NCBI RefSeq assembly: GCF_006345805.1
Contig: NC_043009.1
Span: 25,172,001-25,236,000, forward strand
Reading direction: 5' to 3'
DNA length: 64,000 nucleotides
Source of the DNA: Octopus sinensis
Taxonomy: Eukaryota
Shown: piece after piece, positions 1 through 64,000 of the stretch
Layout of the letters: every line of letters starts with the position of its first letter
Numbering within the stretch: the first letter of the stretch is position 1
The notes under the pieces: generated by a model
What the model was told of the DNA's origin: nothing
What the model saw: the letters and a program-made list of their open reading frames with translations, nothing else
The model's database searches: none
Made by a program: the position numbers and the translations under genes

Positions 1-29691: not shown

Positions 29692-30071
29692 CTAGCAGTA
29701 TCGCCCGGCGTTGCTCGGGTTTGTAAGGGAAATAACTATAAAGCATTTTTAGAGAGTTATAGCCAAAAAATAGCAAAAAAATGGAAAAAAATTATGGTAA
29801 ATTTTTTTGAGAGTTAAAACGGTTGAGTTGCGTCCCCTAGACAGTCTGTGGTTTGTGTTTCTGATTCTCGGCCCCATGTCGAATTTATCGATTTTTTTCA
29901 GAACTGGGGGAACTTTTCAAACTTTTCGCTGCGTTAGTTTTGAATTATGACATTGGGCTATGTGTGTGTTAAGTTTCATCAGAATCGGTTGAAAGCCGTG
30001 GTCAGGGTGAGGGTACAACCTAACAGACACACAGAAACACACACAGACAAACTGCCGTTTATATATAGAGA
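29692..30071 (-). mobile_element. Non-autonomous Helitron
   Basis: On the minus strand: A|TC 5' end (ATCTCTATATATAAA), 3' GC hairpin CCCGAGCAACGCCGGG followed by CTAG|T. Confidence 0.75.
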
Positions 30072-30293
30072 TATATATATATATATATATAAAATTTGTG
30101 ACTATTCGGTGGTACAGAAGTATATTTTTACTTCTATCATTAGCGATATAGGTACTCATATAGTACCCTTGTGTATTTATGTACATATCTAATATTGTAT
30201 GTATATATTTTATCAATTTGCCTGTACGGCTGATAATTCCCTTACCATTTGTGATGGTATTTTATATTGACATCCCTATATATATATATATAT

Positions 30294-30325
<32 letters not shown>

Positions 30326-30504
30326 GTTTCGGACCGAGGCATTAGTCGAGCACAGAGCGTAATACGAGATTAAATAAATGACAAGGGAACAAGAAAGCTT
30401 GTAATGAACGTCGTTAGCTTACTGCTGTATATACGCAAGTGAGTTACTTATATAGGGGGCCCATTATGCTCCTCTGTGCGTGTGTGTGTGTGTGTGTATA
30501 TACA

Positions 30505-30539
<35 letters not shown>

Positions 30540-30916
30540 ACACACACCAAACTATCTAAATCTTCATATTTCTAGGAATGGCTTCTAACCTTCGAAACTC
30601 TAAACTGCATTTCTCTTGTAGTTTTGTACTTTCGACGATGATCTTTTCAATGTATGTATGCAAACGCTTTCTCAAAATATGTGTGCGCGCGCACACATAT
30701 CTATGTATACACATACGCATATATACTATATATTATTATACATACATGCACATACATCAGTATACATCTAGATATATGTATATACATATAATTATATGTA
30801 TATACATATAAATGTGTGTGTGTGTGGTGTGTGTGTGTGTGTAATTTTGATCTCCATATTGAAGTGAAGCGAAAATGTTTTGATAAATGAAACCAGCGAA
30901 GGACATGTATGTGTAA

Positions 30917-30986
<70 letters not shown>

Positions 30987-31358
30987 TAATGAATTTCTAA
31001 TCTCAATATTGATGTGAGCCGTGAAAATATTTTGATAGATGAGGGCAACAGGGACATATCATTAGTCTCCCCCCATACTTATCAATACATTTAGTTGGCT
31101 AGCTATCGATCTGTGTCTATCTATCTATCTATTCGTCTGTCTGTCTGTCTATCTATCTATTTATTTATCTATCTGTCTGTCTGCCTGTCTATCTATCTAT
31201 CTATCTATCTATCTAGCTAGCTAGCTAGCTATCTATCTATCTATCTACCTACCTACCTACCTACCTACCTACCTACCTACCTACCTACCTACCTACCTAC
31301 CTACCTACCTACCTACCTATCTATCTATCCACCTACCTATTTACTTACTTACCTACCT

Positions 31359-31412
<54 letters not shown>

Positions 31413-31519
31413 CATCCATCCATCCATCTATCCGTCTGTCTGTCTATCTATCTATCTATCTAGCTAGCTAGCTAGCTAGTTATATTTCTATCTATCTGTC
31501 TGTCTATCTATCTGTCTAT

Positions 31520-31922
31520 CTATTTAATTTATGAACGCTTAAACAAGTGATGGGCGGTAAGATAAGGTCTCTTGGTTAAGGAATGACCATGCTTCTTTTC
31601 TCTTTTAAGAATGCTTATTGTTCTTGTTCTTGTTTCAACCTTGGCTGCCTCTGCATAGTTGTGTTGTTTACTTTGTAAAACAGTAAGGGGAGAGGGTTGC
31701 TAGCACATCACCCTCTACCCACATTTTCCCCATCCACATCTCTACCATATATAATAAAATCCGATAATAGGTATAGATGCAAATCTATCTAATTACTTGT
31801 CTCCTAAAATCAGTTTCCTTGATAGTGTGTGTTTGTTGACTTGACAACAAGGTCTGTATGCAAATGAGTTCATTACTGGGGTCCGGAACTCTCGTGGGAA
31901 AAAGAATTTCGCGTCCTGGACC
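31520..31922 (-). mobile_element. Second, internally deleted and truncated copy of the 21.4-kb TIR/BEL composite
   Basis: Reverse complement matches ~21655-21950 and one TIR. Confidence 0.65.
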
Positions 31923-32098
31923 AACCCAAATAACCCGATCTTCCATAACAGTCTTCATATCCTCAACTTAATATTCAGTATCTTCCACAAGTCGATCATT
32001 GTATACTCTTCTTGGTTTGCGGGTACCCGAGTGCCGTTGCGTGGTTTCCTAGAGAACGAGGTCGTTAGATATTTCATCCTTGCTTTTCCAACAGTGTC

Positions 32099-32330
32099 CT
32101 ACATAAACGTTCTTCTTCCTCTGATTTCTGATGTGAAGGTAGAAAGACTGCTTACACAACCGCTACTTTGAAGGGTGTTGCTGCCAACAAACACTGAGAA
32201 CCGCACGACGAAGCATTCGTGCAGTCGTACTTCTACATCACCATTATAACAGTGGTGACGTTTACAACTTTGACCTTTGCAACCGAATTTATAAATCACA
32301 TTAGTCATTAGTCATTAGTAGCTTATTCTC
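32099..32330 (-). mobile_element. Possible decayed Penelope GIY-YIG endonuclease fragment
   Basis: Minus-strand NVIYKFGCKGQSC...YNG....RLHE resembles the PLE pattern SNVIYKxxCxxC..YIG..R..EH; highly degenerate. Confidence 0.35.
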
Positions 32331-32734
32331 GGTTGTAAATGAGTGCAATTTCTTTTATTGATAAGATCTTTTTTAATTTCAGTGTTTTTGTTAGAAAATT
32401 ACTAGCGTTCATTTATCGTTTGGTGCAATGCATTTTGTGTTCTGTTCAATGAGGTTTTTGATTTTGTGTTCATCTATTTTATCGACATCTATTCATTTGC
32501 TTTATATAACACAATGTATGTGTAGTTTGTGTATTTTTAATTGACGAAGTAGCTGATGATTTTGTTATATTATATATATAATGTTCTATTTTTTGATCTA
32601 TCAATTTGTAACAATACCCCATGTCGTTTAGTACTTATTTTATTCCGTAGAATTCTTTATCCATAAATGCTCTTCTAAACGGATATTTTACCAGCGACGT
32701 GTTCGTGTTCGTGTCTCCACGAACACTACTACAC

Positions 32735-32915
32735 TACTCTTCTCTGGAAGCCATCTGCTCGCGATACCAGAGGGATCACACTCTCCTACCCTGATGTAAT
32801 CTCCAGGGATACAGGCATCCAGCAACAGGACTTCCGTAATGCTATGATGGACCGTGAAGTCTGGCGTAACATAGTAAATTCCATTGTCTCGACTACGGTC
32901 GAACAATGATGATGA
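32735..32915 (+). mobile_element. RTE-like LINE 3' terminus with (TGA)n tail
   Basis: LLWKPSARDTRGITLSYPDVISRDTGIQQQDFRNAMMDREVWRNIVNSIVSTTVEQ* followed by tgatgatga. Confidence 0.7.
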
Positions 32916-32999
32916 TCGTGTCTCCATGTAACTGTACGGAAGCAGCAAAAACTGTTTCAAAATTGATCAGGTGAACTGTGAGCGGTGGCGTAGCGAACT

Positions 33000-33295
33000 G
33001 ACTGGCACTCTGTCGATTCAACAGAACAGCCTACTCGTGAAATTAACATGCAAGTGGCTGAGTACACCACAGACACTCGTATACTTAAAGTAGTTCTTAA
33101 GGAGATTCAGCGTGACGATGAATGGACAAAGCTGGCCCTTTGAAATACAGGTACAACTCATTTTTGCCAGATGAGTGGGCTGGAGCAATGAGAAATAAAG
33201 TGTCTTACTCAAGGACACAACACCCCGCTTGGAATCGAACTCATTACCTTACAATCGTCAGCCGAATGCCGTAACCACTAAGCCACGCGTCTACA
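33000..33295 (-). mobile_element. tRNA-derived CORE-like SINE
   Basis: Reverse complement of the 23195 family; a related copy lies at ~37080-37385. Confidence 0.7.
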
Positions 33296-34059
33296 TGTAA
33301 TACACTCTGTGCGGTGACCAAATTAACCACTCCTTCCTAAAACGCAGCACAGTTTCGATTACAGCAATTGCATTACCGCCCGCCAAACATGACCACCCTG
33401 TACGGTCTGCATGTGCTCACGCTACTCCATTAGATATTATCCCTGGCAGGAGGAGGGGTACCTTGCTATCTGGGATAGTACTAACTGGACCCAAGCTGGG
33501 GCGTCACTGACCCTGGCTGAGTCGCGTAGATGACTGTACCTGATTGATGGAAGACCCTAGAATACCTAATGGCTCCCAGGAAACATCTCAAATGATTTAG
33601 CAATAAGCTTGGGGCGACCGTATTTCTTAAACTAGGAAACCGGAACACCAGAGAGTCTCAACTTACACGCACACACACATATATATATATACACACGCAC
33701 GAATGTGTATAAATATATATATATATATGTGTGTGTGTGTATGTGTATGCATGTGGGTGCGTATAATTATGCAAAAAACAAGTGTGTAGGTGTGTGTGTG
33801 TGTGTGCGTGCGTGTGTGTGTACAAGGGGTTTACACGCAGATTCCACAAAGAAAATTTCCACTCATAAGGCTTTGGTCACTGGAAGGCTTTTGGAGATTT
33901 TTGGTGTCACCCAATGGGATCGAAACAAAATCTTAACCGCGCAGCGTACATCTCACTCACTCACTCACTCACTCACTCACTCACTCTCTCTCTCTCTCTC
34001 TCTTTCTCTCCCTAAATATATATACACACACACACACACATATATATACATACACGCAC

Positions 34060-34104
<45 letters not shown>

Positions 34105-34283
34105 TATATATATACACACATATGCATATATACATATATATTATCATATTACATACATATATAAGTGTATATACACCTATGTACATATACTTATGCGCAT
34201 GCTATCTGTGTATTGTTTTATTCCTCTAATATTATATTACATATATTTATATGTGTATATAATATATATGTATGTATACATAC

Positions 34284-34393
<110 letters not shown>

Positions 34394-35276
34394 GCATGTA
34401 CATACATGTGTGTACACACACACACACATGTGCTTGTAATTCCACACCATTAATTTCTCTCTGACTTTATACACTTGAATAGCAGAATACCTTCCATGAA
34501 ACATAGTTTGCGTTCGCTTGAATGAAAGGGCCAGGATAACGTTTAATAATATTGCCTTCTTTTATTATATGCTTTAAGAATCGAAGGGTGCAACACCACC
34601 ACCACCACCACTACCACCATCACCATCGCCACCACCAGCAACACCGCCGCCATAAATAAATAAATAAATCATGTTTGGTGCATCATAAGCAAACACCTTT
34701 AGCAGATGATCTTGCTAGCTGGATCAGTACTAAAACATCTAGATGGTTCTTCGGCACGGCACCAGTGTGTGTTGTCGATTCCAACTGACATGCATTTTCC
34801 TTAATCAATCATGCCATAAGCTTCATGCCATTAATTCTATGTATCTAAAACCCGCTCATTTCTTGGCATTTTCCATCTAACTGTGTAGATATAACATCTG
34901 ATCCTTTTCGAACATTTTTTTCCTTCTCTCTTTTCGCCCCTTCTCCTTCCCGGCACCTTTCGTTTTTGCAATAATGTCCAAAAGCTGGTTGACATCCAGA
35001 TAGTAACGTTTGTATGCATAATGCTCCTTTAAGGCTCAATTGTGATGTTTGGTTGTCGGCTGCTTAGGTTTAGGGTTTGGGTTTCGATTTTGTTGTCATA
35101 AGACGTTTTTTTTTCTTTAAATGGTTCATAAAAAGTAAGTAAAATAGCACATTGTGATGAATGAATGCCACAACGTAATTTACTTTCATTAAAAATGTTT
35201 ATCGACATAAATTTCAACACATAGAAATACGTTCATTCAATATGTCCGTGGCTAGCGTTGATGTATATATGGAAAA

Positions 35277-35971
35277 AATGTCAAAACGAACGGGAGACAA
35301 ACAGAAGGTCCGTAATTCTTCATCAGTTATCGACTAAATGGTAATATTCAGTTTCGCATCTTTAACGATAAGACTGGGTACTTCCCAATTGGTGGTGCCG
35401 GCAAAAAAGGTTTTTGCAGAGAATGTTAGTTAGTTAGTTAGTTAGTTAATTTGGCTCAAAAGCAAATAGCAAGGCCATGTAGGGGGACATGGAGTTAAGT
35501 ACAGGGTGGTGTTCATGTAAAGAGTTCAGGCCACTTGAGGTCCAGGGAGGCTTTGAACAAAGCGGTCGTCGGCATCTTCACCATCTCGTCTGGCAGCTTG
35601 TTCCACGGATCCGCAACCCGGACGGAGAAAGCTCCTCTCCTTCGATTGAGATGAAATCGTCGCAGGTAGAGCTTTGAAGGACAAGAGCAAACAAAACAAA
35701 ACGAAACAAGCAGAATGACACAGAGTGTGATTTAGGACGGTGGACGAGGACGAACAGTCGATTAAATTACACTCTGTGTCGTTTTGCTTCTTTTGTTTTG
35801 CTTTCTTTGCACATTCTCCGTAAGAAAACTGTCTGGTTTTTTTTTGCCGGCACCGCCAATTGGGAAGTACCCAGTCTTATTGTTAAAGGTGCGAAACTGG
35901 ATATTACCATTTGGTCGATAACTGATGAAGAATTGCGGACCTTCTGTTTCTCTCCCGTTCGTTTTTACATT
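35277..35971. repeat. Long palindrome, ~200-bp arms, left arm interrupted by a CR1 fragment
   Basis: 35277-35425 plus 35681-35735 is the reverse complement of 35763-35971. Confidence 0.85.
35426..35680 (-). mobile_element. 3' end of a CR1-type LINE with (TAAC)n tail
   Basis: Minus-strand peptide RRGAFSVRVADPWNKLPDEMVKMPTTALFKASLDLKWPELFT*, then a short UTR and (TAAC)n. Confidence 0.8.
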
Positions 35972-35994
35972 CAGTATACGTTACGTCATTTGTT

Positions 35995-36226
35995 TATGTG
36001 GGATGACGTCAGCAGCTGGGGAGCTGACCGGAACTAGGGGCTGACCGGAAGGGGCAGCAGTGACGCGCGCGCAGGAAGGGCAGGATTCTGCCTTTCTTCG
36101 ATGGAGGTCGCCGAGCGGGTAAGACGGGGTCAGCACGTTGTTAAGGTTGGGAGAAGCAGCTGCTATTTCTAGCGTTCGGGTCGGGCTGTGTTGAAAGGTC
36201 TCCATCTGAGCGAAGAGAAGGTAGGT
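35995..36226 (+). promoter_or_regulatory. GC-rich promoter-like island / possible non-coding first exon of TRAP1
   Basis: TGACGTCA (CRE) near 36004, two CCGGAA ETS cores, TGACGCGCGCGC and high CpG in an AT-rich background. Candidate donors gcgg|GTAAGA (~36118) and gaag|GTAGGT (36220). Confidence 0.45.
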
Positions 36227-36330
36227 GCCTTTATTTCGAATCCCTCGCATACACCACAGTTTATACATTTTTCATTTATCAAGTAATGGAACACAACACA
36301 CAACGAATATATATATATATATGCATATTA

Positions 36331-36695
36331 CTCTTTTACCTGTTTCAGTCATTTGACCGCGGCCATGCTGGAGCACCGCCTTTAGTAGAGCAAATCGACC
36401 ACAGGACTTATTCTTTGTAAGCCTAATACTTATTCTATCGGTCTCTTTTGCCGAACCGCTACGTTACGGGGACGCAAACACACCAGTATCGGTTGCCAAG
36501 CGATGTTGGGGGGACAAACACAGACACACAAACATATACACACACACATATATATATAGAGAGATATATACGACAGGCTTCGTTCAGTTTCCGTCTACCA
36601 AATTCACTCTGCCCGAGGCTATAGTAGAAGACACTTGCCCAAGGTGCCACGCATGTGGTTCGTAAGCAAGCTACTTACCACACAGCCACTCCTAC
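36331..36695 (-). mobile_element. SINE family A
   Basis: Reverse complement of the family A consensus. Confidence 0.75.
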
Positions 36696-36725
36696 ACCTA
36701 CACACACAGACACACACACACACAC

Positions 36726-36798
<73 letters not shown>

Positions 36799-39375
36799 CA
36801 GGGAGAGAAAGAGATATATGTGAACACCAGTTGTTCCGTACTTACATTCACGTATGCGCGCGCATACACGCACACACACACGCACGCACACACATACACA
36901 CGCACTCACACACACACATACACATATACACACAAGTAAAATATCATACATTGAACGAGGAGAATGAGACAGACTGATGTACAATGTCAGAGGTCACCAC
37001 AGGAAGACAAAAGAATCAAAAAGTCACGGACTAAATGTATGCACACATATAAGAATAAACTAACAATACAAGTTATGTATAGTTAATGGTCCTCCGTCGG
37101 TTACTGCGATGAGTGTTCCAGTGATCCAATCAACGGAACAGCCTTGCTCATGAAATTAGCAAGTGGCTGAGCACTCCATAGACACGTGTGCCCTTAATGT
37201 AGTTCTCGAGGAGATTCAACGTAACACAGAATGTGACAAGACTGGCACTCATTTTTGTCAGCTGGGTTGATTGGAGCAATGGGAAATAAAGGGTCTTGCT
37301 CAAGGGTACAACGTGTCGCTGAGAATTGAACTCACAACTTTACGTTCGAGAGCCGAATACTCTAATCGCAATGCCATGCGCCTTCACTCTCTGTTGCTAG
37401 TACGTTGTAAAAAGGTAAGGAAAATATTTGAGTTGACGTTTCGGATGGATAAACCTTTATCAAAATGGTGAACGAAGCAAGAGAAAAGAAACAAGAAAAG
37501 AAATTAAAAATAATCGGATCTGATGATGATTAATCTAGCGGTTCGATCACCTGTGCCACTTGCTCATTGAATTGGCTGAGTATACTGCAGATACGCGTAT
37601 TATTGAGATTGGAATCAGCATGACAAAGCTTGACACAGTGTAGTGTAACATAGTGTGATGCAGTGTAACAATTCATTACTTTTGCAATCCATCCGAAGGG
37701 CTTCCACGCAGTTTCCGTTTACCCACTTTCATTCAGAATACTTGGATCGATCCGAGGTTAAAGTAAAAGGAGGGTAAGAGGATAGAGGAAGGAGGAGAAA
37801 GAAGGAAGGAAGAGGCAGGGAGAAGAGGCAGGAAGGAGAATGGAAGGCAGAGGAGGGAGGGAGGTGTCCTCAAATCAGAAACCCAGCCTGAATACTTGCA
37901 ACGGAGGGGATGTCGCTAAAGGCAGCAAAGGGCCAGGTGATGATGTTAAACCGGATGACAGGGTTAACGTTACCATCCGAGTGGGCCACAGCGGGATTTG
38001 AACTCGCAACACAAAGAACCGAAACAAATACCGCAAGGCATCCCCAACCAACACTCAAATGATTTCGTAAATCCACCGTCCAAGACCGATACTTTATTTA
38101 TCGACTCTAGAAAGATGAAAGTGAAGGTGCGTGGTCTAGAGGCTACGGTGTTACGAGATCACGGTTTCGATTCCTGAAATGGGCGATGCTTTGATGTTTT
38201 TTCGCAAAACACTTCATTTCATCACATTGCTCCAGTTCACCCAGCTGTGAGTAATGCTGTGATGGACTGGCGTCCCATCCAAGGAGAATGCTGTGATCTC
38301 GGTCAATTGTATTGCCATGGAAACCGGATAACTAGCCCAAGGCTGTCTACGACTCGAGACAGTTAGTGACTGGAGTTGATGATGGTGGTGGTCGTGGTTG
38401 TGAGGAGGAGGAGGAGGACGACGACGACGATGAGGAGGAGGAGGGGGAGCGGAAGGAGGAGGAGGAGGAGGGGAGCGGAAGGAGGAGGAATGACAAAACT
38501 GATCTCGATGCAATTCGAACTCAGAAAATAAGGAGCCGCAAGAAATATCCCAAGTCATTTCATCCGACATTCTAACGACTCTGCTAATTTTCTCTTTTTT
38601 AATTTTTTTTTTTAGCCCAGGTCGGTCTTGATCCAGTAAAACTGTAATCAAAGGCGTTCCAACTGCCACCAAAGGTTTGAGTATCAGAGAAACATGTCCG
38701 ATATATACTTTCTCTGCTAAAGAGAGTATATTGTTATTGCAGGTGGTTAGAGTACTGGACTCGCAATCATAATGCCGTGGTTTCATTTCCTGGGTCGGGT
38801 AGCACGTTATATGCTTGAGCAAGGTATTTCATTTCACGTTAATCCAGTCTACTCGACTGTAAAGGAATACCATCCTAGTCCGAGTGGAGCTCACTTTCCC
38901 TCCTGCTGTCGCATGTGCCACTGGGTCAATGTCGGCAGAGCTAAGAGAATGCCCATGCTTGTTAGCGACTACACGGTCAGCTGCAGCTATAAGTGAAAGC
39001 ATGGTACATGTTACCAATCGATACTTCTTTCCGACTGATGGCTATGGTCAGATTGTCGTCGGTGGGGATTTGATTACGCACATATATGCATACATACGGG
39101 GATACATCGATAAATGCATACAATTCTGCCAGGGCGGGATTAAGACCTACAGAGGTCCTAAGCACTTAGGGCCCCCATATATATGTAATTTAAAATATTT
39201 TGCGCCCTTTTCAAACCTAGCCAGGCTCATGGGCCCGGTTTCCCGGTTTCTGTGGCGTATGTGTTCCCACCGTACCCAGCTGGACGGGACGCGTTACTCA
39301 AGAAACAGGAAGAAAGAGTGAGAGAAAGTTGGGGCGAAAGAGTGCAACAGGGGTCCTCATCTTGATTGTTGTTAA

Positions 39376-39413
39376 CAACGTTTCGGCTGTTGTACCTTCT
39401 AGTCTTCATCAGG
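39376..39413 (-). ncRNA. Hammerhead motif family 1, inverted partial copy
   Basis: Reverse complement c CUGAUGA a gacuagaagguacaacagcc GAAAC GUU g; keeps the palindromic AACGUU but helix II is degraded. Confidence 0.5.
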
Positions 39414-39641
39414 CATATGGCGTAGTGATTAAAAGCGCGGGCTACTAACCCCAAGATTCCGAGTTCGATTCCAGACAGTGACCTGAGTAATAATAGTAAT
39501 AATAATAATAATAACATCGAAAAATACCATAGGAATGAGAACCTGCCCACGGGCATATGGTGTGGTAGTTAAGAGCACGGGCTATTAACCCTAAGATTCC
39601 GAGTTCGATATCAGGCGGTGACCTGAATAAAAATAATAATA

Positions 39642-39704
<63 letters not shown>

Positions 39705-39860
39705 CAACAACAACAACAACATCGAAAAATACCTTAGGAATTAGAACCCAAGTTCGAAATTTTCCCAAAACACCTGATGAAGGCTGGAGGGTACATCAGC
39801 CGAAATGTTATGTTAACAACAAAGATGAGGACAAATATCCGTCAAATGTAAATAATGTAC
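39412..39860 (+). mobile_element. Tandem tRNA-headed SINE with (AAT)n spacer and hammerhead-bearing Penelope-like tail
   Basis: Two heads (39412 and 39551); the first has A box TGGCGTAGTGA and B box GAGTTCGATTCC, the second degenerate versions. Each is followed by (AAT)n and ACATCGAAAAATACC(T/A)TAGGAA; the second continues into CTGATGA...GAAA. Confidence 0.7.
39769..39814 (+). ncRNA. Minimal type-I hammerhead ribozyme motif, family 1 (degenerate)
   Basis: aacac CUGAUGA a ggcug-(10 nt)-cagcc GAAA u GUU auguu: perfect 5-bp helix II, one helix I mismatch, C15.2 changed to U. Confidence 0.65.
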
Positions 39861-40351
39861 TCTTAGAATATTATTTGAGCAAGTTTAAAAGTAATTTGTT
39901 TTGTTTGTTGTAAACCATTTTCCCATTTCTGTGGTCCCCTTCGTGCCCTAAGCAGTTGTTTATCTTGCTAAATGGTTAATCCTGCGCTGATATCTACATA
40001 CATTCATTCATACATACATAAACGCATATATACACACTCATACATAGATTCATTCATACATATTCATAGATACACAGATACATACATACATGCATAAATA
40101 AATGCATGCATACATACATACATACAGACAGACACAGACATATACACATCCCTCCATGTATACATTATATACACACATATACATCAAGCATGAATAACAA
40201 CACCGAAGATAAGTGAAAACCTATTAAACGCGATTTATGTAAAAGATTACTACGTAGATGTACACACACACACGCACGCATTCATTCATTCATTTTTAAA
40301 AAATCTACTATCACTCAGCTGATTGCAGTTTCAATCCTTGTTAATTGCAGG

Positions 40352-40368
40352 TGACCTCTTAGAGGTCA
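40352..40368. promoter_or_regulatory. Perfect palindrome TGACCTCT-T-AGAGGTCA (two nuclear-receptor half-sites) just upstream of the TRAP1 ATG
   Basis: 8-bp perfect inverted repeat with 1-nt spacer, containing TGACCT/AGGTCA. Confidence 0.3.
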
Positions 40369-40398
40369 TTTCATATCTCAGAAAGAGGCTATATGAAA

Positions 40399-40528
40399 AT
40401 GGCGACTTCTATCCGTACATGTGTTCCGCCGTTCTACCGTTGTTTAACAATGAGAAAATTTTCAACCTGTGTGCGTCCTCTACGAACTGTTACCCTGCAC
40501 ACGAAGGCCACTAGGTCTCACTCTGTCG
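40399..40528 (+). CDS. TRAP1: TRAP1/HSP75 first coding exon (mitochondrial targeting presequence, MATSIRTCVPPFYRCLTMRKFSTCVRPLRTVTLHTKATRSHSV)
   Basis: aaaATGGcg strong start context at 40399 (in-frame ATG also at 40393). 43 codons + 1 nt, then G|GTAAGG donor at 40529. Peptide is Arg/Ser/Thr-rich with no acidic residues, and the phase matches the exon at 45028. Confidence 0.8.
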
Positions 40529-41747
40529 GTAAGGACATTAAAAAAAAAAAAAAGACATAACATATCCCTGTCCTCATCATTAATAACACTACCACCATCA
40601 TCATCGCCTCTGTGTTCCTCTATCTCTCTCTTCCTATTTAACACCTTAATTGTAAATACTTACACCATCTGACTGTATTTACGCTTCGAACCATCCATTC
40701 TCTAGTTTGTCTGTGTATTCATCTATCTAGCTTATCTCTCTGTCTATCGGTAAAGCTGTCGAATCTGTAAGTAAACACCAACTTCTCTGTGTATAACGAA
40801 AGGAACTACATAGAAACGACATGCCACATTTTTCATCTAATTTACAAATAAATGATCGTTTTACTTAAATGACTACTAAGATTAATTAAACTAACCTAAT
40901 TATTGTTTTATTGTATATTTTATAGACATAAAACACCATACCTTGGAATTTTTGTCGATGTTCAGGGATTCCACACGTGTGTAGTGTAAATAATACGTTA
41001 TTGAGACAACGAGGGAATCTGTAATTACTGAGACTAATTAAACAGAGTTAATTACAGTTTTATAGTAAAATTTCTAAACAATAAAGTACCATAATTTAGA
41101 ATTGTAAATATTTGAGATATTCCAGCATGTAATTTCTATGTGGCCCCTTCCGTTTTTGTACGGAAGGTCATTTATCGACAGATTCGAAACTTTACCTATG
41201 TTTGTAATTGTTTCTGCCGCTGAATATTAAATTATGAAATCATGTACGTTTATACACTCACATATATACATACATGCTGATATATATATATACACACATA
41301 TATATCATATACATACACACCCATATAAAACACGTGTTTAGCACCACGGTGAAGGACGGAGTATGTGGTCCTTAATAAATAATTATTATAATATTATCAC
41401 AAATGTGTGTGTTATAACAGGGGAGAAGGGGGTGATAAGATTCTGTGACGTTCATGCACATTCGCAAAAACATTGAAATAGAGATCTAACAAAAATAAAA
41501 AGAACCGAAGTTAAAATAGCGACTCTGAAGAACAGGAACCAGTTTACGGACACCGTTTACCTGGAGTGGAATCTCAAAATTTATGAATGTTTTCGTTATA
41601 CTATCAATTGATACAACCTCTGTGAACCTGATATACCCTACCACACACACTCATATACACATGCAAACATTTCAAACACACGCTTGTACACGTATTTCTA
41701 CACAGGCAACCCTTCGGAGATGGTACCGAAAGATTGCTTTTACATAT

Positions 41748-41785
<38 letters not shown>

Positions 41786-41854
41786 CATATTATTAGAACG
41801 TATTTGCGTATTTTATTTAACTACTTTGTTGATCGGTTATATTGCTCCTTACTG

Positions 41855-41888
<34 letters not shown>

Positions 41889-43084
41889 CATTCATCTATC
41901 TATGTCCTGTTCCTCACGTGTTGCTCGTATTTTACCCTTCAAAGTACCCCCTTACCAACCAAACAAGCGATCTACTCAGCTACGCCGCTTTATATATATC
42001 ATCATCATCATATATATATATATATATACATGTGTGTGTGTGTTTATGTATATGTGTGTATATATAACCTTTCCCTAAAGTCCCATTTATCGACCTCTGC
42101 AGTCGCTCGAGCTGCTAGAAATACCAGCTAAATCTCCTTCAAATCATACCATACTGCCATAACACACACACACGTGAGTATGTGGTCCGGTGTACGCATG
42201 TTTGGGACATTTTTGATCGTAGGTCTTCTCGGTCATGGCTAGCCTAGGGCTGAACAACAACAATAACAAATACCTCTTTACCGTTGTTAGCTTTACTCTA
42301 TGTAGTCGGTATCGTTTTCTCCTTGACAGTGCTAAAGGGCATCGCTGCATGATCGTTCGATCTGTTAAGAAATAGAAGTCAACTTCCCCTAAAATAACAC
42401 CCTTCTGTCTTAGAGAGAAAAAAAGTGCCACATTAAGTAATGTTTGGATACTTTTATATATATATAAACTGGATGGTCGAATCTGGAATGTCTTTGATTA
42501 TCGGATAAATGAGGTTTGACTTGGCTCAGAATAACGAGGCAACGATAGCTTGTATTTAGTTGTTTGGCCTGCTAGAAATGGCAGCCAAATCTCCTTTAAA
42601 TTATGCCTTAAAAATGAATGATACAAATGGGAGACAGCTGGATCAAAGATGGATCGCCATTCATCATAGGTTTGCTTATTCTGGACTAACCTGAGTTTTT
42701 GCTTTCTTATACGATAGCTGTGTGGTCAAGAAGCTTGCTTTGCAGCCACATGTTTTCTGGTTCAATCCCACTGCATAGCACCTTAGGCAAGTGTCTTTTT
42801 CTGTAGACCTTGTGAGTGGATTTGGTTGAGAGAAACTAGTGAAGCCCGTTATGTGTGTTTTTCTTTATCTCCCTCACTTCCACTGCTTGGCCACTGGTAT
42901 TGGTTTGTTTATGTCCCCTTAACCTGGCAGTTTAGGAAGTGACCAACTTGAAACCATGTAGTTGGGAAGTAGACTTCTTACCAGCTCCATACTTGTGCCT
43001 ATATATATATATATATATATATTTACACACACATATATATATATACTACAAAGTAAGATAGGGGTTATGGGTGTATCCCACTAT

Positions 43085-43121
<37 letters not shown>

Positions 43122-43772
43122 TTGTCGTCATCATTTAATGTCTGTCTTCCATGTTAGCTTGGCCTGGATGGTTTGATAGGAGCTGGCCAGGCAGAAGACT
43201 GCACCAGACTTCTGTGTCTGTTTTGGCACAGTTTTTATGACTGGATGCCCTTCCTAAAACCAGGCACCTCGCAGAGCAGACTGTCCACTCTGTAAGGTGG
43301 TAAACACATATAAACATACATTCACAGATGCATACATCTGTGTGTGTGTTAAGAAGCTTGCCTCCCAACCATGTCTGGGGTTTAGTCCCATAGTACAGCA
43401 TATTGGACAAATATCTTCTACTGTTGCCCCAAGCTGATCAAAACCTGAGTGAATTTGATAGACAGAAACTCAAAAAGGGAGCTCATTTTATATATGTATG
43501 TGAGCATTTCTGTGTGCGTGCCCTTATCTTGACATCACTTGGTACTTGTAAGTGACCATCATTGTCATACAAGTGAAATTATTCATTTACAATAAACTGT
43601 GGAAAACCTGTCAGGCCATGGGGGAATATTAGCTTGCTGGAAAACCAGTGGCTGTTGGTGACAGAAAGGGTATTTGGCCTTAGAAAACCTACCTCAGCAA
43701 ATTCCATGTGACCTGTGCAGGCATGGAAAAGTGAATGTTAAATGTTGATGATGATGATATATATATGTATAA

Positions 43773-43853
<81 letters not shown>

Positions 43854-45027
43854 ATCCATATTTTTCTATGTTTGCATGAATGAGATGTGAGTTTATTGGG
43901 GGAAGATTTTTTTCACCTGGATTGGCCCTTCTAGGCACCAATCCCCACCTGTTTCCAAGCAAAGTAACAATAATCTCCCAGTTTATCAAGTGACATCATG
44001 AACATGGATATGTGGAGAATTGGAGAGAAACAACACAACATGAATAAACCTTTTGCTCAGGCTTGCTTTCACAGTGGAGTGCAAGCAAAGGACACTGCTT
44101 GCATAAACAGTAATGCCTTTGTTTACTGTCACTGAATACACATGAGGATGAGAGGCAATACAAACACACAGAAAAATGTACTTTTCTTATATTTCCCAAA
44201 TTTCCCATAAAATTCAAATATAGATGATGCCTACCTTAGTCTTAATGCACAAATAATAGAAAGATTTGAGCACATGTATGTGTTTCCAAAGATAGGGAAG
44301 AGAGCAGTCTTATGTTGTCATAACTGCCATCATCATTTAATGTCCATTTTCTGTGCTGACATTGGTTGGATGGTTTAACAAGAGGTGGTGAGCCAGAGGA
44401 CTGCATCAAGCTCCAGTGTCTGCTTTGGCATGATTTCTACAGCTGGATGCCCTTCTTAACACCGACCACTTTACAGAGTGAACTGGGTGCTTTTTATGTG
44501 CAACAGGTACTAACAAGATCACCAAGTAACTCACAAGACAAGACTCCTCCACTGAGGTAGGAAGCAGCATTGAGGGAGATGGCTTTGTGCTTGGTGATGT
44601 GAGGTATTATGACTGAGGGGTAGAAAATTATATTTGACTCCGCACTGCTTGTACTGGGTCTTTTATTCTGTTCAAACTTACTTTTTTATTCATATAAAAT
44701 ATTATATATATGTGCATGTGTGTACATCAATTTACATAAATGATAATAAATAAACAAGGATTAACCAATTTCATCAGCCAACTTTTCATTCAAAGTCATT
44801 ATAATTTCAGTCCTTGCGAAAAGTTGGGCTTGATTGTCTGGAAAGCAGCAGGGAGGGAAAAAAAAAAGCCATATGAAGTAGATTCTTATGACTGAAAAAA
44901 CTCAGTACAGACATAAGACTGGTTTGCAAAACATGAACAAATGCATACAGAGCATGAATGAAATACACACAAAAACACACACATACATACATACATATAT
45001 AACCGTCTCTTTTTCTTTGTTTATCAG

Positions 45028-45231
45028 CTGAAGTTTATCGGGCCATCAATTGTTCAGCCAAAGACCAGGCTTTAAGACCATCAAGGTTCCTTACAAGGAA
45101 TTTCTCCAGCCCATTGCGAAGTATATGTTCCAGCCGTTATTTGAGCTCATCTGCTCAAGAATCAGTCGATGACAGCAGTAGCACCGAGGATGATTACCAT
45201 TCCATCATAAAAAGCGATGAATGTGCAAAAG
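45028..45231 (+). CDS. TRAP1: TRAP1/HSP75 second coding exon (AEVYRAINCSAKDQALRPSRFLTRNFSSPLRSICSSRYLSSSAQESVDDSSSTEDDYHSIIKSDECAK-G)
   Basis: Polypyrimidine tract + ttatcAG acceptor (45026-27), 204 nt open, phase 1 to phase 1, AAG|GTAAGA donor. EDDYHSIIKSDECAKG resembles vertebrate TRAP1 EEPLHSIISSTESVQG (recalled sequence), where a phase-1 intron also splits that Gly. Confidence 0.82.
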
Positions 45232-45633
45232 GTAAGACTTTGTTTTTTTTTTTTTACAATATCATTTTTGTTTATTTCTTTATTTTACGTCTGTTTTTTC
45301 AGGCCAGCATTGGTTAGATGAGTATATTATTGAGGCATTGTTTAACTGCCAGATGCCCTTTGCCCTTTATCTATTTTTAGTTATTTAGCTTCATAATGGT
45401 CTCTTATTTAGTCAGCAATTTTGAGAGGAGGGGTTCATACCATTGACCTCACTACATTACTGGCATTTCATTTTATTGGCTCTTAGGGGGAATGAAAGGC
45501 ACAACTTACTGAGGCAATCCTCATACAAATATATATGTATATATATATATATCATGGTTTATAATCATTCAAAAGAAGATAAGAAAATATAGCATTTAAT
45601 AAAAATTTATTATCTTCAAAAATCAAACATAGT

Positions 45634-45701
45634 CCCTTACAGCTGTTTCAATTCAGCTTAAAGGATTAAAATCATTTTATTTGGCAAAACTCTTCAGAGG
45701 G
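45634..45701 (-). ncRNA. Hammerhead motif, family 3 (GAAAC-AGCU-GUA), canonical core
   Basis: cccu CUGAAGA (41 nt, weak helix II) GAAAC AGCU GUA aggg: 4-bp helix I. Confidence 0.55.
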
Positions 45702-45934
45702 GCAGAAAAAAGATATACTGTTAGGTTTTTAATATGTTGTGCCTTAGAATCATTGCAGCAGACTTACTTTCTTTTGAATGATCATAAACCATGATTTATA
45801 TATAAACTTATTGTTTTATGAATATCATCATTCATAACAAATATTAGGTATTAAACCAGTAATTCATTGGTTGATACCATCTCTTAATGAGGCTAATTTA
45901 ACCTCTAATTGAATTTATATTTATTTATATATAT

Positions 45935-46195
45935 ATATAAATTAGTATACATTTAAACACAAAAGAGGCCAGCTTTAACAGGTTGCCTAGCATGCTAGAA
46001 AGAACAGTCAAAAAGTCCAAACCACAGTTAAGAGCAATTTCAAAGGGAATGGAAAATAAAAACATTTACCATGTTTTACTCCCTTCAAAATTGCTCTTAA
46101 CTGTGGTTTGAACTTTTTGACTGTTCTTTCTAGCATGTTAGGCAACCTGTTAAGGCTCGCTTCTTTTGTGCTTAAATGTACACTAATTTTTATAT
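45935..46195. repeat. Long palindrome, ~115-bp arms with ~20-nt loop, TA-flanked
   Basis: Arms differ at about 10 positions on manual alignment. Confidence 0.9.
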
Positions 46196-46824
46196 GAAAA
46201 ATATGTCTATTGACTTTGTATACATACTAGGCCACTGGTAGAAAAAATTTCTATAATTTTTCCTACCCTATATTAATTTATATATGTATGTATGAGTGTG
46301 TGTGTGTGTGTCTGGTGGCATGTAAAAAGCACCCAGCATATTCTGTTAAGTAGTTGGTGCTAGGAAGGGCACCCAGCCCCAGAAATCATGCTGCAACAGA
46401 CAATTGTAGTCTGGCCAGCTCCATGTCAAACCGTCCAATTCATGCCAGCATGGAAAGCGGACGTTAAACAACGATGAGGTGTCCATATTAAATCCCTTCC
46501 CCACAACATATCTCCCCTATACCCTCTCCGTTTACCAGGGCCATTCATCACATCCCTCACTCTAGGTCCCTCTCACTCACCCTCTCCGATCCCTGGTCCA
46601 TTTCACTATATACACCACCCCTGTAACTTGGGTGTATGGTCCCTTCCTCTCATCTCCATCACATCTTCACCACTTTTTCTTCTTCTTCTCTCTCTCTCTC
46701 TCTCTCTCTCCATTTGAGGTAACCATATTTCTCTTCTACTGCAAGACACTCAAAGTTGAGGGATCTTGTCCTGCTGTTCATTATTTACATTTGATGGATA
46801 TTTGTCCTAATCTTGTTTGTTGTT

Positions 46825-46867
46825 AACACATTTCGGCTGATATACCCTCCAGCCTTCATCAGGTGTC
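46825..46867 (-). ncRNA. Hammerhead motif family 1 (cleavage triplet deleted)
   Basis: gacac CUGAUGA a ggcug gaggguauau cagcc GAAAU guguu; the GUU triplet is missing. Confidence 0.55.
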
Positions 46868-46995
46868 TTGGGAAAATTTCGAACCTGAGTTCTCGTTCCT
46901 AAGGTATTTTTCAATGTTGTTGTTATTATTATTATTATTATTATAACATCGAAAACTACCTTAGGAATGAGAACACAGGTTTGAAATTTCCCCAA

Positions 46996-47038
46996 AACAC
47001 CTGATGAAGGCTGGAGGTTATATCGGCCGAAATGTGTT
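46996..47038 (+). ncRNA. Hammerhead motif family 1 (cleavage triplet deleted)
   Basis: aacac CUGAUGA a ggcug gagguuauau cggcc GAAAU guguu; inverted partner of the 46825 copy. Confidence 0.55.
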
Positions 47039-47594
47039 AACAACAAACAAGATGAGAACAAATATCTGTCAAATGTAAATATTATACATAATTCCTCATC
47101 TCTTAAATATAGAACTGTACTCTGCTGTTGCAGTGCTACACAAATAGCACCCGGTACACTATAAATTGGTTGGTGTTAAGAAGGGCATTCAGCTGTAGAA
47201 ACCATACTCAAACAGACAGCAGAGCTTGGCACAATTCTCTGACTTGACAGTTCCTGTCGGACCATTCTCCCCATGCCAGTGTGGAACATGGATATTAAAT
47301 GATGATGATGATGTTTTTGTGTGTCCTTGTCTTATCATGTAATAGTTCTAAATGAATGACACCATCATACAAGTGATGCTGTTCGTCTCCAATCTTCCAT
47401 GAAAGACATGTCCAACCATGGAGAAATATTACCTCCATTGAAAACAATTGCGGGTTAGCGAGCAACCAACCTGAACCGGGCAACCAAACATAGAAAAATC
47501 TGCTTCACCAAATTCCTCCTGAGCCATGCAAGCATGGAAAAGTGGACATAAAAACAAATGATGATGCATATATATATAATCAATATATACATAT

Positions 47595-48180
47595 AGGTGT
47601 GGCTGTGTGGTAAGATGCTTGCTTCCCAGCCACATGGTTCTGGGTTCAGTCCCACTGCGTGGCACCTTGGACAAGTGTCTTCTACTATAGCCTTGGGCCG
47701 ACCAAAGCTTTGTGAGTGGATTTGGTAGATGGAAACTGAAAGAAGCCTTTTGTGTGTGCATATATATATATATAGGGAAAGTTTACGAAAAAAACAAAAG
47801 ACGAAGACAGGTGGTGTACAAAACAAACAGATGTATTAGTATAACGCTCAGGAATAGAAAAAGTCTTTTATGTTTCGAGCCTACGCACTTCTACAGAAAA
47901 GTACACAGAAAAAACAAGGAGAGAAAAAAAAATGTGTGTAGTGGCTGTATGTATGTATGTATGTGTGTGTGTGTCTTTGTGTCTGCTTGTCACCATCACT
48001 TGACAACCGTTGTTGGTGTGTTTACATCCCCAAAACTTAGCTGTTTGTCTAAAGAGACTGATAGAATAATTACTAAGCTTACAAAAAATAAGTCCTGGGG
48101 TTGATTTCTTCAACTACAAAATATTTTAAGGCAGTGCTCCAGCATGGTTGCAGTCAAATAACTGAAGTAAAAGAATAAAA
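47595..48180 (+). mobile_element. SINE family A, split by a family-2 hammerhead element in its internal (TA)n
   Basis: Head at ~47595-47760, insert ~47775-47935, tail ~47960-48180. Confidence 0.75.
47865..47901 (-). ncRNA. Hammerhead-like motif, family 2
   Basis: cuuuu CUGUAGA a gugc-guag-gcuc GAAAC AUA aaag. Confidence 0.5.
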
Positions 48181-49709
48181 GAATATATATTTAATATATA
48201 TATAATTTATATTCTTTTATCCTGTTTTGGTCATTAGACTGTGGCCATGCTGGGGCACTGCATATATGTGTGTGCACATGTGCATATATATGTGTGTGTG
48301 TGTGTATACTCACACACACACACATGCACAAACATACTACAAGGCATTCAATGCTGCTCTTGTATCATTTCTGTCAGCTTAACAATTTAATCACAACAAC
48401 AGCGATGATGACGATGATGATGATGATGCTGGCTTGAAATAGATTCTAGAACCATCCAGATAGTTTATTCCATAGGCCCATCTCCTTCTACGTATCACTT
48501 AATTCAATTTTCGAAATCCAATCATTCCCTGAAAGAGAAGTTATTAGCATTCCAGTACATTGACCAATTAGATAAATAAGTGATTGGGCTGTAGTGGCAG
48601 TGGTGGTGGTGGTGGTGGTGGTGGTGGTGGTCGCTGGTGGCAGCATGGTGGCAGTGGTGGTGATGGTTGCAGTTGTGGTGCTGTGTGGTTGCTGTAATGA
48701 TGGTTGTAGTGGTGGAGGGAGTGGTCAGGGTGGTGGGGATGGTTGTGGTGATGGTGGTGCTTGTAGTGGTAGTGGGGATGGTTGTGGTGGTGGTGATGGT
48801 GGTGGTAGTGGGGATGTTTGTGGTGGTTGTAGTAGTGGTTGCAGTGGTGGTGGTGATGGTTGCAATGCTGGTAGTGGTGGTGGTTGCAGTGCTGGTAGTG
48901 GTGGTGATGGTGATAGTTGTGGTGGTGCTGGTTGTGGGCAACATGGCGGTCATGATTGTGACGATGATGGTGATGGTGGTAGTTTTGTTTGACATTAACA
49001 TGATGATGGCGGTGATGTATGCAGTAGTAGTAGTAGTGGGGTGTAGGGGGTCATGTTGATAATGATGATTGTGATGATAATGATGTTATCTGGGGGAATT
49101 TTATTTATTTATTTATTCTTTTTTGCTTTGTGGAATTGTAACTTTTGTCTTGCAGAAAGTACTATAGCACCATTATTATTATTATTAGTAGTAGTAGTAG
49201 TAGTAGCAGCAGCAGCAGTAGTAGTAGCAGTAGCAGCAGCAGCAGCAGCAGCAGTGGTTGAGGTGCTGGTGTAAGTTAAAGTACATTATTGCTGGGTGAT
49301 GTTGATTGACTTTAGGGGGTGTAGGCCAGTAGGAAGGGAGGGGTCTGGGGGTTGTATAAAGTAGGTGTTGATGACGATGATTGTATCAGTGTTGATGATG
49401 AAGGCTTGAGGATCTTTGCTAATGTGCACGGCTGCTCTAAATTGGGTTGCTAATTGGCTTGGTGCGTCAGCTTCATTGCAGTAAGTTTGGTAAACAGGCT
49501 TATTGCTGCAAGTGATGGCACCAGTTTTTAAGTTATTCAATTCAATTCCATCAAAGTCTTCTTCAGCTGATAATCGAGTCTCTTTTGGTGGTGTAGCAGC
49601 ATCGTGTCGTCTTGTTTATTAGTGGACAGACAAGTCTTGATGAGGAAAGCAAAATGACAAGAGAAAAAAAGAAGATAATTTTTACTGGATTTCCAAGCTG
49701 TCTCTTCAT

Positions 49710-50170
49710 CTGTTGCTAACTACAGCTGTGTTGTTACTATTGCTAACCATCTTACATTATTGCGAGCTGCAACAGCGTTAACTATTGCGTTGTTGCTAAC
49801 CATAACAGCTCTGGCTCTTGCGATGTCGTTAATGCATTTGTGCTCACAGCAATAGTGTTACGTTTTTGTGCTGTTGCTAACCACCTCCGCATTACTACTA
49901 GTCATTGTGGTGTTAATGCTTGTGCTGTTGCAAGCTGCAACAGTGTTAATTCTTATATTTTTGCTCACTGCAATGACAACATTAGCACTTTTTTGTTGTT
50001 GTTTCCAGCTCTTTTTGTTAACCACACTGGTGTTAACTTTTGGGCTGTTGCTAACTACCATTACCTACATTGTTGCTAACCACAGTAGTGTTAACTCTTG
50101 TTACTTGCTACAAGGACATTATCCGTTTTTGATGTTGATGGCTCTTATTGCTAGCCGTAACAGTGTTAAC
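49710..50170. repeat. Degenerate minisatellite with recurring GTGTTAAC and GTTGCTAAC
   Basis: Five exact GTTGCTAAC copies (~49712, 49792, 49873, 50047, 50072) plus variants. Confidence 0.7.
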
Positions 50171-50231
50171 ATTCTATGCTGATAATGATTTTTATTGCTA
50201 TTATTTCTAGGAGATCAAGTGACCCTCCAAA

Positions 50232-50640
50232 GCAGGATCTCCAATCTTTTCACTACCAAGGACCTCCACTTTTTATTTAACCCTTTTGTTACCATAGCAC
50301 TGTTGAAATAAGGTGCCTGTGCTTTGATTCATTTTGAAAATAATGAAGAATTCAGGAAAAACTTTTGTCACGATTAAACCTGGGTTTGGACCATAAACTA
50401 ACATGATATTTTGAAGAAAGGTTTTCAATTTAGATTACATTAAAAACTGGAAGTTTAGGTCACAGAACCACATTGTTTTTGGTGGTTTGGTATGAAAAGA
50501 ATTTTATGAATTTTCCCACTGACTCCCAGATTTTTCAAAAGTCTATATACTTCAACAAATTTTGAACTCAGCTCATGGACCAATGAACAGTCTTTGTGGG
50601 TCACTCCCAGTGATCTGCTGAAACCCTGAGTATTACCTCT
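50232..50640. mobile_element. Second, more decayed copy of the hAT MITE, interrupted at TTAA by a piggyBac-like MITE (~50281-50500)
   Basis: cttttcactac(c/t)aaggacc and ttcatggacca are shared with the 53399 copy. The insert starts TTAA|CCCTTTTGTTACC and ends with a degenerate ggtatgaaaagaattt. Confidence 0.5.
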
Positions 50641-52638
50641 GTGGCACCCCTTCTGCAGCGTGTGCCTCTCTTTACCAGTACTATCTTTGTGAACATCCCC
50701 TAGTGTATAGCCTTCCCTGTTAGCTTGTACGGTTAAGGGGTTTATAGGGGTTGCTTTTGTGCAAAACTGGGTCTTCTTAGAGGCAACCCCATTCATCTAT
50801 TGATAGGGAACAATGGATTGCACGGGATGAAGCTAGGAGTGATTTGATTGCTGAAAAGGAGCCACATGTTTGCTCCTGCTGTATAATGGTGGTAGTGGTG
50901 GTCAGCCTAGCTACAGAGAAATGGTGGCATGATTGTATTGACAGGGTCTTCACAGCCATCATCATCATAATAATCCCTGCCACATTACCATCACCACCAT
51001 CATCATTGTCATGATCATCACCATCGTCACCATCACAGTAGCCATTCCTACTTGTACTATAACTTCATTATCATCATCACCATCATCGTCATCATTATCA
51101 TCGTGTCATTATTATCATCATCACCATCACAATAGCCATTCCTATTTATACTATAACTGGCTTTCATCATCATCATCACCATCATCGTCATCATCATTAT
51201 CATCGGTGTCATCATCATTGTAATCATCATCATCACAATAGCCATTCCTATTTATACTATAACTGGCTTTCATCATCATCATCGTCATCATCATCAACGT
51301 CATCATCATCATCGTCGTCGTCGTCATCCTATTATATCTATTCTGAAATAGCATGGTTTGTATAAAAATCAATCTTGTGTGTGTGTGTGAGAGAGAGAGA
51401 GATAGTGTGTCTGAATGTGTGTATGTGTTTGAGAGTGTGTGTGTTGTGAAATGTGGTCAAAAGGTGAGTAGGGGGGGAGTATGTGTCATTCCACTGCAAG
51501 AGTAGCAGGAAGTAAGACCAATGGTGGTGGTGGTGTTGGGTGGACAGAGGCTGACTGTCCATTCCAGCCAACCTACTGGTCAACCAGCCATCTGGCTAAC
51601 TGACCACTAGGCTGGTCAGTGTACAGAACCAAAACAACTGTCTCTGGACAACAGTCTAGCCAGTTCTCCGGACATAGTTACCTTGGTAACAGGAGCTCTG
51701 ATGTGGTCAGACTGATTGAATGCTTTAGAGTGTGAAGAATTGTGTGTGTGTGTGTGTATGTGTGAGTAAAAGAGAGGAGAGAATTTGTGTGTATATATGT
51801 GTGTGATGGAGAGAGAGTGTGTGAATGTCTGATTATTCCTGTGACGTGTGAAGGTATCTTTTTGTGTGTGTGTGTGTGTGTACTTGAGAGAAGTGAATCT
51901 GTGTGTGTGAGAGAGAGAGAGAGAAACTGCATATATGAGAGAAGCAGTATGTGTATCAGAACATATGTATGACTGTCATTGTGCACATGAATGTGTGTGT
52001 GTGTGTGTATGCAATTGTGAATCAATCGTGAAGCAACAGTTTCAATCCTGCTATGGGACATCTCAGACCAATGTCTTTTACCATTAGCTTCAGGTGAGAT
52101 CACATCTTGTGAGTGAAATTGGTTTCACGAAAACTGTGAAACCATCATCATTGTCATCAGCATCATCATTAGCATCATTTTTAACAGCCACTTTTCCATA
52201 CTTGCTTATATCAGATGGAATTTTTTGTGGCAGATTTTCTACAGCCAAGATGCACTTCCTGTTGCCACCACCCCCATCTGTTTCCAGGCAAGGTAGTAAT
52301 AGCACCTGTATGATGGTGACACTTACTTATGAGCATTACATTATGTTGAAACTAAGTGACACACAGACTCAAGTTTTCGTTATCATTTAACGTCTTTTCC
52401 ATGCTTGCCTGGGTCAGACAGAATTCATTGAAGCAGATTTTCAAGCGCCAGACGCCCTTCTTGTTACCAATCCTCACCCATTTCCAAGTAATGTAATATT
52501 TCCTTGTTACTAGATATGGAAATGAAGGACACCACTTGTACGACATTGATGCTTGTTTACAATGACCATGTGATATCAAGCCAAAGAGTAACACACATGT
52601 GCTCATACACATACAAACATACACACATCTGTATATTA

Positions 52639-53201
52639 TTGGGTTGTCTGGAAAGTTTGTGCAGATTTTTGAAGGAATAAAAAAGGTCAATAAATACTTG
52701 TCATTACATTTTTAATCAACCAAATATGAATCGTTTTGTTGCACAACACGTCTCCATCTTTCCTTTAACTTGAAATTACCCTCTTCGTAGAATTGAGGTG
52801 GTTTCATGACAAAGAATTCATCAAGGTATCTTTTTACATCATCCAAGGAATTGAAATTTTTACCATTAAGACTATTCTGCAGAGAACTGAATAAGTGGAA
52901 ATCCGAAGGAGCAATATCTGGTGAATATGGAGGGTGGGGTAACACATCCCAGCTGAGCTGCAGCAATTTTTGTCTGGTTCCCAAAGCATCAAGTGCTGAA
53001 AATGAACTTTCTTATCTTCCATTTTAAAGGATTACAAAACTAACACAGGTTATAGGAACATAAGCCTTCCACAAAAAGATAGCTTAAACTGTTCTCTAAA
53101 TGGAGGTGTTGTCAAATCCTATTTTATGGACTCAACCATGTTCTAAAATAAGTTGAAAGGTAAGCTACTATAAATCGGCACAAACTTTCCGGATAACCCA
53201 A
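52639..53201 (-). mobile_element. Internally deleted mariner element
   Basis: ~30-bp TIRs (TTGGGTTGTCTGGAAAGTTTGTGCAGATTT / AAATCGGCACAAACTTTCCGGATAACCCAA), TA flanks. N-terminal MEDKKVHFQHLMLWE is fused out of frame to the C-terminal WDVLPHPPYSPDIAPSDFHLF. Confidence 0.9.
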
Positions 53202-53398
53202 TATAATATATGTGTGTGTGTGTGATGGGCTTCTTTCAGTTTCCCTCCACCAAAACCACTCGCAAGGCATTGGTCAGCTGAGGGCTATGGGCTATCATAG
53301 ATGCTTGCTACTGGGGGACTGTACCCAGATCCACATGGTTGGGAAGCAAACCTCTTGACCACATAGCCAAGCCTGCATCCACATTTTACATTCTAGAG

Positions 53399-53961
53399 CA
53401 GTGGTTCCCAACCTTTTCACTACTAAGGACCCCTTTTATTTAAATGAGTTTTCCCACAGGCCCCTTTTAATATGCTTATCTTTATGTAGCCATAGTGGAT
53501 GAGTTTCTTTTGAGCATTGGGCCTGGACCTCACAGAGGCAAGGTGGTTGAGTTCCTTTCGAGCATTGGGCCCCATGGTGGAAAAGTGGTCAAGTTCCTTT
53601 CAAGTATTGGGCCTTACGGAGGCAATGACCAAGACCTTTGGCATCATGTCGTGCTTGAGAAGAAGACCCATCAAGCCAAGCAAAATTGCAGTTGTGGCAG
53701 ATATCGGTGTCATGCAAATGGCACCCATGCTGGTAGCATATTAAAATACCCATTACACTCTCGGAGTGGTTGGTGCTAGGAAGGGCATCCAGCCATAGAA
53801 AACCATGCCAAATCAGACTGGAGCCTGGCGCAGCCTTCCAGCATGCCAGCTCAGTCAAACCGTCCAACCCATGCCAGCATGGACAACGGATGATAAGATG
53901 ATGATGATGACATATATGAAATTTTGAATTTAGTTCATGGACCACAGGTTGGGAACCAGTG
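53399..53961. mobile_element. hAT (Charlie-like) MITE with a nested SINE
   Basis: TIR CAGTGGTTCCCAACC / GGTTGGGAACCAGTG (1 mismatch); flanks ttctagag / gtctagga share the TCTAG core typical of Charlie targets. Confidence 0.75.
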
Positions 53962-54096
53962 GTCTAGGAAGAGAACGGTATTGAGGAGAAGTTGACTATA
54001 GCTATCGTCCATTTGTTTATTATTTACTGTAGTGGTACAGGATGGGGTAGTGTAGAGGTTGTATTGGGAGCAAGACAATAGGGTACTGTTGTTATA

Positions 54097-54419
54097 CAGT
54101 GACACCTTGGCTTACAAATTTAATTTGTTCCTGAAGGCCTTTTGTCACCCAAAATATTCATAAAGCAAAACTATATTTTCTCATAGAATATTCAAGAGAA
54201 GGTACAGTAAATACAAGCAGGGATGTGAACTGAGTGAAAGCTGTATAGCAACTGATGCTCTGCCTCTTATACTCCCAGCTTGGTGCCAACTATTGTTGCC
54301 AGTTTGCCTGTTTATTACTTGAGATACCATTTGTCTCCCAAAATGTTTTGTGTTTGAAAAATTGTTTGTAAACCAAATTTGTTCATGGTGCAAGGCATTC
54401 ATAAACCAAGGTACCACTG
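54097..54419. mobile_element. pogo/Tigger-like MITE
   Basis: TIRs CAGTGACACCTTGGCTTACAAA / TTCATAAACCAAGGTACCACTG flanked by TA. Confidence 0.8.
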
Positions 54420-56901
54420 TATATAGGTCAATGGTTCAAATCCTGTCATTGGTAGTACATCTTCTCTTCACTAAGCCATCTTCAAGTGAGTTCACTTGGG
54501 TTTTTTTTTTAGGAGAGGGAAGTGCCTCCTTCTTTGGTCAGCTCTGATTCAAAGAATGATCTTATGAAAGGAATTCCATCACAGAGTGAGATAACTGGAC
54601 AATTGGGTACAGCTGTTTGGACAGCTGGCTATTTGGCACAGCTGACTGGACATAGAACCTGTTTTTGGCATCAATACTGTTTGGCACTGGAGGGAAACAC
54701 ACAAACACACTCATGCACAAATATACACATACAGAGAGAGAGAGAGAGAGCTGTTACAATTTACTAATTGGATGCAAATAACATAAACACTATCCCCTTC
54801 TCCTCAGACGCATAAATAAAGAGGAATATCCTCACACGCATAAAATAACCAGAGAGGGAGAGAAAAACATTAAAATGTTTGTGATAAAATAAGTCAGCAT
54901 CAAATCAGATGCTACGTAGGTGGCAGCAAAATAGCAATGTCAAGACACCTCCGTTCCACCAGACATAGCCTTCCTGTTTTATTCTTATTCACCTGTCTCG
55001 TTTGATTTTTCTCTACCTGTCTCTGGGTTTTTTGTTTTATCTCTTAACCTTTTACTTGTTTCCGCCACTGGGCGGTGGTCATGCTGGAGCATCAGCTTTA
55101 ATATTTTAGTCTATCAAATCGACCCCAGAACTTTTTTTTTTAAAGTCTGGTACTTATTCTATCACTCTCTTTTTGCTGAACCATTAAGTTATGAGGATGT
55201 AAACAAACCAATTGTGGTTGTCAAGCAGTAGTAGGGGGCTAACACAGAGACAAGAACTCACTCATGCACACTCACACACATACACATATACATATATATA
55301 CAATGTGCTTCCACACAGTTTCCATCTACAAATTCACTTACAAAGTATTGGTTAGCTCTCTACTTTCACTTTCACTCTTGTTTGTTTTAAACTGATAAGA
55401 CTGAAGATGATGATGATGATAACCATGGCCACCACTAATGACTACCATCATTAATGCATGGTGGCCTTCATCACTCTCTTTTCATTACAACAACATCCTA
55501 ATTAAGCCCACAATAATGACTAGTGTACTTCTTTCTCTTCCTCTCTCCTCATCTTTTTTCCTTATCTACTCTTCCTTTCTCATCCTCTTCCCTCTTCTTG
55601 CTCTTCCTTTTCTTTTTCTCTTCCTCAACTTCCTCCTCCTCATCTCATTTGTTCTTTCCTCCTTTGCTTTTATCTTCCTCTTCTCCCCTTCTTCCAGCTC
55701 TTCTCCCTGTCAATTTTTCTTCCTTTTCTTTTCTTGCCCTCGTCATCCCCCTCCCTACTCTTCGCTTCCTCCTCGTACTACTCTCTCTCTATCGCTCCTC
55801 TTTATCTTTCTTCCCTTTCCTCCATCATGACTGCCACCTCCCCCTCGACCATCTTTCATTTCTCTATTCCTCCCTTTCTCCTCCACATCACAACACACAA
55901 CCACTGCCACCCTACACTTTACATTCATCTTCTTCCCCCTCCTCTCTCATCCACCACTTCTTTTTTTTTTTATCAAGATCCTTTACTCACTGCTCTCATT
56001 CCTCTTCCTTCTCCTCCCCCTCCTCTGAGGTCTTATTCTTCTTTTTCGCCACCCCCACCATCTGTCCACACTATCCCCACACCTGGACAATGCCCATCAT
56101 CAACATCATCGTCATCATCATATCATCCTCTCTGCCCACTCTGCAGCAACAGCTGTAATTAACTTGACCTAGAAATGTCAACGCAATATATGTGCATTCA
56201 TATGCGTGGGCAGCAATGCATGTGCATATGTGTGGTATGCATTTATGGATGCATCTTAGGTTATGTGTGGTTATACATTCGCGCATGTGTGGGCGTGCAT
56301 GCATACATCTGCAGCCATGTATAAATGCATCGTTGATAGTGTGTGCGTGTATGTGCATATTCATGTAGCTGTGCATGTATTGAAGCATCTGGTTGTCCAT
56401 CTGTGCATTTATAACTTGTAATTGTGCATATGTGTGTTTGCCATTGTACATACCTATAGAAATACATCTGCATAAGTGTGAGACTATGTAAATAGATAGA
56501 CATACATACACGTATATATATATATTATATATATATATACATACATATAGATGGATAGATATACATACATAAATATACATGTGTGTATATATATATATAT
56601 ATATTCACATATATGCACACATAAAGAGATAGATATACATATGTATATAGATATAGGCATGTCTGTAGATGCATATGTATGTAATTGTGTGTGCACACAA
56701 GCATTTCTAATTGCACGTGTGAATGCATATACATATATATATATATACATATATATATATGTACATCTATATGTATGTATGTAATATATATATATGTATG
56801 TACATATATATGTATGTATGTAATATATATATGTATGTATATATATATATGTATGTAATATATATATATGTATGTATGTACACATACACAAACACACACA
56901 T

Positions 56902-56960
<59 letters not shown>

Positions 56961-57769
56961 CATGCATTTAACTGTTTGTGAATGTGCTTATATGCACATT
57001 TTTCTATAAAGGTATCTAGTATATGTGTGTGTGTGTATGTGCACATATATATGCATGTATGCATACATTTTTCCACAAAAAGGGCCTGTGTGTGTGCATT
57101 TATATTAATTCCAATATGTACATGCATCTGTGGCACTGCATATATCTGTTTTCATATGAAGATACATGCAAACATTCGTTGTCATGTGCTGGTTTGTATG
57201 CATTATAAATATAATGTGCATTAGCGAGTGCATACGTTGATATAGTCAGTGTGTTTACGTGTGTGTGTTTTAATTTGTAATCGGTAGCGTTGACTCTGTT
57301 GCATTAGTATGCTTCGACTCGAACGGCAGAAATTTCATAGATACCGTAACACCGATGCAATATCTGCAACTGCTGCGACTGTGGTGGATAATCATCAGTG
57401 AGGCTATTTTTAGTAGCCACCACATCAACACCAGGGAAATGGCATCTGTATCATCTGCGCCCTCTCAAGACCAGTTTCTGCTGGCACTGTGACATCGCTC
57501 TTCCACGTTTGCGTGTGCCGGCTGCATGCACAGCTCTTTATTGCAACAACATCTGCAACTGCTGTCACATAATCATACAAATATCCAGCTTGTTAGAGAA
57601 TTCCTAATGCTTTCTTTCATCCCAACCACCACCACCTGCTACAGCCTTTACTACTACTACTACTATTACTAATACTACCACAAACACCAACTCCACCATC
57701 AAATGAAACTCACCCTCCTGGCAAAGCCCATCCAGTCCTACCCTCAAAGTTATTCACTTTGCGCACAGG

Positions 57770-58251
57770 AATAGCTGTCTGGTAAGAAGCTTGCTTACCA
57801 ACCACATGGTTCTGGGTTCAGTCCAACTGTGTGGCACCTTGGGCAAGTGTCTTCTAGTATAGCCTCAGGCCAACCAAAACCTTCTGAGTAGATTTGGTCG
57901 ACAGAAACTGAAAGAAGCCCATTGTATATATATATGGATGTGTGTGTGTGTGTGGAGGCGCAATGGCCCAGTGTTTAGGGCAGCGGACTTGCGGTCATAG
58001 GATCGCAGTTTCGATTCCCAGACCGGGCGTTGTCAGTGTTTATTGAGCGAAAACACCAAAAGCTCCATGAGGCTCCGGCAGGGGATGGTGGCGAGCCCTG
58101 CTGTACTCTTTCGCCACAACTTTATCTCACTCTTTCTTCTGCTAGCCTGCTCGCTTAGCCAGCAGGGTGGTGTCATTTGAAGGCTAAAACAATGCGAAGT
58201 GCATTGTGACCAGCGATGTGTAACAACATCTGAATAGTCTGGTTGGTCACG

Positions 58252-58290
<39 letters not shown>

Positions 58291-58510
58291 GTATATGTTT
58301 GTATGTCTGTGTTTGTCCCTTCTCAGCGTTGCTTGACAACCAATGTTCATGTGCTTATGTCCCTGTAACTTAGCAGTTCAGCAAAAGAGACCGATAGAAA
58401 AGTACTAGGCTTACAAAGAATAAGTCCTGGGCTTGATTTGTTTGACTAAAGGCTGTGCTCCAACATGGCTGCTGTCAAATGTCTGAAACAAGTAAAAGAA
58501 TAAAAGAATA
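57770..58510 (+). mobile_element. SINE family A, split by a family B SINE
   Basis: Head ~57770-57930, insert 57954-58256, tail ~58290-58510. Confidence 0.75.
57954..58256 (+). mobile_element. tRNA-derived SINE family B
   Basis: Matches 20305-20614. Confidence 0.8.
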
Positions 58511-59415
58511 TAGCTGGAAACTTCCAGGTACTGTAAGCTTACTAGAATGTGAGTCTCTAGATAGTTCCCTGTTCTGCTGGAAACAACAGTCAAATTTCCT
58601 TCAAATCAGTGCTTCTCGTTTAAGAAATGGAAGGACACACTAGTTTAAGATAAAAGCATGACTGAAGAACTACGAATTTGTGCTGCAAACAGCTAGGACT
58701 GGATCGGCACTGACCTGGGGCTAAACAACATCAACAACAAATAGACAAATACATGTGTTATGTGTTTTTGTGAAGTGAAACCATTCAACCTGGAATGAAG
58801 CCAGCCTCTCAGTACTGGTCAACCCTACAGTGTACTACATATGTACAGTACAACATTGAACACATTACTGTTAAATTACTGCTGTTAGCCACTTGGATTG
58901 AAGAACTGGTAGGGGAGGTCTTTCAGTATATATATGTATACATGCAAAAACGAGAGATAGCAAAAGGTGGAAACTTTCAGGCGATGAACATTTAAGTATG
59001 AATATATAGATATTTATACTTATAGATCCAATTTACACAGGGTACAAATGACGGAGAAAATTGAAGGGGCAGAAGAAAGGTGTTACAAGTCCAACAGCTG
59101 TTTCTGGGGGGTTCAGAGATCCTTTATAATGTTGGTAGATGTAGTTCATCTCAACATGCGGCTGTAATGGAAGCAGTGAACACTGGATAAACTCAGCCTC
59201 TGCCATCAGGGTAGAAAATATCTTACATTTTGTATATGTATATCACTGTTATTGATTTCTATTTTTGATACAAGGCCAGCCAATGTACAGAGTTCTATGT
59301 AGTTGAAATCCAGGAGATCCAATCAGTGAAATTATTTTGTGAGAATTATAGAGACCATAAAAAGTTAGGAGGTATGAGAGGTGAATATATTTATTTAACC
59401 ACTTGATATCCATAG

Positions 59416-59570
59416 GATTACAGCTGTTTCATAACCTTTATTATATGATAATAATTTCAGTGTATAATAAATTATTTTACATGTCTGCACTAATATGTGT
59501 GCTCCATATTACAAGGTACAATTGTACATTTACAAATCAATGCAGATATAGAAGGCTTGCTCTTCAGATC
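59416..59570 (-). ncRNA. Hammerhead motif, family 3, with ~130-nt helix II insert
   Basis: gau CUGAAGA (130 nt) GAAAC AGCU GUA auc: 3-bp helix I. Confidence 0.4.
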
Positions 59571-59776
59571 ACCAGAACATCACTGTTTACATCAATGCTT
59601 CAGCTCTTGAGTTGAGATAACCATGATGTTCTGGTGATCTGACGCTTTATGATCTATGTACTCCTTTTGAATTAATTTCATAGATTGGCTCTCCTGGATT
59701 TCAGCTGCTTGGAACTCTGCCTTATACTTCTCCAATTTGGATTTCTGTGTGATATGATAGCCAGATCATGGCTATC

Positions 59777-60010
59777 AGGTGGCGATCTGGCAGAAACGGT
59801 AGCATGCCAGGCGAAATGCTTAGCGGTATTTCGTCTGCCATTACATTCTGAGTTCAAATTCCGTCGAGGTCGACTTTGCCTTTCATCCTTTTGGGGTCGA
59901 TAAATTAAGTTCCAGTTACGCACTGGGGTCGATGTAATCGACTTAATCCCTTTGTTTGTCCTTGTTTGTTCCCTCTGTGTTTAGCCCCTTCTGGACAATA
60001 AAGAAATAAG
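59777..60010 (+). mobile_element. SINE family E, full length
   Basis: GGCAGAAACGGTAGC..GAGTTCAAATTCC B box, then the Nin-like domain. Confidence 0.75.
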
Positions 60011-60984
60011 AAATAACAACCAAATCCCCCTCAGATCACGCTTAAAAAGGAGCAAAAGGAGATATCAAGTATTGTAGTTCTAGATACTCCTATCACTCTA
60101 AAGACAAACCTTAGGTAGTGTGGTCATTTTGATCAAAAGGTCTGCTCAATCAGGACTGTCCTAGGTCTAAACAACAGCAACCAGCTCAGTGCTTCTCAGC
60201 CGGATTTTGCTCATGGACCCCCTTTTATTCCTGTTTTACCCTACTGGTCCAGGGGTCGATTTGCTCAACGAAAAGCGGTGCTCCAGCATGGCCGCAGTCA
60301 AAAGACTGAAACAAATAAAAGAATATATATATATAAATATATACATGCATACACACACACATCCGCATATATATACACACACACACCTCTATGTTTGTCT
60401 CCTCTCTCTCTCTCTCTCTCTATCTATTTATGTATACATATGCATGCACACACATTTACTGTTAATTTCATTCTTATATATACAGGCACACGTATGACAA
60501 CACCATACACTGTAACCATTCTATATCATTTCTATACACATACACACAAAATCAACATGTACATAGATACATACATACATGCATACATACACACACACCA
60601 TTCATGAGTATACACTTTGCACATATGCACACACACACAAACACACCAGCACCACCCCCTCCATTCTCTAAGCACACGTAGTTCTGCACACTTGCACATA
60701 CATACACACATTGCCATTTGCTTGCATGTATTCATATGCACGTTCAAAGCAGTCACACACACACAGGCACAGTGTGCACTGGCAGATATGCATAGACACA
60801 CATACCGACACACTACTGGAATGGAAGAACAGAAGGGAGATGGCAGACGATGGAGAAGAGAGGGGGAGAGAAGGGGGTGGTTGTGAGAAAGGATGGGGTG
60901 AGGAAGAGGAGGAGATGGTACTATCAATCAAATGAATGAGATTAGATATTTAGAGTAGTGGTAGGAGATAGGGAGAGACTTACA

Positions 60985-61024
60985 TGCAGATAGATTAGAT
61001 AGATAGATAGATAGATAGATAGAT

Positions 61025-61070
<46 letters not shown>

Positions 61071-61236
61071 TGGATAGATAGATAGATAAGGATAGATAGA
61101 CAGATAGATAGATAGATATGGATAGATAGATAGATAAGGATAGATAGACAGATAGATAGATAGATAGATAGATATGGATAGCTAGATAGATAGATAGACA
61201 GATAGATAAGGATAGATAGATAGATAGATGATAGAT

Positions 61237-61268
<32 letters not shown>

Positions 61269-61330
61269 TGGATAGCTAGATAGATAGATAGACAGATAGA
61301 TAAGGATAGATAGATAGATAGATGATAGAT

Positions 61331-61366
<36 letters not shown>

Positions 61367-61435
61367 TGGATAGCTAGATAGATAGATAGACAGATAGATA
61401 AGGATAGATAGATAGATAGATAGATAGACAGACAT
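60985..61435. repeat. (GATA)n array with a higher-order unit (ATGGATAG..GACAGATAGATAAGG)
   Basis: Variant blocks recur about five times. Confidence 0.9.
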
Positions 61436-63066
61436 TCATACATGAATACAGTCAAATAGATGGATAGTTAGATAGATGGACAGGTAGACAGATAAATGGA
61501 TATGTAGATAGATATGCAGATAGACAGATTGATAGATAGATAGGCAGACAAATAGACAGAGAGATAGGTAGACTGATAGATTGATAGAAAGAGAGAGAGG
61601 GGGGGTGACAAAATGGAATAGATAAGTAGTTAGGTAGGTAGATAACCAATTAGATAGTTAGGTAGATAGATCGATAGAGAGAGCGAGAGATAGATAGAAA
61701 GACAGACAGACAGACAGACACATTGATATGGTGACATAGAAATCATAGAAAAAGACTTTGTGTGTGTGTGTGTGTAAAGGAAGATAGCTAGCAAGCCAAA
61801 TATATGGATAGATGTAGCTTGTACTGAGAGATAGGCCCAGCATAAAAGAGATACAGGTTGGGCATGGACGTGTGTGAGAAAAGGAAGAAAGATAGATGCA
61901 CAGAGAGAGAGAGGTGGGTATACAGAATGTGGATGTAATGAGGTGTGTTTGTCTAAGGGACGGTGTATATTGAAGAGCATACACACAGAATGATGAGGTA
62001 AGATTGTTCAAGTGCAAATCACTCTTTCTCTCTCTCTTTCTATATATATATATATATATGTATGTATGTGTGTGTGTGTGTGTTTCAGCCCGAGAAGATA
62101 AATGGCTGTATACTTAGAAAGAAAGAACTGGAATAGGTTAGAGAGAGAGAGAGAGAGAAGAGGGGAGTTTGTAGAGGTAGAGAGACAGATAGATTGAGTG
62201 TGTAAGAGAAAAATAGATAGCAGAAAGGCTAAAAGACAAACAGGTAGAGTAAGGGAGAGGAAGAAAAAGATAAATATGAGTGTGTGTGTGTGTGTGTGTG
62301 CCTGTGTGTACCTGTGTATGTATGTGTGTATGTTGTAAGGGGGTGGGGGGTTTGAAATGTTGAGTCAAGCAGGGCTGTACAACAACCTAATCTGTATTCA
62401 AGATGGCCGGTTACATTTGTTTTCATTGAAGAAAATTAACTGAAATTGATCCCAGTTCTCTTGCTTGGTGCTTGGCTTTTCCAAGGAGAAAAGGACGGTG
62501 GTGGTGGTGGTGGTGGTGGCGGTGGCGGCAGCGGACACTGTGATAAGTCAATCTATCATGTCTGCATTTATTCTAACACTGACTCACGCATGCGCGCACA
62601 CACGCACACACACACGCACACACATTTGCATACATACACTCCACACGTGCATACACGTATACATACCCATGCATGTGACTACACTCTCACACACACACAG
62701 ACATACGCACACACACGCATGCACTCATACCTTCCGTTTTGTGCTTTTTCTTTGCTTCTTTCATACACACACACACACACACAAAAGCTGTCCTTCATGC
62801 ACACACATACACCTGCATACGCTTTCTGTCTCACACAAGTTCCTCCTCTTACACATGCACACACACACATATATGCAATCTGTCTTTCATACATATACAC
62901 ACCCAAAGTCTCACACAAATGCAACCACCCCCACCCACCACCCCACCTCCCCTCTTACACCCATGTGCCAAAAGAAAATAGCCATAAACGTCTTCACCAG
63001 TCACTTTGGCTCATAAAAACCAATGTTCTGCTAATCCACATTGTTTAGCGCCAAACGTATGAAAGA

Positions 63067-63110
<44 letters not shown>

Positions 63111-63454
63111 CCCCTTGTCCATTCACAAGACTGGAGACCTATCTACTTCTTCAATGCCAGGTAAACTAACACACACATACACACACACGAACAAACAACC
63201 AAGCAGTAGTTGTCGTAAATGCAACCTTTCTAGGAGACCTGCAACTCAAAAATAAGAAATAATATTCGATGAAGAGGGCTCGACATCTCTTGTTGTTTTT
63301 GCCCTGGCCCTGAGTCATCACCATCACTATCATCATCATATTGACATCTGCTTTTCCATGCTTGCATGGGAGTCAAATGGATTTTATCGATGCAGTGACA
63401 TGTAAAAAACACCAACCGATCGTGGCCGTCTGCCAGCCACCTCTGGCCCCTGTG

Positions 63455-63642
63455 CTGGTGGCACTTAAAAAGCACCCACTACACTCACAGAGTGGTTGGC
63501 GTTAGGATGGGCACCCAGCTGTAGAAACACTGCCAGATCAGACTGGAGCCTGGCGCAGCCACCTGGCTTCCCAGACCCCGGTTGAACTGTCTAACCCATG
63601 CTAGCATGGAAAACGGACGTTAAACGATGATGATGATGATGC
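63455..63642 (+). mobile_element. SINE 3' tail ending in (TGA)n (RTE-type tail)
   Basis: CCATGC.AGCATGGAAAACGGACGTTAAACGATGATGATG; related copies at ~43125, ~44325, ~46310, ~47140 and ~53700. Confidence 0.65.
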
Positions 63643-64000
63643 TTTTCCTGCCACCAGCCCTTACTTGTTTTCAAGCTAGGTATTATTTATTCCCCGTGGC
63701 CTGACATGTTTTTGCAGAATATTGGAAATGAATGACACAGCCTGTATGATTGTCATAATACACATTTAGAACTGTCAGGCTCTAAGAGATACAAAGAGAG
63801 ACAAAGAGACACTCACTTATGCATACACACGTATATGTGTGTACATATATACATACATGTTTACATACATATATATTTATATATATATATATCTATATAT
63901 TTCAGTGCGAATAGTTTTTTATTTGGCGGCATGATTTACAATCCTGTAAAGAATAATAATGGTATTTTTATATAAGCTCAAAGCTTATGGCGATCACCAT

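What the first reader, a model, noticed from the sequence alone, without database searches (positions are those of the whole stretch)
39355..39860. tRNA-headed SINE fused to a hammerhead ribozyme tail (candidate Pol III-driven retrozyme)
Seen in sequence: tRNA-like head with A and B boxes, (AAT)n, then a tail containing aacac-CUGAUGA-A-ggcug/cagcc-GAAA-(C)GUU-guguu. Combining the four local copies (39376-, 39769+, 46825-, 46996+) reconstructs a complete minimal type-I hammerhead: 5-bp helix I, 5-bp helix II, an extra A after A9, and a palindromic AACGUU helix III needing dimerisation. The units are arranged as partial tandem plus inverted copies, a Penelope hallmark. Established: minimal hammerheads occur in Penelope elements and metazoan retrozymes, and a SINE-plus-hammerhead design is known from Schistosoma SMalpha. 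Inference: this is a cephalopod non-autonomous element transcribed by Pol III, self-processed in tandem arrays (possibly into circRNA) and mobilised by a PLE RT. I am not aware of a description in octopus but cannot check the literature.
Basis: partly seen in the sequence, partly recalled or inferred. Interest (0 to 1): 0.85.

Follow-up and report, generated by a model that had tools for sequence, protein, structure and literature searches.

The report
SINE with decayed hammerhead-like tail
A short mobile element with a tRNA-like front end has, near its far end, a worn relic of a minimal hammerhead ribozyme like those of Penelope retrotransposons. No copy in this window is an intact ribozyme, and the proposed RNA-circle (retrozyme) life cycle has no support here.

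Summary
The repeat is real. There are two tRNA-like heads with Pol III A and B boxes, an internal (AAT)n/(AAC)n microsatellite, and a 147-nt tail present as three full copies and two fragments.

All three full tails carry AACAC-CUGAUGA-A-GGCUG(G)…(U)CAGCC-GAAA. These are the only such motifs in the 64 kb; 0.04-0.09 are expected by chance.

The "complete hammerhead" is a chimera of copies. After GAAA the copies read UGUUAUGUU, UGUGUU (both arms at 46.8 kb) and CGUUGUU. No copy has GAAACGUUGUGUU, and the majority state puts G at the cleavage position. One copy (39769+) is two transitions from a perfect minimal hammerhead (chance about 0.002). Rfam finds no hammerhead and ARAGORN finds no tRNA.

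At both loci a direct tail abuts an inverted tail, which resembles Penelope insertions and not LINE insertions. However, the partial tandem lacks its 3' end, the opposite of a Penelope pseudo-LTR.

No two ribozyme motifs lie in tandem on one strand, and a TTTT run sits just upstream of the motif in two of three copies. The retrozyme/circular-RNA and Pol III read-through claims are therefore unsupported.

Most likely this is an old SINE with a Penelope-derived tail, the same design as Schistosoma SMalpha. No further copies could be retrieved, so the consensus test remains undone.

The parts
39353..39413 (-). Inverted tail fragment covering tail positions about 60-119. It holds CUGAUGA (39412-39406), a degraded helix II, GAAA (39384-39381) and the AACGUU palindrome (39382-39377). 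It is cut at CUGAUGA on its 5' side and at GAUGAGGAC on its 3' side.
39412..39485 (+). tRNA-like head 1. A box at 39418-39428 and B box at 39462-39472, one mismatch each.
   Evidence: Not called as a tRNA by ARAGORN or Rfam.
39486..39551 (+). Rest of unit 1: (AAT)n, then the first 34 nt of the tail body (39510-39543), then the unique junction TGCCCACG. The unit lacks the hammerhead part, so it is truncated at the 3' end.
39552..39625 (+). tRNA-like head 2, 84% identical to head 1, with more degraded boxes.
39626..39720 (+). Internal microsatellite: (AAT)18 at 39646-39699 and (AAC)7 at 39700-39720.
39714..39860 (+). Full 147-nt tail of unit 2. It contains TTTT at 39760-39763 just upstream of the motif.
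39769..39814 (+). Hammerhead-like module. AACAC 39769-39773; CUGAUGA 39774-39780; bulged A 39781; helix II 39782-39787 paired with 39796-39801; GAAA 39802-39805; UGUU 39806-39809; AUGUU 39810-39814. Two transitions away from a perfect minimal type I motif.
46775..46929 (-). Inverted arm of the second locus: full tail plus (AAT)6(AAC)3. CUGAUGA at 46862-46856; UGUGUU follows GAAA.
46934..47088 (+). Direct arm of the second locus: full tail with almost no microsatellite. CUGAUGA at 47001-47007. Helix II has an A-to-G change that keeps a U.G pair. UGUGUU follows GAAA.

Best explanation
This is a family of old, non-autonomous retroposons built as: tRNA-derived head with Pol III A and B boxes, then an internal (AAT)n/(AAC)n microsatellite, then a 147-nt unique tail.

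Inferred: the tail was borrowed from the 3' end of a PLE, so a PLE reverse transcriptase/GIY-YIG endonuclease recognises the RNA and integrates it in trans. The template switching typical of that enzyme would produce the inverted duplicate of the tail found next to the direct copy at both loci.

Shown here: the repeat anatomy, the conserved core and helix II, the inverted architecture, and the decay of the copies.

Inferred only: PLE origin and mobilisation, past ribozyme activity in master copies, and Pol III transcription.

The copies in this window are dead relics, 12-15% apart from one another. None can be expected to self-cleave as it stands.
For: - Repeat anatomy and copy list.
- Both heads are followed by (AAT)n plus the same tail start, and all four tail starts share the boundary AACATCGAAAA. 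The microsatellite is therefore internal to the element, not a target site.
- CUGAUGA, a bulged A, a 5-6 bp helix II opening with G10.1-C11.1, and GAAA are invariant in the three full copies. The core letters are also kept in the fragment.
- These are the only such motifs in the window, against 0.04-0.09 expected by chance.
- Copy 39769+ also satisfies the downstream rules except for two transitions, one of them at a CpG. The chance of that is about 0.0016.
- Of the three variable columns in the 36-nt core region, two lie in loop 2. The third is an A-to-G change that keeps a U.G pair in helix II.
- The bulged base, G10.1-C11.1, a palindromic 15.2-16.2, a 4-5 bp helix I and paired motifs 100-700 bp apart on opposite strands are the published traits of PLE minimal hammerheads (PMC4209133).
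- An inverted 5'-truncated copy abutting the element is a published PLE insertion trait (PMC8557442). It is seen at both loci. LINE twin priming would not duplicate the same segment.
- Within each locus the two tails share variants. The helix II loop reads GUACA at 39.x kb and UAUAU at 46.8 kb, and both 46.8-kb arms share the 6-nt state. This fits one insertion event per locus.
- Octopus genomes are reported to hold many unclassified SINE families and active Penelope families (PMC13282606).
Against: - No copy is a complete hammerhead. The majority state GAAAUGUGUU puts G at position 17 and lacks helix III.
A 6-nt or 7-nt ancestor needs 2 substitutions and 2 indels (my count).
- Both 46.8-kb arms share the shortened state. 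If they came from one RNA, an element with a dead ribozyme still transposed.
- Rfam finds no hammerhead at E<=10.
- Lower variability of the core is not significant: 3 of 36 against 23 of 107 columns, p=0.086.
- Unit 1 is truncated at the 3' end, the opposite of a PLE pseudo-LTR.
- No target-site duplication was found. The 8-nt match CTGCTGTT probably belongs to a neighbouring repeat.
- No PLE and no PLE 3' end matching the tail is in the window.
- TTTT lies upstream of the motif in two of three copies.
- Only three or four copies at two loci were available.
Confidence: 0.5

Rival explanations
1. This is an ordinary LINE-mobilised tRNA-SINE. The GGCUGG…UCAGCC hairpin is simply a stem-loop in the tail, for example one recognised by a LINE reverse transcriptase. 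The flanking CUGAUGA and GAAA are coincidence and were never a ribozyme.
For: No copy is complete and the majority has G17. Rfam finds nothing. The window is full of tRNA-SINEs and LINE remnants, including RT at 26.7-27.5 kb and a Dong/R4-like 3' part at 7.2-8.7 kb.
Against: The downstream register in 39769+ has a chance of about 0.0016 on top of the core. The bulged A and G10.1-C11.1 match the PLE type (PMC4209133). Both loci carry an inverted duplicate of the same tail segment, which LINE integration does not usually make. No LINE in the window shares the tail.
Confidence: 0.27
2. Head and tail are separate elements. The 147-nt unit would be a short PLE-derived non-autonomous element, or 5'-truncated PLE ends, that inserts into (AAT)n microsatellites. 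One such microsatellite happens to follow an unrelated short SINE head.
For: PLEs show an insertion bias for microsatellites (PMC8557442). The 46.8-kb locus has two tails and no head. Minimal hammerheads are mostly dispersed single motifs (PMC7761336). Other SINE-like families in the window end in triplet microsatellites.
Against: Both heads are followed by the same tail start, though the two heads share one locus. All four tail starts share one boundary, which random 5' truncation would not give. At 46.8 kb the microsatellite lies between the two inverted tails, on their 5' sides, and not outside them as a target would. No microsatellite follows any tail 3' end.
Confidence: 0.15
3. It is a foldback or MITE-type DNA transposon whose roughly 150-nt terminal inverted repeats are the 'tails'.
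For: The 46.8-kb locus has 155-nt arms that are 86% complementary with a 4-nt spacer.
Against: No TA, TTA or 8-bp target duplication lies at the ends. At 39.3 kb the left arm lacks its outer 28 nt and the arms enclose two tRNA-like heads in direct order. Each tail carries a microsatellite only on its inner side.
Confidence: 0.05

Closest known systems
Minimal type I hammerheads of Penelope-like elements (Cervera & de la Pena 2014, PMC4209133)
   Same: CUGAUGA…GAAA core; one unpaired base between A9 and G10.1; G10.1-C11.1; short helix I; no helix III hairpin, with an ACGU palindrome that would need a second copy; location near the element's 3' end; partner motifs a few hundred bases away on the opposite strand.
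   Different: Helix II has 5-6 bp against the 7-8 bp reported for Schistosoma. No copy here has all parts, the majority has G17, and no PLE reading frame or pseudo-LTR is nearby.
Schistosoma SMalpha / Sjalpha SINE-like elements with a hammerhead (as described in PMC6765202)
   Same: A Pol III-type promoter and a hammerhead motif in one short non-coding repeat.
   Different: SMalpha carries a canonical hammerhead that is active in vitro and occurs in tandem repeats, as described in PMC6765202. Here the motif is minimal and decayed, separated from the head by a microsatellite and about 60 nt of body. It is not in a same-strand tandem.
Metazoan non-LTR retrozymes (PMC7229834; bioRxiv 10.64898/2026.07.22.740005)
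   Same: Non-coding, AT-rich, hammerhead-bearing, and probably dependent on PLEs.
   Different: Retrozymes are head-to-tail tandem repeats of 170-400 nt, each with a canonical type I hammerhead, and have no promoter of their own (PMC7761336). Here there is no such tandem, the motif is minimal, and a Pol III-type head is present.
Ordinary tRNA-derived SINEs of molluscs and cephalopods (for example OK, OR1 and OR2 of octopus, cited in PMC4824008 and PMC4758252)
   Same: tRNA-like head with A and B boxes, a body, a tail from a partner element, and internal microsatellites in some families (PMC4758252).
   Different: The tail carries a hammerhead-type core, and both loci show inverted tail duplication. 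I could not compare it with the published octopus SINE consensus sequences, which are not held in the library.

Membership tests
Hammerhead ribozyme, minimal type I (PLE type) | Catalytic core CUGANGA … GAAA | tested here: met
   Invariant in three full copies and in the fragment.
Hammerhead ribozyme, minimal type I (PLE type) | Helix II closed by G10.1-C11.1, with one unpaired base after A9 | tested here: met
   GGCUG(G)/(U)CAGCC with a bulged A in three copies. One A-to-G change keeps a U.G pair. The helix is broken in the 39376- fragment.
Hammerhead ribozyme, minimal type I (PLE type) | A15.1, complementary 15.2-16.2, U16.1, and H (not G) at position 17 | tested here: inconclusive
   39769+ has U.G, U, U (passes if the wobble or a decayed CpG is accepted). 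39376- has ACGU plus U. Both 46.8-kb copies have G17 and fail.
Hammerhead ribozyme, minimal type I (PLE type) | Helix I of at least 4 bp in register after the cleavage site | tested here: inconclusive
   4 of 5 pairs in 39769+. GUGUU is present but 3 nt out of register at 46.8 kb. Only 2 bp are possible with the 39376- state.
Hammerhead ribozyme, minimal type I (PLE type) | Match to the curated Rfam hammerhead models | tested here: not met
   No hit at the gathering score or at E<=10. From my own knowledge, these models expect a helix III hairpin, so minimal variants may escape them.
Hammerhead ribozyme, minimal type I (PLE type) | Self-cleavage, as a dimer | not testable with these tools
   Needs in vitro transcription of consensus monomer and dimer.
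tRNA-derived SINE | Internal Pol III A and B boxes at tRNA-like spacing | tested here: met
   Head 1 has one mismatch in each box, 44 nt apart, as in the other SINE heads of the window. Head 2 is degraded.
tRNA-derived SINE | Recognisable tRNA cloverleaf or tRNA homology | tested here: not met
   ARAGORN finds none. Rfam tRNA is not reported at E<=10. No cloverleaf appears in the alignment fold.
tRNA-derived SINE | Head and tail linked in independent copies, flanked by target-site duplications | tested here: inconclusive
   Both heads are followed by the tail start, but they lie at one locus. No target-site duplication was found.
tRNA-derived SINE | No Pol III terminator (T4 or longer) inside the transcribed unit | tested here: not met
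   TTTT at 39760-39763 and in 46825-; TTTC in 46996+.
Metazoan non-LTR retrozyme | Head-to-tail tandem repeats, each with a type I hammerhead on the same strand | tested here: not met
   Only one sense motif per locus. Partners are on the opposite strand, and same-strand motifs are 7.2 kb apart.
Metazoan non-LTR retrozyme | Expression as small circular RNA | not testable with these tools
   No transcript data are available.
PLE-dependent non-autonomous element | Inverted 5'-truncated copy abutting the element | tested here: met
   39353-39413(-) abuts head 1. At 46.8 kb the 155-nt arms are 4 nt apart. The trait is described in PMC8557442.
PLE-dependent non-autonomous element | Partial tandem in which the extra copy is 5'-truncated (pseudo-LTR) | tested here: not met
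   The extra unit keeps the head and lacks the 3' 113 nt.
PLE-dependent non-autonomous element | 3' end shared with an autonomous PLE of the same genome | not testable with these tools
   No PLE is in the window, and no cephalopod sequence could be reached.

The most novel reading that the evidence does not exclude
Master copies of this family are Pol III-transcribed SINEs whose PLE-type hammerhead is active as a dimer. It would process multimeric or paired transcripts, possibly into circular RNA, before PLE-mediated integration. That would be a promoter-bearing hybrid of SINE and retrozyme in a cephalopod.
Probability: 0.08. Interest if true: 0.7.

Novelty: new member of a known kind. Interest (0 to 1): 0.4.

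Why it matters
If the genome-wide consensus confirms an intact minimal hammerhead, this would be a second, independent case after the schistosome SMalpha/Sjalpha elements of a Pol III-type SINE carrying a hammerhead tail. It would also link a cephalopod SINE family to Penelope-like elements, whereas SINE partners are usually LINEs. In that case part of the large 'unclassified SINE' fraction reported for octopus genomes (PMC13282606) might be PLE-dependent. It would also provide a natural test of whether the hammerhead matters for PLE-type mobilisation, since the 46.8-kb pair seems to have been copied from an RNA whose ribozyme was already broken. As it stands, the finding is a plausible, decayed example of the widespread 'dispersed minimal hammerheads' already described in animals.

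Tried and rejected
- **Rfam.** The whole window at gathering scores and both loci at E<=10 gave no hammerhead and no tRNA. The only hits were spurious miRNA-type matches to the long inverted repeat.
- **ARAGORN.** No tRNA found.
- **Getting more copies by DNA pattern.** Exact or gapped pattern scans were run on metagenome, viral and prokaryote-genome collections. Results were 0, 7 non-homologous loci, 0 and 0. A probe for the window's most abundant repeat also gave 0 and 0.
- **Getting more copies through proteins.** A spurious ORF through the tail gave no hit. A mariner fragment gave at best 68-70% identity, to insects. A Dong/R4-like LINE fragment gave one 2.2-kb Logan contig with no SINE.
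- **Profile search of the window.** It found no further tail copies and only weak matches to heads of other SINE families.
- **ORFs on the metagenome loci.** No PLE reverse transcriptase was seen.
- **Target-site duplications.** None is convincing. The 8-nt CTGCTGTT match is probably part of the neighbouring repeat S.
- **MFE and cofold predictions.** They did not decide between the models.
- **Alignment fold of the heads.** No cloverleaf appeared.
- **Sequence strings in the paper library.** No hit.
- **Unavailable papers.** The Lunse et al. and Ferbeyre et al. papers are not held.
- **MITE/foldback reading.** Rejected for lack of target-site duplications and because heads lie between the arms.
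Full report
**What is there**

The flagged interval is part of a composite repeat. Read on the + strand, it consists of:
- An inverted 61-nt fragment of the tail (39353-39413, minus strand).
- Head 1 (39412-39485), then (AAT)n, then the first 34 nt of the tail body (39510-39543).
- An 8-9 nt unique junction.
- Head 2 (39552-39625), 84% identical to head 1.
- (AAT)18 and (AAC)7.
- A full 147-nt tail (39714-39860).

A second locus has two full tails head-to-head. They form 155-nt arms (46775-46929 minus, 46934-47088 plus) that are 86% complementary, with only 4 nt between them and no head. A profile search finds no further copy in the 64 kb. The full tails are 85-88% identical to one another, so these are old copies.

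**The head**

Head 1 matches the Pol III A-box and B-box consensus with one mismatch each, 44 nt start to start. At least ten other SINE heads in this window have the same spacing, and the head aligns with them. Head 2 is more degraded. Neither head is called as a tRNA by ARAGORN or by Rfam at E<=10, and no cloverleaf emerges from an alignment fold. 'tRNA-like head with A and B boxes' is therefore fair, but 'tRNA' is not demonstrable.

**The hammerhead-like module**

All three full tails read AACAC-CUGAUGA-A-GGCUGG-(8 nt)-UCAGCC-GAAA. The fragment keeps CUGAUGA and GCCGAAA.

My own descriptor was CUGANGA, 0-1 bulged base, helix II of at least 4 bp, then GAAA. It hits only these three places on either strand of the window. 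In 400 dinucleotide-preserving shuffles it gives 0.09 hits per window, or 0.04 for at least 5 bp. Because the three copies are one family, the core alone is only mildly beyond chance for a reader who screens many windows.

Several features not in the descriptor agree with what Cervera and de la Pena list as emergent traits of Penelope minimal hammerheads (PMC4209133):
- an unpaired base between A9 and G10.1;
- a G10.1-C11.1 pair;
- a palindromic 15.2-16.2;
- a helix I of 4-5 bp;
- paired motifs 100-700 bp apart on opposite strands.

**The 'complete ribozyme' is a chimera**

After GAAA the copies differ in length:
- UGUUAUGUU in 39769+
- UGUGUU in both 46.8-kb arms
- CGUUGUU in 39376-

No copy reads GAAACGUUGUGUU, and none passes the descriptor once helix III, H17 and helix I are required.

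The copy that supplies ACGUU has a broken helix II. It also has no helix I 5' strand, because it is cut off at CUGAUGA.

The window's majority state, GAAAUGUGUU, puts G at position 17, which is not cleavable (established hammerhead rule). It also leaves no helix III.

A 6-nt or 7-nt ancestor needs two substitutions and two indels. The deletions would be simple slippage in GUUGUGUU, and two of the substitutions are CpG decay. The three ancestors therefore cannot be ranked with three independent observations.

That is two transitions from perfect. A random 9-mer of this composition reaches that level with p about 0.0016. Multiplied by the core expectation, this gives a few in 10,000 per window.

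Other checks did not help:
- The core region varies less than the rest of the tail (3 of 36 against 23 of 107 columns), but not significantly (p=0.086).
- Rfam reports no hammerhead at any threshold.
- MFE and cofold predictions do not decide.

I put the chance that this module descends from a real PLE-type hammerhead at about 0.7. The chance that any copy here is active is near zero.

**Architecture**

Both loci pair a direct tail with an inverted copy of the same tail segment directly abutting the element. Within each locus the two tails share variants, which fits one integration event per locus.

Craig et al. describe exactly this for PLE insertions: an inverted 5'-truncated copy adjacent to the 5' end, sometimes with a 30-40 bp piece present at one end only (PMC8557442). 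LINE twin priming inverts an upstream segment and does not duplicate the same one (my knowledge).

Unit 1 keeps the head and lacks the 3' 113 nt.

I found no target-site duplication. The only 8-nt match probably belongs to the neighbouring repeat S. The left flank of the finding is a mosaic of short fragments of two other repeat families.

All four tail starts share the boundary (AAT)n-AACATCGAAAA. At 46.8 kb the microsatellite lies between the two tails. The microsatellite is therefore part of the element, not a target. This favours 'head-microsatellite-tail is one SINE' over 'a separate tail element landed in a microsatellite'.

**Mechanism claims**

- *Retrozyme or circular RNA.* The defining feature is a same-strand tandem of hammerhead-bearing units (PMC7229834). 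It is absent here. Each local partner is antisense, so a read-through transcript would fold into a long hairpin. Same-strand motifs are 7.2 kb apart.
- *Insertion of cleaved monomers.* All tails run about 55 nt past the predicted cleavage site to a common end, so they were not inserted as ribozyme-cleaved monomers.
- *Pol III.* The boxes are there, but TTTT sits 10 nt before CUGAUGA in two of three copies. This would end many Pol III transcripts before the ribozyme.
- *Need for the ribozyme.* Both 46.8-kb arms share the shortened, G17 state. If they came from one RNA, that RNA was mobilised with a dead ribozyme. This agrees with the published doubt that the hammerhead is needed for PLE spread (PMC8557442).

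**Attempts to get more copies**

The decisive test is a genome-wide consensus. It could not be run because no cephalopod DNA is reachable with these tools.

The gapped core pattern did recover seven metagenome contigs from other hosts. In three of them the core is followed by UAUU-G…GUAACAAC. This parallels the octopus-window CGUU-GUUAACAAC, with an ACGU-to-AUAU palindrome swap. That is suggestive of a wider family, but the search pattern imposed most of the similarity.

I did not verify the organism.

**Literature**

The library holds no paper linking hammerheads, retrozymes or PLE-dependent SINEs with cephalopods. Relevant background:
- The giant squid genome paper counts 235 Hammerhead_1 hits without further analysis (PMC6962438).
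- O. vulgaris is reported to have 11.6% SINEs, mostly unclassified families, and about 30 recently active Penelope families (PMC13282606).
- SINE-plus-hammerhead designs are known from schistosomes (PMC6765202).
- Dispersed minimal hammerheads are known to be abundant in animals (PMC7761336).
- Animal retrozymes have recently been argued to be PLE derivatives (bioRxiv 10.64898/2026.07.22.740005).

**Verdict**

The Pol III-driven retrozyme cycle is not supported.
- If real, it is a new member of a known kind.
- Interest is 0.4, pending the consensus test.

Noticed in passing
window 7200-8700 (+): 3' part of a LINE with a Cys-rich motif and a C-terminal restriction-like endonuclease-type segment (…VIWDREEKLCTVVEISYPADVN…), which looks like the Dong/R4 group. 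It is interrupted by a ~95-nt repeat (7310-7404) that also occurs at 39194-39290 and 29596-29679. The only database relative was one Logan contig at 61% identity.
   Followed up: partly
window 52715-53011 (-): C-terminal fragment of a mariner transposase. The best relatives are 68-70% identical insect mariner / 'SETMAR' annotations.
   Followed up: partly
window 26683-27509 (-): Frameshifted LINE reverse-transcriptase remnant.
   Followed up: no
window 4461, 19705, 20315, 23204, 23798, 29443, 33285(-), 42715, 47600, 57964: At least ten further tRNA-type SINE heads with A and B boxes 43-44 nt apart, belonging to other families. None is followed by the hammerhead-like tail.
   Followed up: partly
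window 47131-47330 (+), 44328-44499 (-), 63467-63638 (+), 53767-53910 (+), 43125-43262 (-): A SINE-like family of ~200 nt ending in (ATG)n, 70-74% identical between copies. One copy starts about 40 nt after the right arm of the 46.8-kb locus.
   Followed up: partly
window 39194-39352: The left flank of the finding is a mosaic. A fragment of repeat Q (39194-39290) is followed by a 49-nt fragment of another SINE family (39304-39352; copies at 20447-20494 and 58096-58139). That fragment runs into the inverted tail fragment with a few bases of microhomology. This could reflect serial template switching or old nested insertions.
   Followed up: partly
L003 1098-1156, L004 30-74, L005 50-94 (metagenome contigs Ga0126336/Ga0126343): Hammerhead-type cores CCUGAUGA-A-GGCUG…CAGCC-GAAA followed by UAUU-G(CAU)GUAACAAC. 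These parallel the window's GAAA-CGUU-GUUAACAAC with an ACGU-to-AUAU palindrome swap. The host is unknown and no PLE ORF was seen.
   Followed up: partly
window 17232-17331: Run of 100 N, an assembly gap.
   Followed up: no
window 9800-13500: Several kb of triplet microsatellites (AAT, GAT, GAA, AAC and others). These produce the long low-complexity ORFs on both strands.
   Followed up: no
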